Part shown: one piece after another, positions 1-64,000 of the stretch
Layout of the letters: every line of letters begins with the position of its first letter
Numbering within the stretch: the first letter of the stretch is position 1
Assembly (NCBI GenBank): GCA_029246085.1
Contig: JAQWOB010000003.1
Coordinates: 7,608 to 71,607 of the forward strand
DNA: 64,000 nt
Source: Gammaproteobacteria bacterium
GTDB taxonomy: Bacteria > Pseudomonadota > Gammaproteobacteria > GCA-002705445 > GCA-002716945
Direction: 5' to 3'
Position numbers and translations under genes: made by a program
Notes under the pieces: generated by a model
Databases searched by the model: none
What the model was told of the DNA's origin: nothing
Seen by the model: only the letters and a program-made list of their open reading frames with translations

Positions 1-1756
1 CCTCATTAGACAAACCTTTGATTTCATTATAAATGATTTGCTCAGGAATTTTTATATTTTGTGTTTTTAAACTGTTTAATACTTCTTGGTCCTGTCTCTT
101 CAGATACCCCTCATATCTTTCTTGTATTGCAACTAGGTGACCAACATCTGAATTTATAGTTTTGCCAAAAGACTCTAGCTCCTGAATATCTTTGTACTCA
201 ATATCAGACATTTTAAGCAAACTCTTCATTGTTTGGACATTTTTTAACTTAAGGTTAAACTTTTTTTCTAAAATTGAAGAAACCTTGCTTGATGGCAATA
301 TCTTTATTTCCTCAAGCCTTTTGCTTTCAGCCTTAATCTTTTTGATTTTATTTTTCAAAAACAATAATCTCTCGCTAGAGACAACTCCAAGTTTGTGGCC
401 AATAGCTGTTAATCTTTCGTCGGCATTATCTTCACGTAGTCTCAATCTATGTTCTGCTCTACTAGTAAACATCCTATAAGGCTCCGTCACCCCCAAGGTT
501 ACTAAGTCATCAATCATAACTCCTGTATACGCTTGATCTCTATTGGGACACCACATCCCAATATTTCTTACAGAACAAGAAGCATTGATTCCTGCAATTA
601 TTCCTTGGGCGGCAGCTTCTTCATATCCAGTGGTTCCATTGATCTGACCAGCAAAAAATAAATTTTTAATTTTCTTAGTTTCTAAATATTTTGTAAGTCC
701 ACGTGGGTCAAAGTAACTATACTCTATTGCGTATCCTGGTTGAGTGATTTCACAATTTTCCAGCCCTTTAATTGTTCTTAAAAAACTTAATTGAACATCT
801 TCGGGCAAGCATGTTGAAAGCCCATTAGGGTATATCTCTTTATCCGAAAGAGTTTCTGGCTCAAGAAAAACCTGATGAGCGTCCTTGTCGTAAAACCTTT
901 CCACCTTGTCTTCAATAGAAGGACAGTATCTTGGCCCAACAGAATCTATAACTCCGTTATATAGTGGCGATAAAGCTTGATTGTCCTTAATAATTTTATG
1001 TGTCTCATTATTTGTATAAGTTATATGACACGGTATTTCAGAGATAATATTTGGTGTCTGCCCATAATGGTCATGCATATATGACAAGCATGGTTTATTT
1101 TTATCGCTTCCTTGCTCTTCTAGCAAAGAATAGTCTATTGAGCTTTTTAAAATTCTTGGTGGTGTGCCAGTTTTAAGACGACCAAGAGAAAACCCATGTT
1201 TTTTAAAAAAGTTTTCTAACGCATTTGATGCATTGTCGCCCAATCTCCCCGCAGAAAAAGATTTATCTCCAATATGAATCTTACCCCCAAGAAATGTACC
1301 TGTTGTCAAAACAACAGTTTTTGCAAAAACTTTACTGCCATCAGACATTACTACGCCGCGAAGAACCTCATTATCCAAAATAATATTAGAAACCATTCCC
1401 TCCATAACACTAAGATTTTTTTGAGCATCAATTGCTTGCTGCATTTTTAATTTATAGGTGTCTCTGCATGTTTGAATTCTTGTTGCTTGGACGGCTGGGC
1501 CTTTGCTGGCATTAAGCTTGCGCCTCTGCAACGCAGAATAATCTGCAATTTTACAAATTAAGCCATCTAAAGCATCAACTTCTTTTGCTAAATGTGATTT
1601 ACCTATCCCCCCAACAGCAGGATTACAACTCATTTGTCCAATGCTCTCATGTTTCATGGTAACCAGAGCCACGCTAACATTTGCTCTTGCGGCTGCATGT
1701 GCAGCTTCACAGCCTGCATGTCCTCCGCCTATCACTATCACATCAAATTTTTTCAT
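1..1756 (-). CDS. mnmG: tRNA uridine 5-carboxymethylaminomethyl modification enzyme MnmG (GidA). The 3' end runs off the left edge of the window.
   Basis: Reverse-complement from 1756 translates to [65 protein letters not shown]..., the canonical FAD-binding N-terminus of MnmG. The frame stays open to position 1. It is absent from the ORF track only because it is truncated. Confidence 0.9.
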
Positions 1757-1758
1757 AA

Positions 1759-3096
1759 CTATTTACCAATACAAAAATCTGAAAATATTTTATCTAACAA
1801 ATCTTCGTTGACATCCCCGCCCATTATAGCAACTAAGCTAACATGAGCTAAGCGTAATTCCTCTGCTACTAACTCTAATTGTAGATTATTGTTGCAATCA
1901 AGTGCCATGTAAAGGTTTTCTAAGCAAGATTTTAGATGTTCGCGATGTCGCAACCTTGCTGTACCTGTCGTTTCATCATCCGGGACACTATTTTCAGACA
2001 GCTTCTTTTTTAGATTATCAATGCCAAGATTTTGAGTTGTAGATATATTGAAATGACTAACATTACTTATTTTTATCATTGTTGGATCAGCTCCAGTAAG
2101 GTCAATTTTATTATTAACGACCCAGTAATTATTAATTTTATTTTCAGTAATTAAAGCTCTATCCTCTGTATCAAAGCCAAGTGCATCATCAACAACATAT
2201 AAAACTAGGCTTGCTGTATTTATAGATTTTTTTGTAATCTCTATGCCTTGTAGCTCTATGCTGTCAGAAGTTTTTCTAAGCCCGGCCGTATCAATAATAG
2301 TTATATTATTTTTAGCAAGAGCCACTTCATGATGAAGGGCATCTCTTGTAGTTCCGGGTGTTGACGAAACTATTGACCCTTGCTCTCCCAGAAGAAGATT
2401 TGCCAAAGATGATTTTCCAACATTAGGCTTTCCAATGATTGTTATGATAGGTGTTTTGTTAACTACTATTCCATTATCTACAGATTTTATAAGTTTGCTC
2501 AATTTAGCTATTAAAGAGTTTATTGCGTTAAAATTATTTTTGTTGCTGTTCTCTGGAGAATCATCTTCTGGAAAATTAATACAGGCTTCGATGTTTGCTC
2601 TAAGCGTAAGCACTTCCTCAATTAGTAGTTTTATATTTTTTGAAAAATTACCCTGGAGCGTTATCATTGCCGCTTTAGATGCACTGATATGAGAAGCATT
2701 TATTAAATCTGCTATTGCCTCTGCCTGAACTAAATCAATTTTATTATTTAAAAATGCTCTTTCAGTAAATTCTCCTGGTTTAGAAAGCCTCGCATAAACA
2801 TCACAGATCTGTTCCAAAATAAAATCCATTGTAATCGGATTGCCATGCGACTGTATTTCTAGCATGTCTTCACCCGTATAAGAAGAGGGGCCTTTATAAT
2901 AAATTACAATTACATCATCAATTAACGTATTACTCTTGTCTCGTATTTTAACATTAGTTGCAAATCTTGGCTTGAGCTCACTGCCTATAAAATCTTTAGT
3001 TATTTTAAGTACATTTTTCCCTGACACTCTTATCACGCCTATAGCTGACTTCCCGTGAGCTGTTGAAATTGCCGCTATTGTTTCTTTGGCGGTCAT
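1759..3096 (-). CDS. mnmE: tRNA modification GTPase MnmE (TrmE).
   Basis: 445 aa. N-terminal TrmE domain ([20 protein letters not shown]), G-domain ([20 protein letters not shown]) and C-terminal CIGK motif. Sits directly upstream of mnmG. Confidence 0.95.
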
Positions 3097-3101
3097 AGAA
3101 T

Positions 3102-4748
3102 TTAAGTGATTATTCTTTTATTAATAACATACTGTTGTGCTATTGAAAGAATATTGTTTGTTACCCAATAAAGAACAAGCCCTGACGGGAAAGTTGCAAA
3201 TAAGAAGGTAAAAACAAAGGGCAGGGTAAGAAATATTTTTGCCTGCATTGGGTCTGTAGGAGCAGGATTCAGTTTTTGTTGAGCATACATTGATATCCCC
3301 ATAAGGACCGGTAAAATATATAGCGGGTCCGCGCTTGATAAATCTTCTATCCATCCAATAAAGGGCGCATGCCTCATCTCAACGCTTTCAATAATTACCC
3401 AATATAGGGCAATAAAAACAGGTATCTGAATAAGTATCGGCAAACAACCACCCAAGGGGTTTACTTTTTCTTCCTTGTAAATTTTCATCAATGCTTCACT
3501 GAATTGTTTTTTATCATCTCCATATCTTTCTTTCAAAGCAGTCATCCTTGGGGTTAATTTTTTCATTTTAGCCATGGATTTATAACTAGCTTCTGATAAT
3601 TTAAAAAATACTATTTTAATCAAAATCGTGAGCATGATAATTGACCATCCCCAGTTACCAAAAATTAAATGAATTTTTTCTAAGACCCAAAAAAGTGGGG
3701 CCGCAAGAAAAGTTAGAACTCCGTAATCAACTGTAAGCGCAAGGCCGGGGGCTAAGTCTGTTATTTCAGCCTGAACTTTTGGTCCTATATATAGTTTACT
3801 ATCAAAAACATAAGACTCACCTGGAAACAAAGCGATATAGTTATCAACACTTCCAATTTGGTAACTGTTTTTATTGTCTTCAGAAAGCAGTCTTGTGTAG
3901 ATTGTCTTTTTATCAGAGCCTTTGTCTGATGGCAACCATGCTGTAAAAAAATAGTGCTGGATCATGCTTATCCAGCTTGTCTTTGCTTCTTTTTGAAAAC
4001 TTTCATTTTCTATGTCTGAGAAGTCAATTTTATTAAACTTGTCTTCACTATCGAAATAAGCTGCGCCCGTATAAGTATAAAGCATAACGTTGCCCTCAGT
4101 CTCTTCACCACGACTTAAAGTGTTGTATTGTCTCCATTCAATTTTTTTATTAGAAGTATTTTTAACCAGTTGTTGAACCTCAACCAGATGACTGTTTCTC
4201 GTGAATGTATAGCTTTTAGTAACCTCTGTTAAACCAGATGCTGTTCCTTGAATAGACACCGTTAGTTTATTATTGCCCCCCAGAGAATATTTGGCTTTAA
4301 CCGAAGTGTATTTTGTTGGGGCATCTAATTCTTGGCTTTGGACATTCGCTAAAGCAGTATAACGTGATCCTTTTGTGTTGTTTAAAAGCCTAACCTTTTC
4401 ATTAGAAGACCCAAAATTTTTTAGGTATTTAAGTAGTTCTGAAGAAACTATAGCGCCATCATCTAAGCTAATATTAACCTTCAGTGTGTCTGTTATTACT
4501 TCAATATTCTTGTTAGAGCTAACCCTGCTGCTTTTAATGATATCTTGTTTTGGCTCTACATTTGCTCGATCGCTTGCTGAACTTGTTTCTGGAATACTAG
4601 GCTGCGAACTAACAGTTGGCTGACCAACATTAGTGTTTGATGCGTCAAACAGTAAAATCAGAACTAAAAATAAAGAGCTATATAAAAATATTCTATTATT
4701 CATGCGTTTTTGTACCAGGTTTTGGAATGGGGTCATAACCATGGCCAC
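3102..4748 (-). CDS. yidC: Membrane protein insertase YidC.
   Basis: 548 aa. The conserved C-terminal 60 kDa IMP domain (LPILIQIPVFIALYWVI..., PSGLVLYWVTNNILSIAQQYVINK) and the conserved rnpA-yidD-yidC-mnmE context. Confidence 0.95.
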   Translation of the reverse strand: MAMVMTPFQNLVQKRMNNRIFLYSSLFLVLILLFDASNTNVGQPTVSSQPSIPETSSASDRANVEPKQDIIKSSRVSSNKNIEVITDTLKVNISLDDGAIVSSELLKYLKNFGSSNEKVRLLNNTKGSRYTALANVQSQELDAPTKYTSVKAKYSLGGNNKLTVSIQGTASGLTEVTKSYTFTRNSHLVEVQQLVKNTSNKKIEWRQYNTLSRGEETEGNVMLYTYTGAAYFDSEDKFNKIDFSDIENESFQKEAKTSWISMIQHYFFTAWLPSDKGSDKKTIYTRLLSEDNKNSYQIGSVDNYIALFPGESYVFDSKLYIGPKVQAEITDLAPGLALTVDYGVLTFLAAPLFWVLEKIHLIFGNWGWSIIMLTILIKIVFFKLSEASYKSMAKMKKLTPRMTALKERYGDDKKQFSEALMKIYKEEKVNPLGGCLPILIQIPVFIALYWVIIESVEMRHAPFIGWIEDLSSADPLYILPVLMGISMYAQQKLNPAPTDPMQAKIFLTLPFVFTFLFATFPSGLVLYWVTNNILSIAQQYVINKRIIT

Positions 4749-4950
4749 CGCCAGGGCGACAACTAATTAGTCTTTTCCCCGTGTAGTAAAAGCCTCTTAA
4801 AAGGCCATATTCTCTAAAAGCTTCTAGGGCATACTCTGAACAGGTTGGGATATGCCTACAGCTTGATTGAAGCATAGGCGATATAAATATTTGGTAACAC
4901 CTAATAATTATAACTGGGATTGCTGTAGTGATTTTATTGATAGTTTCCAT
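4696..4950 (-). CDS. yidD: Membrane protein insertion efficiency factor YidD.
   Basis: 84 aa. YidD/haemolytic-domain signature IIRCYQIFISPMLQSSCRHIPTCSEYALEA...GGHGYDPIP. Overlaps both the rnpA end and the yidC start, as is typical. Confidence 0.85.
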   Translation of the reverse strand: METINKITTAIPVIIIRCYQIFISPMLQSSCRHIPTCSEYALEAFREYGLLRGFYYTGKRLISCRPGGGHGYDPIPKPGTKTHE

Positions 4951-5255
4951 TCTTGCATAAGAATATCACTTATTTCATATTTTTCAGAATAGATTTTTGA
5001 AGAAATTAATAAGAGAATGTCGAACGACCCCAATTCTTCCAAGCAGTCTTTAAAACTCTCTCTAATCATTCTGCGAATTCTGTTTCTAATAACTGCCAAC
5101 TTAATGGCTTTTTTAGTGACCTGGATAGCAATTCTAGGTTGGTCTAGATTATTGTTAAAATATAGCAGTGTAGAGTTTTTTTGTACTATTTTATTAGCAT
5201 GCCTAAAACTACGCAGTGTGTTTGAAGAAACTTTAAGATATATGTTGTTGTTCAC
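4908..5255 (-). CDS. rnpA: RNase P protein component RnpA.
   Basis: 115 aa, basic, with an RnpA-like core (RIAIQVTKKAIKLAVIRNRIRRMIRESF). Positioned between rpmH and yidD. Confidence 0.85.
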   Translation of the reverse strand: MNNNIYLKVSSNTLRSFRHANKIVQKNSTLLYFNNNLDQPRIAIQVTKKAIKLAVIRNRIRRMIRESFKDCLEELGSFDILLLISSKIYSEKYEISDILMQEWKLSIKSLQQSQL

Positions 5256-5264
5256 AACAGAAAA

Positions 5265-5399
5265 CTAGGCGCAGAGTACAGCTCTGCCTTTTGCTCTTCT
5301 AGCGCTTAAAACAGCTCTACCAGCAACAGTGCTCATACGAGACCTGAAACCGTGTTTGCGTTTACGTTTTATGTTGCTTGGTTGAAACGTTCTTTTCAT
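5265..5399 (-). CDS. rpmH: 50S ribosomal protein L34.
   Basis: Not in the ORF track because it is under 60 aa. Reverse-complement of 5265-5399 reads [44 protein letters not shown], a near-consensus L34 sequence. Confidence 0.9.
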
Positions 5400-5502
5400 A
5401 ATATTATTACCCGACTTGTATACTGCAAATTATATATTTCTTTGTCAATATATAATTTTGATTATTTTTGTGAGATATTAGTTTTTCAACTAGTGAAAAA
5501 AT

Positions 5503-6810
5503 ATGAATAATACAAATTTGTGGGATAAATGCCTAGAAGCGTTTTGCGACAACCTCTCAGAAAAACAAATGAAAACCTGGATTCATCCTCTTGAGGTCAG
5601 CTGTAATAGTGACACTTTAAGCGTTATTGCCCCAAATAAGTTTATAAAAGACACTGTTGAAAATGATTTTATTGAACTGATTAGAGAAACAGTTCTGATT
5701 ACAAGCAACAATGAGGTTTCGGTAGTTAAGCTTTCCTTGCCAGAGGTTAAGGCCACGGCAAGAATAACCCCTAAAGTAAAAACCTCTAGCATAAAGTCTT
5801 CGTTGAATGCTGACTTGAATTTTGAAAATTTTGTTGAAGGGAAATCAAACCAGCTAGCAAAAGCAGCTTGTATATCTGTGGTGGCAGAGCTTGGGCAGTA
5901 TAATCCGCTTTATATATATGGAGGGGTTGGGCTTGGAAAAACCCACTTATTGCATTCAATAGGGAACGAAATTCTCAAACAAGACAAGAGAAAAAGAGTT
6001 GTCTATCTACATTCAGAGAAATTTGTGCAAAACATGATTACCGCAATAAGGACTAATAAAATAGAAGAGTTTAAAGATTTTTACAGGTCAGTCGATGCTT
6101 TATTGTTAGATGATATTCAGTTTTTTGCTAACAAGGAAAAATCTCAAGAAGAGTTTTTTCATACTTTTAATACGTTGTTCGAATATAAGAAACAGGTTGT
6201 TTTAACATCTGATAAATATCCTAAGGAAATAGTTGGTTTAGAGGAAAGAATTAAATCCAGGTTGGTGTGGGGTATGAGTGTCACAATAGACCCCCCAGAT
6301 CTAGAGACACGGGTGGCTATTTTGCACGGTAAGGCAGAAGCAGTAAACCAAAAGATACCCGATGATGTTGCATATTATTTGGCAAAAAACGTGTATTCAA
6401 ACGTTAGGGAGTTAGAAGGAAGCTTGAGGCGGGTTTTAGCTACAGCACACTTCAAAAGAGTGGCGGTTACACTTGCTTTTACAAAAGAGACTTTGAAAGA
6501 TTTAATTTCTTTACAAGAAAGGCTTATGACAATTGAACAAATACAAAAAACAGTTGCTGGTTATTATAATGTGAGGGTTTCAGATTTACTGTCTGCGAAA
6601 AGAGATAGGAAGATTACGCTCCCAAGACATGTTGCAATGTCTATTGCTAAACAATTAACTAGCCACAGCTTGCCCACAATAGGTGATGCCTTTGGTGGGA
6701 GGGATCACACAACTGTCCTCCATGCTTGTAAAAAAGTAAAAGCATTAAAACTAACATCGACATCAGTAGACCAAGACTACCAAAACATATTACACACATT
6801 AAACAACTAA
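5503..6810 (+). CDS. dnaA: Chromosomal replication initiator protein DnaA.
   Basis: 435 aa. AAA+ Walker A (GGVGLGKTHLLHSIGNEI) and the C-terminal DNA-binding domain (TLPRHVAMSIAKQLTSHSLPTIGDAFGGRDHTTVLHA). Confidence 0.97.
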   Translation: MNNTNLWDKCLEAFCDNLSEKQMKTWIHPLEVSCNSDTLSVIAPNKFIKDTVENDFIELIRETVLITSNNEVSVVKLSLPEVKATARITPKVKTSSIKSSLNADLNFENFVEGKSNQLAKAACISVVAELGQYNPLYIYGGVGLGKTHLLHSIGNEILKQDKRKRVVYLHSEKFVQNMITAIRTNKIEEFKDFYRSVDALLLDDIQFFANKEKSQEEFFHTFNTLFEYKKQVVLTSDKYPKEIVGLEERIKSRLVWGMSVTIDPPDLETRVAILHGKAEAVNQKIPDDVAYYLAKNVYSNVRELEGSLRRVLATAHFKRVAVTLAFTKETLKDLISLQERLMTIEQIQKTVAGYYNVRVSDLLSAKRDRKITLPRHVAMSIAKQLTSHSLPTIGDAFGGRDHTTVLHACKKVKALKLTSTSVDQDYQNILHTLNN

Positions 6811-6984
6811 CTGTTAATAACCCGTGGAAAACAACGTGCGAGTTTATACCCACAGGTTATGCACCAACCAAACACCTTGTAAGAACCTCACGCTAACCAA
6901 AACTCTTTCTAAATACAGAGCCACTGTTAACTCCTAGCAAAAATTAGCAAAACATAACAATAAAAATAATATATAATTTTAAAT

Positions 6985-8097
6985 ATGATTATATCTATAC
7001 AGCGCGAAAAACTAATAGAGCCTTTAAAACAAATGGTAAGTGTTTCTGAAAAAAAGCAGACTATGCCTATACTGGGAAACATCCTTATTAGGGGTGGTGG
7101 TGGTTCTCTGTTATTGGTTTCTAGTGATCTGGAGGTGGAGGTCTCAACAGTCGTTGAGCATGGTTCGGCAGAAGATTTTGACACCAGTCTTCCTGCGCGC
7201 AAGTTCTTAGACATCCTTAAGTCCTTACCTGGTTCTGATTTAGTGGAGATAGATATCGGTGAAACAAAGGCAATAATTAAATCTGGTAAGAGCAAGTTCA
7301 CTCTTGCGTCCCTACCCGGTGCCGAGTTTCCTTATAAAGAAGAGAACAATGAATTTAAATTTAGCGTGTCAGGTGTAGATCTAGATAACCTGATTAGTCA
7401 AACAGGCTTCTCTATGGCCACACAGGATGCGAGACACTTTTTAAATGGAATGTTTTTAGAGGTTTTAGAAAATAAATTAACCGTCGTTGCTACAGACGGC
7501 CATAGACTATCAATGTCTTCAACCCAAACTAAAAACCCCACTGACGGCCCTGTAAGTTGCATAATACCACGAAAATGTATTATTGAGATTAAACGTATTT
7601 TAACTACATTTAAGGACAATAAAGAGAACATGGTAGGATTTATGGTTACAGACCGCGAAATAATTATTAAAATAGGCGACTTTATTGTTAAAAGCAAACT
7701 TATTGAGGGGAACTACCCAGACTATAAAAAAGTGTTCCCCGAATCACTCCCACACAAGCTCACGTCAAACAAACAAGATTTAAAATCAGCTCTTCAAAGA
7801 ATGGCCATACTTTCTAATGAGCAATTTAAGGGTGTTAAGCTATCGCTCAACAAAACAGACATAAAACTATCAACAAATAACCCGTCCTTGGAAGAGGGCG
7901 AAGACAGTATACCTTGTGAGTATTCGGGTGAAAGCTTTGAGGTTGGCTTTAACTTAAGTTATTTGTTGGAGGTTATTGACGTGATTTCTTCTGACAATAT
8001 TGAAATCCAACTCAACAACGCTGACTCGGGGTGTTTGATCTCATCTAAAGATGAAACCTCTATGAACAAATATATTATTATGCCAATGCGGGTCTAG
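6985..8097 (+). CDS. dnaN: DNA polymerase III beta sliding clamp.
   Basis: 370 aa with a typical beta-clamp N-terminus (MIISIQREKLIEPLKQMVSVSEKKQTMPILGNILI). Follows dnaA. Confidence 0.95.
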   Translation: MIISIQREKLIEPLKQMVSVSEKKQTMPILGNILIRGGGGSLLLVSSDLEVEVSTVVEHGSAEDFDTSLPARKFLDILKSLPGSDLVEIDIGETKAIIKSGKSKFTLASLPGAEFPYKEENNEFKFSVSGVDLDNLISQTGFSMATQDARHFLNGMFLEVLENKLTVVATDGHRLSMSSTQTKNPTDGPVSCIIPRKCIIEIKRILTTFKDNKENMVGFMVTDREIIIKIGDFIVKSKLIEGNYPDYKKVFPESLPHKLTSNKQDLKSALQRMAILSNEQFKGVKLSLNKTDIKLSTNNPSLEEGEDSIPCEYSGESFEVGFNLSYLLEVIDVISSDNIEIQLNNADSGCLISSKDETSMNKYIIMPMRV

Positions 8098-8098
8098 C

Positions 8099-9208
8099 TT
8101 GTATATTAAACAATATTCTGCCTTTAAGTTAAGGAGTATTAACCTTGCAACTCTTTTGCCCTCTAAACACGTTAACATCATTGTTGGCAACAATAATGCC
8201 GGCAAAACCTCTTTAATCGAGGGTATATACTATTGCTCCGCCCTTAAAAGCTTTAAGGGTGTGCCCCCAGAAACACTTATACAAAACACCGAAAATGCTT
8301 TTAAACTTCTTTTAAAAGTAGTTAAATGCGGTGATAATATCAACATATACACAGAAAAGCCTCTAAGTTCTTCTAAAATTGTTAAAGTTAACGAGAAAAA
8401 AGTAACGGCCAAAACCCTGCTTTTAACCTTACCCTGTATTGCCCTTTCGTTTGGTGTTGAGAATATTATTATACAGTCATCGGAGCAGAGACGGGGCTTC
8501 CTTGACTGGGGATCGTTTCACGTGGAACCCGCCCATTTAGCTAATTTTAAAAACTACACAAAGTCTTTAAAACAACGGAATAGCTTGCTTAAAAGGGCAG
8601 ACACAACCAATATTGATTATTGGACTAATGAGGTGATAAAACACGGGACCCTTGTTCACAAGCAAAGAAGCGAATATTTTGTTGATCTTAATAAGGAGTT
8701 TGTTAGCTATGCCAACAAATTAACAAACTTTGACAAGAGTGTTTATAACGATATTAAAAACACCAAAATTACCTATGACCAAGGATGGAATAAAGCTCTT
8801 GAGCTGAATGAGGCACTAGCACAATCCTTGGTTAAAGACATGGCTGTAAAGCATACAAGCGTTGGCCCACACAGGGCAGATCTTTTGTTTAATGTTGGCG
8901 GGATAGATTTAAAAAATATATCTTCAATGTCCACGCAAATTATCATCAGCTTGTTGTTGGTTTTGAGTCAGGCAGAGGTGTTTCACGTGAAACATGGGTT
9001 TAGACCAATAATATTAATAGATGATTTATTTTTTGGAATAGACGATAAGAACCTAAGGCTTGTGATAAACTTATTGGTAGGTTCAAAAGCACAGTGTTTT
9101 ATTACAGCGCCAGATCTATATAAAGAGAAGATAAAAAGCCTTGGCAGAAAAGCCAACGAGGTTAAAATGTATGAATTTATTGATGGTGAAATACAAGAGG
9201 AGATTTAA
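8099..9208 (+). CDS. recF: DNA replication and repair protein RecF.
   Basis: 369 aa with a TTG start. Walker A NIIVGNNNAGKTSLIEGIYY and SMC-like signature. Sits between dnaN and gyrB. Confidence 0.9.
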   Translation: MYIKQYSAFKLRSINLATLLPSKHVNIIVGNNNAGKTSLIEGIYYCSALKSFKGVPPETLIQNTENAFKLLLKVVKCGDNINIYTEKPLSSSKIVKVNEKKVTAKTLLLTLPCIALSFGVENIIIQSSEQRRGFLDWGSFHVEPAHLANFKNYTKSLKQRNSLLKRADTTNIDYWTNEVIKHGTLVHKQRSEYFVDLNKEFVSYANKLTNFDKSVYNDIKNTKITYDQGWNKALELNEALAQSLVKDMAVKHTSVGPHRADLLFNVGGIDLKNISSMSTQIIISLLLVLSQAEVFHVKHGFRPIILIDDLFFGIDDKNLRLVINLLVGSKAQCFITAPDLYKEKIKSLGRKANEVKMYEFIDGEIQEEI

Positions 9209-11613
9209 TGACAGATAAGATATATGACTCATCCAACATAAAAGTCCTGAAAGGGCTTGAGGCGGTACAGAAAAGACCTGGCATGTATATCGGTGACACA
9301 GACGATGGAAGCGGTTTGCACCAGATGATATTTGAGGTCATGGATAACTCAATAGATGAGGCTTTGGCCGGCTATTGTGACACCATTGACATCATAATAC
9401 ATGAGGACCAATCTGTTACAGTTGCAGATAACGGGAGAGGTGTACCGGTTGATATGCACCCGGGTGAAAAAAAATCTGCAGCAGAAGTTATCCTTACAGT
9501 ATTGCATGCTGGTGGTAAATTTGATGATGATTCATACAAGGTGTCTGGGGGGCTGCATGGGGTTGGGGTTTCAGTTGTGAATGCATTATCAGAAACCTTA
9601 GAATTGACAGTTTATAAAGGTGGAAAAGTTTATAGCCAAGAGTACAAAGACAGTAAGCCAGTAGAAGCACTGAAAATTACGGGGGATACTGAGCTTACGG
9701 GTACAAAAATTTCATTCAAGCCAAGCAAAAAATATTTTACTCTCACAAAATATAATACTGAAACGTTAAGAAGAAGGTTTAAGGAATTAGCTTTTTTAAA
9801 TAGCGGCATAACAATAAAGTTTACTGATGAAGCGAAGTCAGTAAAAGATGAATTTAAATATGATGGCGGCATCATGGAATACATAAAAGAACTAACTAGA
9901 AAAAAAACATTAATACAAGATGAAATTGTTTACTTTAAAAGTGAAGTGAAAAATATTTCAGTTGAAATGGCAATGCTATGGAGCACAGCGTATAACGAAG
10001 AGATTTTATGTTTTACAAACAATATTCCGCAAAAGGACGGAGGAACGCACCTATCTGGTTTTAAAGCATCTCTCACTAAAACTATTAATAATGCATTTGA
10101 CAAACAGCCGGGTGTTAAAAAAGACAAGATTGATCTTACCGGTGAAGATGCTCGAGAAGGTATTACGGCAATTATTTCTGTTAAAATGTCTGATCCTAAG
10201 TTTTCATCACAAACAAAAGATAAGCTGGTTTCCTCTGAAGTTAAAGGGATAGTTGAGTCAAGTTTAAACAAGAAATTGCATGAATTTTTTGAGGAGAACC
10301 CCAAAGAACTTAAGGCGATTATTGCAAAAGTCTTTCAGGCAGCCAAGGCAAGAGAAGAGGCAAGAAAAGCAAAAGATCTCATTAGGCGTAAAGACCCATT
10401 GAGCATAGGCAACCTTCCTGGCAAGCTTGCTGACTGTCAAGAAAAAGACCCTACAAAAACTGAGCTATTTATTGTGGAGGGGGATTCAGCCGGTGGATCT
10501 GCAAAGCAGGCAAGGGACAGAAAAACACAGGCAATTTTACCCCTTAAAGGAAAAATATTAAATACTCAGCGAGCACAAGATCACAAAGTTCTTTCTTCCT
10601 CTGAAATTGCTACTTTAATTACAGCGCTGGGCTGTGGGTTTGGGGATGATGTAGATTTAGATAATTTGCGCTATGGGAAAATTATTATTATGACTGATGC
10701 AGATGTTGATGGCGCACACATAAGAACTTTGCTACTTACATTATTTGAAACTAAAATGAAGTTGCTTATAGATAATGGTCATGTTTTTATTGCTCAACCG
10801 CCACTGTACAAAATGAAAAAAGGTAAATCAGAAAGATATCTTAAAGACGACTCTGAACTGTCAGGCTTCATTAACAATGATATTTCTAATACATACAAGC
10901 TGTTCATTGACAACAAAGAAGTGTCTCAGGAAAATACCCTTGGTCTTTTAAATACTTATTCGACTATGAGCTCTATTTTAGAGCAGTTTTCTTCTAAAAG
11001 AGATAAGCATATATTACATAATCTTGCTTTTTTTGAAACCCTGTCTTTGGATACTTTAAAATCTCTTAAATTATTGACTTCTTGGTGTAAATTATTTACG
11101 CAATACGTTAATGAAAATACGCCTATTAATTTATCATTTATACTTACTCCTTCGGATGATATTTCTGAAGATAAAGTTTATTCAATTAATATTACTAAAA
11201 CAACGAATGGTGTTGTTACAGATCAGGAGCCATTAAGCAAACATTTTTTTAGTTCTGATTCTTATGCCGACCTAGTTTCTTTAAAATTTGGAGCCTATAC
11301 AGGCTCTGTTTTTACTTATGCTGACAAAAATGATGGCCCTGTGTCTAGCCCTTTTAACCTAACAGATTGTTTTAATTCACTGATTGCTGCCTCAAAAGGC
11401 TCTATTACGCTTCAGCGGTATAAAGGTCTTGGGGAAATGAATCCAAACCAACTTGAAGAGACAACTATGAACGTTAAAAGTAGAACTCTGTTAAAGGTTT
11501 TGCCTTTGGAAGATGGCAACCAGGTTGTAGTCGAACTTATGGGCGACGATGTTGAGATGAGAAAACAATTCATTAAACAAAAATACTCTTCTGTTAAAAA
11601 TTTAGACATATGA
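9208..11613 (+). CDS. gyrB: DNA gyrase subunit B.
   Basis: 801 aa. GHKL ATPase motifs (EVMDNSIDEALAGY, GGLHGVGVSVVNALS), Toprim domain (EGDSAGGSAKQARDR) and C-terminal GyrB tail. Confidence 0.97.
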   Translation: MTDKIYDSSNIKVLKGLEAVQKRPGMYIGDTDDGSGLHQMIFEVMDNSIDEALAGYCDTIDIIIHEDQSVTVADNGRGVPVDMHPGEKKSAAEVILTVLHAGGKFDDDSYKVSGGLHGVGVSVVNALSETLELTVYKGGKVYSQEYKDSKPVEALKITGDTELTGTKISFKPSKKYFTLTKYNTETLRRRFKELAFLNSGITIKFTDEAKSVKDEFKYDGGIMEYIKELTRKKTLIQDEIVYFKSEVKNISVEMAMLWSTAYNEEILCFTNNIPQKDGGTHLSGFKASLTKTINNAFDKQPGVKKDKIDLTGEDAREGITAIISVKMSDPKFSSQTKDKLVSSEVKGIVESSLNKKLHEFFEENPKELKAIIAKVFQAAKAREEARKAKDLIRRKDPLSIGNLPGKLADCQEKDPTKTELFIVEGDSAGGSAKQARDRKTQAILPLKGKILNTQRAQDHKVLSSSEIATLITALGCGFGDDVDLDNLRYGKIIIMTDADVDGAHIRTLLLTLFETKMKLLIDNGHVFIAQPPLYKMKKGKSERYLKDDSELSGFINNDISNTYKLFIDNKEVSQENTLGLLNTYSTMSSILEQFSSKRDKHILHNLAFFETLSLDTLKSLKLLTSWCKLFTQYVNENTPINLSFILTPSDDISEDKVYSINITKTTNGVVTDQEPLSKHFFSSDSYADLVSLKFGAYTGSVFTYADKNDGPVSSPFNLTDCFNSLIAASKGSITLQRYKGLGEMNPNQLEETTMNVKSRTLLKVLPLEDGNQVVVELMGDDVEMRKQFIKQKYSSVKNLDI

Positions 11614-12392
11614 TTGTTGCAACATGGAATGTAAATTCTATTAAAGTCCGTCTGCATGCAGTCTTGCAGTATTTACTAGAAGAAACCCCTGACGTACTTG
11701 TTCTTCAAGAAACAAAAAGCATCGATGAAAATTTTCCAGTATCAGCTTTTTCTGATGCTGGTTATCATGTAATTTTTTGTGGCCAAAAAACATATAATGG
11801 TGTTGCAATTATCTCTAAAGACGAACCCAAAGATGTTCACGTTAACCCTGTGTCTACAGATGAAAATGAAATGAGATCAATTTCAGCAATTTATAATGGT
11901 ATAAGAATTGTTAATCTCTATGTTGTAAATGGTCAAAATGTCGGTACCCCAAAATATGCATATAAGCTTAAATGGCTACAAAAATTAATTTCTTACACAC
12001 AGAAAGAGTTAGAAAAGACAAATGATTTAATACTTTTGGGTGACTTTAATATTGCCCCTACAGACGATGATGTTTTTGATTCTGAAATAACCCGTGGAGA
12101 AATACTTTGCTCGCCTAAAGAAAGAGAATTATTGGCTAAACTTTGTGCCTTGGGCTTGCATGACCTCTTTAATGATTATGATTACCCCTCCCAGACCTTT
12201 ACATGGTGGGATTATCGCGGCGGTGCATTTCAAAGAAATATTGGTTATAGAATTGATCTTATACTGGGGTCAAAATCTATTAAAAAACGTTGTTCAGAAT
12301 ATTTAATTGATAAAAAAACTCGACATAAGTCATGGTGCTTTGCTGAACCTAGAACATCTGACCATGTCCCTGTTAGAATTTTATTAGATTAA
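11610..12392 (+). CDS. xthA: Exodeoxyribonuclease III (Xth family), copy 1.
   Basis: 260 aa. EEP nuclease motifs MIVATWNVNSIKVR, LVLQETK and DHVPV. Overlaps the gyrB stop by 4 nt. Confidence 0.85.
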   Translation: MIVATWNVNSIKVRLHAVLQYLLEETPDVLVLQETKSIDENFPVSAFSDAGYHVIFCGQKTYNGVAIISKDEPKDVHVNPVSTDENEMRSISAIYNGIRIVNLYVVNGQNVGTPKYAYKLKWLQKLISYTQKELEKTNDLILLGDFNIAPTDDDVFDSEITRGEILCSPKERELLAKLCALGLHDLFNDYDYPSQTFTWWDYRGGAFQRNIGYRIDLILGSKSIKKRCSEYLIDKKTRHKSWCFAEPRTSDHVPVRILLD

Positions 12393-12452
12393 CTTTTTAA
12401 TAGCGGTTTGAAATTCTCTTTGTTATGATAAGGGAAAATTAGGAGATATACC

Positions 12453-13079
12453 ATGAAATCAATTATGGTCATTAATTCAAAAGGCGGTTCTGGCAAGACT
12501 ACGGTATCTGTGAACTTGGCCGCATATTGTGCCCAATTTGGCTTTAAAACAACCCTGGTTGACCTTGATCCTCAAGAATCAAGTACACAGTGGTTAGAGG
12601 CTAGACCTTTGTCCAAAGCAAAAATCCATGGAACAAAAAATTTTAATAAACCTCTTAAAAAAGAGAAAAACTCTGTTGTAATTTATGATGTGCCTGCAGC
12701 AATATATGGATCTAGACTTGACACATATGTTAAAAAAGCTGACATGATTATCGTGCCCGTGCTTCCTTCGCCTATAGACATGAAGGCCGCAAAAGTTTTT
12801 ATTCAATATCTTAGATCTATGGGCCCTGTTATTAGAAATCAAATAAAAGTAGGATTAGTAGCTAACCGCTGTAGGGCGAATACAAATATATTTTTGGAAC
12901 TGGACACATATCTTTTAAAAGAAAAGGGAATAAAATATATTACTGCTTTTAGAGATAATACGAATTACATAAGATCTGCAAGCACAGGTTTGGGTATTTT
13001 TGAGATGGGCGCAAGCGCAACTGCACAAGACCGTGAAGAATGGAAACCATTAATTAAATGGTTAGGGCTAAACTCCTAA
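12453..13079 (+). CDS. Small ParA/ParF-type (type Ib) partition-like P-loop ATPase. It is an orphan.
   Basis: 208 aa. Deviant Walker A (INSKGGSGKTTVSVNLAA) and overall co-linearity with ParF-size ParA ATPases. No parB- or parG-like partner gene is adjacent. Confidence 0.8.
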   Translation: MKSIMVINSKGGSGKTTVSVNLAAYCAQFGFKTTLVDLDPQESSTQWLEARPLSKAKIHGTKNFNKPLKKEKNSVVIYDVPAAIYGSRLDTYVKKADMIIVPVLPSPIDMKAAKVFIQYLRSMGPVIRNQIKVGLVANRCRANTNIFLELDTYLLKEKGIKYITAFRDNTNYIRSASTGLGIFEMGASATAQDREEWKPLIKWLGLNS

Positions 13080-13997
13080 GGATTTTTTTATTCCTATAGA
13101 GGCATCTTTGTATACAATGCAGCCATCAAATATTTTTTTCATTTTTTCGACATTAAGAACTCGTGACTCTTTTAAAAAGCTCAGTCTTTTTTCTGAATAT
13201 ATTTTTAGCGCCTGATTAAAAGTAATATATTTTGGTAACTCAACATTAATAGCCGCATAGACATGTTCATAATATGTTGTAGTCTTGATTGGACTCCCAT
13301 CACTCACATTAATTATTTCAATCTGATTTTCCAAAACTATTGATGCTATGCATATTCTTGCAAGGTCTTCTACATGTATTATATTTGTTATTCTGCTTTC
13401 ATTGAGATTTACCAATGGCTCTCTTAATTTAACCCTATCCACAGGAAGCCTCCCTTTCCCATATATGCCCGGCACTCTTAAAATTATTAATTTTACATTA
13501 TTCTTTTTTGAGAAATTTATTAATTGATTTTCTGCATCAACTCTTCTTCTTGCTCTTTCAGTTATTGGAGAAACTTTTGTATTTTCATCTACTTTCTTGC
13601 CCCCACAATCACCATAAACTCCGCTTGTGCTCGTATATATTATCTTTTTTATTTTTAAGGTAGAAATATTTTTTATAAAGTTACTAATTCTGTCATCTTT
13701 GCTAGACAAAGTACTTGGTGGAGCCATATAAATTACAGTACTATTTTCTGCAAATTGTAAATCTATCTTTTCTTGATCAAAATCTCTAACAATATTCTCT
13801 ATATTGGCTGGCCTATTTTTTTTAGTTCTACAAACTTCTTTCACGGAAAAATTATATTGATTTTGGAGCATAAGGTTTATTATATTCCCCCCCAAATAAC
13901 CACTGCCAGCTAAAATTAGTTTATCCATTATTATGCTCCTTGATAATTCTGATGTACTCAGGAGCTCCTTCATTATTATTAATGACCAGCGTGTCAT
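13068..13997 (-). CDS. NAD(P)-dependent epimerase/dehydratase (extended SDR) family protein.
   Basis: 309 aa with an N-terminal Rossmann motif (ILAGSGYLGGNII). Exact substrate is unknown. Lies downstream of hemCD. Confidence 0.6.
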   Translation of the reverse strand: MTRWSLIIMKELLSTSELSRSIIMDKLILAGSGYLGGNIINLMLQNQYNFSVKEVCRTKKNRPANIENIVRDFDQEKIDLQFAENSTVIYMAPPSTLSSKDDRISNFIKNISTLKIKKIIYTSTSGVYGDCGGKKVDENTKVSPITERARRRVDAENQLINFSKKNNVKLIILRVPGIYGKGRLPVDRVKLREPLVNLNESRITNIIHVEDLARICIASIVLENQIEIINVSDGSPIKTTTYYEHVYAAINVELPKYITFNQALKIYSEKRLSFLKESRVLNVEKMKKIFDGCIVYKDASIGIKKSLGV

Positions 13998-14655
13998 TTA
14001 TATTCTCCATACCTATGCCTTCTACCAGCCTCATATTTGGGATTACAAGTATATTTTTATTCTTGCTCTTAATTAGTTTTAGTTCTGAGACTAAATTTTC
14101 TAAAGCTGTTTTGCTTGAAATAATAAAGTAATTATTTACATCTTCTTTTATCAAATCTTTTAAAGTGCTTAGGTCTTCTGGTTTTCTTTTATAGACATCT
14201 ATAACTAGCACTTCATGGCCCTTTTCTTTAATTTTTTCTTCAAGATAAGCCCTTCCATCTTCACCTTTTATAATTAGAAACTTAGATTTTGCAAGAGATT
14301 TTTCTGCAATCAGGTCCAGAAGTTTTTCGCTAGAATAATTTTTTGAGGGGTGAATGGCCTCAAAAGAAAATATTTTTTTAATTTTTTCTGCACTATATTT
14401 TCCTAAGCAATATAGTTTTATTTTATTATTGCTTTTGATCTTTTGGTGAATATCAGACGAGTGGTTAATAGCGTTTTTACTTTGAAATATTATATTAACC
14501 TTGTCATTTAAAACATCTATAATCTTTGTAATATCATATTTAACTGGTAATATTTTTACTGCCATAATCTGATGAATACTAGCTTTATTTAGCATGCAGT
14601 ATTTTTGCATGTCTTTGTATATGGATATTTGTGATAGAACTATCAGATTCATCAT
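13921..14655 (-). CDS. hemD: Probable uroporphyrinogen-III synthase HemD.
   Basis: 244 aa, immediately downstream of and overlapping hemC. The call rests on size and position; sequence conservation in this family is weak. Confidence 0.55.
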   Translation of the reverse strand: MMNLIVLSQISIYKDMQKYCMLNKASIHQIMAVKILPVKYDITKIIDVLNDKVNIIFQSKNAINHSSDIHQKIKSNNKIKLYCLGKYSAEKIKKIFSFEAIHPSKNYSSEKLLDLIAEKSLAKSKFLIIKGEDGRAYLEEKIKEKGHEVLVIDVYKRKPEDLSTLKDLIKEDVNNYFIISSKTALENLVSELKLIKSKNKNILVIPNMRLVEGIGMENINDTLVINNNEGAPEYIRIIKEHNNG

Positions 14656-15566
14656 TTTTTAAGATCCAGTAAACTCTTGGCGCCTTGTTTTATGAATAGC
14701 TTTGCCATATAAGAGCCTACGCTTTCTGAATTCTTTTTTAAATCTATAATATAGGAGCTTTTAATATGCTTATTTCCATCGAGGCTTGAAACAAATGCAT
14801 CAATTTTCATACGATCATTTTTTATTGTTGCATGTGCGCCTATGGGAGACATACAGTCACCACCTATTTCTCTAACAAAATTTCTTTCTTCAGTTGCACA
14901 TTTCTCAACAATCTCGGTTTTATATTCATTTAAAATATTTTCGATATGTTTATTTTTTTTTAAGTATTCAATGCATAAAATTCCTTGTCCTGCAGATGGA
15001 ATAAATCCTTCAATAGGAATATATTCAGAAATATATTTTTTTAAAGACATTCTATGCAGGCCAGCTGCAGCTAGTATTATTCCATCAATATTTTGTTCTT
15101 CCATTTTTTTTAATCTTGTTTGAATATTTCCTCTTATTTCAACTATTTTAAAGTCTTTTGATATATTTCTTAGCATGGCAATTCGCCTTGGGCTTGAGGT
15201 TCCAATTGTTGCATCAGTTGGTAAGTCGTTCATTGTTTTATATTTTTTAGATATAAATGCATCACAGGGGTTTTCTCTATTCGATATAGTTGTTATAGAA
15301 AATTTATTTTCTAGTATCATAGGTACGTCTTTAAGCGAATGGACTGCAATGTCTGTGTCCCCACGCAACAATGATTCTTCTAACTCTTTGAGAAACAAAC
15401 CTTTTCCGCCATGTATTTTAAATTCTTTTGACGGAACTTTATCACCACTAGAAACCATTGAGACAATTTCTATTTTATTATGTTTAGAAAGCATGGAGCT
15501 TACCATTTTTGCCTGCTCTAAAGCCAGAGGACTATTTCTTGTAGCAATTCTAATTATATTTTTCAT
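14652..15566 (-). CDS. hemC: Porphobilinogen deaminase (hydroxymethylbilane synthase) HemC.
   Basis: 304 aa with the HemC N-terminus (IRIATRNSPLALEQAKMV) and the cofactor-binding Cys region (GGDCMSPIGA). Confidence 0.93.
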   Translation of the reverse strand: MKNIIRIATRNSPLALEQAKMVSSMLSKHNKIEIVSMVSSGDKVPSKEFKIHGGKGLFLKELEESLLRGDTDIAVHSLKDVPMILENKFSITTISNRENPCDAFISKKYKTMNDLPTDATIGTSSPRRIAMLRNISKDFKIVEIRGNIQTRLKKMEEQNIDGIILAAAGLHRMSLKKYISEYIPIEGFIPSAGQGILCIEYLKKNKHIENILNEYKTEIVEKCATEERNFVREIGGDCMSPIGAHATIKNDRMKIDAFVSSLDGNKHIKSSYIIDLKKNSESVGSYMAKLFIKQGAKSLLDLKK

Positions 15567-15637
15567 ATTTATAATTTTTTGTTTGTATTTATACTATACT
15601 TACTGATAAATAATGTAATTAAAAATTAACAAATATT

Positions 15638-17032
15638 ATGAAAAATGTAACTTGGTCTAGCAGATTTACAAAGCAAATTGATGCAGAGGTTTTAGATTTT
15701 AGCCAAAGCCTAAGCATTGATATTGTTCTATACGATGTTGACATTAGAGTGACATCTGCTCATGTGCAAATGTTGTCTAGTTGTGGACATATCAAGGTGT
15801 CTGAAGCAAAAGCGATTATTAAAGGCCTAAATATTGTTAAAAAGATGGCAGAAAATGATAAATTACCCTGGTCTATTGAATATGAAGATGTACATATGAA
15901 TATAGAGAATGCACTGGTTGGGATTATTGGAGATTTAGGTAAAAAGATTCATCTTGGAAGATCAAGAAATGACTTAGTGACTACAGACTTAAGATTATAT
16001 CTCAGAGATTTTATCGATCTTTATCTTCTCAAGCTTAGAGAGACTCAGTATGTTCTTGCTAACATGGCGAAAGAACATTCAGATTCATTATTCCCTGGGT
16101 TTACGCATATGCAAGTTGCGCAGCCCGTCACGTTTGGACACCATTTACTTGCTTGGAATGAGATGCTATTTAGAGATGAAACTAGACTTCTAGGTACTAG
16201 AGAAATTATGAATACGATGCCACTTGGATCAGCAGCACTATCAGGAAGTTCCTTAAAGATTGATCGGAAAATGGTTGCTAAAAGCTTAGGCTTTAAAAGT
16301 ATTACATTAAACTCTATGGATGCAGTTAGCGACAGAGACTATGTTTGTGATTTTGCCTATGCAAATAGCATGATCATGATGCATTTATCAAGGATTTCGG
16401 AAGAGCTTGTGCTATGGATGAATCCACAATTTGGTCTAATAGACTTAGACGAGGGGTTTTGTACAGGTTCATCTATTATGCCTCAAAAGAAGAACCCTGA
16501 TGTCCCAGAGTTAATTAGAGGAAAAACAGGATCAGTTTATGGTTCTTTAATGGGGCTCTTAACTTTAATGAAGGGATTGCCTTTAACATATAACAGAGAC
16601 ATGCAAGAAGATAAGACTTTAATATTAGAATCTATTGATACGACTATGAGTTGCTTAAGCTTACTGCCAAGATTAATATCTACAATGAAGTTAAATAAAA
16701 ACAAAGGGATAGAAATCGCATCAGGTTTTTTTTCAACAGCTACTGACTTGGCTGAATACTTGTCAAAAAAAGGTATGCCCTTTAGAACATCTCATCATGT
16801 AGTAGGTGATATTGTAAAATTTTGCGAGAAGAAGTCTCTGCAACTATCAGATTTAACGATTGATGAGTTAAAAGGGTTTTCAACATTAATTTCCAATGAT
16901 GTATATAAAGTTCTTGATCCAATGACATGTATAAAATCAAGGACAGGGGTTGGTGAAACTTCACCGGCATCGGTAACTAAGCAAGCAAATGCTGTATTAG
17001 CGAGGCTAAAAAAATCTGGCTTTAAAAAGTGA
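15638..17032 (+). CDS. argH: Argininosuccinate lyase.
   Basis: 464 aa with the fumarate-lyase signature GSSIMPQKKNPD and an ArgH-like N-terminus. Confidence 0.95.
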   Translation: MKNVTWSSRFTKQIDAEVLDFSQSLSIDIVLYDVDIRVTSAHVQMLSSCGHIKVSEAKAIIKGLNIVKKMAENDKLPWSIEYEDVHMNIENALVGIIGDLGKKIHLGRSRNDLVTTDLRLYLRDFIDLYLLKLRETQYVLANMAKEHSDSLFPGFTHMQVAQPVTFGHHLLAWNEMLFRDETRLLGTREIMNTMPLGSAALSGSSLKIDRKMVAKSLGFKSITLNSMDAVSDRDYVCDFAYANSMIMMHLSRISEELVLWMNPQFGLIDLDEGFCTGSSIMPQKKNPDVPELIRGKTGSVYGSLMGLLTLMKGLPLTYNRDMQEDKTLILESIDTTMSCLSLLPRLISTMKLNKNKGIEIASGFFSTATDLAEYLSKKGMPFRTSHHVVGDIVKFCEKKSLQLSDLTIDELKGFSTLISNDVYKVLDPMTCIKSRTGVGETSPASVTKQANAVLARLKKSGFKK

Positions 17033-17379
17033 ATATAAAAAATGTAGCCATAATATTATTATTTTTTAGCAATTATGCTTACTCAGCAGGCCCGCCGACA
17101 ATAGAAGAATATCAGGATAATAGTGATATAGAGGCCCATAACATGTATATATATGGACTTGAGCGTGGACTAGACTGGGCAAATGAATATATGTTTCAAA
17201 AGCATTCCATAGAAATTTATTGTAAGCCTTCGGGCCTTTCTTTGTCATCAAAGCAACTTAGAAAAATTATAGATAAGGCAATTCAGAAAAACATCACATT
17301 TTATGCTAAATATAAGAGTGTGCCTTTGGTAGGATTAGCATTGAGAAATGGATATATAGATACTTTCCCATGTAATTAG
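17029..17379 (+). CDS. Hypothetical small secreted protein with a signal peptide and two Cys.
   Basis: 116 aa with a GTG start overlapping the argH stop (GTGA). N-terminal signal peptide MNIKNVAIILLFFSNYAYS|AG. No family recognised by eye. Confidence 0.5.
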   Translation: MNIKNVAIILLFFSNYAYSAGPPTIEEYQDNSDIEAHNMYIYGLERGLDWANEYMFQKHSIEIYCKPSGLSLSSKQLRKIIDKAIQKNITFYAKYKSVPLVGLALRNGYIDTFPCN

Positions 17380-17493
17380 TAAGGAGATTATAAAATATAT
17401 TGCTCTAGACCCTAGCAGATTAAATATTTTTCTCTATAATATTATATAAGATAAATCTATAAGATTACACAAAGACAAAAAGGAGAATTAACC

Positions 17494-17850
17494 ATGGCAG
17501 AACACCCAAAACCACAAGGCGATGATATTATATTGCCAGACGGAACGGTCGTTGGTACTTGGAATGGAGATGATGTAAAAGATCTTCAGGTAGAAGTATT
17601 GCGTATAATTAAAGAACAAAAGGATGGCGGAGCTGATCGTAATAATTTACTTATCAGGTTTGGTATTCCACATTTTGACCAAACCCCTGATCATTTGAAG
17701 CCATTTATTGCATATGCACTTTGGGGCGTAGACAAAAAAGGTAATTGCCTAACTCATAGAAGAGCAGATCATTTTGAGACTGTTGAAAAAATCAATGAGA
17801 AATATGGTAGTGAAACAGCAATAGCAGCTGCCCAGAGACATAGAGATTAA
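17494..17850 (+). CDS. Hypothetical protein of 118 aa.
   Basis: Strong RBS (AAGGAGaattaaccATG) and its own -10 TATAAT upstream. Followed by a clean intrinsic terminator. Slightly higher GC than its neighbours. No recognisable domain. Confidence 0.6.
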   Translation: MAEHPKPQGDDIILPDGTVVGTWNGDDVKDLQVEVLRIIKEQKDGGADRNNLLIRFGIPHFDQTPDHLKPFIAYALWGVDKKGNCLTHRRADHFETVEKINEKYGSETAIAAAQRHRD

Positions 17851-17861
17851 AATTCTAGCTT

Positions 17862-17895
17862 AATGAGCTCTATCTAAGAGCTCATTAAATTTTTT
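17862..17895. terminator. Bidirectional rho-independent terminator between convergent genes.
   Basis: AATGAGCTC-tatcta-GAGCTCATT forms a perfect 9-bp stem followed by AAATTTTTT. It sits between the stops of the 118-aa gene (+) and the esterase gene (-). Confidence 0.6.
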
Positions 17896-18520
17896 GAAGC
17901 CATTGGATGAAACCTTCGCTTACCTCATGGGTAATTGTGTGCCCAAAATCACCAGTATGCTTAGTAAGCGCATCAGTTTTAGTTTCAAGAAAAGCTAATG
18001 TTTTTTTAAAATCACCATAACTAATTGCTTTGTCTTGATAGCCATGCGCAATAAAGATATTGTTACTCTTTAGGGGAAATTCTTTAAATTCATTAGCAGA
18101 TGGCATATAACCCGATAATGCAGCACAACCATCAATTCCATGTCTTGACTTAAACAGTAAACTTAAAGAAAGGGCTGCTCCCTGAGAAAATCCACCAACT
18201 ATAAATTTTTTGTTTTGATCGAATGATAAAGACTCAATTAAATTATCAATAGCTTCAATTGATTTGCTGAGACCATCATAATCTTCTATCAAATCACCAT
18301 TATTATTTCTAGCTGGCAAAGGATACCATGAACTTTTCCCATCTATAATTGGAGCATTAGGTATTATAATATATGCGACTTCATTCAATCTCATATTTAT
18401 TAACTTCATGGTTGGTTCAAATGACCAATTATTTGAGCCATACCCATGAAACCAAAGAATACTTACTTTAGAACTCTTCTTATTTCCAATAGTTATAAAA
18501 TCATCATTATTTAAATTCAT
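17885..18520 (-). CDS. Alpha/beta hydrolase of the carboxylesterase/phospholipase family (Abhydrolase_2-like).
   Basis: 211 aa with the nucleophile elbow GFSQG, a C-terminal His (GHTITHE) and an overall YpfH-like size. Confidence 0.75.
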   Translation of the reverse strand: MNLNNDDFITIGNKKSSKVSILWFHGYGSNNWSFEPTMKLINMRLNEVAYIIIPNAPIIDGKSSWYPLPARNNNGDLIEDYDGLSKSIEAIDNLIESLSFDQNKKFIVGGFSQGAALSLSLLFKSRHGIDGCAALSGYMPSANEFKEFPLKSNNIFIAHGYQDKAISYGDFKKTLAFLETKTDALTKHTGDFGHTITHEVSEGFIQWLQKI

Positions 18521-18546
18521 TATCAGCCTAGCAGGAATCCAATATT

Positions 18547-18732
18547 ATGACTATAATGTACCATATGTCAGAAAAAATTAATTATCTTCATAACGTGGCT
18601 CTTAAATATGTCTTGGCCATACCATTCTTGATAATTATAACATCTTGTGGAAATAAGGGTCCCTTAACCGTGCCTCAGGAAAAAATAGAAAATCCTATGG
18701 AACAGCAAGAGTCTGAAAATAATAGTTATTGA
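18547..18732 (+). CDS. lptM: Small lipoprotein, LptM (YifL/LppL)-like.
   Basis: Lipobox ITSC followed by GNKGPLTVP, matching the LptM CGxKGPL(Y/T)xP motif. Sits directly upstream of lysA-dapF-xerC as in Pseudomonas and enterobacterial synteny. The true start may be an internal Met. Confidence 0.5.
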   Translation: MTIMYHMSEKINYLHNVALKYVLAIPFLIIITSCGNKGPLTVPQEKIENPMEQQESENNSY

Positions 18733-18741
18733 GACCAATAA

Positions 18742-19992
18742 ATGACCACAGTATATAACGACGACATATTATTTTTTGACGGCATAAATGTACTAGACTT
18801 AGCCTTATCAAACCAAACACCCTTCTATTTATATTCTGAAAAGATGATCACTAATAATTTTTTAGCATATCAAAAAAGTTTTAAAGATAATCCTCATTTA
18901 ATATGTTATTCGGTTAAAGCAAATTCTAATCTATCTATATTATCTTTATTAGCGGAACTTGGGTCAGGGTTTGATATTGTATCGGGTGGGGAGTTATCAA
19001 GAGTAATTCAGGCAGGAGGAGATCCTAGAAAAACTGTATTTTCTGGTGTTGGTAAAACTGAAGAAGAAATTAGATTTGCATTATCTAAGAATATTATGTG
19101 TTTTAATATTGAGTCTAGAGATGAGCTCCGCACAATAAATGCCATAGCCCTAGAAAAAAAATTATGCGCAAATGTTTCTATCCGCATAAACCCTGCTATT
19201 GATGTAGACACGCATCCTTACATTACTACTGGAATGCAAGATAATAAGTTTGGCATAGAACAGACAGAAATTTTAGATATATATAAGGAAGCTCACGAGT
19301 TAAAAGGAATTAATATAGTGGGTATAGATTTTCATATAGGATCACAAATCATGGATATAGGTCCTTTTAAAGAATCTGTTTTAAAAGTTATTGCCATAAT
19401 CAAGGAGTTACAAAGAAATAATATAAAGTTAAGCCATATAGATATTGGTGGAGGCCTAGGCATACCTTATGATAATGAGAAAACCCTAGATAAGAGTATT
19501 TTTATTTCTGAAATAGTTGATTTGTTAAAACCTCTGGCAACTACAATATTAATTGAGCCAGGCCGCTCCATAGTTGGAGAAGCGGGCTTATTAATCTCAA
19601 AAGTAATTAATACAAAAAAATCTACATCCAAAAATTTTATTATAGTTGATGCAGGGATGACTGATCTTTTAAGACCACCCTTGTATAGCGCATATCATTC
19701 AATTAAAGAAGTTTTTCATAATGATGCTAATAAGATAGTATCTGATGTTGTGGGCCCTGTATGTGAAACTGCAGATTTTATTGGTAAAGACAGAAACCTC
19801 TCGGTATCAAAAGGTGACTACATAGTAGTTGAATCTGTTGGTGCATATGGCTTTTCTCTTTCTTCTAATTATAACACTAGAATGAAATCAGCAGAATATC
19901 TGATTACTAAAGATAGCCAGCATATAAGAAAAATTAGGGATAGAGACACTATTGAGCAGATACTTGAAAATGAGACAAAATATTTATTATAA
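18742..19992 (+). CDS. lysA: Diaminopimelate decarboxylase.
   Basis: 416 aa, PLP fold-III decarboxylase (YSVKANSNLSIL, GGGLGIPY, EPGRSIVGEAG, CETAD). Confidence 0.93.
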   Translation: MTTVYNDDILFFDGINVLDLALSNQTPFYLYSEKMITNNFLAYQKSFKDNPHLICYSVKANSNLSILSLLAELGSGFDIVSGGELSRVIQAGGDPRKTVFSGVGKTEEEIRFALSKNIMCFNIESRDELRTINAIALEKKLCANVSIRINPAIDVDTHPYITTGMQDNKFGIEQTEILDIYKEAHELKGINIVGIDFHIGSQIMDIGPFKESVLKVIAIIKELQRNNIKLSHIDIGGGLGIPYDNEKTLDKSIFISEIVDLLKPLATTILIEPGRSIVGEAGLLISKVINTKKSTSKNFIIVDAGMTDLLRPPLYSAYHSIKEVFHNDANKIVSDVVGPVCETADFIGKDRNLSVSKGDYIVVESVGAYGFSLSSNYNTRMKSAEYLITKDSQHIRKIRDRDTIEQILENETKYLL

Positions 19993-20012
19993 ACATATGT
20001 TGAGAAGATAAA

Positions 20013-20906
20013 ATGCAAGTCCCTTTTACAAAAATGAATAGCCAGGGGAATGATTTTGTTGTGATTGACAATACTGGCTCGCTTTATCAGTTTGATAATA
20101 AAAAGATTCGTTCAATTTGTTCACGAGATATTATTGGTTGTGATCAGCTTTTATTGTTAAATATAAAAGACTCAAACAATGTTGCTTGTGAAATTTTCAA
20201 TCAAGATGGCTCGTCAGCACAACAATGCGGAAATGGGATGAGAGCAATCATGCTTTTCTTGAATAGAAAGTATAATTTTTTTGATTCTAAGATATTTGTG
20301 AATTTAGTGCCATATAATGTCAGCTTTATTAGTGAAAAAGAAATAAAGGTTAGTATGGGAAATGCCGTGTTTTTTGAAAATATTCCTAATCGTATATCTG
20401 AAAATATTTCAATTAGCGCAAAGGAATACTATTATGAAGTTTCAGTAAATAGTGAAATGCCATCTTGGTCCTTCTCATACTCTCACTTATCTATAGGAAA
20501 TGCTCACTGCATCGTCTTCTCTAAAAACTCTTTTGATAATAAAGAAAAAATTTCTGATATTCTTAATTCTCTATATGATAGCAATGTTAATATATCATTT
20601 ATTTTAAATACAGAAGAATTTGTGAAAGAACATGATAGCTCGATTATTTTGCGTGTAAATGAGCGCGGCGCAGGATGGACAAAATCTTGTGGTAGTGGAG
20701 CCACTGCGACAGGTGCATTTATTTCACGGTTTATGTTATTGCCAGAAAATGGGTCTAAAAAAATTAGTGAGTTAGATATAAGTCAAGAAGGAGGAGAGCT
20801 AAAGATACAAAATATTTTTATGACAGATGTAGATGGCAAGTATTCTCCTAGCCTCTATCTTTATGGCCCAAGTACATTTGAATATGATGGCGTATGGAAT
20901 GACTGA
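20013..20906 (+). CDS. dapF: Diaminopimelate epimerase.
   Basis: 297 aa. N-terminal FTKMNSQGNDFVVID and two catalytic Cys regions (QQCGNGMRA, KSCGSGATA). Confidence 0.93.
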   Translation: MQVPFTKMNSQGNDFVVIDNTGSLYQFDNKKIRSICSRDIIGCDQLLLLNIKDSNNVACEIFNQDGSSAQQCGNGMRAIMLFLNRKYNFFDSKIFVNLVPYNVSFISEKEIKVSMGNAVFFENIPNRISENISISAKEYYYEVSVNSEMPSWSFSYSHLSIGNAHCIVFSKNSFDNKEKISDILNSLYDSNVNISFILNTEEFVKEHDSSIILRVNERGAGWTKSCGSGATATGAFISRFMLLPENGSKKISELDISQEGGELKIQNIFMTDVDGKYSPSLYLYGPSTFEYDGVWND

Positions 20907-21801
20907 TATTGCTGATAAAATTCAAGATTTTCTTGTTTATTTAAAATACGAAAAACAATATAGTAGCGCAACCTTAAAGAACTATAATCTTGATTTAATA
21001 AAATTCAAAACATACCTTTTGGGCTTGGATATTTTTATGATATCTGAAATAACAAATGATCATATTCAAAATTATATAAATAAATTAAATCGTGCTGGAT
21101 TGATAGCCACATCTCTTTCCAGAAAAACTTCTTCTATTCGTTCATTTTTTAATTTCATGATTAAGAAAAGAATAATTAAAAGCAACCCATCAAAAAAACT
21201 AACTGTTCCTAAGAAGCTACAAAAACTCCCATACATCTTATCTGTTAAACAAGTTGATTTATTATGTGATATTCCTTTAACATCATTTGCCTCCATAAGA
21301 GACAAGGCAATGATTGAATTAATGTATGGTTCAGGCTTGAGACTTAGTGAAATAACATCTTTGGATACTCAATCAGTTAGCCTAAATGACAAAATGCTCT
21401 CAGTTATAGGGAAAGGTAACAAGCAGAGATATTTGCCTATAGGATCCAAGGCAATTATAGCATTATTAGCTTGGGTGAAAATACGTTCAAAGCATGCAAA
21501 GGCCCAAGAAAAAGCATTTTTCTTAAATAAGTTTGGTGGCAGGTTATCTAACAGGTCAGTTCAGATTAGACTTGATTACTGGTGTAAGTCCCTTGGCTTA
21601 AACTGTAAAATTAGCCCACATACATTAAGGCATTCCTGCGCAACTCATTTACTTGAGTCTTCAGGTGACCTGCGTGCAGTTCAAGAGTTTTTAGGTCATG
21701 AAGATATTAGTACAACCCAAATCTACACTAATGTTAATTTTGAATATTTAAAGAATATATATATTAAGGCACACCCAAGAGCTAAAGAGATTAAAGATTA
21801 G
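20899..21801 (+). CDS. xerC: Tyrosine recombinase XerC.
   Basis: C-terminal catalytic region RHSCATHLLESSGDLRAVQEFLGHEDISTTQIYTNV. Start chosen at ATGACTGA, overlapping the dapF stop (MTDIADKIQDFLVYL...). The longest ORF begins at 20833, but that would add a 22-aa N-terminal extension overlapping dapF. Confidence 0.85.
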   Translation: MTDIADKIQDFLVYLKYEKQYSSATLKNYNLDLIKFKTYLLGLDIFMISEITNDHIQNYINKLNRAGLIATSLSRKTSSIRSFFNFMIKKRIIKSNPSKKLTVPKKLQKLPYILSVKQVDLLCDIPLTSFASIRDKAMIELMYGSGLRLSEITSLDTQSVSLNDKMLSVIGKGNKQRYLPIGSKAIIALLAWVKIRSKHAKAQEKAFFLNKFGGRLSNRSVQIRLDYWCKSLGLNCKISPHTLRHSCATHLLESSGDLRAVQEFLGHEDISTTQIYTNVNFEYLKNIYIKAHPRAKEIKD

Positions 21802-21854
21802 TTTCTAATATAATAGTCAGTGAAATAGTAACAATAAAAATATATACTTAGTTC

Positions 21855-22211
21855 ATGATTAAACCTTTAGAAATTAGATATATCAAAAAAACAAATACAG
21901 TAGCACTAAGTTTTGAAGACGGGATAAGTGCTGACCTAACCACAGAATACCTTAGATGCTTTTCGCCTTCAGCTGAAGTAAAAGGGCATGGTCCAGGACA
22001 AGAGGTGCTACAAAAAGGCAAAGAAAACGTTTATATAGACGCAATTGAACCAGTAGGAAATTATGCTATTAAAATTATATTTGATGATGGGCATAGTACA
22101 GGCCTTTTTTCATGGGAATATTTATATGATCTCTCAATAAACTACAAACCTTACTGGCATGATTATTTAGAAAAATTAGCTGAATCAGGATATGTTAGGA
22201 AGAAGCCATGA
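21855..22211 (+). CDS. DUF971 family protein (gamma-butyrobetaine hydroxylase-like N-terminal domain).
   Basis: 118 aa with the YLRCFSPSAEVKGHG motif typical of DUF971. Confidence 0.65.
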   Translation: MIKPLEIRYIKKTNTVALSFEDGISADLTTEYLRCFSPSAEVKGHGPGQEVLQKGKENVYIDAIEPVGNYAIKIIFDDGHSTGLFSWEYLYDLSINYKPYWHDYLEKLAESGYVRKKP

Positions 22212-22600
22212 GCAAAATAAAATCTATAAGTACCATTAATGCTCCAGCAGCTTTAGGCCCATACAGTCAAGCTATAAGAGCTGGTGGATTTATTTATATT
22301 TCAGGTCAGATTCCACTTGTGCCAGAAACTATGGAGATAGTGTCTAGTGACTTTAATAAACAAGCAACGCAGGTTTTTAATAACTTAAAAGCAATTATTG
22401 AAGAATCTGGAGCTAGCATTTCCAGTACTGTTAAAATAAATGTATATCTGAAAGATTTATCAAATTTTCAGAAAGTAAACAGTATTATGGAAGAATTTTT
22501 TACAGAAAAACCATTTCCTGCTAGAGCAGCAGTTGAAGTTAGTAGACTGCCAAAAGATGTTGATATTGAGATGGATGCAGTTGTATTTGATGATGATTAG
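22208..22600 (+). CDS. ridA: RidA/YjgF family reactive-intermediate deaminase.
   Basis: 130 aa with APAALGPYSQAI...ISGQIPL...PARAAVEVSRLP, matching the RidA signature. Confidence 0.85.
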   Translation: MSKIKSISTINAPAALGPYSQAIRAGGFIYISGQIPLVPETMEIVSSDFNKQATQVFNNLKAIIEESGASISSTVKINVYLKDLSNFQKVNSIMEEFFTEKPFPARAAVEVSRLPKDVDIEMDAVVFDDD

Positions 22601-22605
22601 TTTAA

Positions 22606-24681
22606 ATGGCTATTACAAAAAGATTAGATGATAGAGACTTAGAAGGATTGCCTGGTATTGGCCCTGCCACTAAAACACAACTGAATAAAATTGGTATTAA
22701 TAGAATCAGCGACCTGATTTTATTTCTTCCAACTTTTTTAATTGATAAAACTAAATTATCTGATATATCTTCTGTTTCTAATGGGGACAGTTGTCTCTTT
22801 ATAGGTAGAATTGTTAAAGTATTTCAAACAAGAAATTATAAACCAAATTTAATATTAACAATTGACATAGGTGGCGCAAATATTCAAATAAGATTTTTAC
22901 ATAAAGTTATTATTTATTCTGGTTTAAAAACTAATATGGAGGTACGTATTTCAGGAGTAGTACGAATTAAGGGAAAATTAGTTGAAATGATTCATCCCGA
23001 AGTTGAAATTATTAGTAATAAAAAGAAAATTGAAAATGTGGTGCCTTATTATAAAACTAAAAAAATGGTATCACAAAATAAAATTAGATCATTTATTAAA
23101 CATGCATATGATTATGTATGTAGTAAAAATAACTCAGATATTTTTTCTAACGAAATTTTAGAAAATCTTGAAATACCCTACTATATAGATGCGCTAAAAT
23201 ATTGCCATTTCCCGTCTTCTGATGACTATGATATATCAAATACTAATTTTGAACTAGGAAGACAAAGATTTGTTATAGAAGAACTTCTCGCTTATAAGTT
23301 ATTACTTTTAGATGCAAAAAAAATTTATGAATCAAATAAGTCCCATGATTTTAATATTTCTGAAGATGCCATTAATGACTTTATCGCATCTTTGCCCTTT
23401 GCTTTAACAGCATCACAAAAAAATGCAATATCTGATATCAAAAATAGTTTTTTAAAAAGTTATCCTACTAAAAGACTTATACAGGGTGATGTTGGGTCAG
23501 GAAAGACTATAATTGCAATAATAGCCTCATATTTTTCTAAACTGTCAAATCTTCAGACAGGAATTCTAGTGCCAACTGAAATTCTCGCAGACCAGCATAC
23601 AAATACTTTTAAAAAAATATTTTCAGGTTTTTCAGTAAAGATAGAGTGTCTAAAAAGTAATTTAACACCACGCGAAAAGTCTAGAATTATTGAATCTGTT
23701 CAGTCAGGTGATACTGATATATTAATTGGTACACACTCTATAATTCAAGATAATGTTCGTTTTCTTAATTTAGGGCTTATAATAGTTGATGAACAGCACA
23801 AGTTCGGAATCAATCAACGAACATTACTTACTCTAAAGAACAGTGAAAATCCATCAATCCCACATGAACTATATTTATCGGCTACACCTATTCCTAGATC
23901 ATTATCATTGGTTTTATATGAAGGGCTAGATTATACAATAATTAACGAATCCCCAAAGAATAGAAAAACTATTAAAACTCAGATGATTGATCATGATAAG
24001 CGTTCAATGCTTCATGATAATATTTCTAAAATATTACATGATAAAGAACAAGTCTATTGGGTTTGTTCTTGTATTGATTATACTGAGTCATCAGAAAGTG
24101 AATATGTTCAAGGAGTCTATGAAGATTTATCTAATAGATTTGCAACCACTTCAATTGGCATGCTTCATGGTAGAGTGGACTCAAAAGAGAACATTAAAAC
24201 TATGAAAAAATTTGTTAGTGGTGAAATTCAAATATTAGTTTGCACAACTATGATTGAAGTTGGTGTAGATGTCGCTAATGCAACATGTATAGTTATTGAA
24301 GACCCTAATAGATTTGGACTTTCACAACTACATCAGCTCAGAGGAAGAGTGGGAAGGAGTGACAAACAAAGTTATTGTTATCTTGTTTGTAAAAATAATT
24401 TAAGCGATCATGCGCTAGATAGGTTAAAAGCATTAGAATTAAACTCAAGTGGGTTTAAGATTGCAGAGGAAGATCTAAAGCTTAGAGGCTCAGGAGACTA
24501 CTTAGGGCATAAACAGTCAGGAGCTAACCATAATTTTAAATTAGCTACACCTGATGATGCGTTAAATAATTACGACCTCGTACGTGAATCCATGAACTGT
24601 GTCGATAAAATTGATGAGGAAAGCAAAAACAAATTAATTAAGCGATGGGGAAAAGATTCGGCAGAAACGATTCAGTTGTAG
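22606..24681 (+). CDS. recG: ATP-dependent DNA helicase RecG.
   Basis: 691 aa. N-terminal wedge/OB domain and SF2 helicase motifs (GDVGSGKTIIA, DEQHKFG, HQLRGRVGR). Confidence 0.93.
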   Translation: MAITKRLDDRDLEGLPGIGPATKTQLNKIGINRISDLILFLPTFLIDKTKLSDISSVSNGDSCLFIGRIVKVFQTRNYKPNLILTIDIGGANIQIRFLHKVIIYSGLKTNMEVRISGVVRIKGKLVEMIHPEVEIISNKKKIENVVPYYKTKKMVSQNKIRSFIKHAYDYVCSKNNSDIFSNEILENLEIPYYIDALKYCHFPSSDDYDISNTNFELGRQRFVIEELLAYKLLLLDAKKIYESNKSHDFNISEDAINDFIASLPFALTASQKNAISDIKNSFLKSYPTKRLIQGDVGSGKTIIAIIASYFSKLSNLQTGILVPTEILADQHTNTFKKIFSGFSVKIECLKSNLTPREKSRIIESVQSGDTDILIGTHSIIQDNVRFLNLGLIIVDEQHKFGINQRTLLTLKNSENPSIPHELYLSATPIPRSLSLVLYEGLDYTIINESPKNRKTIKTQMIDHDKRSMLHDNISKILHDKEQVYWVCSCIDYTESSESEYVQGVYEDLSNRFATTSIGMLHGRVDSKENIKTMKKFVSGEIQILVCTTMIEVGVDVANATCIVIEDPNRFGLSQLHQLRGRVGRSDKQSYCYLVCKNNLSDHALDRLKALELNSSGFKIAEEDLKLRGSGDYLGHKQSGANHNFKLATPDDALNNYDLVRESMNCVDKIDEESKNKLIKRWGKDSAETIQL

Positions 24682-24684
24682 ATT

Positions 24685-25215
24685 ATGACAAATCAATATT
24701 TATCTAAATGGAAAAATGAAAAAAAGTTAATTAGCTTAAGTCTTAAAACCAAACTAAGTATTATAGATCAAAATTCATTAACAAATAGATTAATGTATAA
24801 AGATAAACATGGATTTACGGTTAATGTTCTAAATCAAGAGTGTAGATATTTTAACCAATCAATGAAATGTAATTTGCCGAATAAAGTGAGAGGAATTGGA
24901 GTTTATAGAAAAGTTATTTTATCTACAAATTGCTATCCAAAAATTGAAGCTTACACATTTATGTTAATTAAACATGTTTCTGGGAAAGAGAGGTTTTTAA
25001 AAATTTTAGGCTCGAGATCTCTTGGCACATATATACTGAACCCTAAACGTTTTAAAAAAAAATCTATAGTATATAAAAGAGTAGGTAGGAGCATACATAG
25101 AATTTCAATATATAATTATCGATACAAAAATATTTATCTTAATGAAATATTTCCAGATACTATAGAATTTGAAAACATATCATATTTAAATGCTAGAGGA
25201 AAGTTCACTAAATGA
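24685..25215 (+). CDS. ubiC: Probable chorismate-pyruvate lyase (UbiC-like).
   Basis: 176 aa. Co-linear similarity to E. coli UbiC by eye (SLTNRLM vs SMTKRFE, LGSRSLGTYIL vs LGKTPLGRYLF, C-terminal EIFP vs ELFLP). Similarity is weak. Confidence 0.5.
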   Translation: MTNQYLSKWKNEKKLISLSLKTKLSIIDQNSLTNRLMYKDKHGFTVNVLNQECRYFNQSMKCNLPNKVRGIGVYRKVILSTNCYPKIEAYTFMLIKHVSGKERFLKILGSRSLGTYILNPKRFKKKSIVYKRVGRSIHRISIYNYRYKNIYLNEIFPDTIEFENISYLNARGKFTK

Positions 25216-25836
25216 TTTCACTATTAATGGAGATAATGGGCTAGTAAATTTTTTATTATCAGATATATATACAAAATTATTTAGCCCTGCATGATAAGCT
25301 GAATTAATATTGTCAAAAGTGTCTTCAACTAGAACTGAATATTTATAGTCTAGCTTTAATCTTAGTCTTAAAATATGCCAAAACTGTATATCTTCTTTGA
25401 CATAGCCTAACTCATGGGAACAAACCATCTCACTAAAATATTTTGAAATATCAAACTTTTTTAATTTAATATTTAAAGTAATGCGGTGCGCATTTGTAAT
25501 TAAAAATAATTCTTTCCCTTGAGATTTAAGCTTATCTAAAATATCTAGCGATCCATCTTTCAGACATATTCTGTCCATATTTGTTTCTTTTTCTTTTTCT
25601 TTCGCGATATCTATATCAAGAATATTAGACCAGTAAGTTATATCATACCAATCTTTAGTCTTTTTTTTATAATGAAAAAGAGAATGGGTAAAATTAATTG
25701 CATCAGAAAGAGCGATATTGTTTTTTTCGGCATAAACTTTTGGTATATATTCTTGCCAAAAAAAATTATCATATTTGGTGTCTAAAATTACCCCATCAAG
25801 GTCTATTAGAAAATACTTGTTATCTTTCAATTCCAT
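25186..25836 (-). CDS. HAD-superfamily hydrolase.
   Basis: 216 aa with N-terminal motif I (LIDLDGVILDT) and a C-terminal HAD-like region. Could be YrfG-like. Confidence 0.7.
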   Translation of the reverse strand: MELKDNKYFLIDLDGVILDTKYDNFFWQEYIPKVYAEKNNIALSDAINFTHSLFHYKKKTKDWYDITYWSNILDIDIAKEKEKETNMDRICLKDGSLDILDKLKSQGKELFLITNAHRITLNIKLKKFDISKYFSEMVCSHELGYVKEDIQFWHILRLRLKLDYKYSVLVEDTFDNINSAYHAGLNNFVYISDNKKFTSPLSPLIVKSFSELSSSI

Positions 25837-25884
25837 AATAATTACTGTATCATTGTTTGAGTAAATATAAGAACTTATCTTACA

Positions 25885-26424
25885 ATGCCTACCATAAAAA
25901 ATAAATCAACCATCATAACCACGAAACTATTTAAGCTTAATAAGCTGAATATTGAGTTTAGTAATAAAGCAACAAGAGATTATGAGGTAATATCTGGAAC
26001 AGGAAATGGGGCAGTTATGATTATCCCTATTTTAGGTGATGATATATTATTTATTAGAGAGTATGCAGCCGGGATAGATGATTATTCACTTACCTTCCCA
26101 AAGGGTAAAATTGATGATGGCGAGTCTATACTTGTTGCAGCAAATCGTGAGTTACAAGAAGAGGTAGGATATAAGTCTGAGAAAATTAAAAAAATTTATA
26201 CTTTAGATTTAGCGCCGGGCTACATGAATCATAAGACGCATATTGTTCTTGCTGAAAACCTAGTACCTTCTAAACTTGAGGGAGATGAACCTGAAGATCT
26301 TGAGGTTATAGAATGTAAGAAGAATGATATAAATAAACTATTATTTGAAAATAATAATATAGACTCGCGTGTACTTGCTTCACTATATGTATATAACCAG
26401 GTTATAAATGATAATAAACCATAA
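25885..26424 (+). CDS. Nudix hydrolase (NudE/ADP-ribose pyrophosphatase-like).
   Basis: 179 aa with the Nudix box GKIDDGESILVAANRELQEEVGY. Confidence 0.8.
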   Translation: MPTIKNKSTIITTKLFKLNKLNIEFSNKATRDYEVISGTGNGAVMIIPILGDDILFIREYAAGIDDYSLTFPKGKIDDGESILVAANRELQEEVGYKSEKIKKIYTLDLAPGYMNHKTHIVLAENLVPSKLEGDEPEDLEVIECKKNDINKLLFENNNIDSRVLASLYVYNQVINDNKP

Positions 26425-27220
26425 AAAATTTTTAGAGTTATTACCGTCACTCCATGAGATTTGTAAGATAACTGGTGAACTTCAAGTTAAGCATCATAAG
26501 ACGAATATAATTTTTTCTACTAAAAGTAATAAAACGCCAGTTACTGAAGTAGATATACAGTCCAGTTTAATTATAACTAATGGCTTAAAAAGTTTGACGC
26601 CTGGAATACCTATAGTTTCTGAAGAAGATTATGATGATACCCTGGCATATGATTATTTTTGGTTAGTTGATCCACTAGATGGAACTAGAGACTATATTAA
26701 TAATGGTAATAATTTTTGTATTTGCATTTCACTTATATCTGATAATTTGCCTATTTTAGGTATTATATATTCTCCAATATCTAAAGATTTTTATTATTCA
26801 TTTAAGGATGGTGGCGCATTTGTTTTAAAAGAAAATTCAGAGCCTAAGAAAATTACTGCTCAAAAAATGTCTAATACTAATCCTAATAAAATTTTTACTA
26901 GTGCATCTATAAGAGAAAGAGTATTAGAAGTACTAGCTGGCTCTATTGTTAATTATGAGTTTATTAAACAATCAAGCGCTTTAAAATTTGGAAACATTGC
27001 TTCTGGAGAAGGATGTTTTTATCCCAGGCTTGGACCGACGCATGAGTGGGATACAGCAGCAGGTCAAATCTTGGTTGAAGAAGCTGGCGGTATTGTGGTT
27101 GATAAGTTTATGAAACCACTTCGATATAATAAAAATAAAATATTTATTAATAAAGAGTTTTTTGTAATTAGTGATCCAGATTATGATTGGGAATCTGTTA
27201 TTAATGAGATTTTTCAGTAA
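26408..27220 (+). CDS. cysQ: 3'(2'),5'-bisphosphate nucleotidase CysQ (inositol monophosphatase family).
   Basis: 270 aa with WLVDPLDGTRDYI and EWDTAAGQILVEEAGG motifs. Confidence 0.85.
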   Translation: MIINHKKFLELLPSLHEICKITGELQVKHHKTNIIFSTKSNKTPVTEVDIQSSLIITNGLKSLTPGIPIVSEEDYDDTLAYDYFWLVDPLDGTRDYINNGNNFCICISLISDNLPILGIIYSPISKDFYYSFKDGGAFVLKENSEPKKITAQKMSNTNPNKIFTSASIRERVLEVLAGSIVNYEFIKQSSALKFGNIASGEGCFYPRLGPTHEWDTAAGQILVEEAGGIVVDKFMKPLRYNKNKIFINKEFFVISDPDYDWESVINEIFQ

Positions 27221-27379
27221 TTATTTTTGCAAGCTCAAAAGCTTTTTTATTAATTTTTCTGAGTAGCTGGTATTTCCCTAATTTCCCCTTATTCCATGTT
27301 GTTAGAGAGGATTCGTAGTTTTTTAGCAGTTTCTTGATAGGTTTTTCTTTCATTAGTTTCGATTACATTTTATGATATC

Positions 27380-28126
27380 ATGGATTACAAATTATTAACT
27401 ATGTTTAAATTATTATTCGAAAAAATATCGCCTAAGAAATTTTATTATTTTGCGACCTCTTTAATTCCATGGGCATTCCTATTCTCAGTAATATTTATAG
27501 GTTATGGATTATATTTAGGACTATTTAGGGCACCAACTGATTATCAACAAGGCGATGCGTTTAGAATCATCTACGTTCATGTGCCTAGTGCTTGGTTATC
27601 ATTATTTGCCTATACATCTGTATTTATATGTTCACTAATATCTATTATATGGAAGATAAAAGTGTTTGAAGTTTTATCTATTGCTTCTGCTAAAAATGGT
27701 GCCATGTTTACTTTTCTCGCTCTTGTAACAGGTTCTATTTGGGGTAAGCCAATGTGGGGAACATGGTGGGTTTGGGACGCGAGATTAACTTCAGAACTAA
27801 TATTGTTTTTTATATATTTGTCTATTATTTTTTTATACCATGCTTATGATGATTATAGAAAGGGTGCCAAGGCAGCCAATATTCTTGCTATTGTTGGTTT
27901 TATCAACATCCCTATTATTCATTTCTCTGTAGAATGGTGGAATACTTTGCATCAAGGACCATCTGTTATGAAGTTTAGTTCCCCCTCAATTGCTTCAGAA
28001 ATGTTATATCCATTAATTTATACCGCGGCAGGCTTCACATTTTATTTTATATTGGCTGTGCTTTTGTCTGCAAGAAACACATTATTAGAGAGAGAAAAAA
28101 ATACTAGTTGGGCCAAATCAATCTAG
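27380..28126 (+). CDS. ccmC: Haem exporter protein C (cytochrome c maturation) CcmC.
   Basis: 248 aa. W-rich haem-handling motif WGKPMWGTWWVWDARLTSELILFFIY. Co-linear with E. coli CcmC along its whole length. Confidence 0.93.
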   Translation: MDYKLLTMFKLLFEKISPKKFYYFATSLIPWAFLFSVIFIGYGLYLGLFRAPTDYQQGDAFRIIYVHVPSAWLSLFAYTSVFICSLISIIWKIKVFEVLSIASAKNGAMFTFLALVTGSIWGKPMWGTWWVWDARLTSELILFFIYLSIIFLYHAYDDYRKGAKAANILAIVGFINIPIIHFSVEWWNTLHQGPSVMKFSSPSIASEMLYPLIYTAAGFTFYFILAVLLSARNTLLEREKNTSWAKSI

Positions 28127-28783
28127 ACTTATCTTTAGAGCCTTGCTACATGCCAATGGTGTAATCAATAAAAAAATAAAGAATAAAAATAGCATTAAAG
28201 TGAGCTCGACACTATAGTTCATTTTAAAAAAAGAATTGTTAACAGCGCTAGTACCAAATATTAGTATCGGTATATATAATGGTAAGACTATTATAGAAAC
28301 TAATATTTTATTCTTTCTAAGACTTATAGTTAATGCGGCAGCAATGGATCCTATCAAACTCATCGTAGGAGTTCCTATTAATAATGTTATAAACAAAGTT
28401 AACGTCGTCGTTGTATCAAGGCCAAGAACCATGGCTATCAAAGGAGCAACTATCACAATAGGTAAATTAGATAATAACCAATGAGATAAAATTTTTATTA
28501 ATATACCAAATTCAATTTCATCATCTTTTATTAAAAACATTTCCAAAGTTCCGTCATCATAATCTTCTTTAAATATTGTCTCTAAATTTAAAATACAAAT
28601 TAAAAGACAAGAGATCCAAATCATTAAGGGTAATAGTTCTAACATAATTACTTTTTCTACATAGCTAGTAGATATATTAAAAAAAATAATTATGATAAGA
28701 AAATATACTATAGGCATGAATATTTCATATCCAGATCTTGAGGCTAGCAAAAACTCTTTAGTTATGATATTTAATATTTTCAT
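28118..28783 (-). CDS. ccmB: Haem exporter protein B CcmB.
   Basis: 221 aa polytopic membrane protein lying immediately downstream of ccmA, with a CcmB-like N-terminus. Confidence 0.85.
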   Translation of the reverse strand: MKILNIITKEFLLASRSGYEIFMPIVYFLIIIIFFNISTSYVEKVIMLELLPLMIWISCLLICILNLETIFKEDYDDGTLEMFLIKDDEIEFGILIKILSHWLLSNLPIVIVAPLIAMVLGLDTTTTLTLFITLLIGTPTMSLIGSIAAALTISLRKNKILVSIIVLPLYIPILIFGTSAVNNSFFKMNYSVELTLMLFLFFIFLLITPLACSKALKISLD

Positions 28784-29394
28784 TAGGAATGTATTTTATA
28801 ATTCTCAGTAGTAAAAAATGGTTCTTTAATTTTTTTATGACTGGTCATTATTAGCGCGCCACCATTTTCTAAATATTCTTTAGTGGTATCGTTAAAAATA
28901 TTTATTGATTCCTCATCTAGTGCACTATACGGTTCATCGATAACCCATAATAGAGAATTTGTGATCAAAGTTTTCATTAAAGAAACTTTCTTTTGTTGGC
29001 CATGGGATAAATTTTTTGTTAGCATACTTTTCTGCTGAGTCATCTTATAAGTCTCCAATGCTTTCTTAATTGCTAGTTGGGAGTTTTTAGAATTAATAGT
29101 TAAAGCATAAGATAAATTTTCTTCAACAGTAAGGTTGCCTTTAGTTCCATATTTGTGACCAATATAAATTGTTTTTTTAAAAAGATCTTCATCCCCACTG
29201 ATATTTTTGATAAATCCTGAGGTTGGCTCTGTCATTCCAACAATTATTTTTAATAGCGATGTTTTTCCAGAACCATTTAACCCATACAAGTTTAATGCTT
29301 TCGATTTTTTTATTTGGAATGATATGTTTTCTAAAATAGATTTCTCATTCCTCAATAAGGATACATTGTCTATTTCAATTAAATGATTATCCAT
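28783..29394 (-). CDS. ccmA: Cytochrome c biogenesis ABC ATPase CcmA.
   Basis: 203 aa with Walker A (GLNGSGKTSLLKII), ABC signature (LSHGQQKKVSL) and Walker B (LWVIDEP). Confidence 0.85.
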   Translation of the reverse strand: MDNHLIEIDNVSLLRNEKSILENISFQIKKSKALNLYGLNGSGKTSLLKIIVGMTEPTSGFIKNISGDEDLFKKTIYIGHKYGTKGNLTVEENLSYALTINSKNSQLAIKKALETYKMTQQKSMLTKNLSHGQQKKVSLMKTLITNSLLWVIDEPYSALDEESINIFNDTTKEYLENGGALIMTSHKKIKEPFFTTENYKIHS

Positions 29395-29941
29395 TCTGAT
29401 AAGTCTTGGTGAAAGTTATTACCGTATAAGGTATTAACCCATTATTAACTAGTTTTTCTTCAGGCACTAATCGATCTTTTAACACAATAATTCCATCAGG
29501 GTCAGAGTAAACATATTCACCTTCCTGGAAATTTATATTTGCAAAATTTAAGGCTTTCTTATATTCACCTATATTATTTTTTTGGCTTTTTATGGGCATA
29601 GTATTTATTGCTTTTATCCCAATTGGAATATTATTGATGATTTCTGAGTCTCTAATGCACCCATTAATAATAAAGCCAGACCATCCATTTTCGAATGCTT
29701 TTATTGCTAGGTTATCGCCTAGTAGAGCACATTTGGTAGATGCTTTCCCCTCTACAACCATAACGTCACCATCAACTTTTTCTTCAACTAGCTTTTTGAC
29801 ATATGAATTATCTTCTATAGCAATCACTGTTCTAATCATCCCATGGAATTTTTTATTTTTTCCATATGACTTAAAGATTGGATCTCCTATTTGAACATCA
29901 TCATTTTCATCACAAATATCTGCAGTATTAAATAAAATCAT
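29387..29941 (-). CDS. rraA: RraA family protein (regulator of RNase E activity / HMG-CPA aldolase-like).
   Basis: 184 aa, co-linear with E. coli RraA (ADICDE...HGMIRTV..VMVVEGKAS..ALLGDNLA..NGWSGFIINGCIRD). Confidence 0.8.
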   Translation of the reverse strand: MILFNTADICDENDDVQIGDPIFKSYGKNKKFHGMIRTVIAIEDNSYVKKLVEEKVDGDVMVVEGKASTKCALLGDNLAIKAFENGWSGFIINGCIRDSEIINNIPIGIKAINTMPIKSQKNNIGEYKKALNFANINFQEGEYVYSDPDGIIVLKDRLVPEEKLVNNGLIPYTVITFTKTYQNG

Positions 29942-31191
29942 ATACTTACTCTCTTCCTTAAGTTTCTAAGTATTATTAAAGCAGGAAATGCTATCAGTGA
30001 ACAGAAAATAAAGTAATATTCCCATCCTAAAATTTCGACTAAGAATCCAGATGAGCCTGAAAACAAAGTTCTTGGAAGAGACATTATTGCGGTCATTAGA
30101 GCAAACTGTGTTGCCGTAAACTGTTTATTGGTCATATTAGCTATGAATGCTAAATATGCTGTATAACCCATTCCAGCAGCAAGGTTTTCTAATGTTATAA
30201 CGCTTGCTAATAACATTAAACTTTTAGTTGAAATAGCAAGTACTACAAAACCTAATGTTGCTATTGCTTGAAATATCCCAAATGATACTAATGATTTATA
30301 TAGCCCAATCTTAATTGACAAGAGACCACCAATGAATGCCCCAGCTAGTGTTGCTATAAGACCAAATACTTTAACAACTGTGCCGATCTCTGTTTTCGTA
30401 TAACCCATCTCTAGATAAAAATTTGTACTTAATGAGTGCGCCATTGTGTCACCAATCTTGTATAACAAGATAAACAATAAAATTAAAATAGGTATAGAGA
30501 TATTATTATTTATGCTGTCTCCATGTCTTTTAAAAAATTCTACAAATGGATTTCTAACAGCATCTAAAAATGTTGATGGCTCTGAAAAATTAACTGGCTC
30601 ATCAGCAATTAAAGTAATTAAAACACCACCAATCATTACTAATGCCATAATTAAGTACACAAATTGATAAGACATCAAGTCAGCAAGTATTAAACCACCA
30701 GCACCAGCACTTAGCATCCCTATGCGGTAACCTAGAACATAAGATGATGCGCCTAGAACTTGCTCATTATCTGATAACGATTCCCTTCTATATGCATCAA
30801 TGACGATATCTTGTGATGCAGAAAAAAACGTTACGAATATCGCAAGCAATGCAACATTGGCCGCATTCATTGCAGGACTTGTCATGCCTAGTCCTATTAT
30901 TGAGAATATCAGTAAGACTTGAGTTATCAATATCCAGCCTCGTCGACGTCCAAGCTTTGATATAACATATCTATCGAATATTGGGGCCCAGAGGAATTTT
31001 AATGAATACGGGACTCCCACCAATGCAAATAAACCAATTGTGGACTTTGATACACCTTCATCAGTTAACCAAGCTTGCAACAAAGTTATTGTTAATAGCA
31101 GTGGAACGCCAGAAACAAAACCCATTCCTAATGTTATTAGCATTTTTTTTTCTAAATATGGAGAAATATTTTTTAGCATCTTATATATCAT
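29938..31191 (-). CDS. ampG: MFS muropeptide permease of the AmpG family.
   Basis: 417 aa. N-terminus LGMGFVSGVPLLLTITLLQAWLTDEGVSKSTIGLFALVGVPYSLKFLWAPIFDRY closely matches the AmpG N-terminal consensus. Confidence 0.8.
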   Translation of the reverse strand: MIYKMLKNISPYLEKKMLITLGMGFVSGVPLLLTITLLQAWLTDEGVSKSTIGLFALVGVPYSLKFLWAPIFDRYVISKLGRRRGWILITQVLLIFSIIGLGMTSPAMNAANVALLAIFVTFFSASQDIVIDAYRRESLSDNEQVLGASSYVLGYRIGMLSAGAGGLILADLMSYQFVYLIMALVMIGGVLITLIADEPVNFSEPSTFLDAVRNPFVEFFKRHGDSINNNISIPILILLFILLYKIGDTMAHSLSTNFYLEMGYTKTEIGTVVKVFGLIATLAGAFIGGLLSIKIGLYKSLVSFGIFQAIATLGFVVLAISTKSLMLLASVITLENLAAGMGYTAYLAFIANMTNKQFTATQFALMTAIMSLPRTLFSGSSGFLVEILGWEYYFIFCSLIAFPALIILRNLRKRVSI

Positions 31192-31948
31192 AATCTATTA
31201 TTAATGGGCTATGGTCTGAAAATCTTTCTTTTTTATAAATATCTGCTGATAATATTGCTATATTTTTTTGCGAAGAGAGCATTTGATAATCTATTCTCCA
31301 GCCCACATTATTATCCCAAGCTCGACCTCTATTTGACCACCATGTATAATTATCTGGCTTATCATTGATAAATCGAAATGCATCTACACAATTGTAGTGA
31401 TTAATTATTTTATCTATCCAGGCTCTTTCCTCCGGTAAAAATCCAGAATTTTTTTTATTCCCCTTCCAGTTTTTAATATCAATTTCTTTATGTGCAATAT
31501 TCCAGTCACCACAAATTAAAATTGGCTTATTTCCTTTTTTTATCTTTTTTAAATATGATTCAAACTTTGACATAAACTGATATTTTAATTCTTGTCTTAT
31601 TTCACCTGAAGACCCTGATGGAAAATATATAGAGATTATCTTTAGTTTATTTAGCTCTAATTCTATAAACCTGCCTTCACTTGTAAATAGTTTTGACCCA
31701 AAATTTTTATTTATATTTTTTGGAGTTTCTTTTGTATAAATACATACTCCGCTATAACCCTTTTTTTCAGCAACTGACATATATCTTTTGTAACCAGTAA
31801 TATTGAAATCATCAGAGCTAATTTGGTCTTCTAATGCTCTAACCTCTTGGAAGCATATTAAGTCTGGTTTTACTTTTTTTAGCCATTTAAACAAACCTTT
31901 CTTTTGACTTGCCCTGATGCCACATACATTTAATGTTAAAACTTTCAT
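31181..31948 (-). CDS. Exodeoxyribonuclease III (Xth family), copy 2.
   Basis: 255 aa EEP nuclease (MKVLTLNVCGIRAS, LICFQEVR, DHSPL). A second ExoIII paralogue in the window. Confidence 0.85.
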   Translation of the reverse strand: MKVLTLNVCGIRASQKKGLFKWLKKVKPDLICFQEVRALEDQISSDDFNITGYKRYMSVAEKKGYSGVCIYTKETPKNINKNFGSKLFTSEGRFIELELNKLKIISIYFPSGSSGEIRQELKYQFMSKFESYLKKIKKGNKPILICGDWNIAHKEIDIKNWKGNKKNSGFLPEERAWIDKIINHYNCVDAFRFINDKPDNYTWWSNRGRAWDNNVGWRIDYQMLSSQKNIAILSADIYKKERFSDHSPLIIDYDI

Positions 31949-31998
31949 ATTCTTTATTTACACTATGTTAAAATATATAATAAATACTCATAATATTA

Positions 31999-32637
31999 AT
32001 GAACGACCTTAAAAAACAATTTATAGAATTTACATTAGACCATCAAATACTTCGTTTTGGTAATTTTTCTCTTAATTCTGGTAGACAAAGCCCATATTTC
32101 TTTAATACAGGCTTATGTAATACTGGCGAATTACTTGCTAAATTAGCAAAATTTTATTCTGATTTATTAGTAGAAAATAATATAAAATATGATTTTATTT
32201 TTGGCCCTGCTTATAAGGGAATAACATTAGCCACGTCTATTAGTAATAGTTTGTATAATTCTCATAATATTAATAAACCCTTTTGTTTCAATCGAAAAGA
32301 AGCTAAAGCGCATGGAGAAAAGGGTATATTTGTTGGCTCTCCACCAGTAGGTAATGCGCTAATTGTTGATGATGTTATTTCGTCTGGTAAATCAATAATT
32401 GAGTCAATAGATCTTTTGTCAAATAATGATGCAATACCAGCATCTGTTTTAGTTGCTTTTGATAGGATGGAGATTGGGGTAGCCAAAAGGGCTTCAATTG
32501 AGATTTCAGATAAATATAAAATACCAGTGTATTCAATTATTACTCTTGATGATATTGTTGAATTTCTTCAAAGTAACAAGGCAATGGCTTTAGAGTTAGA
32601 GTCAATGACCCAATATATAGCTCAATATAAAAGATAA
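31999..32637 (+). CDS. pyrE: Orotate phosphoribosyltransferase.
   Basis: 212 aa with a PRPP-binding motif (LIVDDVISSGKS) and a PyrE N-terminus. Confidence 0.93.
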   Translation: MNDLKKQFIEFTLDHQILRFGNFSLNSGRQSPYFFNTGLCNTGELLAKLAKFYSDLLVENNIKYDFIFGPAYKGITLATSISNSLYNSHNINKPFCFNRKEAKAHGEKGIFVGSPPVGNALIVDDVISSGKSIIESIDLLSNNDAIPASVLVAFDRMEIGVAKRASIEISDKYKIPVYSIITLDDIVEFLQSNKAMALELESMTQYIAQYKR

Positions 32638-32639
32638 GT

Positions 32640-33389
32640 TTACATAATTAAACTAACACCTACTATTATAGTAATGGTTTGATAAATAATTTTAATTGTG
32701 CGATTGCTTTTAGATAGTGATATTTTTGCTCCTAAATAACCACCTATCAATGACCCAAAAAATAATGCTGGTAAAAGCATCCATTCTATTTCAGTTACCA
32801 AACCCAAGGTGATTGCCCCCAAAGCATTAAAGAATATTCCAACTATTATTAATGTATATGCAATTGCTTTTTTGTAGTCCATGCCATACCAAGAAATCAA
32901 TACAATCGTAAAAATTAATCCAGTCCCTGCAGATAATGAACCGTTTAGAAAACCAGTTAAAAATATCAATGAATAACCAATTAAATTATTTGCAATAGTA
33001 TTTGAATATTTGTATTCTTTTTCTCCATAATTTTTCATTTTAAATGAATATAGACTTATAAAAATTATTAATATACCTAATAATAATCTGGCAAGTTGAT
33101 CATCAGTAAAAGATATAAGTTGGGCACCTATAAATACCCCAGGTAAACCAGCTAATAATAATTTTATGAGTAAATATTTTTTAAAAGAAATAGTTTTGGC
33201 AAATTTACTTGTTGCGCCAATGCCTAATGCGACAGTTGCTATTTTATGTACTGCTAATGCATTTATAAAAGGAATATTGAATAATAATAATATTGCAGGT
33301 AACTGGATTACACCTGCTCCACCTCCAGAAAATGCAGAAAAAATATTTGAAATAAGTGATATTGCTAGTAAACAGATTTGTTCAAACAA
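32640..33389 (-). CDS. TSUP (TauE/SafE) family membrane transporter.
   Basis: 249 aa polytopic membrane protein with two repeats of Gly-rich TM segments typical of TSUP. Confidence 0.7.
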   Translation of the reverse strand: MFEQICLLAISLISNIFSAFSGGGAGVIQLPAILLLFNIPFINALAVHKIATVALGIGATSKFAKTISFKKYLLIKLLLAGLPGVFIGAQLISFTDDQLARLLLGILIIFISLYSFKMKNYGEKEYKYSNTIANNLIGYSLIFLTGFLNGSLSAGTGLIFTIVLISWYGMDYKKAIAYTLIIVGIFFNALGAITLGLVTEIEWMLLPALFFGSLIGGYLGAKISLSKSNRTIKIIYQTITIIVGVSLIM

Positions 33390-33390
33390 A

Positions 33391-34290
33391 TTACTTCCTT
33401 CGTATCATTGTGCCTATACCTGCGTCTGTAAATAATTCTAATAAAACAGAATGGTCAACTGTCCCATCAATTATCTGAACATGCTCCACCCCCGAGGCAA
33501 CAGCTTCTAATGCTGACTCAACCTTTGGCAACATTCCATCAGATATTACTCCGTTTTTAATCAACTCTTTAACTTTTAAGGCATTAATCGATTTAATTAA
33601 ATTACCATCACTATCCAAAATCCCAGCTGTATTTGTAAGCATTAAATATTTACGAGCTTGGAGTATATATGCTATTTTGCCTGCAACTAAATCAGCATTA
33701 ATATTGTATGTCGCCCCATCATCACCGATTCCAATAGGGGCAATAACTGGTATAAATGGAGAGCCATCTAGTAGACTTACAACTTCTGGATCAATACTTT
33801 GTACTGTACCAGTATTTTTAAAATCAATATTTTTGAATTTACCTTCACCAATAACCTTTTTTGCTCTAATTAGACCACCATCTTTTCCCGATAAGCCAAC
33901 AGCCTTACCTCCATGAGATGATATACAGCTAACAATCTCTTTATTTATAAGACCGCCTAAGACCATTTCAATTGGATGTATAGATTCTGAATCAGTAATT
34001 CTCATACCATTAGCAAATTCTGAATCAATTCCAAGCTTTTTTAAGTAAGAAGTAATTTGTGGGCCACCACCATGAACTATTACTGGGTGCAGACCCACCT
34101 GTTTTAATAAGACAACATCTCTCGCAAAATTATTTTTAAGAGTTTCATCAGTCATTGCATGTCCACCAAATTTTATAACTATTACCTTCCCAGATAATTG
34201 TTGAATATATGGCAATGCTTCAATTAATATTTTTGCAGTGATGGGCGTAATTTTATTATCGCCTCTATATATGACTTCTTCTTTTTTCAT
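33391..34290 (-). CDS. argB: Acetylglutamate kinase.
   Basis: 299 aa with the amino-acid-kinase fold (VIVIKFGGHAM, VIVHGGGPQI). Confidence 0.93.
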   Translation of the reverse strand: MKKEEVIYRGDNKITPITAKILIEALPYIQQLSGKVIVIKFGGHAMTDETLKNNFARDVVLLKQVGLHPVIVHGGGPQITSYLKKLGIDSEFANGMRITDSESIHPIEMVLGGLINKEIVSCISSHGGKAVGLSGKDGGLIRAKKVIGEGKFKNIDFKNTGTVQSIDPEVVSLLDGSPFIPVIAPIGIGDDGATYNINADLVAGKIAYILQARKYLMLTNTAGILDSDGNLIKSINALKVKELIKNGVISDGMLPKVESALEAVASGVEHVQIIDGTVDHSVLLELFTDAGIGTMIRRK

Positions 34291-34296
34291 ATTTCC

Positions 34297-35679
34297 TCAG
34301 AAAGGTATTTTTATATTATTATCAACCATTAACATATTCTTTTTTACTATGCCCTGAATCTTGTTCAGAATACTTTTATTATCTGCCTCAAATCTCAATA
34401 CTAAGTTAGATGAAGTGTTAGAACATCTTATCAAAGCCCAGCCATCTGGATATATTATTTTCAATCCATCAATATCAATAATACTAGCATTATCGAATTT
34501 CGTTAGTTTTGCAAATAAATCCATGAAAGTAAAATGATTATTGCCAGAGAATGGTATATTAATTTCAGGCGTCGTTACTGATACTGGTAAATCATTCAGT
34601 ATTTCTTCATAATTTTCATTATTAGATAGTATTTCTAATAATCTTATCGATGCATATATACCATCATCAAAGCCTTTCCATTTATCAGCAAAGAATATAT
34701 GTCCACTCATCTCGCCCCCCAACAATGCCTTTTCTTTAATCATTGCTTTTTTTATGAAGGAATGACCAGTCCTGGAAAGCACTGGAATACCATTATTTTT
34801 TATAATTTCATCTTCAAGATGCTTTGTACATTTTACATCATAAACAATTTTTGCATCTCTATTATTTTTTAAAATACTTCGGCTAAATAGTATCATAAGC
34901 TGATCAGGCCAAATAATATCTCCATTGCCTTTTAAAGCAATTATTCTGTCACCATCTCCATCATATGCGAACCCAATACTAGATTTATTGCTTTTTATTT
35001 CATCTTTTAGCTGAACTAAATTTTTTTCATTAGAAGTGTCTGGAGGATGATTTGGAAAATTTCCATCAACACTTTCATTTATTATATATGCATTAATTTT
35101 AAATGCAGAAAAAATACTTTTAGCAACAGCTCCTGTTACTCCATTACCGCAATCAATCGATACATTAAAAGGAAAATCTATACTAATGTCTGCTGTAATC
35201 TTTTTAATGTATTGTTCAAGTATATCTTCATTATAAATAATTTTTCCTTGTCTACCATTAGATTCAAATTTTTTAGAGATTATTAAGTCATAGAGCTCTA
35301 GAATATATTTATCAAACAAAGTCATACCATTAATGACCATTTTTATTCCATTAAAGTTTTTTGGGTTATGACTTCCAGTTATCATTAACCCATTATCAAT
35401 ATCTAGGTCATATAATGAAAAATATAAAAGTGGAGTAGGTAGCATTCCAATATCTATTACATCGACACCAGTTGATATTATGCCTTCAATTAGATTTTTC
35501 TTCAGTGATTTTCCTGATAATCTTCCGTCCATGCAGACACTAACTTTTTTTATTTTTGAAACTTCTAATATTTTCGTTCCTAAAGCTTTGCCGAGAAGAT
35601 TATACAGTTCCTCATTAATTTGCTCAGGATATTGGCCTCTAATATCATAAGCTCTAAATACTTCTTTTGAAATATTCAA
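34297..35679 (-). CDS. algC: Phosphomannomutase/phosphoglucomutase (AlgC/ManB type).
   Basis: 460 aa with the active-site Ser motif TGSHNPKNFNGIK and a metal-binding DGDGDR motif. Confidence 0.9.
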   Translation of the reverse strand: MNISKEVFRAYDIRGQYPEQINEELYNLLGKALGTKILEVSKIKKVSVCMDGRLSGKSLKKNLIEGIISTGVDVIDIGMLPTPLLYFSLYDLDIDNGLMITGSHNPKNFNGIKMVINGMTLFDKYILELYDLIISKKFESNGRQGKIIYNEDILEQYIKKITADISIDFPFNVSIDCGNGVTGAVAKSIFSAFKINAYIINESVDGNFPNHPPDTSNEKNLVQLKDEIKSNKSSIGFAYDGDGDRIIALKGNGDIIWPDQLMILFSRSILKNNRDAKIVYDVKCTKHLEDEIIKNNGIPVLSRTGHSFIKKAMIKEKALLGGEMSGHIFFADKWKGFDDGIYASIRLLEILSNNENYEEILNDLPVSVTTPEINIPFSGNNHFTFMDLFAKLTKFDNASIIDIDGLKIIYPDGWALIRCSNTSSNLVLRFEADNKSILNKIQGIVKKNMLMVDNNIKIPF

Positions 35680-35681
35680 CC

Positions 35682-36131
35682 TTATGTTCTCCCTGACGAG
35701 CCAAAACCACCTTCGCCTCTTTCTGTTTCATCAAAATCTTGTACTAGTTCAAACTTTGGCTGATCAACGGTAATAAATAGTAATTGAGCGATTCTATCAT
35801 ATGGGTTAATTTTGAATTCAGTATTACCCCTGTTCCAACAGGAAACAAAAAGCTGGCCTTGATAGTCTGAATCTATAAGGCCTACTAAGTTACCCAAGAC
35901 TATTCCATGTTTATGGCCTAGCCCAGATCTAGGAAGTATTAATGCTGCATGAGCATTATCATCTATAAAGATGGCAACGCCAGTTGGTATTAATTCAGTC
36001 TGGTTGGGGAGTAATATTAGCGTACTATCTAATGAAGCTCTTAAGTCAAGACCAGCAGAACCAGGCGTAGAAAACGATGGCATATCTTTCAAGTTTTTAT
36101 CCAAGATTTTGATCTTAACTTTTCTTAGCAT
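35682..36131 (-). CDS. dut: dUTP diphosphatase.
   Basis: 149 aa with dUTPase motifs ([25 protein letters not shown]). Confidence 0.93.
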
Positions 36132-37350
36132 TATTTTTAACTAGCTGAAGTTTATTTGAATATTCTATAGCTATAAAATCTAAAATTTTATTAGCGATAT
36201 TTGATTTTTTATCATAGCTAATTTTTTTTGAATTTGTATTAGATAGTATTGTCACTTCATTGTAGTCTGATTCAAAACCTAGTTTTAATTCATGATTCGC
36301 AATATTTCCGACTATTATATCAAGATTTTTCTTTGCTAATTTTTGTTGTGCATTTTCTTTTAAACTATTTGTTTCAGCAGCAAAGCCTACAGTAAAAAGA
36401 TTTTTATATTTTTTAGATATAGTTTCCAATATATCTATGCCTCTAGTAAATTCTATAGTAATATTGTTTTTATTTTTTTTATACTTTATATCTGAATAAT
36501 TGGCTGGCTTATAGTCTGCGATAGCAGCTGTTGAAATAAAAATATCAAAATCAGAAACTTTTTCCTTAACAGCTTCATACATCTCTGATGAAGTTTCCAC
36601 ATATGTTGTTCTTATATCTGTAATAGGATTTAACATAACTGGGCCTGATATTAGTTCTACATTAGCTCCTTTTGCCTTTGCAGCCATTGCAATAGCATAT
36701 CCCATTTTGCCTGAACTATAATTACTCATAAATCTTACTGGGTCTATGGGTTCTCTTGTGGGACCAGCAGTAATAAGAATTCTACTTCCTGATAACTGAG
36801 ATGTTTTGCTCTGTTCCTTAATTTTTTCTATTATTTCCTCAGGGTGAGTCATTCTCCCATAACCTATATCTCCACACGCATGGCTACCATAATTTGGTCC
36901 AATTATTTTTATATCTGCATTATTAAGTTTTTCAATACTTGCCTGAGTTACTTTATTGTTCCACATATCGGGATTCATCGCGGGTGCAATACATAATGAT
37001 TTAGTAAATGCTAAACATATTGTAGACAGCAAGCCATCTCCATGACCATTTGCTAGTTTATTCATGAAGTTTGCAGTACATGGGGCTATAAGAATTACAT
37101 CTGCCCATTTAGCTAAGTCAAGATGTGTAAAATTAGTTAAAGTATTTGACCCTTCATCTTCAGAGATCACTTTATTTCCAGATAAAGACTCAAGAGTTGT
37201 TTCTGTTATAAATAGTTCAGAGCTTTTTGTCATTACAACTTTTACATTGCAGCCCTCTTTTTTTAATCTACTGGTAATATCAGCTGCTTTATATGCAGCT
37301 ATACTTCCAGTAATACCGAGTAAAATATTTTTTTCAGTTAGTATGTTCAT
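36115..37350 (-). CDS. coaBC: Bifunctional phosphopantothenoylcysteine decarboxylase/synthetase CoaBC (Dfp).
   Basis: 411 aa with an N-terminal flavoprotein domain ([14 protein letters not shown]) and a C-terminal CoaB domain. Confidence 0.93.
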
Positions 37351-37373
37351 ATCAATTTATTATTAAATTTTCA

Positions 37374-38531
37374 TTATTTAATAGTATTTAAAAATTCTAC
37401 TAATGATTGTATTTGTTTTTTGCTATGACCGCTAGTTAAATTAATCCTAATAAGGTCATGATTCATAGGCACTGTTGGATATCTTATCCCTTGTATAAAT
37501 ATATTTAATTTTTTTGCTCTTTTACAGATATCCATCACTTCTTTTGGATTGCCAACTGTCATAGTTTGAATAGGTGTATTAGAATTATTTATATTTACTT
37601 TAAATATTTTTATGAGCTTCTTGAAATAAGCAATATTAGAATATAAATTTTTAACTATTTTTTTATCATCCATTATCATGTTTATGCTTTCTAAAGTAGT
37701 TTCTACCAAGGCAGGAGGCAATGCTGTAGAATAAATATATGGTTTAGATTTTTGAATAAGCAAGTCTATTAATCCCTTAGAGCCACAAACAAAAGCACCA
37801 AATGTTCCAACAGCTTTTCCAAAAGTCGCTACATATGCATCAATTTTTATTTTACCTAAATTTAAATGATTAATAGAGCTAGGAAATTTTTTTTCATTTT
37901 CTCTTAAAACACCAAAGCCATGAGCGTCATCAATAAAGAGTAATGCTTTATGTCTTTTTGCAATTGATGAAATTTTGAGTAAATCGGCCTGCTCTCCAGT
38001 CATACTGAATACAGTATCTGTAAATATAATTTTTGTTGGAGATTTTATCTTCTGTATTTTATCTTCTAGATCAGAATAGTCAAGATGTTTATACCTTACT
38101 AGTTTTGTTTTTGAAAGCCTTGAACTTTCTATAATAGAGTTATGATTTCCTTTATCTTGAAAGATAGTAATTTCATTTTCTGAAATAGCATTAATTAAAC
38201 CTACATTGGTCAAATATCCAGAGTTAGATACTAATGTAGATTCAAAGCCTAGCAATTTAGTTATACATTTTTCAAGACTTTCATGAGCTTTGCTGTAACC
38301 GCTTATTAGCGGGGATGCTCCCGAACCAATACCATACTCATCTACACACTTTTTTAATTTTATTTTAAGTTTTTTATTATTTGCTAAATTTAAGTAATTG
38401 TTACTAGAGAAATTATTTAATATTTTCCCAGAAACTTTTATTAATGAGTCTTGGGCAGACTCAGTAGCCACTCTATTTCTATAATTGTTATCTTTTTTTA
38501 AATTTAAGATTATATTTTTAAAATCAGGCAC
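37374..38531 (-). CDS. bioF: 8-amino-7-oxononanoate synthase.
   Basis: 385 aa alpha-oxoamine synthase (DDAHGFGV, the PLP-Lys region FGKAVG). Adjacent to bioB. Confidence 0.85.
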   Translation of the reverse strand: MPDFKNIILNLKKDNNYRNRVATESAQDSLIKVSGKILNNFSSNNYLNLANNKKLKIKLKKCVDEYGIGSGASPLISGYSKAHESLEKCITKLLGFESTLVSNSGYLTNVGLINAISENEITIFQDKGNHNSIIESSRLSKTKLVRYKHLDYSDLEDKIQKIKSPTKIIFTDTVFSMTGEQADLLKISSIAKRHKALLFIDDAHGFGVLRENEKKFPSSINHLNLGKIKIDAYVATFGKAVGTFGAFVCGSKGLIDLLIQKSKPYIYSTALPPALVETTLESINMIMDDKKIVKNLYSNIAYFKKLIKIFKVNINNSNTPIQTMTVGNPKEVMDICKRAKKLNIFIQGIRYPTVPMNHDLIRINLTSGHSKKQIQSLVEFLNTIK

Positions 38532-38537
38532 TTATTT

Positions 38538-39605
38538 TTATGATGCATGTGGTTTTTGAATATTATTAATAGCTATAGGTATATCTTTTAATTTTTTTTC
38601 AGTAGGAAGCTCATCTGACTCAATCTTCTCAGAACTATTTGAGTTACCCATTGTATTAATTTGTAACTTTTTAAGAAGTTTACGGTCATGATCTATTGTT
38701 GAATTTTTTGTAGTTAATAATTCTTCGCCATAAAAAATTGAATTTGCACCTGCAAAAAAACATAATGCTTGCATTTGGTCATTCATCGCATCTCTTCCTG
38801 CCGATAATCTAACATAAGCTTTTGGCATTGCAATTCTAGCTAGCGCTATAACTCGAATAAAATCAAATTCATCTACATCAAAATTGTCAAAATATGGAGT
38901 CCCTTCAACTTTCACTAATCTATTTATTGGTACTGACTCTGGATGTACTTCTAGGTTAGCTAAAACTTGAATTAATTTTACTCTGTCTATATTTTCCTCT
39001 CCTAGGCCCAATATCCCTCCACTACATACTTTGACTCCAGCATCTCTAACATGTTTTAAAGTATCAAGTCTGTCCTGATATGTACGAGTAGTAACAACTT
39101 TTTTATAATACTCTTCTGAAGTATCTAGATTGTGATTATAGTAATCTAGTCCTACTTCTTTTAATTCTTCTGCTTGAGTTCCGGAAAGCATCCCTAGCGT
39201 GACACATGTTTCCAAACCCAGATCTTTAACTTCTTTTACCATTTCTTTGACTTTTGCTAGATTACTTTTAGTTAAATTTCTCCAAGCTGCGCCCATGCAG
39301 AATCTAGTTGCTCCGCTTTCTTTGGCATCTTTGGCTTGTTTTATGATATCTGACAAGGGTAATGTTTTTTCAAGATTTATATCGGTATCATACCGTATGC
39401 TTTGAGAGCAGTATTTACAATCTTCCGGGCAGCCACCTGTTTTTATAGACATTAATGTAGATATTTGAATTTCATTTGGATTATGATATTTTCTATGTAA
39501 TTCATGGGATCTCCATAGCAAATCATTAAATGGCAAATCGTATAGTTTTTGCAATTCAAGAACTGTCCAATCATTTTTAATATCAAGATTTTTCATATTA
39601 TTCAA
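38538..39605 (-). CDS. bioB: Biotin synthase.
   Basis: 355 aa radical-SAM enzyme with [11 protein letters not shown]. Confidence 0.95.
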
Positions 39606-40450
39606 ATATAATTAAATATTAGACCAAAAGTAATTATTAATCCAAAGATATTATTATTTTCGAATGCAGATATGCATTGGTAAGGCTTCCTTGATCTAAC
39701 TAGTAGGTTCTGGTAGATAACGCATAGTAACGATATCAGCACAAAAAAATAATATGCTAGATCAAAAGAGTTTATTAGTCCTAAAAACATAAATCCTATA
39801 ACAATACTGTAATGTAAGTTTAGAGAATATTTTATATCTTTTTCTCCAAAAAATAATGCGGATGATTTTATGCCGATCTTTTTATCATCATCTTTATCTG
39901 CCATTGCATAATAAGTGTCGTACACGATTGCCCATATAATTGTTAATATATATAACAGTATACAATTGATATCAATAGAGCCTTTTTCCAGCATAAATAC
40001 CATTGGTATGCTAGAACCGAATGCCATTCCTAAAATTAATTGAGGTATTTTAAAATACCTTTTAGTTAAAGGATATATGATTAATAAAATTAAGGAGAAT
40101 ATTGTTAATAATATAATTTTAAAACCCAACATCAATAATAATATAAAGCATACGGTAATTAATAATCCGAACAAAGTCAGGGCTTCCTGATTTGAAACTT
40201 TTTTTGAAGCAAGAACACGATTTTTTGTTCTTTCTACTTTAATATCAAAATCCTGATCAAAGTAGTCATTAATAATGCATCCTGCTGATCTCGTGGCAAC
40301 AATCCCAACCGCAAATATTATTAAATATATTATATTAGGGCTGCCTTGGGTAGAAATCATAAATGCCCATATGACTGGCCACATTAATAGGAGAAATCCT
40401 ATTGGCTTATCTACCCTCATTAATTGTAAATATAGTTTATATTTTTCCAT
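39602..40450 (-). CDS. ubiA: 4-hydroxybenzoate polyprenyltransferase.
   Basis: 282 aa with the UbiA N-terminus [20 protein letters not shown] and Asp-rich motifs (NDYFDQDFD). Confidence 0.9.
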
Positions 40451-40985
40451 CTAGCCCCATTTGAAAATATTTATGGATTATAGATTCTTGATTTTCAAGA
40501 AGCCAGTCTATATCGGGTTTATTAGTCATTGCTTTATGAATGGCCTGGCTAGTGGCCTTTCTATGAATATCAAAGAGAATTTTATGGTCTAGGTTATCAT
40601 CATTAGACACTGATGGATTCAGCCATACCGATACAATTACTCCAAGGTCATTTGCTCTTTCTTTGGGTATATCGCCATTTCTAACAGAATCAAGAACTCC
40701 ATTTGCTATAGCAGCTTGCACAGTACCCATTAATATATTTGTATATCTATTTTCTTTAACAGTAACTTTGCTAACCATCAGCGTTGCAGGTTTAACCATT
40801 ATATCTGTATTCATTATTGCAAGAACTTTTGAGTGACCTTTTGATTGGTCTCCAATTAAGTTAGCAAAAGCTGTTCCAAATGGACCATCTAGCTCACCTA
40901 TCACAACTTCTGGCTCTGCAGCTGTTCCAGCAGGACCACCCGCAACTAAAGCCTCTCCTATTTTCATTATAAATTTTTCGTTCAT
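40437..40985 (-). CDS. fae: Formaldehyde-activating enzyme (Fae)-like protein.
   Basis: 182 aa, co-linear with methylotroph Fae by eye (IGEALVAGG...GPFGTAFANLIG...VLAIMNTDIMVKPATLMVSKVTV...DLGVIVSVWLNP). Start overlaps ubiA by 14 nt. Confidence 0.7.
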   Translation of the reverse strand: MNEKFIMKIGEALVAGGPAGTAAEPEVVIGELDGPFGTAFANLIGDQSKGHSKVLAIMNTDIMVKPATLMVSKVTVKENRYTNILMGTVQAAIANGVLDSVRNGDIPKERANDLGVIVSVWLNPSVSNDDNLDHKILFDIHRKATSQAIHKAMTNKPDIDWLLENQESIIHKYFQMGLDGKI

Positions 40986-41052
40986 ATATTTTTCCTACCT
41001 GAGTGAATTTATGCCTATAATATATGTTAAGTTTATGAAAAGGAATAGACGA

Positions 41053-41586
41053 ATGATTAGAAATTTCAATAATAAAAAACCAAATATCCATATAAGCGCA
41101 TATGTAGATGAGCAAGCGACTGTAATAGGTGATGTAACAATTGGGAAAGATAGTGCCTTATGGCCGCAGGCTGTAGCTAGAGGGGATATAAACAGTATAA
41201 CAATAGGTGATAGAACTAATATACAGGATGGCTCTATCTTACATGTTACTCATGCCGGAGAATTTTGTCCTTCAGGATATCCTCTTAGTATTGGCAGTGA
41301 TGTAACCATTGGACACTCTGCAGTTATACATGCTTGCACAATAAAGAATAAATGTCTTATCGGTATGGGAAGTATTATTTTAGATGGCGCAATTATTAAT
41401 TCTGAATGCATGATTGCAGCAGGCGCCTTAGTAGGGCCTGGTAAAACAATTGATAGTGGTTATTTATATGTTGGCAGTCCAGCAAAGAAAGCACGTAAAT
41501 TAACTGAGAAGGAATTGGAATTTTTAATTTATTCTGCAAAAGGTTATGTAGACCTAAAGAATAAATATTTAAAATTAAAAACCTAG
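41053..41586 (+). CDS. yrdA: Gamma-class carbonic anhydrase family / hexapeptide-repeat protein (YrdA-like).
   Basis: Co-linear with E. coli YrdA (IGDVTIG...WPQAVARGDINSITIGDRTNIQDGSILHVTH...GMGSIILDGAII...SGYLYVGSPAKK). Start moved to the Met at 41053, behind an AAGGAA RBS. Divergent from aroE, as in E. coli. Confidence 0.85.
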   Translation: MIRNFNNKKPNIHISAYVDEQATVIGDVTIGKDSALWPQAVARGDINSITIGDRTNIQDGSILHVTHAGEFCPSGYPLSIGSDVTIGHSAVIHACTIKNKCLIGMGSIILDGAIINSECMIAAGALVGPGKTIDSGYLYVGSPAKKARKLTEKELEFLIYSAKGYVDLKNKYLKLKT

Positions 41587-42381
41587 AATTTTATTTAACC
41601 CTTTTGTTTCTGGCTTAAAACTATTCCAGATATTATAGGATAATGCTGCCTGTTCTATGAGCATACCTAGTCCATTATGTGTTTCTTTAACACCATTATT
41701 TTTAGACCAAGTCTGAAAACTTGTAATATTTTTGGAATAAAATAAATCATAGCTAATACTTGAGCTGTCAAAGATATCAGTTGGGAAACTTATTTCATTA
41801 TTATTTAGGCTAACAGGAGTTGTATTTATGACTATATTATATTTTGAGCCTTTTTTATAATGAGATATATTTGATGAAGTTTTATGTTTATCAATTATTT
41901 GGTCTATTCTTTGTTCAGTTCTGCTTAAAATATCAATTTTTTCTATATGTATTTTACTTAGAGAATTTATAATGCTTCTTGCGGAACCCCCGGCACCAAG
42001 TATCAATATTTTCTTTTGTACTAAATTTATATCTTTATTTTCTAAGTCTTTAAGGAATCCTTCTCCATCAGTATTGAAAGCTTTAATTTTACCATTGTGT
42101 GCCATTAAAGTATTAGCACATTCACACTCTAAAGCAGATATATCATGTTCGTTAGCAAAATTAAATGCTAGTTCTTTGAATGGTATGGTCACATTGGCGC
42201 CATAGCCTTTTTTAGAGAAGAAGCTTTGAGTATGTGTTTCGAAATGATCTTCTGATTCTGGCTCAATCATTTTATATTGAATGCTAATACCTTGCTGTCT
42301 AGCAAATTCTTTATGAATTGTTGGAGATAGGCTATGTCCTATAGGGTTGCCTATAACTGTAAATTTTCTTACTTCATCCAT
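41575..42381 (-). CDS. aroE: Shikimate dehydrogenase.
   Basis: 268 aa with the AroE N-terminus FTVIGNPIGHSLSPTIH and a Rossmann motif (ILGAGGSARS). Confidence 0.9.
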   Translation of the reverse strand: MDEVRKFTVIGNPIGHSLSPTIHKEFARQQGISIQYKMIEPESEDHFETHTQSFFSKKGYGANVTIPFKELAFNFANEHDISALECECANTLMAHNGKIKAFNTDGEGFLKDLENKDINLVQKKILILGAGGSARSIINSLSKIHIEKIDILSRTEQRIDQIIDKHKTSSNISHYKKGSKYNIVINTTPVSLNNNEISFPTDIFDSSSISYDLFYSKNITSFQTWSKNNGVKETHNGLGMLIEQAALSYNIWNSFKPETKGLNKILGF

Positions 42382-43361
42382 TTTAATGCATCCTTTGCAT
42401 AGTAAGTAATAATAGCATTAGCCCCTGCTCTTTTCATGCACATAAGAGATTCTAGAACTACCTTCTTTTCATCTAACCAGTTATTTTTTGAAGCAGCTTT
42501 TATCATTGCATATTCACCGCTAACCTGATAAATAAATATTGGTACATTAAATAAATCGTCTATTTTTGAAACTATATCTAAATATGGCATTCCAGGCTTG
42601 ATCATAATAATATCTGCGCCTTCTGATATATCCATTTCTACTTCACGCATAGAATCTTTTTTATTTGCATAATCCATTTGATAAGTATCTTTATTAAGAG
42701 TTCCAAGATTTTTAACGGAGCCTACAGCGTCCCTGAAGGGCCCATAAAAATTTGATGAATATTTTGCAGCATAAGATAAAATTTTTGTATCTATAAACTT
42801 ATTTTTTTCTAGAGATTTTCTAATAGCTTTTATTCTTCCATCCATCATATCTGAAGGAGCTATTATATCTACTCCACACTCAGCATGACTTAAAGATTGT
42901 TTAACTAGCACCTCTATAGTTTCATCGTTAAGAATTTCTTTATTAGCCCCTAGTATTCCATCTTGCCCATGAACCGTATATGGATCTAAAGCAACATCAC
43001 TTATTATTGCAATATCTTTTACAGATTTTTTAATACTTCTTATAGCCCTTTGCATCAAACCATCTTGATTAAATGATTCTGTTCCTTGAATATCTTTATA
43101 CTTTTTCTCGATACATGGAAATAAAGCTATACCTTGAATGCCAAGTTTTTTTAAAATCTTTATTTCTTTAATTGCAATATCTATACTCATTCTATAAATA
43201 TCAGGCATGGACTTAATTTTTTCAGTTTTATTATTTCCTTCTATGATAAAAATTGGCTGTATTAAGTCATGAGGAGACAATATATTCTCCCTAATTAGAT
43301 TTCGAATAGGGCTATTATTGCGAAGTCTCCTTAGTCTTATATTTGGAAAATTTTTTTTCAT
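42369..43361 (-). CDS. hemB: Porphobilinogen synthase (delta-aminolevulinate dehydratase).
   Basis: 330 aa with the HemB N-terminus (RLRRLRNNSPIRNLIRE) and the active-site Lys region. Confidence 0.95.
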   Translation of the reverse strand: MKKNFPNIRLRRLRNNSPIRNLIRENILSPHDLIQPIFIIEGNNKTEKIKSMPDIYRMSIDIAIKEIKILKKLGIQGIALFPCIEKKYKDIQGTESFNQDGLMQRAIRSIKKSVKDIAIISDVALDPYTVHGQDGILGANKEILNDETIEVLVKQSLSHAECGVDIIAPSDMMDGRIKAIRKSLEKNKFIDTKILSYAAKYSSNFYGPFRDAVGSVKNLGTLNKDTYQMDYANKKDSMREVEMDISEGADIIMIKPGMPYLDIVSKIDDLFNVPIFIYQVSGEYAMIKAASKNNWLDEKKVVLESLMCMKRAGANAIITYYAKDALKWMK

Positions 43362-43437
43362 TTTATTAGTCTAACACTTTTTATTTTAAGAGAAGATGTT
43401 ATATTAATCTATCTACAATTATAACAATGGAGGTTAT

Positions 43438-43914
43438 ATGTCTATTTGGCATGAAAAATTCACTTTAGAACATGTTATTTCTTTAAGAAATAATAATTTA
43501 AATAAGCATTTGGGCATTGAATTTATTGAGTTGGGTGAAGATTATATTGTGGCTAGAATGCCGGTTGAAGACTTTACAAGGCAATCTAGGGGCATACTGC
43601 ATGGTGGAGCATCATGCGTTCTAGCAGAAGCTCTCGGAAGCATCGCATCCAATATCTGCATAGATATGAGAAAACAAAAAGCTGTTGGTTTAGAAATAAA
43701 TGCAAATCATGTAAGACCAGTCTCTAGTGGCTATGTTACAGGGAAGACTACTGTCGCAAGTCTTGGAAGATCTGTTCATGTATGGAATATTGATATAAAA
43801 AATGATGCCGGTAAAATGAACTGTGTTTCTCGATTGACGACAGCTATAGTAAATCTTAAAGAAGATGAAATTATAAAAAACTCTAAACTCTTAGATGATT
43901 TATTAAAAACTTGA
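43438..43914 (+). CDS. PaaI/YdiI-type hotdog-fold acyl-CoA thioesterase.
   Basis: 158 aa with the HGGASCVLAEALGS motif of the PaaI family. Confidence 0.75.
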   Translation: MSIWHEKFTLEHVISLRNNNLNKHLGIEFIELGEDYIVARMPVEDFTRQSRGILHGGASCVLAEALGSIASNICIDMRKQKAVGLEINANHVRPVSSGYVTGKTTVASLGRSVHVWNIDIKNDAGKMNCVSRLTTAIVNLKEDEIIKNSKLLDDLLKT

Positions 43915-43917
43915 GGT

Positions 43918-44805
43918 TTATAAAAATTTCTTAAGATTTTTCTCGAATGCGGCTAATTTAATATCTTTTTTACCCGTCCATATTACGCTGGGAGGCATAG
44001 ACATTAGTATAGAGTCTGCTCTGCCACCAGACTGTAATCCGAATATAGTTCCTCTATCATAGACTAAATTAAATTCCACATATCTTCCGCGTCTAATTAG
44101 CTGAAAGGTTTTATGTGTTTTATTATATTTTTTCTTAGTACGTTTCTTAATTATATGTACATAAGACTCTAAATATGTGTTTCCTGTATCTAGAACAAAC
44201 TCTTTATAGAAACTTTTTTTCTGGTTATTAAGGTTATCAAAGAATAAACCTCCTATCCCTCTCTTTTCGTTTCTATGTTTATTAAAAAAGTATTCATCAC
44301 ATTGTTTGCTAAAGTCCTGATAGAAAGTGCTTTTATATTTATCGCATACTTTTTTAGCTGATTCATGCCAAGATTTTATATCATCTAAATATACAAAATA
44401 TGGAGTAAGGTCAAAACCGCCACCAAACCACCAATTTTTTTTTGACTTATTATCTGTTTCAAAATATCTTATGTTAAAATGTGAGCAAGGTACAAAAGGG
44501 TTATCAGGATGAATAACAACTGAAACGCCTGTAGCAAGAAAGCTTTTAACGCCCCCCTTTATTTTTTCTGCTAATGCACTGTTTGGTAGAACAAGGCCCT
44601 CTATTGAAGAAAAATTAACCATTCCCTTTTCTATTACTCTTCCATCAGAAAGTTCACAGCTTATGCCGCCACCACCAGATTTATACTTCCATCTTGTTTT
44701 TGAAATTTTTACTTTTTGATCCAGGTCATGAAAGTTATTAATAATATTTTTTTGTAACTTCTTGAAAAGTAATTCTATCTCTTTAAAATCTTTAGACTTT
44801 TTCAT
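43918..44805 (-). CDS. hemF: Oxygen-dependent coproporphyrinogen-III oxidase.
   Basis: 295 aa with conserved HemF segments (RRGRYVEFNLVYDRGTIFGLQSGGR, NTPYFVYLDD). Confidence 0.93.
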   Translation of the reverse strand: MKKSKDFKEIELLFKKLQKNIINNFHDLDQKVKISKTRWKYKSGGGGISCELSDGRVIEKGMVNFSSIEGLVLPNSALAEKIKGGVKSFLATGVSVVIHPDNPFVPCSHFNIRYFETDNKSKKNWWFGGGFDLTPYFVYLDDIKSWHESAKKVCDKYKSTFYQDFSKQCDEYFFNKHRNEKRGIGGLFFDNLNNQKKSFYKEFVLDTGNTYLESYVHIIKKRTKKKYNKTHKTFQLIRRGRYVEFNLVYDRGTIFGLQSGGRADSILMSMPPSVIWTGKKDIKLAAFEKNLKKFL

Positions 44806-45353
44806 TTCCTTATATTCTCATTAGTTCTCATATCAATTATTATACTAGGTTTGCTATAATTACCTATATCACCTTCTATCAAATAATCTACTTTATTCTG
44901 AAACTCAGATATAAAAACTTTTTGATCTTTAATATTTTTATCCCCACTTATATTAGCACTGGTTGAGATTATTGGACTTTGAAACTTATCACATATTTTA
45001 TTAATTACAGGATGATCTGATATTCTTATCCCAATAAGACCAGTATCTTCATCTATTAACCAATATGGGACATCTTTTTTTGCTGGTATTAACCAGGTTG
45101 TATGACCAGGCCAAGTAGACTTTACTTTTTCAGTGATAATATTAATATCCACTAGGTTTGTTAATTGATTGATACTTGAGGCAACCAAGAGAAAAGGTTT
45201 TTTTGAGTTACGATTTTTAATATTAGAAATTCTAACTACAGCTTTTTCATTCCATGGATCACAGCCTAACCCAAATACTGCTTCAGTTGGGTAGCCTATA
45301 ACACCACCGTCACTAAGCAGTTTAATAGCATTCTCAGGAGAACCAATTATCAT
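44802..45353 (-). CDS. tsaC: L-threonylcarbamoyladenylate synthase TsaC (YrdC).
   Basis: 183 aa with YrdC domain motifs (IGYPTEAVFGLGCD, KNRNSKKPFLLV). Confidence 0.88.
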   Translation of the reverse strand: MIIGSPENAIKLLSDGGVIGYPTEAVFGLGCDPWNEKAVVRISNIKNRNSKKPFLLVASSINQLTNLVDINIITEKVKSTWPGHTTWLIPAKKDVPYWLIDEDTGLIGIRISDHPVINKICDKFQSPIISTSANISGDKNIKDQKVFISEFQNKVDYLIEGDIGNYSKPSIIIDMRTNENIRK

Positions 45354-47671
45354 TTTTTCTTAGCTCTAAATTTCCTTCTAAATTTCTTTTTTGGAGCATT
45401 TTTTATCATTTCAATGCATGTTTCTTCATCTAAATCTTTGGGTTCTACATCTTTTGGAATTTTAGCATTCACTTTTCCATTAGTTATATAAGGACCAAAT
45501 CGGCCATTCAGTACTTTTATTCCAGATTCTTCAAAGAAATTTATGTTTGCATTTATATCAGCTTCAATTTTTTCTTCTATTAACTCAATTGCTTCTTCTT
45601 CTTCTATACTAAAAATATCTCTTCCTCTAACAGAAACATTGGTTTTGCCGCATTTTAAATATGGGCCAAATGGGCCTATGTTTATTAAAACATCGTCTTC
45701 TTTGAAAGTTCCAATCTTTTCGGGTAAACCAAACATCCTGATAGCATCATCCATAGTGATAGAGTCAATATTTTTTTTCTGCTCATATGTAAGCGCAGCC
45801 CACTTAGGTTTTTCTTCATCTTCTTTAGTGCCCATTTGAATAGTCGGGCCATATTTAGTAAGCCTCACGGTTACTGGCCTACCTGTTTCTGGGTGAATGC
45901 CTAGGTCTTTTAATTCTCTTGTTTCTGATATATCTACCGTCACTAGTTTATCTTCAAGATTAACTCTAAATGGCTCATAAGTAGATTTAATGCAGGTCAT
46001 AGGATCTTGATCACCATTAGCAATTTTATCAAGATTATCCTCTAGCTTTGCTGTGAAATCATAGTCTACTAAATCATTACTGAAATGTTTCGTAAGAGTA
46101 TCACAAACAACTTTTGCTAGTGCTGTTGGCTGGAAGTTGCTAGCCTCAGGGTCGACATAATTACTGTCAAGTATTTTTGATATGATGGTAACATAGGTAG
46201 ATGGACGTCCAATTCCTAATTCTTCTAATGCTTGAATTAAGCTGGCCTGATTATACCTAGCTGGTGGTTGTGTAAATTTTTGGTCTACATTAATTTCTTT
46301 AATAGAAAGTTTGTCTCCTTCTTTTAGATTACCTAAAATTCTCTTATTTATTTTTTCTTTTTCATCATTTTCAGATAAGTCATATATTTCTTTGAATCCA
46401 TTATCTTTTAAAAAAGAACCGCTATACTTATATAAAAATTTTTCTCCCAAAAGAAACTCTATCCCTACTTGTTTATAGGTAGCATCTATCATTTGAGATG
46501 CCACTGTTCGTTTCCAAATTAGTTCATATAGTTTAAAATCAGAATCATCAAGATATTTTTTAACCTTCGTTGGGGTATTAAATATTGACGTAGGCCTTAT
46601 TGCCTCATGTGCTTCTTGAGCATTTTTTACCTTTTTTGAATATTTTCTTATTTCTTTTGATTTATATTTTTTATGGTTTTCATCTAAATAATCCCCTATA
46701 TCTTTCAGACAGTCATCTGATAAGTTTGTAGAATCAGTTCTCATATATGAGATTAAACCAACTGGCTCACTATCTCCAAGCGTCATGCCTTGATATAACC
46801 TTTGTGCAATTGCTGAGGTTTGTTTAACGGAAAAACTTAATGTTGAATATGCTGCCTGTTGAAGGGAAGCAGTAGTAAATGGAGCACGAGGCTTCAATTT
46901 CCTTTCAGAGGTTTTAATACTATTAATTGGAATATCTTTGAATTTATTTAATTCATTTTTTATTTTGTCTGCATCTTTTTCATTTGCAATATTTGTAATA
47001 TTTCCCTTTTTTATCTTTTCTCCATCAATTGATATTAGGTCTAGATCTATGCAGTCATCTTTACTGCAAGCAACTAAGGTACTAATCCAATACTCAATAG
47101 GATTAAACGCACTTATTTCATGTTCCTTTTCCACTATAAGTCTTAATGCTGGACTTTGTACTCTGCCACCCCTCGCCATCCTACTGACTTTTTTCCATAA
47201 AAATTCTGTTATATCATAGCCCATTAGGTAGTCTAATGTTCTCCGTGCTAAATAAGCATTCCATAGGTTATCAGATATTTGTCTTGGGCTTTCTAATGCT
47301 GTCAATACAGCATTTTCTGTAATTTCATTAAATGCAACCCTATATGTTTTTTTCCCTTTTAGGAGTTTAGCTTTATCTAAAATATCATATATATGTTTAG
47401 AGATTGCTTCACCTTCCCTGTCCGGGTCAGTAGCAAAATATACAGTATCAGCATCTTTAGAATACTTTTTTATATCATTAATTATGTCTTTCTTATCTTT
47501 TGAGATAGACCAAACAGGAGAATAGTTATTTTCTACATCAATCCCTTTTCTTGAGCTAGCCATTAAATCTCTTACATGTCCTACGGAAGCGACTACCTTA
47601 TAGTCATCTCCAAGAAACTTTTGTATTGACTTCACTTTAGTGGGTGACTCTACAATTAATAAATTTTTCAT
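45350..47671 (-). CDS. topA: DNA topoisomerase I.
   Basis: 773 aa with an N-terminal Toprim domain (LLIVESPTKVKSIQKFLG, DPDREGE), a catalytic Tyr region and a C-terminal basic tail. Confidence 0.95.
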   Translation of the reverse strand: MKNLLIVESPTKVKSIQKFLGDDYKVVASVGHVRDLMASSRKGIDVENNYSPVWSISKDKKDIINDIKKYSKDADTVYFATDPDREGEAISKHIYDILDKAKLLKGKKTYRVAFNEITENAVLTALESPRQISDNLWNAYLARRTLDYLMGYDITEFLWKKVSRMARGGRVQSPALRLIVEKEHEISAFNPIEYWISTLVACSKDDCIDLDLISIDGEKIKKGNITNIANEKDADKIKNELNKFKDIPINSIKTSERKLKPRAPFTTASLQQAAYSTLSFSVKQTSAIAQRLYQGMTLGDSEPVGLISYMRTDSTNLSDDCLKDIGDYLDENHKKYKSKEIRKYSKKVKNAQEAHEAIRPTSIFNTPTKVKKYLDDSDFKLYELIWKRTVASQMIDATYKQVGIEFLLGEKFLYKYSGSFLKDNGFKEIYDLSENDEKEKINKRILGNLKEGDKLSIKEINVDQKFTQPPARYNQASLIQALEELGIGRPSTYVTIISKILDSNYVDPEASNFQPTALAKVVCDTLTKHFSNDLVDYDFTAKLEDNLDKIANGDQDPMTCIKSTYEPFRVNLEDKLVTVDISETRELKDLGIHPETGRPVTVRLTKYGPTIQMGTKEDEEKPKWAALTYEQKKNIDSITMDDAIRMFGLPEKIGTFKEDDVLINIGPFGPYLKCGKTNVSVRGRDIFSIEEEEAIELIEEKIEADINANINFFEESGIKVLNGRFGPYITNGKVNAKIPKDVEPKDLDEETCIEMIKNAPKKKFRRKFRAKKK

Positions 47672-47760
47672 TTTTAACTCTAACTCTTATAAATATGCAT
47701 TTTTTTACTTTATACTATTAAAATGAATATATTTACAACTATTTTTGAGAATCATTAATT

Positions 47761-48297
47761 ATGGAATTATTAAATGTGCTGCATTTTCCAGACAATAGAT
47801 TGCGGGAAAAAGGCAAAAGTGTTGATATATATGATGATAATCTTAACATAATTGCAAGGAACATGCTCCATACGATGTATGAGTGTAAAGGGATTGGTTT
47901 AGCTGCAGTTCAAGTTAATATTCAAATAAGGCTGATTGTTATAGATATAAGCGAAGATAGGAATGAGCCATTATTTCTTGTTAACCCAGTAATTAATTCT
48001 AAAGAAGATAAGATCATTTTTGAAGAAGGCTGTCTTTCAGTACCTGGATTTTATGAACCAGTAGAGAGATTTAATCAAATCACTTATAGCTTTCATGATT
48101 TAAAAGGGGATTTACATGAATCTAATGCTAATGGACTTTTAGCAGTTTGCATACAACATGAGATTGATCACCTTGATGGAAAATTATTTGTTGATTATAT
48201 ATCTGATATTAAGAGAGACAGAATAGCTAAGAAAATAAAAAAGCAAACATCACAGGGAATATTATCTGCCAGAAAAGGCGTTCCCTATTCAATATAA
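47761..48297 (+). CDS. def: Peptide deformylase.
   Basis: 178 aa with GIGLAAVQV, EGCLSVPG and HEIDHLDG motifs. Confidence 0.95.
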   Translation: MELLNVLHFPDNRLREKGKSVDIYDDNLNIIARNMLHTMYECKGIGLAAVQVNIQIRLIVIDISEDRNEPLFLVNPVINSKEDKIIFEEGCLSVPGFYEPVERFNQITYSFHDLKGDLHESNANGLLAVCIQHEIDHLDGKLFVDYISDIKRDRIAKKIKKQTSQGILSARKGVPYSI

Positions 48298-48315
48298 CAG
48301 TTTGGATAAATTAAG

Positions 48316-49242
48316 TTGAACATTATATTTTTTGGAAGCCCCTCATATTCTTGTAAAGTTTTAGAATCATTACTAGCAAATAAACATGTTGTTCAAACTG
48401 TTGTTACTCAAAATTTCAAGAACAATAGAAGAACAAAAACTCCAGTAGGTTTACTTAGTGAAAGTAAAAATATAAATACATTATATCCTGCAGATCTCAG
48501 TGACAAAAAATTTATTGAAACATTGAAATCTTATAATGCTGATCTTTACATTGTATATGCTTATGGAAAAATATTACCTCCCGAACTAATTTCGTTGCCA
48601 AAATATGGAGTAATAAATATTCATTGCTCTCTTCTTCCAAAATGGAGAGGTGCTGCTCCAATACAAAGAGCTTTAGAAAAAGGTGACCTAAAGACAGGTG
48701 TGACATTTTTTAAAATAGATGAGTCATTAGACACAGGAGCTATCATAGCTTCTTATGAATATAATATTGAAGAGAATGACCATGCTTTATTATTAGAAGA
48801 TAAGCTCACTCAGATAGCAGTTGATCATCTTGAGGAAGTTTTTTTGTTAAACTCTAATTTATCTGGCTTCATTCAACAAAATGAATTTTCTGCTAGTTAT
48901 GCTAAAAAAATTCATAAAGCTGAAGCTATTATAAATTGGAATCATGATCCTTATTCTATATGCTGTAAAATTAAATCTCTAACAGGTGGGCCTATAGCAG
49001 AAACAGAATTATTTGGAATTAAGCTTAAAGTCTGGAAAGCCAAACAAGTATTGTATGCTGGTAAAGAAGAACCAGGGACAATAATTAAGTTTAATTATGA
49101 TGAATTATGTATTGTTGCCAACAATGGTGCCGTCAGTATAGAAAAATTACAATTACCAGGAAAGAATATAATCTCTGCACGAGACTTATTTAACTCGAAT
49201 AGTGCTTTTGTTTGTAAAATCAAGCAGTATTTGCGCAAATAA
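48316..49242 (+). CDS. fmt: Methionyl-tRNA formyltransferase.
   Basis: 308 aa with the N-terminal formyltransferase domain (IIFFGSP, HCSLLPKWRGAAPIQRA). Confidence 0.93.
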   Translation: MNIIFFGSPSYSCKVLESLLANKHVVQTVVTQNFKNNRRTKTPVGLLSESKNINTLYPADLSDKKFIETLKSYNADLYIVYAYGKILPPELISLPKYGVINIHCSLLPKWRGAAPIQRALEKGDLKTGVTFFKIDESLDTGAIIASYEYNIEENDHALLLEDKLTQIAVDHLEEVFLLNSNLSGFIQQNEFSASYAKKIHKAEAIINWNHDPYSICCKIKSLTGGPIAETELFGIKLKVWKAKQVLYAGKEEPGTIIKFNYDELCIVANNGAVSIEKLQLPGKNIISARDLFNSNSAFVCKIKQYLRK

Positions 49243-49313
49243 ATAGTATATATCTATTATAATTAGCTTAATATGGTGTAGAATGAACTCGTGAAAATAA
49301 CCTAGTAAAAGAA

Positions 49314-50684
49314 ATGAAAAAAATCATAGTCTTTGGTGGTGGTCAGGTTGGTTCATCAGTAGCCAAAATACTTTCAGATGATGGAAATGATATTACGCTC
49401 GTCGATTATGACAAAGAGGTTTTGTCTGATCTGCAAGAAAAAATGGATATAAAAACAGTTCATGGTCTTGCGTCTTATCCCTCGGTTCAAAAAATTGCTG
49501 ATGCCGAAAATTGCGATATGGTTATTGCAGTTACAGGCAGTGATGAAGTTAATATGGCCGCATGCCATGTTGCAAAATCAATTTATAATGTTCCTAAAAG
49601 AATAGCAAGATTAAGAGCTAATGAGTATTTAAGAGATGAAGATGGTTTTGATAAAACTCATTTTTCAATTAGTGAGGTAATAACCCCAAATATATTAATA
49701 ACAGATTATGTGAAAAATATTTTAGAGCACCCGGGAGCTTTTCAAACTTTTCAATTCTCATCTGGTTTGGTACAAGTTGTTGCGGTTACCGTTTTACCAG
49801 AAGGCCCTTTATCAGGAAAAAAGTTGTCTGAGTTTAGAAAACATATGCCTAATGTTGATGTTAAAGTAATAAGTATATATAGAGACAAAAAGCATAATAT
49901 ACCTAATGGTGATACTGTTGTTCTTCCAGGTGATGATGTATATTTTTTGGCAACAGAAGAAAATATGCGTTTCATGAGCGAGTTAAGAAAAACTACTGAA
50001 AAACCTCATAATGTCATGATTGCTGGAGGCGGGAGAGTTGGATCGGCATTAGCAAAAAAACTTGAGTCAATTTATAATTTAAAGCTTATAGAAAAAGATA
50101 AGCATGTTGCAAAGCAGGTTGCTCAGGAATTATTGTCTACAGTTGTCCTGAATAATGATATAGCTGATGAATCACTATTAAATAATGAAAATATAAGTGA
50201 TGTTGATTATTTTTGTGCTGTTACAAATAATGACCAAATGAATATTTTGTCAGCAAAACTTGCAAAAGATATGGGCGCGAAAAGAACGATAGCAATCGTA
50301 AATAAATCTTCATATAGAAATCTTGTGTCAAAAGAAATAGATATTGTTGTATCTCCTGAAGATGTGACAATTGGATCATTACTGGCTTCTGTTAGAACCA
50401 GTGATATTGTAAATGTCCACCAGCTTGCAACAGGTGATGCAGAGGCAATGGAAATTATTGTTCATGGCGATGCCAAGACTTCAAAGCTGGTAGGAAAAAA
50501 AATATCTGAATTAAATTTACCTATTGATATAGTTATTGGAGCTATCGTGAGAAAAGAAGCTGTTATGCTTGCGAATGATGATTTAATCATTGAGACAGAT
50601 GACCATGTTATAATATTTGTTTTAGATAAAAAAGATATATCCAAAGTAGAAAAAATGTTTCAGGTGAGCGTAGGTTTTTTCTAG
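49314..50684 (+). CDS. trkA: Trk potassium uptake protein TrkA.
   Basis: 456 aa with two RCK/NAD-binding repeats (IIVFGGGQVGSSVA and IAGGGRVGSALA). Confidence 0.93.
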   Translation: MKKIIVFGGGQVGSSVAKILSDDGNDITLVDYDKEVLSDLQEKMDIKTVHGLASYPSVQKIADAENCDMVIAVTGSDEVNMAACHVAKSIYNVPKRIARLRANEYLRDEDGFDKTHFSISEVITPNILITDYVKNILEHPGAFQTFQFSSGLVQVVAVTVLPEGPLSGKKLSEFRKHMPNVDVKVISIYRDKKHNIPNGDTVVLPGDDVYFLATEENMRFMSELRKTTEKPHNVMIAGGGRVGSALAKKLESIYNLKLIEKDKHVAKQVAQELLSTVVLNNDIADESLLNNENISDVDYFCAVTNNDQMNILSAKLAKDMGAKRTIAIVNKSSYRNLVSKEIDIVVSPEDVTIGSLLASVRTSDIVNVHQLATGDAEAMEIIVHGDAKTSKLVGKKISELNLPIDIVIGAIVRKEAVMLANDDLIIETDDHVIIFVLDKKDISKVEKMFQVSVGFF

Positions 50685-50687
50685 AAT

Positions 50688-52130
50688 ATGAATTATTCAA
50701 TCATTTTAAAAATTATAGGAATAATGCTGATTCTTTTTAGCTTAATGCTTTTTATACCAATTTCTGTTTCTTTGTTTTATAGCGATGGTAATCTTGAAAC
50801 TTTTTTGAATTCTTTGGCAATAACCTTATTTTTTGGTCTTATCTTATATCTTCCCAATATCAAATCTAGAAGTGATATTAAAACTAAAGAAGGTTTTCTA
50901 ATTGTAGTTTTGTTTTGGTTAATTCTTAGTATTTTTGGCTCAATTCCTTTTATGTTTGATAAGCAATTATCTCTTAGTTTTATAGATGCTTTTTTTGAAT
51001 CAATTTCAGGGTGGACAACAACTGGAGCAACAGTAATTAATAATATTGATATACTCTCTCCTTCATTATTAATATATAGGCAAGAGCTGCAGTGGCTTGG
51101 TGGCATGGGAATTGTAATATTAGCTCTTGCTATACTGCCAATGCTTGGAGTTGGAGGAATGCATTTATATAAGGCTGAATCTACTGGTCCAATTAAAGAT
51201 AATAAAATATCACCTAGAATTGCAGAAACAGCTAAAAGTCTTTGGTCAATTTATTTAGGCTTAACTATAATATGTGCAATTGCTTATTATCTTGCTGGTA
51301 TGTCAATATTTGATGCTGTAGCACATAGTTTCTCCACTATTGCAATTGGTGGATTTTCTACCCACAATTTAAGTATTGGATATTTTAATAGTAATTTAAT
51401 AGAGCTAATCTGTGTTTTCTTCATGATTATTTCTGCATTAAATTTTATTTTACATTTCATGGCGATAAAAACCAAAGATATTAAAACTTACCTTCATGAT
51501 ACTGAGTTTAAATCATATATTTTAATTATACTCTTTGTATTTCTGAGTATAGTTTTATATACATATATTGAGAAAAATGAAGATTTGACAGCTATGCAAA
51601 TACTTTTTCAGTCAGTATCATTTATAACAACATCTGGTTTTACTAATGCAACATATTATTCGTGGCCATCATTTTTAACATCATTATTGATTGTAATAAG
51701 CTTTATAGGTGCATGCGCAGGATCAACTGGTGGCGGGTTAAAAGTAATAAGAGTAATAATACTTTTTAAATTATTAAAAAGAGAATTACTTAAGATTATA
51801 CATCCCACTGCAGAAATTCCAATACGAGTAAATCAATCAACTATAAATGAAGAAACATCAGCAACATTATATAATTTTTTTATATTTTATATTTTGTCTT
51901 ACTTAGCTTTATCGTTTCTCCTTTTGATGTCTGGACTTGATATGATCACCTCTTTTTCTGCTGTGGCTTCATGCATTAATAATCTTGGGCCAGGACTTGG
52001 TGATGTTGCATTGAATTATGGAGATATCAATATATTTGCTAAATATGTTTTATCCTTTGCTATGATTTTAGGCAGGCTTGAAATTTTCACACTATTAATT
52101 GTAATGACACCATATTTTTGGAAATATTGA
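50688..52130 (+). CDS. trkH: Trk potassium uptake protein TrkH.
   Basis: 480 aa polytopic membrane protein with TrkH selectivity-filter-like Gly motifs. Immediately follows trkA. Confidence 0.9.
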   Translation: MNYSIILKIIGIMLILFSLMLFIPISVSLFYSDGNLETFLNSLAITLFFGLILYLPNIKSRSDIKTKEGFLIVVLFWLILSIFGSIPFMFDKQLSLSFIDAFFESISGWTTTGATVINNIDILSPSLLIYRQELQWLGGMGIVILALAILPMLGVGGMHLYKAESTGPIKDNKISPRIAETAKSLWSIYLGLTIICAIAYYLAGMSIFDAVAHSFSTIAIGGFSTHNLSIGYFNSNLIELICVFFMIISALNFILHFMAIKTKDIKTYLHDTEFKSYILIILFVFLSIVLYTYIEKNEDLTAMQILFQSVSFITTSGFTNATYYSWPSFLTSLLIVISFIGACAGSTGGGLKVIRVIILFKLLKRELLKIIHPTAEIPIRVNQSTINEETSATLYNFFIFYILSYLALSFLLLMSGLDMITSFSAVASCINNLGPGLGDVALNYGDINIFAKYVLSFAMILGRLEIFTLLIVMTPYFWKY

Positions 52131-52137
52131 TAATATT

Positions 52138-53121
52138 ATGGGAAATGAAGCAAAACCTTTTTTATCTAAAACCAATCCTTTAAATATTAGTAAAAGCGAT
52201 GGAGAGCATTTTTCATTAAAATACCTGCTTCCTCATTATTGGCCAACATGGCTTTTATTGATATTATCTTTCTTAATTGCTTTTATGCCAAATATTATTA
52301 GAGTTATATTGGGAAATATTGTAGGAAAAATTATATTCCTTATGAACTCTAAAAGAAGAAATATAGTAATGGCAAATCTTTCTTTATGTTTTAAGAGTAA
52401 AACAAAGACTGAAATTAGTAATATTTGCAAAGCATACTTTTTTTATCTAGGAAGAGCTTTTGTTGATATGTCATTACTTTGGTGGAGAAGTAATCCATTC
52501 TTACAAAAAAATTGTGAAATTTCTAATCAAGAATATATTGACAAAGTATTATCTAAAAATAAGGGCATAATATTATTAGTCGCACATTCTGTTTTTCTAG
52601 ATTTTGGTGGGAGGTCCTTATCAAGATATCCAATGGTGAGTATGTATAAACCATTTAGAAATAAATTATTAAACTGGGTTATGGGGAGTGCTCGTAGTAG
52701 AAAAACCGATAATATCATAGTCTATCCAAGAGATAATTTTCCATTTCGAAAAATAATAAAAGCACTTAGAAAGAAAGCTATATTCTATTATCTTGGTGAT
52801 GAAGATTTGGGGAAGGATAATTCAGTATTCTCAGAGTTTTTTGATGAAAAAAAATCAACACTCATCTCTATAAGTAAAATATCGAAGCTATCTAGTTGTG
52901 TTGTTATGCCATGTGTTAATTATTATTGCCCCATCTCTAAAAAATATAAAACATATATTGGGGAGCCATTAGATGACTTTCCATCCAATGACAAACAAAA
53001 AGATGCTGACACAATAAATATTGCACTACAGAAAGTTATTTCACGAGACTTAGAGCAATACATGTGGAGCCTAAGATTGTTTCAGACACGACCTGATGGT
53101 AAAAGCTACCCATACAAGTAA
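52138..53121 (+). CDS. lpxL: Lipid A biosynthesis (Kdo)2-lipid IVA acyltransferase of the LpxL/HtrB family.
   Basis: 327 aa with an LpxL-like N-terminus (YLLPHYWPTWLLLILSFLIAFMP) and the acyltransferase HX4D region (LLVAHSVFLD). Confidence 0.8.
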   Translation: MGNEAKPFLSKTNPLNISKSDGEHFSLKYLLPHYWPTWLLLILSFLIAFMPNIIRVILGNIVGKIIFLMNSKRRNIVMANLSLCFKSKTKTEISNICKAYFFYLGRAFVDMSLLWWRSNPFLQKNCEISNQEYIDKVLSKNKGIILLVAHSVFLDFGGRSLSRYPMVSMYKPFRNKLLNWVMGSARSRKTDNIIVYPRDNFPFRKIIKALRKKAIFYYLGDEDLGKDNSVFSEFFDEKKSTLISISKISKLSSCVVMPCVNYYCPISKKYKTYIGEPLDDFPSNDKQKDADTINIALQKVISRDLEQYMWSLRLFQTRPDGKSYPYK

Positions 53122-53181
53122 TAGAGCTTTATATTAATCATTAGCTATTAACTTTATTTAATATTCTCTATAATCATTTGT

Positions 53182-54123
53182 ATGAACTTATTCTCAGAAA
53201 TAACAGAATATAAGCATGAATATCTATCTGTTGATATGACTCATGAATTGTATATTGAGCAATCTGGAAATCCAAATGGTATCCCTGTTATTTTTTTGCA
53301 TGGTGGCCCAGGTGCGGGCGCTAATTATTTTTATAGAAGATTCTTTGACCCTAAGGTTTATAGAATAATTTTGTTTGATCAACGTGGTTCTGGAAAATCT
53401 AAGCCTTATGCGAGCATTATTAACAATACAGCTAAAGACTTAATTGATGATATTAAAAAAATTATTACTCACCTTAATATTGAGAAAGCTATAATATATG
53501 GGGGCTCATGGGGATCTACGTTGGGATTATTATTTGCAGAAAAATATCCAGAACTAGTTCACTCTCTTGTGTTGCGAGGTATATTTTTATGTAGAAAAGC
53601 TGACATTAATTGGTTTTACCAGAAGGGAGCTCATGAAATATATCCAGATTATTGGGATGCATTCATTTCTGATATCCCTGTTCAAGAAAGAGATAATATT
53701 TTAGCAGCATTTCACAATAGAATTCATGGTAAAAATAAAGATATTAGTCTTAACTTATGTAAGAAATGGGCAGAATGGGAAGGCAAGTGTTCAACCCTAT
53801 TACCATCTAAAGCTGTCATAGACAATTTTTCAGATTGTTCTGAATCACTATCAAAAATAGAAACTCATTATTTTATGAATGACTGTTTCATAGATGAAAA
53901 TCAAATTTTAAATAATATTGATAAAATTCTTAATATAAAATGTCACATTGTTCATGGAAGATTTGATATTGTATGTCCATTTAAACAAGCATATGATTTA
54001 CATCAGGTTTATAAAGGGTCTAGTATAAACATAATTAATGATGCTGGACACTCTCTTTTAGAGCCTGGAATTACAAATAAAGTTCTCGAAATATTTTCGA
54101 ATCCCAATGAACTTATATCTTAA
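53182..54123 (+). CDS. pip: Proline iminopeptidase (prolyl aminopeptidase, S33).
   Basis: 313 aa with VIFLHGGPGAG...FDQRGSGKS and the GGSWGSTL nucleophile motif. Confidence 0.88.
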   Translation: MNLFSEITEYKHEYLSVDMTHELYIEQSGNPNGIPVIFLHGGPGAGANYFYRRFFDPKVYRIILFDQRGSGKSKPYASIINNTAKDLIDDIKKIITHLNIEKAIIYGGSWGSTLGLLFAEKYPELVHSLVLRGIFLCRKADINWFYQKGAHEIYPDYWDAFISDIPVQERDNILAAFHNRIHGKNKDISLNLCKKWAEWEGKCSTLLPSKAVIDNFSDCSESLSKIETHYFMNDCFIDENQILNNIDKILNIKCHIVHGRFDIVCPFKQAYDLHQVYKGSSINIINDAGHSLLEPGITNKVLEIFSNPNELIS

Positions 54124-54883
54124 ATTCTTTTGTAGTTTAATCTTAGTATTTTTTATATTAACAGATATATATGCTGATATTATTCCAAGTAAAATTCGCG
54201 AAGAAAATATAAATAATCAAATTATTGAGTATATTTTTGATGCTAACATAATAAAAATATCTTCTGACATTGAAAATAACTTTAATTTAATTGCTAATGA
54301 AAATAGTGAATCTAAGTATTCAGTTTTATTGCTGCATGGAAGAGGCCTTTATCCTACAGAACCTAATGTGATAGATCCATTAAGAATATCATTTATTGAA
54401 GAAGGGATTGATACTTACTCATTACAGCTACCTGTTTTAGATAAAGGTAAATCTTATAATGAATATAAACAAATTTTTAAATATTCAGACGCAAGAATTA
54501 CATCTGCTATTAAATTGATACAGCCCAACAAGCTTATTATTATTGCTCATAGTTGCGGTGCTCATATGTTTATTTCTTGGGCTAAAAAAAATAATATTAA
54601 AAATTTATCTGGTTTTATTTTAATTGGGGCAGGGGCAGTAGATAAGAATCAGAAAATGATTGATGGATTAGATTATGATGATATTAGTATTCCAATTCTA
54701 AATATCTATGGAGAATATGATCATGGCTCAGTAAAAGATTATGCGGCTATTTTTGATGATGCGATTAAAGATAAAAATGATTATTTTTCAAAAAATATAG
54801 AAATCAAAGGTTCTGATCATAATTATTTAAATGAAAGCAATTTATTGGTAGATATTGTAAATTCGTGGCTTAAATCTTTATAA
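54107..54883 (+). CDS. Secreted alpha/beta-hydrolase-fold protein of unknown function.
   Basis: 258 aa with a signal peptide ([23 protein letters not shown]), a nucleophile elbow AHSCGAH and downstream Asp/His (DHNYL). Confidence 0.6.
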
Positions 54884-54900
54884 TATGTTATAGATATCAT

Positions 54901-55494
54901 ATGAAAAAACGTATAGCACAAGTTGAAAGAGTAACAAAAGAAACGCAAATAAAAGCGGAGATAAATTTAGATGGCCAAGGTGACTCATCAATTAAAGCTG
55001 ATTTGCCATTTTTAGAACATATGTTGGAGCAAGTTGCGCGACATGGTATGTTTGATTTAACAATTTTAGCCAAGGGTGACTTAGAAATAGATGCTCATCA
55101 TACTGTTGAAGATGTGGGCATAGTTCTAGGCCAAGCTTTGGAAAAAGCGCTTGGTGATAAAATAGGTATAACTAGATTTGGTTCAGCATATGTCCCATTA
55201 GATGAATCGTTATCTAGGGTTGTTCTGGATTTTTCAGGAAGACCTGGTTTGGAGTTTAATGTTACGTTCCCAAGATCCCGTGTTGGAGAGTTTGATATAG
55301 ATTTGTTGCAAGAATTTTTTCAAGGTTTTGTTAACCATGCTAAAGCCACTATTCATATTGATAATATTAGAGGCGGTAATTCGCATCATATAGCGGAGAC
55401 TATATTTAAAGCATTTGGCAAAGCCTTAAAAATGGCAGTCACAATCGACCCAAGGCAAGCAGACAAAATACCGTCTACAAAAGAATTAATCTAA
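54901..55494 (+). CDS. hisB: Imidazoleglycerol-phosphate dehydratase.
   Basis: 197 aa monofunctional IGPD ([18 protein letters not shown], two HHxxE motifs). Confidence 0.95.
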
Positions 55495-56129
55495 TGGCAG
55501 ATATTGCTATCATTGATTATGGCATGGGTAATGTACATAGTGTGTGCAAAGCTTTAAACAAAGTTTTAGATAAAAATTCTACGGTAAAGATAACTAATTC
55601 GCTCAATGATTTGTCAGATTGTTCTCATATCGTCTTTCCTGGACAAGGCGCGGCATCAGAATGTATGATTAACATTGATAAAAATTTAGATATTGTAGAA
55701 TTTAAAAAAATTATATCACAAAAGCCCTTTTTAGGAATATGCATGGGTTTGCAGGTACTAATGACTCATAGCGAGGAAAATGAAGGATCCAACTGTCTAA
55801 ATATTTTGGATGGAAAAGTTCTCAGTATAGAGAGAAAAATGAATTCAAATCTTAAAGTTCCTCATATGGGATGGAATAAAGTTAAACAAGAAAATAAGCA
55901 TCCTCTTTGGAACAATATACCTGATGGAGCATTTTTTTATTTTGTGCATAGTTATTTTGTCAAGCCTTTAGATAAATCAAATATATTATCAACTACTAAT
56001 TATGATTTAGATTTTGCATCAGCACTTTATAAAGATAATATTGCAGCAGTTCAATTTCATCCTGAAAAGAGTTCTAAGATGGGATTAAGATTGCTTGAAA
56101 ATTTTATAAACTGGAATGGTGAGATTTAA
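55494..56129 (+). CDS. hisH: Imidazole glycerol phosphate synthase, glutaminase subunit.
   Basis: 211 aa class-I glutamine amidotransferase (IAIIDYGMGNVHSV, GICMG, the QFHPEKS His/Glu pair). Confidence 0.93.
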   Translation: MADIAIIDYGMGNVHSVCKALNKVLDKNSTVKITNSLNDLSDCSHIVFPGQGAASECMINIDKNLDIVEFKKIISQKPFLGICMGLQVLMTHSEENEGSNCLNILDGKVLSIERKMNSNLKVPHMGWNKVKQENKHPLWNNIPDGAFFYFVHSYFVKPLDKSNILSTTNYDLDFASALYKDNIAAVQFHPEKSSKMGLRLLENFINWNGEI

Positions 56130-56860
56130 TGAAAATACTTCCAGCAATTGATATTAAAGAGGGTAAATGCGTAAGACTTGCTAAAGGTGATTATAGCCAA
56201 GTAACTCATTATTTTGATAATCCATTAGATGTAGCAAAGAAATGGATTGACCAAGGGTCTATGAATTTACATATAGTTGATTTAGATGGAGCGAAATCTG
56301 GAAAAACTATTAACTATAATATTATTGCCGAGATTAGGAATAGTTATCCAGATATTTATATTCAGATTGGTGGTGGAATTAGAGATATTGAAAGTATAAA
56401 TAAATATATTAATATTGGTATTAATAAAGTTATAGTTGGAACTCGTGTAGTTTCAGACCCAAGTTTTTTAAAAAGAATACCATCTGATATTAAAGAAAAA
56501 GTAATAATTGACCTTGCTGTTAAGGATGGTAAGTTAGCTGTCCATGGCTGGAATAATTCATCAGATTTTACCTTACAGGAATTTATTAAAATTTTAGAAT
56601 CTAATAATATTCAAGAAATTGTTTTTACAGATGTAAGCAAAGATGGGATGTTGGAGGGAATGAATTTTTCAGAGATTTCAAATATTTTGAGCTTTTCTAG
56701 TATTCCATTAATTGCTTCTGGAGGTGTAACTTCAATCGATGATATTAAATATCTTTGTAGGATGAATGAAATTAAAATATCTGGTGTAATTATCGGCAAG
56801 GCTTTATATGAAAATAAAATTAATCTCAAAGATGCAATTAAATTATCTAACAAAAACTAA
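56129..56860 (+). CDS. hisA: ProFAR isomerase.
   Basis: 243 aa with [17 protein letters not shown] and (beta-alpha)8 barrel phosphate-binding motifs. Confidence 0.93.
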
Positions 56861-57624
56861 TGTCTTTATATAAAAGAATAATACCCTGTCTAGATGTTGC
56901 CAATGGCCGTGTAGTTAAAGGAACTAAATTTATAAATATTGTAGATGCAGGCGACCCAGTTGAGGTAGCTAAACGTTATGATCAAGAAGGTGCAGATGAA
57001 ATTGCTTTCTTAGATATTACTGCAACGCATGAGGCTAGAAAAACAATCATAGAAACTGTTGAAAAAGTAGCTTGTGAAGTTTTTATTCCGCTAACTGTTG
57101 GAGGCGGAGTCTCCAATTATAGTGATGTGTTAAATCTTTTAAGCGCAGGTGCAGATAAAGTTGCCATAAATAGTGCTGCAGTAGCTAATCCAAATTTAAT
57201 AAATCAGGTTACAGACAAGATTGGCAGACAATGTATTGTGGCTGCAATAGATGTTAAGCAAAATAAAAATAATAGCAACTGGACCGTCTATACTCATGGA
57301 GGACGAAATTCAACAGAAATAGATGCTTTCCAGTGGGCTAAAGAACTATCTGATAGAGGTGCAGGTGAGATACTTTTAACTAGTATGGATAGAGATGGCA
57401 CTAAAAAAGGTTTTGATTTAGATTTATTAAATCTTATTTCTAGCGAAGTATCTATACCTGTTATTGCGTCTGGGGGAGCTGGAACACTAGAGCACTTAAG
57501 AGATGCTGTTGTAGCTGGTAAAGCAGATGCTGTATTAGCTGCAAGTATATTTCATTATTCAATATACTCAATTCAAGAGGCTAAGGAATATATGAAAAAA
57601 CATGGAGTTTTAGTACGAATATAA
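56860..57624 (+). CDS. hisF: Imidazole glycerol phosphate synthase, cyclase subunit.
   Basis: 254 aa with RIIPCLDV and conserved HisF motifs. Confidence 0.95.
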
Positions 57625-57646
57625 CAATTTGTGCTAACCTAGTAAT

Positions 57647-57979
57647 ATGATTGAAAACACTAAATCAAACATTCTTGCAAAGCTAGAAGATATTTTGAAT
57701 GATAGAAAACGCAATGTATCGGAAGACTCATATGTTTCACAATTGTATAAAAAAGGGAACAAGTCTATAAATTTAAAAATTATAGAAGAAGCAAATGAAT
57801 ACATAGATGCGGTCAATAATTCTGATCGTGATCATATTATCCATGAGGCTACTGATCTTTGGTTTCATACATTGGTATCATTAACTTTGAATGGAATATC
57901 ATCAGATGATATCCTTAAAGAACTTGAAAATAGATTCGGTCTATCAGGATTGGAAGAAAAAAGATTAAGAAAAAAATGA
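57647..57979 (+). CDS. hisE: Phosphoribosyl-ATP pyrophosphatase (standalone HisE, no HisI domain).
   Basis: 110 aa MazG-like HisE ([25 protein letters not shown]...EEANEYIDA). Confidence 0.85.
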
Positions 57980-57989
57980 GGTATTAAAA

Positions 57990-58187
57990 ATGTTAAGCGG
58001 TATATCACCATGGTCAATATTACTGATATTAATTATAGTAGTTGTTTTATTTGGAACTAAAAAACTTAGAAATGTTGGGTCAGACTTAGGAACAGCTATT
58101 AAAAGTTTTAAAAAGTCATCAAAAGAAGATGATGCTAGTAGTAAAACTGTTTCTGCAAAAAAATCTGTAAAAGAAGATAGTAAGTAA
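57990..58187 (+). CDS. tatA: Sec-independent translocase TatA.
   Basis: 65 aa with TM + hinge [25 protein letters not shown]. Confidence 0.9.
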
Positions 58188-58192
58188 GCCCT

Positions 58193-58459
58193 ATGTTTGA
58201 TATAGGTTTTTGGGAATTATTCCTAATATTTTTACTCTTATTGTTTGTTGTTGGGCCAGAAAGGCTTCCAGCAATTGCTGGTTATTTAGGGAAATGGTTT
58301 GGAAAATTTCAAAGATATTTCTTTGAGCTTAAAGATTCTATACAGCGTGAAACAGAAGAACCTAGCAATCAAATCAATAAGTTATTGGATGACCAAAAAT
58401 CTTCGATGGACAGATTACAGAAAGAAATTAGCGATAAGAAAGAGGAAGATAATAAATAA
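58193..58459 (+). CDS. tatB: Sec-independent translocase TatB.
   Basis: 88 aa with MFDIGFWELFLIFLLLLFVVGPERLP. Confidence 0.85.
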   Translation: MFDIGFWELFLIFLLLLFVVGPERLPAIAGYLGKWFGKFQRYFFELKDSIQRETEEPSNQINKLLDDQKSSMDRLQKEISDKKEEDNK

Positions 58460-59259
58460 TGGATTCTAAGGATCAAATAAATAGTTCCTTCAAATCTTTA
58501 GTCCCCCATTTTCAGGAACTAAAATCAAGAATTTCCAAATGTCTATTATTGGTACTTATTTTTTTTATAATACTATTTCCATTTTCAGACATAATATATA
58601 CACAATTAGCTGAACCTTTGATATCAAGATTACCAGAAGGAAGCAACATGATAGCAATTGATGTTGCCTCTCCATTTTTTATTCCATTTAAGCTGGTAAT
58701 GATTTTATCTATTTTTATATCAATTCCCTTCCTTCTATATCACTTATGGATGTTTACAGCTCCTGGGCTTTATGAGAAGGAAAGAAAGCTTGTGTTACCG
58801 ATTCTTGTGTCTAGCAGCATATTGTTTTATTTAGGCGCAGCTTTTGCATACTTTGTTGTTTTCCCTTTAATATTTGCTTTTTTTATTAGCATCGCCCCTG
58901 AAGGAATTGCTGTAATGACAGATATTAGTAGGTATTTGGATTTTGTGATAACACTTTTCTTTGCATTTGGCTTTGCATTTGAAGTTCCGGTAATTACAGT
59001 TTTACTAGTTTTAACGAATGTCAGTACTCCTAAAAGTTTGTCTGCAAAGAGACCTTATGTTATTGTTGGAGCATTCGTTATAGGGATGTTTTTAACGCCA
59101 CCAGATGTAATTTCTCAAACCTTACTAGCGCTTCCAATTTGGTTTTTGTTTGAAGTTGGAATTATTTTTGCACGTATTCTTACTAAGAATCGTGGCAATA
59201 GTGATGTTGTTTTATATGATGATGTTGATAAAAATAATAATAAAAAGGATGATAAATAA
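58459..59259 (+). CDS. tatC: Sec-independent translocase TatC.
   Basis: 266 aa, six TM segments, with TatC motifs (LYHLWMFTAPGLYEKE, FLTPPD). Confidence 0.93.
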   Translation: MDSKDQINSSFKSLVPHFQELKSRISKCLLLVLIFFIILFPFSDIIYTQLAEPLISRLPEGSNMIAIDVASPFFIPFKLVMILSIFISIPFLLYHLWMFTAPGLYEKERKLVLPILVSSSILFYLGAAFAYFVVFPLIFAFFISIAPEGIAVMTDISRYLDFVITLFFAFGFAFEVPVITVLLVLTNVSTPKSLSAKRPYVIVGAFVIGMFLTPPDVISQTLLALPIWFLFEVGIIFARILTKNRGNSDVVLYDDVDKNNNKKDDK

Positions 59260-59261
59260 CT

Positions 59262-59804
59262 ATGGATAGAACTATTTGGTTTGTAAGACATGCTCAATCA
59301 GAATATAACAAGAAAAAACTTTTTACAGGATGGCATGATCCTGATTTAACACAACACGGTATACATAAAGCACATGATCTAAAAGAAGAGCTTTATGGAG
59401 TCATATTTGATCATATCTATTCTTCACCTCTAAAACGAGCACTGTCCACAGCGCAAATATTATCTGATGATAAAGACATAAAGATAGATGACAGGCTTAA
59501 AGAGAGAAGTTATGGCGACTGGTCAGCCAAGAACAAAGAAGAGGTGAAGTTATCTGAAGGTGTTGATAATTACTATGCAGCTAGAAGAGGATGGGAAACT
59601 AGTCCTCCCAATGGTGAAAGCTTAAAAGATGTAAGCTTGCGTGTTAAACCCTTTATTGATGAGTTGCCTGAATCTGGAAATATTCTTGTGGTTTCTCATG
59701 GGAATACAATTCGTGCAATATCTGTATTATTTGGCGTGAATACAGAAAGCAATGTTAACTCTTTCGAGATTAAAGTTGGGACTGTGTTTAAGGTAAAAAG
59801 CTAG
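59262..59804 (+). CDS. Histidine phosphatase (phosphoglycerate mutase-like) family protein.
   Basis: 180 aa with the N-terminal catalytic RHG motif region (IWFVRHAQSEYN) and a C-terminal His (VSHGNTIRA). Confidence 0.75.
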   Translation: MDRTIWFVRHAQSEYNKKKLFTGWHDPDLTQHGIHKAHDLKEELYGVIFDHIYSSPLKRALSTAQILSDDKDIKIDDRLKERSYGDWSAKNKEEVKLSEGVDNYYAARRGWETSPPNGESLKDVSLRVKPFIDELPESGNILVVSHGNTIRAISVLFGVNTESNVNSFEIKVGTVFKVKS

Positions 59805-60020
59805 TATCTCTACTAGCTCTTTCATACGGAGGTGTATATGAGTATATTAACATATAATAATATAAACTCAATACAAATTTTACCCACGAAATCTCACATA
59901 CTCAAAATATATCAATCATATAATTAGTCCTTAATGAGAGACATTCTTAAAATAGAGAGCATGACCTATTTACCTTAATAGATAGCAAAAGTTTAACAAT
60001 TGGCACGGTATATGCATTGT

Positions 60021-60052
60021 TATATATAAAAAGAAAATCCTTTTTATATATA
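60021..60052. repeat. Perfect 13-bp inverted repeat with a 6-nt spacer (TATATATAAAAAG-aaaatc-CTTTTTATATATA) in a long ORF-free region.
   Basis: Read directly from the sequence. The 376-nt convergent intergenic region around it (59805-60180) has no ORF of 60 aa or more on either strand. Confidence 0.5.
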
Positions 60053-60180
60053 TGATGGTTAAAACTAGGTCAAACTCCTCAAAGTTATCTCTCCCCGAGG
60101 ATCTGGTTTTAGCTTCATCCTTAACTAGTAAGAATTAATTATAATTAAACAAAGTACTTATGTTTAGATGATTTAAAAAT

Positions 60181-60954
60181 TTATGGATTCATAGAAGTTA
60201 TTTTTTTATGAATACCTGTCCATAAATCATATCGGATCTCTATGCTCTTAATTGCCGCATCCAAAGCTTGATTGTATTTTAAATCATTATTTTCATATGA
60301 CTTTTCAAACAGTATTAATGATAATGGCCCATGCCTATTTGAATCTATATCAATATGTCTTTTTAAATAAAGTTTCAGGGAATCATATTTTGAAGACAGG
60401 CCAATTTTTGCTAATAGTTGCTCAAACATTCCAGGAAGAGTTGTTTCTCTACCATATGTGAATAATGCAGATATAATATGGAGCTCATTTGTATTCAGTA
60501 ATTTGTTATTTTCATTTAAAAAATTAAAACATTCAGGCTCTAGATCGTATTTATCAAAGCCCTTTAGTTTATTTCTTGAAGTATCATTTATTATAGACTC
60601 AATTATATCTGTTTTTGCATTAATATTTTTCATGCTAGATAGATATAAATCAAAATGTGACATAAAAATGCCATCTGAAATTTCATCTGATTCTTCAGCC
60701 ATAACTATTTCATTTATTAATCTTGTTATTCCATTTTTAGAAAAACTATTTGGATACCAAGGTGTTGATGATGGACAAATTATACTCTGTAATTTTTTTA
60801 CAATGCACATAAAATCCCAGACCGCAAAGACATGAAACTCCATGAATATCTTTAAATGATCTTCTGTAAATACATAACTCTTAGAGAGTAATGGATGATT
60901 ATTCAACGTATCTATTTTTTTTTTGAGTATAAGTTCCTTCTTCATTATTTTCAC
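60181..60954 (-). CDS. DUF3050 family protein (predicted haem-oxygenase-like fold).
   Basis: 257 aa. N-terminal HVFAVWDFMCIVKKLQ and INEIVMAEESDE segments match my recollection of the DUF3050 consensus. Several spaced His/Glu/Asp residues are present. Confidence 0.65.
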   Translation of the reverse strand: MKIMKKELILKKKIDTLNNHPLLSKSYVFTEDHLKIFMEFHVFAVWDFMCIVKKLQSIICPSSTPWYPNSFSKNGITRLINEIVMAEESDEISDGIFMSHFDLYLSSMKNINAKTDIIESIINDTSRNKLKGFDKYDLEPECFNFLNENNKLLNTNELHIISALFTYGRETTLPGMFEQLLAKIGLSSKYDSLKLYLKRHIDIDSNRHGPLSLILFEKSYENNDLKYNQALDAAIKSIEIRYDLWTGIHKKITSMNP

Positions 60955-61025
60955 ATCATTCCTTTGAGTTAGATTATTACTAGATGTTAAATATATTATA
61001 TTATTTAGTATTTTTAAATATCAGT

Positions 61026-61060
61026 CACTGGCAAGAAAATACTTAATCTTCTTGCCAGTG
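61026..61060. terminator. 12-bp perfect hairpin (CACTGGCAAGAA-11 nt-TTCTTGCCAGTG), between the TonB-dependent receptor stop and the DUF3050 start. Possible terminator or attenuator.
   Basis: Read directly from the sequence. On the transcribed (minus) strand it is followed by an A/T-rich tract rather than a clean U-run. Confidence 0.4.
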
Positions 61061-61070
61061 GCCTTATATG

Positions 61071-63032
61071 TTAGAAGTTATATCTCATGGATACATCAAT
61101 CCCATAATTTGCTCCTTGAACGGGAACATGATCTTTGATCAGAGATGAATGGTTTCTAATAGTTTTATTTAGAATATTATTCCCATAAAGATTGAATACT
61201 AAATCTTTATTAGAATCATAAGTAATCTTTTTAGAATATCCTATATCTAAATCAAGGTGTGAATTTGTCTTAGTCTCAATAGAAGACATATCACCTTGAG
61301 ATTCTGTATATATAAGATTTGCGTAATAAGTATCACTTTTATTATTTTCATACTTTAGAGATAAAGTATTTTTAGCAGGGCTTAATCGAGGTATATATGT
61401 ATTATCATCAAATACACCCGAAATATCGTCTCTACTCAATGTTACTAATAGGTCACCATTTCCTATCATGTATGAGCTAGACATTGATATTTCATAGCCT
61501 TGCATAACTGCACTTTTTTGACTCCAAGTTGCATCAGTCTTGCCACTAGTAGTCGTAGACTCATCTTTCAAGTAAATAAAATTATTAATATTATTTCGAT
61601 ATAAGTTCAAGTTCATATCTATATCATTAAAATTATATTCTAAATTTAATTCAATATTTCTTGATACTTCTCTTGAAATTCTATTATTCCCACGTTCATA
61701 TCTTGAAGTAGCTCCATGCACGCCGTTTGCAAACAGTTCAGCTACAGATGGACTTCTAGATATATGGGCATAATTCATATTATACATGAATGATTCTCCA
61801 AGATTAGCAGCAAAACTTGTACCAAAGCTCAAGGATGTATCTCCATATCTTTGGTTATCACTATCTCTGGAATTAGATTCATATCTACCAGCAAAATCTA
61901 TTTCATATGGTCTATTTTTAGTCCTTATGAAATAAGATATTGATCTTTCATATGCCTCTGATGATGGCAGATAAGCGCCTGTCATCGGAGATTTAGTATG
62001 ACCATACTGAAGGAGAAATCTTTTTTCATATAACTCATCATCTAAATTAAAATTGAAATCAAATGATGTTCTATTGCTGTCTAAAGATGCAGATCCATCC
62101 TCTTCATGCTCTTTTAAAAAAGAGTTTGAATTTCTAAAAGAATAGTCAATAGAATTAAAAAGTGGAACTGTATTAAATTTACCTTTTAAAGTATATGTTT
62201 CAGTTTCAGTTTTTGTAAATAACCTATGTTCTTCCTCTTCTTCATGATGCCCCTCTTCTTCTTCTTCAGCATGATATGGAAGACCATAAACGCCATCCGT
62301 ATTCTCAAAAGAGAAGCCAAAGTATCCCCACTCTCTTGGAAAAGATAGACCAAAACTAGTGTTTTGATTTTTATGGTCTGAGTTAGCAAGTGTGCTTAGC
62401 TCTAACCCTGTATCCTCGCTCAAAAGAGAGCCATTGGGTATATTATAGTTATCCATATGTTTGTTATTAATAGAAAAGAATATATTTGCATTTAAGTAGT
62501 TTTTCTTAAATAAAAAATTATGTCCATATCCATTATTAACTGTTGTGTAATCAAGCTTTATGACTTCATTGTCATATTTATTTTCGCTTATGATGTCTGT
62601 GATGACATTAATAATGCCGCCACTAGTTCCACCACGATTAAATATTGACGAAGGTCCTCTTAATATTTCTATATGTGAAATATTATTCAAATCAATATTA
62701 TTTATATGATCCCCGCTCAAATTACTGAGATCATTTATAGGTATATTATTTGAAAGCAATCTTGTTCGATTGCCAGTTAAACCTCTTATTACAGGCTGCC
62801 CAACAGCTGCACCATAATCTGCATTTGATAATCCGGATAATCCTTTGAGGTTATCCCCGATACTTCTGTTAACATTTATCTCTTCATTTTGCATGATATG
62901 CAGCGGATATTTACTCTCACTAATTGAGTTAGTAAATTCAGATGATGTAACACTGATATCACTCAGTTCTTCAGCTGATACTACATTAATGCATACAAAT
63001 AATAGAGAAACTATGAAAATGTTTTTAAACAT
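61071..63032 (-). CDS. TonB-dependent outer-membrane receptor with a His/Glu-rich loop (ZnuD-like candidate metal receptor).
   Basis: 653 aa. Signal peptide (MFKNIFIVSLLFVCINVVSA|EE), plug-domain motif (ILRGPSSIFNRGGTSGGIINVIT) and a C-terminal aromatic terminus (MRYNF). Internal motif HAEEEEEGHHEEEEEH. Good RBS (AAAGGAGACACAAATG). Confidence 0.9.
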   Translation of the reverse strand: MFKNIFIVSLLFVCINVVSAEELSDISVTSSEFTNSISESKYPLHIMQNEEINVNRSIGDNLKGLSGLSNADYGAAVGQPVIRGLTGNRTRLLSNNIPINDLSNLSGDHINNIDLNNISHIEILRGPSSIFNRGGTSGGIINVITDIISENKYDNEVIKLDYTTVNNGYGHNFLFKKNYLNANIFFSINNKHMDNYNIPNGSLLSEDTGLELSTLANSDHKNQNTSFGLSFPREWGYFGFSFENTDGVYGLPYHAEEEEEGHHEEEEEHRLFTKTETETYTLKGKFNTVPLFNSIDYSFRNSNSFLKEHEEDGSASLDSNRTSFDFNFNLDDELYEKRFLLQYGHTKSPMTGAYLPSSEAYERSISYFIRTKNRPYEIDFAGRYESNSRDSDNQRYGDTSLSFGTSFAANLGESFMYNMNYAHISRSPSVAELFANGVHGATSRYERGNNRISREVSRNIELNLEYNFNDIDMNLNLYRNNINNFIYLKDESTTTSGKTDATWSQKSAVMQGYEISMSSSYMIGNGDLLVTLSRDDISGVFDDNTYIPRLSPAKNTLSLKYENNKSDTYYANLIYTESQGDMSSIETKTNSHLDLDIGYSKKITYDSNKDLVFNLYGNNILNKTIRNHSSLIKDHVPVQGANYGIDVSMRYNF

Positions 63033-63072
63033 TTGTGTCTCCTTTATAAATTAATTTAAATTAAATTGAATT

Positions 63073-63360
63073 CTATAAAAGAGGCGGTGCCCTAGAACTA
63101 AATGGAGATTTTTGATTGTTACTTATTAAAAAAGGTTGTAAGTATGATGCAATGAGCAAAATACCAAGAATTTGTAAAATTAAATTTGAGCCTATGATAG
63201 GAAGAGCAGAATTGGAGCTCAAATGACATGTTATACACTGATGACTCTCTTCATTCTCATGCTCATCAAAATGTAAGTGAAACTCACTTATCATCTGTGA
63301 TGAAATAAACAAAGCTAAGACAATTTTAACAATTAATTTTACAGATTTATTTTTTGTCAT
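63073..63360 (-). CDS. Small His/Cys-containing membrane protein upstream of the TonB-dependent receptor (DUF2946-like metal-binding candidate).
   Basis: 95 aa with an N-terminal TM/signal, the motif EFHLHFDEHENEESHQCITCH, and a second hydrophobic segment. The family assignment is an inference from motif and position. Confidence 0.5.
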   Translation of the reverse strand: MTKNKSVKLIVKIVLALFISSQMISEFHLHFDEHENEESHQCITCHLSSNSALPIIGSNLILQILGILLIASYLQPFLISNNQKSPFSSRAPPLL

Positions 63361-63378
63361 ATATTTGTCTATTTAAAA

Positions 63379-63452
63379 TGGGCCCGGGAGGACTCGAACC
63401 TCCGACCAATGGATTATGAGTCCACTGCTCTAACCAACTGAGCTACAGGCCC
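63379..63452 (-). tRNA. tRNA with anticodon CAU. This is either elongator tRNA-Met or lysidine-modified tRNA-Ile2; the variable loop resembles E. coli ileX.
   Basis: Reverse-complement gives GGGCCTG-TA-GCTC-AGTTGGTTA-GAGC-A-GTGGA-CTCATAA-TCCAT-TGGTC-GGAGG-TTCGAGT-CCTCC-CGGGCCC-A, which folds into a canonical 74-nt cloverleaf. CCA is not encoded. Confidence 0.9.
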
Positions 63453-63454
63453 GA

Positions 63455-63925
63455 TTATTTATTAAAAAAACTCAATTTCTTTTTTTTTAAATACTTTTGA
63501 TGATATTCTTCAGCTATCCAAAAATTACCATTGAGCTCAATTGTGGTAACTATCTTATTGTTAAACTTGTTCCTATTCAATTCTTTTATTTTATTTTCGC
63601 TAGAAAGCACTTCGAAATCATTTTGACAAAATATTGCTGATCTATATTGTGTCCCAAAATCTGGTCCTTGGCTGTTTAGTGTCGTAGGATCATGTATTTC
63701 AAAAAATAAGTCCAAGAGTTGATCATAAGTAATTATTTCTTTATTATAAAATACTCTAACTGCTTCAGCATGAAATGTATCTCCTTGGCATATGTCTTTA
63801 TATGTTGGATTATTGGTTTTCCCACCAATATAGCCAACCTCTGTTCCAATGACACCTTCCGCAGAACTAAATTTATCTTCAATACCCCAAAAACAACCAG
63901 CTGCCAATATTGCTACATCACTCAT
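63455..63925 (-). CDS. msrA: Peptide methionine sulfoxide reductase MsrA.
   Basis: 156 aa with the N-terminal active site AILAAGCFWGIE and the conserved GYIGG...YxxICxG region. Confidence 0.93.
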   Translation of the reverse strand: MSDVAILAAGCFWGIEDKFSSAEGVIGTEVGYIGGKTNNPTYKDICQGDTFHAEAVRVFYNKEIITYDQLLDLFFEIHDPTTLNSQGPDFGTQYRSAIFCQNDFEVLSSENKIKELNRNKFNNKIVTTIELNGNFWIAEEYHQKYLKKKKLSFFNK

Positions 63926-64000
63926 TATCTAGGAAACTTTTTAGATTGTGGGCCCTAGACGGATGTCTAAGTTTTCTTAATGCTTTTGCTTCAATTTGTC

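Follow-up and report, generated by a model that had tools for sequence, protein, structure and literature searches.

The window, a stretch of 64,000 nucleotides of contig JAQWOB010000003.1 from a gammaproteobacterial assembly (GCA_029246085.1), contains near its end a run of elements on the minus strand. It starts with a tRNA with the anticodon CAU (63379..63452; found by ARAGORN, Rfam tRNA 75.5 bits), followed by an upstream ORF (uORF) of 95 amino acids (63073..63360, from the ORF list) and a TonB-dependent receptor of 653 amino acids (61071..63032), with matches to the Pfam Plug and barrel domains. Next come a terminator-like hairpin 3' of the receptor stop (61026..61060; 12-bp perfect core CACTGGCAAGAA/TTCTTGCCAGTG) and a gene encoding a DUF3050 protein (60181..60954; PF11251, E=5.8e-63). 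An earlier sequence-only reading had described this minus-strand run, and the positions it gave for all elements were confirmed, as were its assignments of the TonB-dependent receptor and the DUF3050 family. A sequence scan between the receptor and DUF3050 detected a promoter-like site (60995-61024). The ORF-free stretch of 376 nt at 59805-60180 was also confirmed, and it had no credible Rfam match. The whole arrangement recurs in four further marine metagenome contigs, and a fifth contig (2.3 kb) holds only the receptor, flanked by the tail of the small ORF and the first part of DUF3050.

The uORF has the hallmarks of CruR/CutF-type leaders: its N-terminus is Lys-rich and hydrophobic, a His cluster with a CxxC follows, and RAPP is located at the C-terminus. 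The candidate metal-sensing segment HLHFDEHENEESHQCITCH (residues 28-46, 63223..63279 on the minus strand, CxxC at 63226-63237) is located between two hydrophobic segments with Kyte-Doolittle means of about 2.2 (residues 7-21 and 55-69). The C-terminus reads RAPP-LL-stop, with the RAPP codons AGG GCA CCG CCT (63082..63093, minus strand) two codons before the stop and the motif 44 residues beyond the CxxC. This C-terminal motif had escaped the sequence-only reading. An upstream ORF that ends in R-x-P-P (motif plus 1-8 residues) was present in 82 of 91 related receptor loci, against 1/91 and 2/91 in controls, so that the earlier suggestion of a small His/Cys ORF and a receptor as a conserved metal-related pair was borne out. 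Residue x was Ala in 64 of the 82 uORFs, Gly in 9, Ser in 6 and Asp in 3; RAPP and RGPP are described as the readily arresting forms, and RSPP and RDPP as partly permissive (PMC12992588). The spacing from CxxC to RxPP ranges from 37 to 45 across loci, and CxxC is absent from 25 of the 82 uORFs.

Profile searches with the uORF retrieved only a handful of full-length relatives. All six that were retrieved contain a His-rich segment with CxxC, and five of the six end in R[AS]PP. In alignment A1, H30, C42 and C45 are invariant. The uORF has no match in Pfam, and the DUF2946 HMM (PF11162) remained silent even at E<=10, which contradicts the proposed membership of this family. Still, the lead to DUF2946 in Bordetella was the right one. 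Profile comparison by hhalign linked the subfamily of the window uORF to a SAR86-type uORF subfamily (97% probability), and the latter to a subfamily with sub-threshold DUF2946 matches (96% probability); the direct profile link between the window uORF and the DUF2946-like subfamily is confined to the last 14 residues. In Bordetella pertussis, the DUF2946 uORF CruR precedes the TonB-dependent transporter BfrG, and this system was studied experimentally (Roy et al. 2022, PMC9426467). RAPP-ending uORFs were moreover reported to be widespread ahead of TonB-dependent receptors (PMC9973294, PMC12992588), with the RAPP/RGPP class in this position described as general in Gram-negative bacteria (PMC12992588). 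The arrangement is therefore not uncharacterised, as had been thought. In the window as in Bordetella, the small gene comes first and encodes an N-terminal export-type segment and a CxxC, RAPP follows the latter after 44-45 residues and is 2-3 residues away from the stop, and a TonB-dependent uptake receptor lies directly downstream on the same strand. In CruR this spacing is 45, conserved within 1-2 residues, and RAPP is needed for expression (PMC9426467). Unlike CruR, the window uORF lacks a PF11162 match and has a His-rich metal motif, and the third gene PepSY_TM that accompanies CruR-BfrG is missing here. The window uORF also resembles the RAPP/RGPP arrest peptides (ApdA, ApdP, SecM-like; PMC12992588) in its localisation signal, in its C-terminal RAPP close to the stop and in its position upstream of the regulated gene, but these monitor Sec/YidC activity, whereas the presumed sensor here is a metal-binding His/Cys segment. 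Three features, namely RAPP at the C-terminus, its conserved distance from CxxC and base pairing between the last codons and the Shine-Dalgarno (SD) sequence of the receptor, indicate that the 95-aa ORF most likely encodes a cis-acting, CruR/CutF-like regulatory arrest peptide rather than the accessory metal binder that was first proposed. Judged by sequence, the leader-receptor pairing itself appears to belong to a known kind of switch, and the window uORF would be a new member of it that is invisible to Pfam.

The signal peptide of the receptor ends at VSA/EE, and plug and barrel come after it. Its best NCBIfam match is ZnuD (NF038289), which is also the best match for every member of the receptor family tested, although at 179 bits the receptor falls far short of the cut-off of 950. 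ZnuD of Neisseria meningitidis (PDB 4RDR; PMC4557270, PMC2895646) is the only full-length match in the PDB. The single protein finds it with E=1.4e-32, and the family profile matches its full length with E=6e-68. The zinc ligands of ZnuD are Asp99, His100, Glu340 and His499 (PMC4557270), and alignments with ZnuD map these to Asp108 and His109 in the plug (62706..62711), Glu308 (62109-62111) and His439 (61716-61718), all on the minus strand. All four positions are invariant in 73 of 73 receptor relatives. The His/Glu-rich stretch HAEEEEEGHHEEEEEH (residues 254-269, 62226..62273, minus strand; alignment A2 and ZnuD alignments) aligns with the start of the His/Asp-rich loop 3 of ZnuD, which agrees with the earlier comparison of this loop to ZnuD; here the loop lacks the Cys pair of ZnuD. 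An internal direct repeat is present within this stretch. The mature receptor contains no Cys, and neither an OprC-type Cys/Met site nor other Cys/Met copper ligands of the kind were found in it. It is shorter than ZnuD (653 amino acids against 748 in the crystallised chain). From its sequence the receptor is a ZnuD-family transporter, and it clusters with ZnuD, away from siderophore or B12 receptors. The receptor would bind a free divalent metal ion via Asp108, His109, Glu308 and His439, aided by the His/Glu-rich surface stretch. The evidence on the identity of this metal conflicts, since the receptor is zinc-like and both studied leader prototypes sense copper. We give Zn(II) a little less than an even chance and rate copper as almost equally likely, while another metal seems improbable.

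The uORF and the receptor are separated by an AT-rich intergenic region of 40 nt, and in marine loci these gaps are typically short (18 to about 100 nt). RNA folds predict a hairpin between the uORF end and the receptor SD (63039..63083, minus strand). The 5' arm CUCUUUUAUAGA (63083-63072) extends from the last part of Pro93 across Leu94, Leu95 and the stop codon to one extra base, and the 3' arm UUUAUAAAGGAG (63050-63039) holds the receptor SD AAGGAG (63039-63044). The probability that the SD is paired with the uORF end is 0.79, compared to 0.36 in arm shuffles, and none of 100 shuffles was as good. Of 62 distinct loci, 57 showed more pairing than their arm shuffles and 36 reached <=5/100, with arms that differ by lineage (e.g. 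CCUCUUUUAUAG/UUAUAAAGGAG, CCUCCAGUUAAUUAA/UUAAUUAACAGGAGG and CCUCUGGCC/GCUAGAGG). Among 13 same-strand junctions in the window, the uORF-receptor junction takes first place by SD pairing, but two short-gap junctions at other places come close to it, and the hairpin fold has modest z-scores (-1.5 to -1.8). As the Pro codons CCN CCU are inherently complementary to GGAGG, some of the pairing with the SD may be built in. The footprint geometry is consistent with an arrest that has the Pro-Pro codons in the P and A sites.

We consider it probable that this locus forms a stalled-leader switch, in which arrest on the uORF opens the SD hairpin and thereby turns on the ZnuD-like receptor when metal is scarce. 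During translation of the uORF, the N-terminal hydrophobic segment and the His/CxxC segment would emerge from the ribosome. Once the RAPP codons reach the peptidyl-transferase centre, the ribosome would stall, its P and A sites occupied by the two Pro codons, as has been shown for CruR (PMC12992588). It would then cover roughly the next 12-15 nt, which is exactly the 5' arm of the hairpin, so that the receptor SD is free and the receptor can be translated. When the cognate metal is plentiful, it may bind the freshly emerged His/Cys segment, and folding or pulling could release the arrest; the ribosome would terminate, the hairpin re-form and the receptor be switched off. This metal-off logic is presumed by analogy with CruR, the controller of an uptake receptor, where low metal is likewise expected to lead to stalling and receptor expression. 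A tested precedent for SD unmasking is CutF-cutO of Rhodobacter capsulatus (Ozturk et al. 2023, PMC9973294; bioRxiv 10.1101/2025.02.05.636593), in which a stem-loop hides the SD of the downstream gene until it is melted by stalling. CutF, too, is a leader of the DUF2946-like kind that combines a signal peptide and a Cys motif with a Pro-rich stall site at the C-terminus, and the intergenic region is short as well. However, its stall motif is an EF-P-sensitive PPP instead of RAPP, and copper there switches on a detoxifying multicopper oxidase, whereas the uptake receptor here is expected to be off with metal. Only 18 nt lie between the end of the tRNA and the start of the uORF, too few for a promoter, and no Zur or Fur box was found near the locus. 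This makes it probable that control is post-transcriptional throughout, as would be fitting in a streamlined genome. It also differs from ZnuD in that regulation by Zur left no sign and that control is proposed to run via a leader peptide.

A different mode of control operates in Bordetella, where experiments on CruR-BfrG support that a ribosome stalled on RAPP covers a rut site and thereby keeps Rho from acting, which lets transcription continue into the receptor gene until metal-triggered release permits Rho-dependent termination before it. The SD hairpin would then be incidental. A region in the 3' half of the window uORF is indeed richer in C than in G (C 17-24%, G 6-12%), contrary to the local strand bias, and resembles the cruR rut site. 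However, long spacers are characteristic of the Rho mode, as argued by Roy et al., and the intergenic region is 162 nt in Bordetella but only 40 nt in the window, where it is AT-rich and forms the SD-sequestering hairpin; this points to control that is probably translational rather than, or besides, Rho-dependent. Since the SD-sequestering helix is also kept across lineages despite different arm sequences, we regard the Bordetella mode with an incidental hairpin as rather unlikely. The two modes are compatible, and attenuation by Rho may replace SD unmasking or work alongside it. Very unlikely in our view is that the 95-aa product is a stable bitopic inner-membrane metal binder, such as a chaperone or the inner-membrane partner of the receptor, with an incidental RAPP. 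The His/Cys loop flanked by two hydrophobic segments would fit such a protein, and CutF was originally conjectured to be a copper chaperone, but neither CruR nor CutF is detectable in vivo as protein. Moreover, R-x-P-P lies 1-8 residues before the stop in 82/91 loci while leader sequence, length and even the hydrophobic segments vary between loci outside this motif, some clades (L009, L019) have fully soluble leaders, and RxPP motifs are among the most avoided tetrapeptides of bacterial proteomes (PMC12992588).

The stalled-leader switch does not extend to the DUF3050 gene. Public contigs annotate its product as 254 amino acids with the start ATG at 60945, which is likely the start. DUF3050 had been called uncharacterised, but it is now the HamA family with a solved member, HamA of Burkholderia cenocepacia (PDB 9VWB; PMC12522199). 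The window protein matches 9VWB with E=2.1e-41 as a single protein (residues 15-249) and 3.5e-81 with a profile, in line with the haem-oxygenase-like fold that was predicted, and the HamA iron ligands Glu84, His96 and His199 have their counterparts in Glu87, His100 and His200, while HamA Glu206 is Arg207 in the DUF3050 clade of the window. It is thus a putative HamA-like haem-oxygenase-like enzyme. The sequence-only reading had joined small protein, receptor and DUF3050 into one metal or metal-chelate module in which DUF3050 processes the imported ligand. These genes are indeed adjacent and on the same strand in this species, and HamA-family enzymes take part in making metal-binding diazeniumdiolates such as fragin. 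Yet a DUF3050 homologue occurs near the receptor in none of 88 related loci outside this species (80 species-level receptor relatives, searched within about 4 kb, and L006-L013). Relatives of DUF3050 at 50% identity sit in the msrA-tRNA slot without a receptor, with the orthologue in the order msrA-tRNA-DUF3050-HisPhos, and a receptor of 76% identity (L006) is not followed by DUF3050; the terminator-like hairpin is missing there as well. Since this hairpin and the promoter-like site separate receptor and DUF3050 in the window, and an NRPS or ham-type gene context (ham/pvf/mgo in known clusters) is absent around DUF3050, we consider a single module highly improbable. The functional unit consists of two genes, uORF and receptor (63360 to about 61026, minus strand), with its 3' end likely marked by the terminator-like hairpin; the three-gene module is rejected and the DUF3050 gene is an independent neighbour.

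The tRNA is likewise a conserved core gene and an independent neighbour of this unit. It directly follows msrA, and the same tRNA follows msrA in L006, L094 and L096. Anticodon and position agree with the earlier description, but its assignment as tRNA-Met does not hold up well, as the best full-length match in E. coli is an annotated tRNA-Ile (81% identity) and it is probably tRNA-Ile2 (lysidine). The slot between msrA-tRNA and the tat/his genes varies in content between lineages: it may hold DUF3050 alone, or uORF-receptor together with either DUF3050 or four other genes. This variation could imply that the block is a tRNA-targeted genomic islet gained by horizontal transfer, as had been hinted, but we find this improbable. 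A repeat of the tRNA 3' end within the window, significant flanking repeats and an integrase-sized ORF in the block are all lacking. Furthermore, the GC content of 0.27-0.32 shows no compositional break with the neighbouring 30 kb, and both flanks consist of core genes in conserved order.

The genes of this locus form a single minus-strand run (60181-63925) in the order msrA (63455-63925), a tRNA with anticodon CAU (63379-63452), a 95-aa ORF (63073-63360), a 653-aa TonB-dependent receptor (61071-63032), a terminator-like hairpin (61026-61060) and a DUF3050 gene (60181-60954). The sequence-only reading had described this run accurately, and all elements were found as listed. Upstream lies rpoD, while a histidine phosphatase gene, tatCBA and his genes are downstream and convergent. 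The receptor recurs, with an identical arrangement around it, in four marine metagenome contigs, and a fifth contig of 2.3 kb holds only the receptor and fragments of both neighbours.

The 95-aa ORF, hereafter the leader, lies 40 nt upstream of the ZnuD-like receptor on the same strand. It has a Lys-rich N-terminus followed by a hydrophobic stretch (Kyte-Doolittle mean of 2.18 over residues 7-21, by hydropathy alone), a CxxC motif (C42-ITC45) and a C-terminus that reads R90-A-P-P93-L-L-stop. [quoted passage not shown] In the window leader this spacing is 44 residues, and RAPP stands two residues from the stop. The arrangement of leader before receptor recurs in SAR86, SAR92, Porticoccaceae, Woeseiaceae and Betaproteobacteria. 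We compared the small ORFs upstream of receptor homologues with 76%, 62%, 48% and 33% identity, and all of these close with S/P-R-x-P-P, only a few residues short of the stop. H30, C42 and C45 are invariant across five aligned leaders. The leader of the 33% relative has one Cys only and no CxxC.

A wider sample was built by gathering 80 species-level loci with a receptor profile and scanning upstream of each receptor for same-strand ORFs that are 40 aa or longer and end in R-x-P-P plus 1-8 residues, with counts made over 91 loci. Such an ORF was present in 82 of the 91, against 1/91 on the reverse complement of the same stretch and 2/91 in the downstream stretch. Residue x is A in 64 leaders, G in 9, S in 6 and D in 3; experiments found RAPP and RGPP to be readily arresting and RSPP and RDPP to be partly permissive (PMC12992588). 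Where CxxC is present, 37-45 residues separate it from R-x-P-P. The 25 leaders that lack it keep His/acidic residues or a single Cys only. At four loci with 42-48% receptor relatives (L009:5742-5972, L015, L019 and L060) the leaders have no hydrophobic segment and share a conserved pattern, CxxCGK.H...F I.EHHC, placed 37 residues before R-x-P-P and resembling a small zinc finger. This suggests that leaders of this type sense metal in the cytoplasm through metal-dependent folding.

The assignment of the small protein to DUF2946, as proposed in the sequence-only reading, was not borne out. Pfam and NCBIfam gave no match for the leader, and relaxing the threshold to E<=10 brought up no PF11162 match (DUF2946; gathering score 23.7 bits) for the leader or for its 50% relative. 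Sub-threshold PF11162 scores of 13.7-18.1 bits, at the end of the profile, came from leaders whose receptors are more distantly related. Word-based and exhaustive searches with the leader returned a handful of close relatives only, and a profile search with the leader alignment against 1.84 billion representatives gave 9 matches (E<=1e-3), the majority being close relatives over the full length, with no bridge to annotated families. Profile-profile comparison connected the window leader subfamily with a SAR86-type subfamily (97% probability, residues 28-94) and the latter with a DUF2946-like subfamily (96%), and the direct link between the first and the last covered only the final 14 residues. 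Since PF11162 matches are absent or sub-threshold and the direct link is this short, membership of the Pfam family fails. The functional class to which CruR and CutF belong is defined by a localisation segment, a Cys/His motif, a C-terminal Pro-rich arrest site and a position upstream of a metal gene (PMC9973294), and it is reported as widespread (PMC9973294, PMC12992588). Judged on these sequence features, the leader is outside the Pfam DUF2946 family and inside the functional class of CruR/CutF-type leaders, and we regard it as a putative, divergent and Pfam-invisible member of this known class of metal-sensing RAPP leader peptides.

The receptor groups with ZnuD and not with the siderophore/B12 class, in line with the ZnuD likeness noted in the sequence-only reading. 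Its best NCBIfam model is ZnuD (NF038289), although the cut-off of 950 bits is far above the 179 bits obtained; the same model is the best for every family member tested, with up to 678 bits in Acidovorax. ZnuD is also its sole full-length solved relative, with E=1.4e-32 for the single protein; the family profile aligns with 4rdr_A over residues 39-653 at E=6e-68. For the next matches, Cir, PfeA and BtuB, the best-scoring stretch extends over no more than the plug. OprC matched the family profile at E~1e-10 over short partial stretches only and the single protein, in the PDB, at E=5e-4 in the plug only, and TIGR01778, the model for OprC/NosA-type copper receptors, is absent from the NCBIfam matches. 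An OprC-type Cys/Met/His copper site was ruled out because the mature receptor contains no Cys. The zinc ligands of ZnuD are Asp99, His100, Glu340 and His499 (PMC4557270). Their counterparts in the receptor, D108, H109, E308 and H439, do not vary in any of the 73 family members, and a HAEEEEEGHHEEEEEH stretch lies at the position where the His/Asp-rich loop 3 of ZnuD begins. A literature search found no papers naming both BfrG and ZnuD.

Folding of the leader-receptor junction predicted a minus-strand hairpin that combines the arrest site with the translation start of the receptor. [quoted passage not shown] In CruR, the arrested ribosome has its P and A sites on the two Pro codons (PMC12992588). 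A ribosome stalled at RAPP would cover just the 5' arm CUCUUUUAUAGA and would thus leave the receptor SD free. For CutF-cutO, SD unmasking through ribosome stalling is the mechanism that has been tested (PMC9973294; bioRxiv 10.1101/2025.02.05.636593). Junctions of 62 distinct loci were folded, each against shuffles of the arms. The probability of pairing between SD and leader end exceeded the shuffle mean in 57 of the 62, and in 36 no more than 5 of 100 shuffles equalled it, with the caveat that Pro codons are naturally complementary to GGAGG. Fold z-scores for the hairpin are modest, and the within-window control for SD pairing discriminates weakly, since very short intergenic gaps also score high. 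The hairpin arms differ between lineages, including GC-rich betaproteobacterial loci with spacers of 90-100 nt, as would be expected of a selected structure.

Regulation of the leader-receptor pair is probably post-transcriptional, as the tRNA ends 18 nt upstream of the leader start and neither a Zur nor a Fur box was found near by. The sequence-only reading had proposed a search of the flanks for such boxes. No E. coli-type Zur box was detected in 59700-64000, although this consensus may not fit the organism, and matches elsewhere in the window numbered 9 where 15.5 were expected by chance; no Fur box occurs near the locus. The conserved pairing of arrest-site codons with the receptor SD predicts purely translational control. 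Rho-dependent attenuation may nevertheless operate, since the 3' half of the leader (63043-63240, minus strand) is richer in C (17-24%) than in G (6-12%), against the local strand bias, and resembles the rut-like region described in cruR.

As to the metal concerned, the context of the loci points both ways, to zinc or to copper. At 9 of 69 loci (L016:4775-5170 and eight others) the next gene after that of the ZnuD-like receptor encodes a MerC-family membrane protein, which may be an inner-membrane partner of the receptor, and a second TonB-dependent receptor lies downstream in another 9 of the 69. HMA and CsoR-like genes occur at one locus, a FUR-family gene is found upstream in 6 of 78 loci, one of them Zur-like, and some soluble leaders bear the zinc-finger-like CxxCGK.H...EHHC. 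The Zur-like gene, in a Nitrosomonas MAG (L061:1544-2020), adjoins a family receptor at a locus without an RxPP leader, a hint that a locus may be controlled either by Zur or by a leader. We consider it possible, though doubtful, that the leader acts as a nascent-chain sensor of zinc and not copper in SAR86, SAR92, Porticoccaceae and some Betaproteobacteria. Zinc would then fold the His/Cys segment, zinc-finger-like in some clades, at the tunnel exit and release the RAPP arrest, and this release would allow the SD-sequestering hairpin to close before the ZnuD-type receptor. If so, the leader would be the first zinc-responsive arrest peptide, and streamlined genomes would have a means of zinc homeostasis that does not depend on Zur. 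The engineered zinc-finger/SecM force sensors with which Nilsson et al. reportedly experimented in 2015 would then have a counterpart in nature.

Control of metal uptake by RAPP leaders, so far studied in Bordetella and Rhodobacter, appears to be active in abundant streamlined marine bacteria, whose leaders are too divergent for recognition by Pfam. The novelties are modest: the leader is paired with a receptor that has a ZnuD-type zinc site and not an OprC-type copper site, the short spacer carries a conserved SD-sequestering helix, and genomes of SAR86, SAR92 and Porticoccaceae commonly have the system. Such small ORFs are usually overlooked or called 'hypothetical' and the receptors are labelled 'iron complex receptor', so that trace-metal use in ocean metagenomes is misread.

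The tRNA and the DUF3050 gene are neighbours of the leader-receptor pair and not parts of it. The sequence-only reading had joined leader, receptor and DUF3050 into a three-gene module, which the comparison of loci does not support. No DUF3050 homologue was found near related receptors outside this species, and in L006, the lineage with the 76% receptor relative, the receptor runs directly into the histidine phosphatase gene with no DUF3050 between them. Conversely, DUF3050 relatives of ~50% identity stand in the order rpoD-msrA-tRNA-DUF3050-histidine phosphatase without a receptor, and in the window both a terminator-like hairpin and a promoter-like site lie between receptor and DUF3050. An apparent loss of DUF3050 in contig L001 proved to be a scaffold gap of Ns. 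The HMM search confirmed the DUF3050 assignment (PF11251, E=5.8e-63). The family is now named 'HamA_HO-like' in Pfam and can no longer be called uncharacterised, since its member HamA was solved as a mono-iron, 2-oxoglutarate-dependent haem-oxygenase-like enzyme (9VWB; PMC12522199). The window protein matches 9vwb_A at E=2.1e-41, and its E87, H100 and H200, invariant in an alignment of DUF3050 proteins, align with the HamA iron ligands E84, H96 and H199. In the clade of the window protein, Arg (Arg207, 60334-60336) replaces HamA Glu206, a residue discussed as filling the place of the second metal; the local sequence is DSNRHGP in this clade and D(S/G)(G/D)EHGP in HamA and flavobacterial relatives. 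A ham/pvf/mgo context (NRPS, N-oxygenase) was not found around the gene, its neighbours being the receptor, the histidine phosphatase gene and tatC.

The tRNA was called tRNA-Met by ARAGORN and in the sequence-only reading. It is more probably a lysidine-modified tRNA-Ile2, as it has C4-G69, C5-G68 and G27-U43 and the closest of its full-length matches in E. coli (81%) bears the annotation tRNA-Ile. In all three related lineages it directly follows msrA, and the content of the slot 3' of it differs between lineages. The slot is variable in that L006 has four extra genes between tRNA and leader (L006:1696-5446), namely two small ORFs, one glycerophosphotransferase-like and one sulfatase-like gene. 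The position beside a tRNA had been read as a hint of an islet, and a tRNA-associated genomic island was considered, but searches for its signatures gave none: no integrase is present, with every ORF of the block accounted for, and the 17-nt 3' end of the tRNA was found once only with up to 3 mismatches allowed. Rfam, searched over the whole window and more permissively over 59750-61100, returned the tRNA and two chance miRNA matches only.

The 376-nt ORF-free stretch (59805-60180) separates the convergent DUF3050 and histidine phosphatase genes, and Rfam gave no credible match in it. A search for small ORFs and repeats found nothing conserved there except a hairpin with a T-run (~59805-59835), which is likely the terminator of the histidine phosphatase gene. 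The matching gap measures only 70-75 nt in the relatives L094 and L096. On the other side of the run, msrA and the end of rpoD share 8 nt in every contig (L001:9108-9115; the equivalent in the window is just past 63925), and because of this overlap rpoD, msrA, the tRNA and perhaps also the leader-receptor pair may be carried on a single transcript.

Follow-up and report, generated by a model that had tools for sequence, protein, structure and literature searches.

The question raised by this locus is whether the DUF3050 protein encoded in the window (the whole 64-kb stretch of DNA that was analysed) is a metal-dependent enzyme with a haem-oxygenase-like fold, and whether it works together with the outer-membrane receptor encoded beside it. 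Sequence comparisons and a structural model suggest that the gene probably encodes a stand-alone enzyme of the PF11251 (HamA/PvfA) family within the haem-oxygenase-like non-haem-iron oxidases/oxygenases (HDOs), and that it forms an independent cargo cassette of ~1 kb next to an unrelated receptor module.

The interval 60181-60954 of the window is occupied by an uninterrupted open reading frame of 257 codons on the minus strand (GTG start at 60954), and the plus-strand frame of the same interval contains many stops. Four peptides that had been quoted for this protein (HVFAVWDFM, EIVMAEESDEISDGIFMSHFDLYL, FTYGRETTLPGMFEQLL and KRHIDIDSNRHG) are all present in the minus-strand translation. Its nearest relatives, at 83-96% identity, have a uniform length of 254 amino acids and the N-terminus MKKELIL, which makes the ATG at 60945 a more probable start than the GTG at 60954; the coding sequence is accordingly placed at 60181..60945 on the minus strand (254 amino acids, or 257 from the alternative GTG), and residues are numbered from the ATG. 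The protein had been correctly assigned to DUF3050: it matches the PF11251 profile over its full length (positions 1-233 of 233, E = 5.8e-63, 213.1 bits compared to a gathering cutoff of 22.2). The current Pfam name of this family, HamA_HO-like, already appears in Pfam annotations of public contigs. No NCBIfam model matches the protein. Because homologues number 940 at E<1e-5 in a word-indexed search, and 3,195 representatives of 50%-identity clusters at E<=1e-3 in an exhaustive profile search, the open reading frame is real, far beyond chance. One homologue has been labelled 'heme oxygenase' by NCBI. The sole sequence or profile match in the PDB is 9VWB (E = 2e-41 with the single sequence, 1.9e-84 with the family profile), which is HamA of the Burkholderia cenocepacia fragin/valdiazen cluster (PMC12522199). 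The sequence-profile search of the PDB gave HamA alone, and the link to CADD, the p-aminobenzoate (pABA) synthase CT610 of Chlamydia trachomatis, required hhalign and Foldseek.

The haem-oxygenase-like helical bundle, on which the original prediction had been staked beforehand, is present in the predicted structure: an AlphaFold2 model built from an 86-sequence alignment (pLDDT 92.6, pTM 0.90) consists of an all-helical bundle of this type plus one short beta-hairpin. The top Foldseek match of the model in the PDB is HamA (9VWB, TM 0.84/0.86, rmsd 2.4 A, E = 7.7e-13), and the bundle is confidently predicted to be nearly superimposable on the HamA crystal structure. The matches ranked below HamA are all haem-oxygenase-like: CADD, a TenA-like protein, FlcD, UndA, PolF, HrmI, BesC, PqqC and HmuO. 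The presence of TenA-like proteins and HmuO in this list, together with the NCBI name of the one homologue, could be taken to indicate a member of the fold that uses no metal or that handles haem, either a TenA-type thiaminase or salvage enzyme or a true haem oxygenase. Such a function is extremely unlikely, however, as these matches are distant (TM 0.5-0.6, ~10% identity, versus TM 0.85 for HamA), the invariant residues of the family are those of the HDO metal-ligand set, and HamA binds Fe directly, without haem (PMC12522199). By sequence and predicted fold, the DUF3050 protein is a member of PF11251, one branch of the HDO superfamily.

Conservation of the putative active site was assessed in an alignment of 167 family sequences, comprising the window protein, HamA, 85 metagenomic homologues and 80 open reading frames of GTDB genomes, the last including pvf-type genes of Pseudomonas and Pandoraea. 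Six candidate metal ligands, all encoded on the minus strand, are invariant in 167/167 sequences: E84 (codon 60696-60694), H97 (60657-60655), E167 (60447-60445), H197 (60357-60355), D201 (60345-60343) and H205 (60333-60331). The conserved set of three histidines and three carboxylates that had been anticipated from the spacing of such residues in the protein is thus found, aligned to the ligands of CADD and HamA. E84, H97 and H197 align with E84, H96 and H199 of HamA, which coordinate Fe in the crystal. The fourth HamA ligand given in PMC12522199, 'Glu184', is an isoleucine in the deposited sequence, and the intended fourth Fe ligand is likely to be the invariant Glu168 of the HamA YGRE motif, which aligns with E167. 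The residues proposed to bind 2-oxoglutarate (2OG) in HamA, H40, R167 and R240, correspond to H38 (codon 60834-60832), R166 (60450-60448) and R238 (60234-60232, all minus strand) of the window protein; the first two are found in 167/167 sequences and R238 in 166/167.

Alignment of the family profile by hhalign with CADD (the sequence used being identical to 1RCW_A at 231/231 positions) places H97, E167, H197, D201 and H205 onto H88, E142, H174, D178 and H181, respectively. This alignment is marginal (E = 3.7e-4, probability 36%) and begins after E84, so that it is supportive, not strong alone. The motif on helix alpha3 is H-x3-D-x3-H, one residue longer than the canonical HDO motif H-x3-D-x2-H, and the canonical i+7 position on this helix is occupied by arginine in the window protein and by glutamate in HamA. 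Judged by these alignments, E84, H97, E167 and H197 are the counterparts of the observed Fe site of HamA, HDO subsite 1, and D201 and H205 are the equivalents of HDO subsite 2. Given an active site without variation and the conservation of the Arg/His pocket, the protein is putatively an O2-activating non-haem-iron oxidase/oxygenase, in which Fe(II) would be bound at the carboxylate/histidine site and O2 would then be activated. The working cofactor would be either one Fe with 2OG, the state reported for HamA, or a labile Fe2 cluster of the kind found in UndA and SznF.

The choice between these two cofactors is roughly even, with a slight lean to the published monoiron/2OG state. In PMC12522199, on HamA, the only family member yet characterised, the crystal contains one Fe, the 360-nm band of a diferric centre is absent, 2OG is bound with a Kd of 208 uM, and activity on HamD-tethered N-hydroxyvaline is 2OG-dependent and abolished in the R240A variant; FlcD is another enzyme of the HDO fold that has been reported as mononuclear. 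The departure of the alpha3 motif from the canonical spacing also speaks against a dinuclear centre. Nevertheless, a true dinuclear HDO (Fe2 or Fe/Mn) that uses both subsites, the single Fe of HamA reflecting the lability of subsite 2, is a serious contender, if somewhat short of an even chance. No variation is seen at any of the six canonical ligand positions, D201 and H205 of subsite 2 included, and five of them align, albeit marginally, with the diiron ligands of CADD; a diiron centre had been predicted by modelling in 2015 (PMC4520260); and ICP-MS of HamA gave 1.5 Fe per protein (PMC12522199). Loss of site 2 in HamA was ascribed by its authors to Glu206 in place of the canonical histidine (PMC12522199), but the E206 position varies in the family (E in 102, R in 28, H in 14, D in 12 and Q in 5 of the 167 sequences; Arg204 in the window protein), whereas the adjacent H207 of HamA (H205) and the nearby Asp203 (D201) are invariant. 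There is also a precedent in UndA, which was first considered monoiron from a crystal with one Fe and later shown to be dinuclear, low occupancy of subsite 2 being general in HDOs (PMC7848743). The invariance of D201 and H205, combined with the variability of the E206 equivalent, is a concrete and testable reason to revisit the nuclearity of the family: its cofactor could be dinuclear, and the published mononuclear/2OG assignment of HamA would then need revision.

The second part of the question concerns the surroundings of the DUF3050 gene; apart from the convergent HisPhos gene, the features placed below are on the minus strand. As had been noted, the DUF3050 gene follows a TonB-dependent receptor gene, which is on the same strand: the receptor (61071..63032) comprises a Plug domain and a beta-barrel, with a ZnuD-like N-terminal part and a HAEEEEEGHHEEEEEH loop, and its top NCBIfam match, which scores far below the cutoff, is to the N-terminal portion of ZnuD. 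Directly upstream of the receptor gene is a small open reading frame encoding a His/Cys-rich protein of 95 amino acids (63073..63360), the sole constant companion of the receptor family, found upstream in all relatives examined. It is preceded by a tRNA-Met gene (CAT anticodon, 63379..63452), the conserved upstream boundary of a variable hotspot. Because the conserved flanks stop at the tRNA-Met gene (63379) and ~60-75 nt past the stop codon of the convergent HisPhos gene (about 59865-59880), the window has a variable island of ~3.5 kb downstream of tRNA-Met, which on comparison with relatives is made up of two independent modules, DUF3050 and receptor. The island is free of compositional deviation (GC content is 28-33% throughout), no att-like copy of the tRNA 3' end turned up, and when repeats, direct or inverted, were sought at the edges of the cassette and the island, only AT-rich chance matches resulted.

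Within this island, the DUF3050 gene would be carried by a ~1-kb cargo cassette (59987..61001) consisting of a promoter-like site, the coding sequence and ~190 nt of 3' flank. The promoter-like site (CTGATA-18-TATAAT, 60995..61024, 10/12 matches, a consensus match only) is upstream of the DUF3050 gene, and the block of DNA homology common to two loci elsewhere, L001 and L006, begins at its -10 element (61001). Cassette positions 61001-59987 are 89% identical in DNA sequence to L001, and the portion 61001-60187 is 84% identical to L006. The flanking genes in both are unrelated to those of the window (DUF2721/GcpE/GrpE-DnaK in L001; radical SAM/SPASM, GSDH, PntAB and BCD in L006), and those of L006 suggest no theme. 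Ten nucleotides past the receptor stop codon is a hairpin (61026..61060, 15-bp stem, -24.5 kcal/mol, z = -6.7) with a weak U-rich tail behind it, and by fold prediction transcription of the receptor gene probably terminates here. A perfect AT-rich hairpin ~130 nt past the DUF3050 stop codon (60021..60052, 13-bp stem, -10.9 kcal/mol, z = -3.3), contained in the 377-nt non-coding spacer between the DUF3050 gene and the HisPhos gene, is a possible terminator. The most probable arrangement is a monocistronic DUF3050 gene that has a promoter-like site to itself; promoter and terminator are consensus and fold predictions, and some read-through of the receptor transcript may occur.

Functional coupling of the enzyme to the receptor, which had been put forward as an undescribed pairing, finds little in its favour when related genomes are compared. 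The DUF3050 protein might, for example, make or process a metallophore or nutrient that the receptor imports: only 125 nt lie between the genes, which share a strand; the His/Glu-rich loop of the ZnuD-like receptor suggests metal uptake; the product of the HamA pathway, the metallophore fragin, is a diazeniumdiolate that binds metal (PMC5878181); and four contigs preserve the arrangement. These contigs, however, are ~99.9% identical and belong to the same population, to which the adjacency is confined. Homologues of the receptor and of the small open reading frame are both absent from all 85 related DUF3050 loci. In two syntenic relatives (L002 and L005), tRNA-Met is directly followed by DUF3050 in the order rpoD-msrA-tRNA-Met-DUF3050, then convergent HisPhos-tatCBA-his, and the receptor is absent. 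Conversely, receptor orthologues (76-77% identity) are found in the same hotspot of L086-L089 without DUF3050, accompanied by a glycerophosphotransferase and/or a sulfatase-like gene, and a more distant receptor homologue (48% identity) is located at another locus in L090/L091, also without DUF3050. Within the window, the terminator-like hairpin and the separate promoter-like site stand between the two genes; the NRPS, the N-oxygenase and the other biosynthetic partners are absent; and no Fur or Zur box was found in the whole window with E. coli-type consensus sequences at up to three mismatches, a search that divergent boxes would escape. Neither conserved co-occurrence nor co-transcription across relatives, as expected of a receptor-coupled system, was found. 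An apparent presence/absence polymorphism of DUF3050 in another contig of the same population (L092) was rejected, since a scaffold gap of 100 N accounts for what looked like a 546-nt deletion.

Because of this synteny, the separate receptor orthologues, the 85 DUF3050 loci, the hairpin and promoter-like site between the genes, and the occurrence of the cassette elsewhere, the receptor is not regarded as a functional partner. Coupling, which is largely refuted by these comparative data, is most improbable; the DUF3050 gene is most likely functionally independent of the ZnuD-like receptor module, and the adjacency is a by-product of a variable genomic hotspot.

The genes upstream of the hotspot would fit a role in oxidative stress tied to msrA and ahpC, resembling that of the HDO-like DtpC of Acinetobacter. 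In the syntenic relatives the DUF3050 gene comes after rpoD-msrA-tRNA-Met and shares their strand, a gene for an AhpC-type peroxiredoxin lies just upstream of rpoD, and DtpC, which is co-transcribed with the catalase KatE, protects against H2O2 (PMC13232832). Such a role is nonetheless very unlikely. The nearest homologues (84-88% identity) are located away from msrA, a tRNA gene separates msrA from DUF3050 (to which the window adds a 2.3-kb cassette), and no such neighbour recurs across 80 loci. DtpC, moreover, is not reported as a member of PF11251. For the same reason DtpC of A. baumannii was rejected as an example of a stand-alone DUF3050 protein: it is HDO-like, yet nothing ties it to PF11251 (PMC13232832).

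The independent, stand-alone character of the gene in the window is common among its relatives. Clustering of the neighbours at 80 genome loci identified no conserved partner, as no neighbour family is present at more than 9/80; the recurring ones (map, SAM methyltransferase, M28 peptidase, LysE and acyl-CoA dehydrogenase) represent lineage-specific synteny of Flavobacteriaceae, and DUF3050 loci have lineage-specific housekeeping genes around them. Pseudomonas and Pandoraea loci carry an NRPS and a diiron N-oxygenase beside the family gene, and 72/80 of the nearest genome loci have no NRPS. An orthologue of HamA/PvfA would be encoded together with the NRPS HamD/PvfC and with HamC/PvfB, which is not the arrangement in the window: tblastn with PvfB, PvfC and other proteins of the pvf locus gave no match in the 64 kb. 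Thus, most PF11251 proteins near the one studied here are orphan stand-alone enzymes lacking the NRPS machinery that defines the role of HamA.

Because the NRPS and the PvfB/HamC partner are absent, the candidate substrate is not carrier-protein-tethered (HamD-tethered) valine. The enzyme may instead oxidise a small metabolite that bears an amine or a carboxylate; hydroxylation at N or C is the most plausible reaction, and the candidate substrate would probably be a free amino acid or a derivative. Free-amino-acid chemistry in non-NRPS members is faintly hinted at by a fusion protein of the family (P0250) that joins DUF3050 to a HalD-type free-amino-acid halogenase domain; the other fusion partners are heterogeneous (DUF420, DUF4202 and a receiver domain), and some are possibly gene-calling artefacts. 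A more far-reaching proposal is that the stand-alone clade consists of self-sufficient, NRPS-free diiron HDOs that N-oxygenate a free amino acid, and that in this population the product is used with the ZnuD-like receptor for metal acquisition. If true, the product of the clade would be a hydroxylamine, nitroso or diazeniumdiolate-type metal ligand or signal, but the proposal has very little chance of being correct.

The fold and ligand reading of DUF3050 is not new. The family was placed in the haem-oxygenase clan (Pfam CL0230) in 2015, when a modelling study also predicted a CADD-like diiron site made up of the same six residues (PMC4520260), and the structure of one member, HamA (9VWB), was solved by crystallography in 2025 (PMC12522199). 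What had originally been predicted from the window therefore holds for the fold and the conserved ligand set, stands at roughly even odds for the dimetal state, and fails for the receptor coupling. As it stands, the finding carries little weight, since the fold and metal site are published and the receptor pairing is a by-product of the hotspot.

Among known systems, the closest to the window protein are HamA and PvfA, the latter from the pvf clusters of Pseudomonas, which belong to the same Pfam family over their full length, at ~32-35% identity and with a predicted-fold TM of ~0.85. HamA and the window protein have identical Fe ligands (E84, H96/97, H199/197 and E168/167) and identical proposed 2OG/carboxylate residues (H40/38, R167/166 and R240/238), and in both a beta-hairpin is inserted between the first Glu ligand and the first His ligand; they differ in that E206 of HamA is Arg204 in the window protein. 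Unlike HamA and PvfA, the window protein has no accompanying NRPS (HamD/PvfC), N-oxygenase (HamC/PvfB), cupin or HamE/PvfD, and unlike HamA it is encoded by a probably monocistronic cassette in a streamlined marine gammaproteobacterial MAG of 28-33% GC. The hydroxylamine intermediates are reported not to require hamA (PMC11659414).

The diiron enzymes UndA, SznF, BesC, HrmI and PolF and the mononuclear FlcD share the predicted superfamily fold of the window protein and carry their ligands at corresponding places on core helices 1-3, the alpha3 motif of the window protein being one residue longer; they represent O2-activating non-haem-iron chemistry and are known for a labile second metal site. 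They are only 8-16% identical to it (TM 0.55-0.67), belong to other families (mostly PF14518-like) and act on other substrates. To our knowledge, none of them binds 2OG.

CADD (PDB 1RCW, 8VAG) is ~12% identical to the window protein, which differs from it by a hairpin insertion of ~6 residues between the first Glu and His. The region of the sacrificial Tyr27 of CADD is unaligned; its position is Leu20 in the window protein according to a manual comparison of H-x-x-Y segments, not a tool result, and nothing points to pABA synthesis by the window protein. The two proteins nevertheless share the haem-oxygenase-like bundle (TM 0.62-0.77) and five of the six dimetal ligands in alignment, Tyr170 of CADD corresponds to the invariant Y193, and CADD, like the window protein, is a stand-alone enzyme encoded outside any biosynthetic cluster.

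The DUF3050 gene and the TonB-dependent receptor gene are located in a variable genomic hotspot (59865-63378) between tRNA-Met (63379-63452) and a convergent HisPhos gene, the cargo of which differs among relatives: DUF3050 alone, the receptor with a glycerophosphotransferase, or the receptor with a sulfatase-like gene and small ORFs. Neither an integrase nor repeats at the borders of this interval could be identified, and its GC content is unremarkable. The housekeeping proteins from the flanks of two syntenic loci that encode DUF3050 without the receptor (L002 and L005) are 60-87% identical to those of the window, and their DUF3050 copies are only 49-52% identical to that of the window despite the synteny; copies with 84-88% identity are found at non-syntenic loci (L001 and L006). 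Because DUF3050 is closer at the non-syntenic loci than at the syntenic ones, sequence comparison suggests that the cassette was replaced or transferred within the lineage. Approximately 190 nt of the non-coding stretch at 59805-60180, where DUF3050 and HisPhos converge, moves with the cassette. This spacer (377 nt in the window versus approximately 70 nt in L002) is unusually long for an otherwise compact genome, contains an AT hairpin with a perfect 13-bp stem (60021-60052), and had no match in an Rfam search.

The receptor (61071-63032, minus strand) possesses an acidic/His-rich stretch, HAEEEEEGHHEEEEEH, at residues ~255-270, and its top NCBIfam match is ZnuD, over the N-terminal ~270 residues only and far below the cutoff; together these sequence features suggest a metal-cation receptor of undefined specificity. 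Neither a Fur box nor a Zur box was detected in the window (E. coli-type consensus, up to 3 mismatches). In every relative examined, a His/Cys-rich ORF of 76-100 amino acids is directly 5' of the gene of this ZnuD-like receptor family (63073-63360, minus strand, in the window; 6721-6963 in L086 and 6664-6960 in L087, two loci at the same hotspot without DUF3050; 6742-6972 in L090, a receptor homolog elsewhere). Toward its C terminus the product of the small ORF has a conserved F-x-SR-x-PPL motif, in addition to HLHFDEHENEESHQCITCH and a hydrophobic segment; it has no match in Pfam or NCBIfam and may be an uncharacterized partner with an accessory or regulatory role for the receptor. The gap between tRNA-Met and the cassette of small ORF and receptor is just 18 nt (63361-63378), and therefore the cassette may have to be expressed by read-through from msrA/tRNA transcription or from a promoter within the tRNA gene.

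Among predicted gene models of the DUF3050 family (PF11251), candidate fusions (P0243, P0250, P0258 and P0266) join it to DUF420 (membrane), a HalD-type halogenase, a response-regulator receiver domain and DUF4202, and another (P0241) has two DUF3050 in tandem. The published account of HamA (PMC12522199), the crystallized family member, is inconsistent with regard to Glu184, Fe stoichiometry and Glu206. The deposited sequence (PDB 9VWB) has Ile at the position of the ligand given as 'Glu184', the intended residue probably being Glu168; the Fe:protein ratio of 1.5:1 is called consistent with one Fe; and Glu206, which the paper takes to stand in place of the site-2 His, occupies a position that varies across the family in a 167-sequence alignment, in which the neighboring His207 is invariant.

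Follow-up and report, generated by a model that had tools for sequence, protein, structure and literature searches.

In the outer-membrane receptor ZnuD, the high-affinity metal site is formed by Asp-99, His-100, Glu-340 plus His-499, and two clusters in extracellular loop 3, HSHEYDDCHAD and HDDDNAHAHTH, bind Cd/Zn in crystal structures and simulations (PMC4557270; residues are numbered as in that paper, from which the ZnuD chain numbering in our alignments is offset by 14). In a second described system, the small protein CruR senses Cu through a CxxC motif that lies 45 residues from a RAPP motif, a spacing reported as 45 ± 2 for DUF2946 (PMC9426467), and arrest on RAPP is documented (PMC10951233 and PMC12992588). 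The transporter CrtA forms a cluster separate from all structurally known ones, ZnuD included, and has other site residues (PMC12914433). Our literature search found no description of the marine receptor family analyzed here and no link between BfrG and ZnuD.

The window, as we call the whole 64,000-nucleotide stretch of DNA that was analyzed, carries a receptor gene of this general kind, with the following parts:

61071..63032, minus strand: gene for a ZnuD-like TonB-dependent receptor, 653 aa (Pfam, NCBIfam, PDB, and Foldseek matches)
62973..63032, minus strand: predicted signal peptide, aa 1-20, read from the sequence with the cut between NVVSA and EE
62613..62897, minus strand: Plug domain, aa 46-140 (Pfam PF07715, 1e-13)
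61026..61060, minus strand: intrinsic terminator-like hairpin with a 15-bp stem, directly 3' of the receptor gene

Together with a Pfam match of the barrel domain (TonB_dep_Rec_b-barrel, 3e-17), the AlphaFold2 model (pLDDT 79.7, pTM 0.81, 22 strands) indicates that the protein belongs to the TonB-dependent receptor superfamily, with a plug and a 22-strand beta-barrel. Its top NCBIfam match is ZnuD (1.9e-52), yet its score for that family (NF038289), 179 bits, falls far short of the cut-off, 950; ZnuD in the PDB is matched at 1.4e-32 when the single sequence is the query and at 7.8e-74 when a profile is used, and Foldseek returns ZnuD at E 1e-31 and TM 0.82 against the receptor model. Judged by these comparisons, the receptor is ZnuD-like and not a ZnuD orthologue. 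OprC and CrtA/BfrG are weaker matches than ZnuD. Identity with OprC was considered and rejected, as there is no TIGR01778 (OprC) match at E<=0.01 and the mature protein has no Cys, the sole Cys (C14) lying within the predicted signal peptide; the copper site of OprC, of the Cys/Met/His type, needs both Cys and Met. Because the terminator-like hairpin stands right behind it, the receptor would be the last gene of its unit. We likewise rejected the idea that the receptor works together with the DUF3050/HamA_HO-like gene downstream (60181-60954), since this gene is not conserved beside relatives and the terminator lies between; in one otherwise identical strain only a weakly scoring remnant of 73 aa is left (70 bits, compared with 565).

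Within the receptor gene, the original prediction had picked out a Glu5-Gly-His2-Glu5-His run on the minus strand at 62224-62277. Translation bears this out to the letter: positions 62217-62279 of the minus strand, which enclose that interval, give exactly PYHAEEEEEGHHEEEEEHRLF, in frame within the 653-aa ORF 61071-63032. The loop-3 tract peptide reads HAEEEEEGHHEEEEEH, and the tract is placed as follows:

62226..62273, minus strand: Glu/His tract H254-AEEEEEGHHEEEEE-H269 (translation; AlphaFold2 pLDDT <50)

E or H occupies 14 of its 16 residues, against an E+H background of 0.075 over the window's 64 ORFs. Outside the tract the runner-up 16-residue stretch holds 8 E/H, and the binomial expectation for stretches like the tract is ~4e-10 in the 19,138 aa of window ORFs examined; the tract is unique in the window proteome, far beyond chance. 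The plus-strand letters are also as described (...ttcttcttcttc...), although the "(GAA/GAG)n-like repeat" seen in them proves to be short, (GAA)4GAG ... GAAGAAGAGGAAGAA, and Tandem Repeats Finder calls no tandem repeat at the window tract. Miscalling of short GAA/GAG runs is possible in principle, and a sequencing or assembly artefact would follow from it; this reading, to which we give practically no credence, is already refuted by the same allele occurring in 4 independent assemblies, on whose contigs the whole receptor protein is identical, by the intact reading frame of every allele, and by the presence of the Glu/His-type feature family-wide. The 90% cluster holding the receptor has 136 member sequences.

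When the receptor is aligned with ZnuD, the positions of the tract and of the candidate metal ligands become clear:

62223..62285, minus strand: aa 250-270, the extracellular loop 3 that joins strands 5 and 6 (DSSP on the AlphaFold2 model; ZnuD alignment)
62706..62711, minus strand: apical loop of the plug with D108-H109, matching ZnuD Asp-99/His-100 (alignments; invariant in 182/182 relatives)
62097..62111, minus strand: tip of loop 4, E308-HEED, with E308 matching ZnuD Glu-340 (profile alignment; E308 invariant in 182/182)
61716..61718, minus strand: H439, matching ZnuD His-499 (alignments; invariant in 182/182)

In the model DSSP assigns strand 5 to E235-249 and strand 6 to E271-286, with the tract as a disordered link between them, which puts it in an extracellular loop, as the original prediction had supposed for a ZnuD-type receptor, and not in a periplasmic turn or the plug. 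The profile alignment sets the tract opposite the two metal-binding clusters of ZnuD loop 3, and on alignment and model together it appears as a homologous, variant form of them, Glu-rich, shortened, and lacking the Cys pair. The tract had been called an insertion inside a TonB-dependent receptor; the receptor class holds, but loop 3 is about 45 residues shorter than that of ZnuD and the tract is therefore not an insertion. The loop flanks are conserved (H254 in 171/182 relatives, R270 in 173/182), and all four ZnuD-type zinc ligand positions are invariant in the 182 relatives, whose identity ranges over about 24-100%, so that the alignments predict an unchanged Asp-His-Glu-His pocket throughout. 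By analogy with ZnuD, we infer that loop 3 binds metal.

This pocket also bears on the nature of the ligand, as the receptor could import haem or a metallophore complex instead of a free ion, the tract then aiding ligand docking. The matches that rank just below ZnuD are indeed haem receptors, TonB-hemlactrns in NCBIfam and PhuR, ChuA, and ShuA by profile and fold, ZnuD itself was formerly misannotated as a haem receptor (PMC4557270), and CrtA imports chelated copper (PMC12914433). Nevertheless, Asp and Glu as invariant ligands are a ZnuD feature, and ZnuD does not bind haem and has a pocket fitted to a single ion (PMC4557270); nor do genes for haem utilisation or metallophore biosynthesis turn up repeatedly next to members of the family, making this a very improbable account.

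Among relatives, the loop-3 site is His/Asp/Glu-rich in 158/182, in stretches of 7-58 residues, and across 109 homologues His, Asp, Glu, and Gly make up about 90% of the tract residues as length and order vary. The tract is thus found in nearly all relatives, and the variability that the original prediction had suspected extends even into one 90%-identity cluster, with alleles of 15, 14, 13, 12, and 8 residues. Where receptor genes share 95-97% DNA identity, indels are restricted to the tract and comprise entire GAA/GAG/CAT codons, and SAR86 and SAR92 relatives carry (GDEH)n tandem repeats at this site, one SAR86 homologue having 7.9 copies of the 12-nt unit. On/off phase variation of the receptor gene was considered and rejected, all tract alleles being in frame; as the variation keeps the frame, it would tune length and not switch the gene. 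Higher-GC relatives (Luminiphilus, Halieaceae) retain the tract composition, which is therefore not a by-product of AT bias. Since 7-8 residues suffice in close relatives (AEEEEEH) and loop 3 is minimal in some distant ones, the tract is accessory and not essential. His/Asp/Glu-rich tracts are confined to the tips of loops 2, 3, 4, 6, and 8, those at the tip of loop 4 being insertions at the E308-HEED position, and the periplasmic turns have constant length. These sequence comparisons show family-wide selection for His/Asp/Glu composition despite rapid change in length.

The tract would have no metal role at all if it were a low-complexity expansion that an exposed loop tolerates, or a hypervariable surface epitope shaped by phages or grazers. 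TonB receptors are common phage receptors, which we counted in favor of this reading, as we did the disorder of the tract in the model and its highly variable length, down to short or absent in some relatives. Immune-type diversification, however, is expected to alter composition and not length alone, and composition is held in the 109 homologues and 158/182 relatives while length and order change; His254 and Arg270 on the flanks are conserved, and a like composition arose independently at the 4 other loop tips. The position is moreover homologous to a ZnuD loop shown to bind metal (PMC4557270), and we consider the absence of a metal role improbable.

Upstream of the receptor lies a small ORF, behind a tRNA gene:

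63073..63360, minus strand: upstream ORF, 95 aa, a putative CruR-like arrest-peptide leader (CruR/DUF2946 layout)
63223..63279, minus strand: putative metal-sensing segment, H28-L-H30-FDEHENEESHQ-C42-ITC45-H46 (conservation; CruR CxxC)
63082..63093, minus strand: codons of the RAPP motif, R90-A-P-P93, followed by LL and the stop
63379..63452, minus strand: tRNA-Met(CAT), ending 18 nt before the ATG of the upstream ORF

Of 84 related loci, 65 have an ORF of leader type ahead of the receptor; that of the window ends 40 nt before the receptor gene, close to the family median gap of about 45 nt. An alignment of 40 upstream ORFs shows at least 90% conservation for H28, C42, C45, and the Ala of RAPP, and no variation in the R, P, and P of that motif; by eye, nearly all of these ORFs have a hydrophobic stretch at the N-terminus. 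The CxxC is present in 50/62 family ORFs and missing in 12/62. The spacer between it and RAPP has 44 residues in the window; in 44/50 relatives it has 40-42, a little below the 45 ± 2 of DUF2946. The marine ORFs have, ahead of the CxxC and additional to it, a conserved His cluster. No Pfam or NCBIfam assignment was obtained for the 95-aa ORF, with no match to PF11162 (DUF2946) at E<=1; PF11162 does match 7/40 upstream ORFs of relatives, weakly (best E 0.011). By analogy with CruR, this layout probably points to post-transcriptional metal control of the receptor. RAPP upstream ORFs ahead of TonB receptors are also on record in the literature, which was counted for the leader reading.

The 18-nt gap between tRNA-Met(CAT) and the ORF leaves no room there for a dedicated promoter or operator. 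A search for Zur boxes ahead of the unit was negative for the window locus (L001) and for 62/63 related loci; in the SAR86 locus L034 a perfect Zur-like palindrome stands ahead of the upstream ORF. Searches upstream of the unit for Fur and CueR operators were negative, unbiased 7-mer enrichment upstream of leader ORFs gave no operator and only a promoter-like element common to about ten SAR86-type loci, and the window has no riboswitch or other known RNA apart from the tRNA.

Because the upstream ORF is CruR-like, the metal may be Cu, and not the Zn, Ni, or Co of the original prediction. The same architecture would then form a copper-starvation importer, with the loop taking Cu2+ or Cu-carboxylate chelates and the leader sensing Cu. 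Repression of the TonB transporter downstream of CruR is specific to Cu, with little effect of Zn (PMC9426467), and DUF2946 operons are mostly copper-linked (PMC9426467, PMC12914433); the upstream ORFs have the CruR layout of a CxxC, a spacer of about 41-44 residues, and a RAPP near the C-terminus, a CopZ-like HMA protein and MerC-like membrane proteins adjoin the receptor in some relatives, and Cu(II) is another ion that His and carboxylates bind. Against copper, the receptor is ZnuD-like and neither CrtA/BfrG-like (set apart from CrtA by its description) nor OprC-like (given the missing TIGR01778 match at E<=0.01 and Cys-free mature protein), and the 4/4 zinc ligands of ZnuD are invariant. 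The Zur-like operator of L034 and the Zur-like gene adjoining the receptor in distant relatives also speak for zinc, and the extra His cluster of the marine ORFs and the 12/62 without CxxC were counted against copper. A DUF2946 gene furthermore heads the czrCBA operon of Caulobacter (annotated in the paper only as an RND system); we take this operon to be a Zn/Cd efflux system, and the family would accordingly not be only copper-linked. The cargo is thus most likely Zn2+, with Cu2+, though rather unlikely, a serious alternative because the sole studied CruR-type example senses copper.

Analysis of the leader mRNA suggests how an upstream stall could act on the receptor, involving two elements:

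63038..63042, minus strand: GGAGA, the receptor gene's Shine-Dalgarno sequence (base-paired in the predicted fold of the free mRNA)
63104..63108, minus strand: UCUCC, its predicted partner in the window (minimum-free-energy structure; z -1.47, weak)

With a ribosome placed on RAPP, the predicted unpaired probability of the window GGAGA rises from 0.04 to 0.22 (calculated for locus L001, here identical to the window), and over 54 loci that of the ribosome-binding site is 0.21 natively, 0.37 with a ribosome on RAPP, and 0.31 with the upstream sequence shuffled, the family-wide P values of this test ignoring relatedness. In relatives the predicted partner is formed by the Ala-Pro-Pro codons themselves. 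Such CCNCC/GGAGG pairing is partly an automatic outcome of Pro-Pro coding, and was counted against the regulation reading.

Taken together, we favor as probable the view that the tract is the flexible tip of loop 3 of a leader-regulated, ZnuD-like metal-ion transporter, where it catches scarce metal. The carboxylate/imidazole run would act at the cell surface as a low-affinity antenna for divalent transition-metal ions that are scarce. It would pass the ion, presumably Zn2+ and possibly Cu2+, to the buried site Asp108-His109-Glu308-His439, and TonB-driven movement of the plug would then admit the ion to the periplasm. Replication slippage could add or remove GAA/GAG/CAT codons in frame, tuning the antenna in a gene that stays active. 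At low metal, a ribosome stalled on RAPP would hold the receptor ribosome-binding site open; metal on the nascent His/CxxC segment would release the stall, allowing the site to re-pair and receptor synthesis to fall. In seawater, Mg2+ and Ca2+ would vie with these ions for the carboxylates of the tract, a point counted against the antenna, and the lack of structure at pLDDT <50 in the model was counted against this best explanation.

Zinc and copper are sub-nanomolar in surface seawater and mostly complexed, and to our knowledge their outer-membrane uptake by abundant heterotrophic marine bacteria is poorly known. The locus would define a widespread marine ZnuD-like family with an intact zinc-type pocket and fast-evolving, predicted metal-catching loops, in which a predicted ribosome-arrest leader replaces the usual Zur operator; YG[IL]P[FY]H-(E/D/H/G)n-R[IL] offers a sequence marker with which trace-metal stress could be tracked in metagenomes and metaproteomes. 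A more far-reaching possibility, which we put forward tentatively, is that the leaders form a zinc-sensing branch of CruR/RAPP leaders, coupled to a ZnuD-like importer with an evolvable Glu/His or GDEH-repeat antenna, and that the Ala-Pro-Pro codons are the anti-Shine-Dalgarno, so that the stalled ribosome directly turns on translation of the transporter. If true, this would be the main outer-membrane trace-metal route in the abundant marine Gammaproteobacteria SAR86, SAR92/Porticoccaceae, Luminiphilus, and relatives.

Compared with ZnuD of Neisseria meningitidis (PDB 4RDR/4RDT/4RVW; PMC4557270), the receptor has in common the 22-strand TonB-dependent barrel and plug, an identical Asp-His-Glu-His high-affinity pocket, and a flexible His/acid-rich extracellular loop 3 above it. 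The two differ in that identity is only about 20%, loop 3 is without the roughly 45-residue Cys-bounded middle of ZnuD and is Glu-dominated where ZnuD is His/Asp-rich, and a RAPP upstream ORF takes the place of the ZnuD-type Zur box; the host is a free-living marine bacterium of 32% GC, whereas that of ZnuD is a pathogen. CruR (DUF2946) of Bordetella pertussis (PMC9426467), like the window ORF, is small, comes first in its unit, and is followed by a TonB-dependent transporter; the two also share a layout of a CxxC, a spacer of 44 residues (45 in CruR), and a RAPP 2-3 residues before the stop. CruR has an N-terminal export signal, whose putative counterpart in the window ORF would be the hydrophobic N-terminus. 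In contrast to CruR, the window ORF has no Pfam DUF2946 match and an extra His cluster before the CxxC, the intergenic gap is 40 nt against 162 nt in Bordetella, and the transporter belongs to a different family. As the genome is AT-rich, we infer that control of translation initiation is more likely here than Rho-dependent termination.

CrtA/BfrG and OprC (PMC12914433; PDB 6FOK) are also TonB-dependent transition-metal importers, often headed by CruR-type ORFs. CrtA proteins have 707-911 aa and are usually followed by a PepSY_TM gene (PMC12914433), whereas the window receptor has 653 aa and is followed by a terminator and an unrelated gene; no recurrent PepSY_TM gene was found beside the receptor in 80 related loci. 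CrtA/BfrG identity was rejected on this difference in size and downstream gene, the comparison being with CrtA as described. The SecM/MifM leaders and ApdA/ApdP (PMC10951233, PMC7897499, PMC12992588) likewise have a C-terminal RAPP-type motif on a small upstream protein, exported in their case and putatively so in the window, and, as in SecM/MifM-type leaders, a ribosome that stalls is predicted to expose the ribosome-binding site downstream of it. The gene controlled by SecM/MifM and ApdA/ApdP is a Sec/YidC component, whereas that of the window leader would be a metal transporter, and the putative release signal would be metal binding, where those arrest leaders respond to pulling by the translocon.

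The original prediction, that an acidic and histidine-rich stretch lies within a TonB-dependent receptor, was confirmed on translation. The features concerned are:

61071-63032, minus strand: receptor ORF, 653 aa, Pfam Plug (46-140) and TonB_dep_Rec_b-barrel
62217-62279, minus strand: peptide PYHAEEEEEGHHEEEEEHRLF, residues 252-272 of the 653-aa ORF
62226-62273, minus strand: tract proper, H254-H269, from translation

The peptide is in frame within the Plug and barrel ORF, and the plus strand carries a ttcttcttcttc run. Fourteen of the 16 tract residues are Glu or His, against 8 in the best 16-residue stretch elsewhere in 64 non-overlapping window ORFs (19,138 aa; E 5.6%, H 1.9%), a density with a chance expectation of ~4e-10 on that background. 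Because contigs of four independent assemblies encode the identical protein and 136 sequences belong to its 90% cluster, the tract is real rather than the assembly or sequencing artefact that had also been considered.

By sequence, the receptor appears to be a metal transporter with a ZnuD-like core. ZnuD is its top NCBIfam model (1.9e-52) and its top solved structure (1.4e-32 in a single-sequence search), and a 72-sequence profile matches ZnuD over its full length at 7.8e-74, with the next entry at 4e-19. An AlphaFold2 model built from the alignment behind this profile has a plug and 22 strands (pLDDT 79.7, pTM 0.81); three ZnuD entries are its top Foldseek matches (E 1e-31 to 3e-30, TM ~0.8-0.85), with haem, siderophore, B12 and OprC receptors ranking below. 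D108, H109, E308 and H439 are the alignment equivalents of the four high-affinity zinc ligands of ZnuD (after allowing for a 14-residue offset in the PDB chain; the alignment tool counts each one lower) and are invariant across 182 homologues of ~24% to 100% identity. Orthology to ZnuD was rejected, since the NCBIfam score of 179 bits is far below the 950-bit cut-off. The mature receptor has no cysteine, and an OprC-type Cys/Met copper site is therefore impossible.

The tract had been proposed to lie in an extracellular loop, and the topology check places it there rather than in a periplasmic turn or the plug. In the model it joins strand 5 (235-249) to strand 6 (271-286), which is extracellular loop 3 when counted from where the barrel begins on the periplasmic side, and residues 252-268 have pLDDT <50. 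In the profile alignment, HAEEEEE of the tract is matched with HSHEYDD at the start of ZnuD cluster 1 (241-HSHEYDDCHAD-251), and its C-terminal E-run plus R with AHAHTHSGR at the end of cluster 2 (288-HDDDNAHAHTH-298), whereas the ~45 residues between the two ZnuD clusters are absent from the window receptor. Both clusters belong to ZnuD loop 3, which its authors named 'metal-sensing': in the crystal, two cadmium sites fall in cluster 1, and in simulations cluster 2 samples solvent and gathers zinc (PMC4557270). The tract is thus modelled as a disordered, surface-exposed tip of loop 3, aligned at a position homologous to the ZnuD metal-sensing loop, where it would presumably capture metal.

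Across relatives the tract is conserved in composition and fast-changing in length. The frame YG[IL]P[FY]H-(tract)-R[IL][FY] occurs in 109/120 database homologues, enclosing 7-38 residues (E 66%, H 13%, G 7%, A 6.5%, D 4.5%), and tracts reach 58 residues in genome loci of SAR86, SAR92/Porticoccaceae, Luminiphilus, Halieaceae, Woeseiaceae and others. Many of the latter are (GDEH)n tandem repeats, such as a 12-nt repeat of 7.9 copies and 96% identity at SAR86 locus L041. Loop 3 is His/Asp/Glu-rich in 158/182 sequences, with H254 kept in 171 and R270 in 173; other such tracts are confined to the tips of loops 2, 4, 6 and 8. SAR86 and SAR92 homologues carry extra His/Asp/Glu tandem repeats at these four tips (e.g. 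L041:5612-5686, 6072-6153, 6720-6825), so their entire outer face is decorated; the window receptor has only the tract in loop 3 and EHEED at loop 4. The composition is retained in higher-GC lineages and is therefore no by-product of AT-rich codons, and a minimal loop 3 in a few distant relatives (Methylococcales, Burkholderiales) marks the tract as accessory to a core that is conserved. Close homologues from public MAGs (database entry P0012, loci L059 and L006) are labelled Pelagibacterales, Methanobacteriota archaeon or Flavobacteriales, most likely through binning contamination given the gammaproteobacterial-type outer-membrane receptor.

The anticipated length variability is borne out by the orthologue alignment: in-frame tract alleles of 15, 14, 13, 12 and 8 residues occur inside the receptor's 90% cluster and explain nearly all of its protein length differences. 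In genes 95-97% identical to that of the window in DNA, tract length changes by one to three whole codons (GAA, GAG, CAT), with no indel outside the tract in 1.96 kb; at 93% and 86% identity the tract is 7-8 codons shorter. The pattern is consistent with replication slippage, as originally proposed, or with unequal exchange within the GAR run; Tandem Repeats Finder made no call at the window tract, the repeat being too short. Because the reading frame is intact in every allele, the variation amounts to length tuning, and on/off switching is ruled out.

Upstream of the receptor lie two further features:

63073-63360, minus strand: leader ORF, 95 aa, ending 40 nt upstream of the receptor
63361-63452 region, minus strand: tRNA-Met(CAT), ending 18 nt ahead of the leader ATG

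The leader has no Pfam or NCBIfam match, and Pfam-level DUF2946 membership was rejected (7/40 relatives match, best E 0.011). Such an ORF precedes the receptor in 65/84 related loci, the others being mostly truncated or bearing RSPP or QAPP variants. Leader ORFs have in common a hydrophobic N-terminus, a His cluster in which H28 is at least 90% conserved, CxxC in 50/62, a spacer of 40-42 residues with little sequence conservation (window: 44) and an invariant R-A-P-P, usually two residues ahead of the stop. One or both CxxC cysteines are gone in some leader ORFs (L010, L021, L022, L015, L020, L029, L051) that retain the His cluster and RAPP, so the sensing chemistry varies within the family. 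The shared layout is that of the Bordetella pertussis leader CruR (DUF2946), in which ribosome arrest on RAPP maintains expression of the downstream TonB transporter, copper sensed via CxxC ends the arrest, and the 45-residue spacing matters (PMC9426467). Structural and in vitro work has demonstrated RAPP arrest, and upstream ORFs with RAPP are reported to be over-represented ahead of TonB-dependent receptors (PMC10951233, PMC12992588). We infer a metal-sensing role for the leader.

As the tRNA ends so close to the leader ATG, an operator dedicated to the leader-receptor unit would not fit. The stretch ahead of the leader (63361-63452, minus strand) shows no evident Shine-Dalgarno sequence, and the leader may share a transcript with rpoD-msrA-tRNA and start its translation from a very short 5' end. 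At L036, L039, L041, L042, L047, L072 and other loci, a conserved promoter-like element, CTTGAAAAAT-N(13-14)-TGGTCTAGTATG, lies 10-60 nt upstream of the leader ORF and ends 8-15 nt ahead of its ATG, a position that suggests leaderless or nearly leaderless mRNAs in SAR86. A 15-bp terminator hairpin directly follows the receptor. Further downstream is a DUF3050/HamA_HO-like (haem-oxygenase-like) gene (60181-60954, minus strand), which is not a conserved receptor neighbour in other lineages; in one strain (L001:7962-8683), amid otherwise identical neighbouring genes, a weak remnant of 73 aa is all that is left of it (L001:8088-8306; 70 bits, intact copies 565).

In a computational test over 54 mutually related loci, where CCNCC/GGAGG pairing is partly automatic, the receptor Shine-Dalgarno sequence was predicted to be mostly paired (mean unpaired probability 0.21, vs 0.31 with the leader 3' end shuffled, and rising to 0.37 with a ribosome footprint on RAPP), its partner lying mostly in the Ala-Pro-Pro codons and a few bases just after them. 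In the window, UCUCC (63104-63108) is instead predicted to pair with GGAGA (63038-63042), a fold not significantly better than shuffles; a (TAAAT)x5 repeat (63047-63072) occupies most of the leader-receptor gap and forms the AU-rich loop of this predicted hairpin. A stall on RAPP would expose the receptor ribosome-binding site and release would hide it, a SecM-like logic.

We consider zinc roughly twice as likely as copper to be the metal. For copper, the sole studied CruR is copper-specific, DUF2946 operons are mostly tied to copper, and some relatives have CopZ-like and MerC-like neighbours, although the copper transporters CrtA/BfrG and OprC belong to different families from the receptor. 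A CopZ-like HMA-domain protein, with a His-rich N-terminus, is encoded at L011:2704-3114 (minus strand) in a relative of 46% identity, on the strand opposite the leader and ~1.6 kb upstream of it. A membrane protein of the MerC family (Pfam 3.8e-24), its C-terminus rich in Cys and His, directly follows the receptor at L075:7251-7655 and in ~10 other loci, mostly SAR86-labelled; it may act at the inner membrane as a partner for the metal brought in. For zinc, besides ZnuD homology with all four ligands, a Zur-like gene adjoins distant relatives without a leader, and in L034 (SAR86 MED-G82, L034:4600-4631) a 17-nt palindrome, GTGTTATATTATAACAC, is a perfect Zur-like match 6 nt ahead of the leader ATG (~3e-4 expected by chance for the pre-specified core), the sole operator of this type in 63 upstream regions. 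The czrCBA genes encode a Zn/Cd efflux system. Also in favour of zinc, a DUF2946 gene heads this operon in Caulobacter, annotated in the paper only as an RND system (PMC4176598).

No description of a marine ZnuD-like/RAPP-leader family was found in the literature searched. A ZnuD-like core, an antenna of poly-Glu/His or GDEH repeats, and a RAPP leader at a short gap (median 45 nt in related loci, in contrast to 162 nt in Bordetella) together make a new combination of known kinds.
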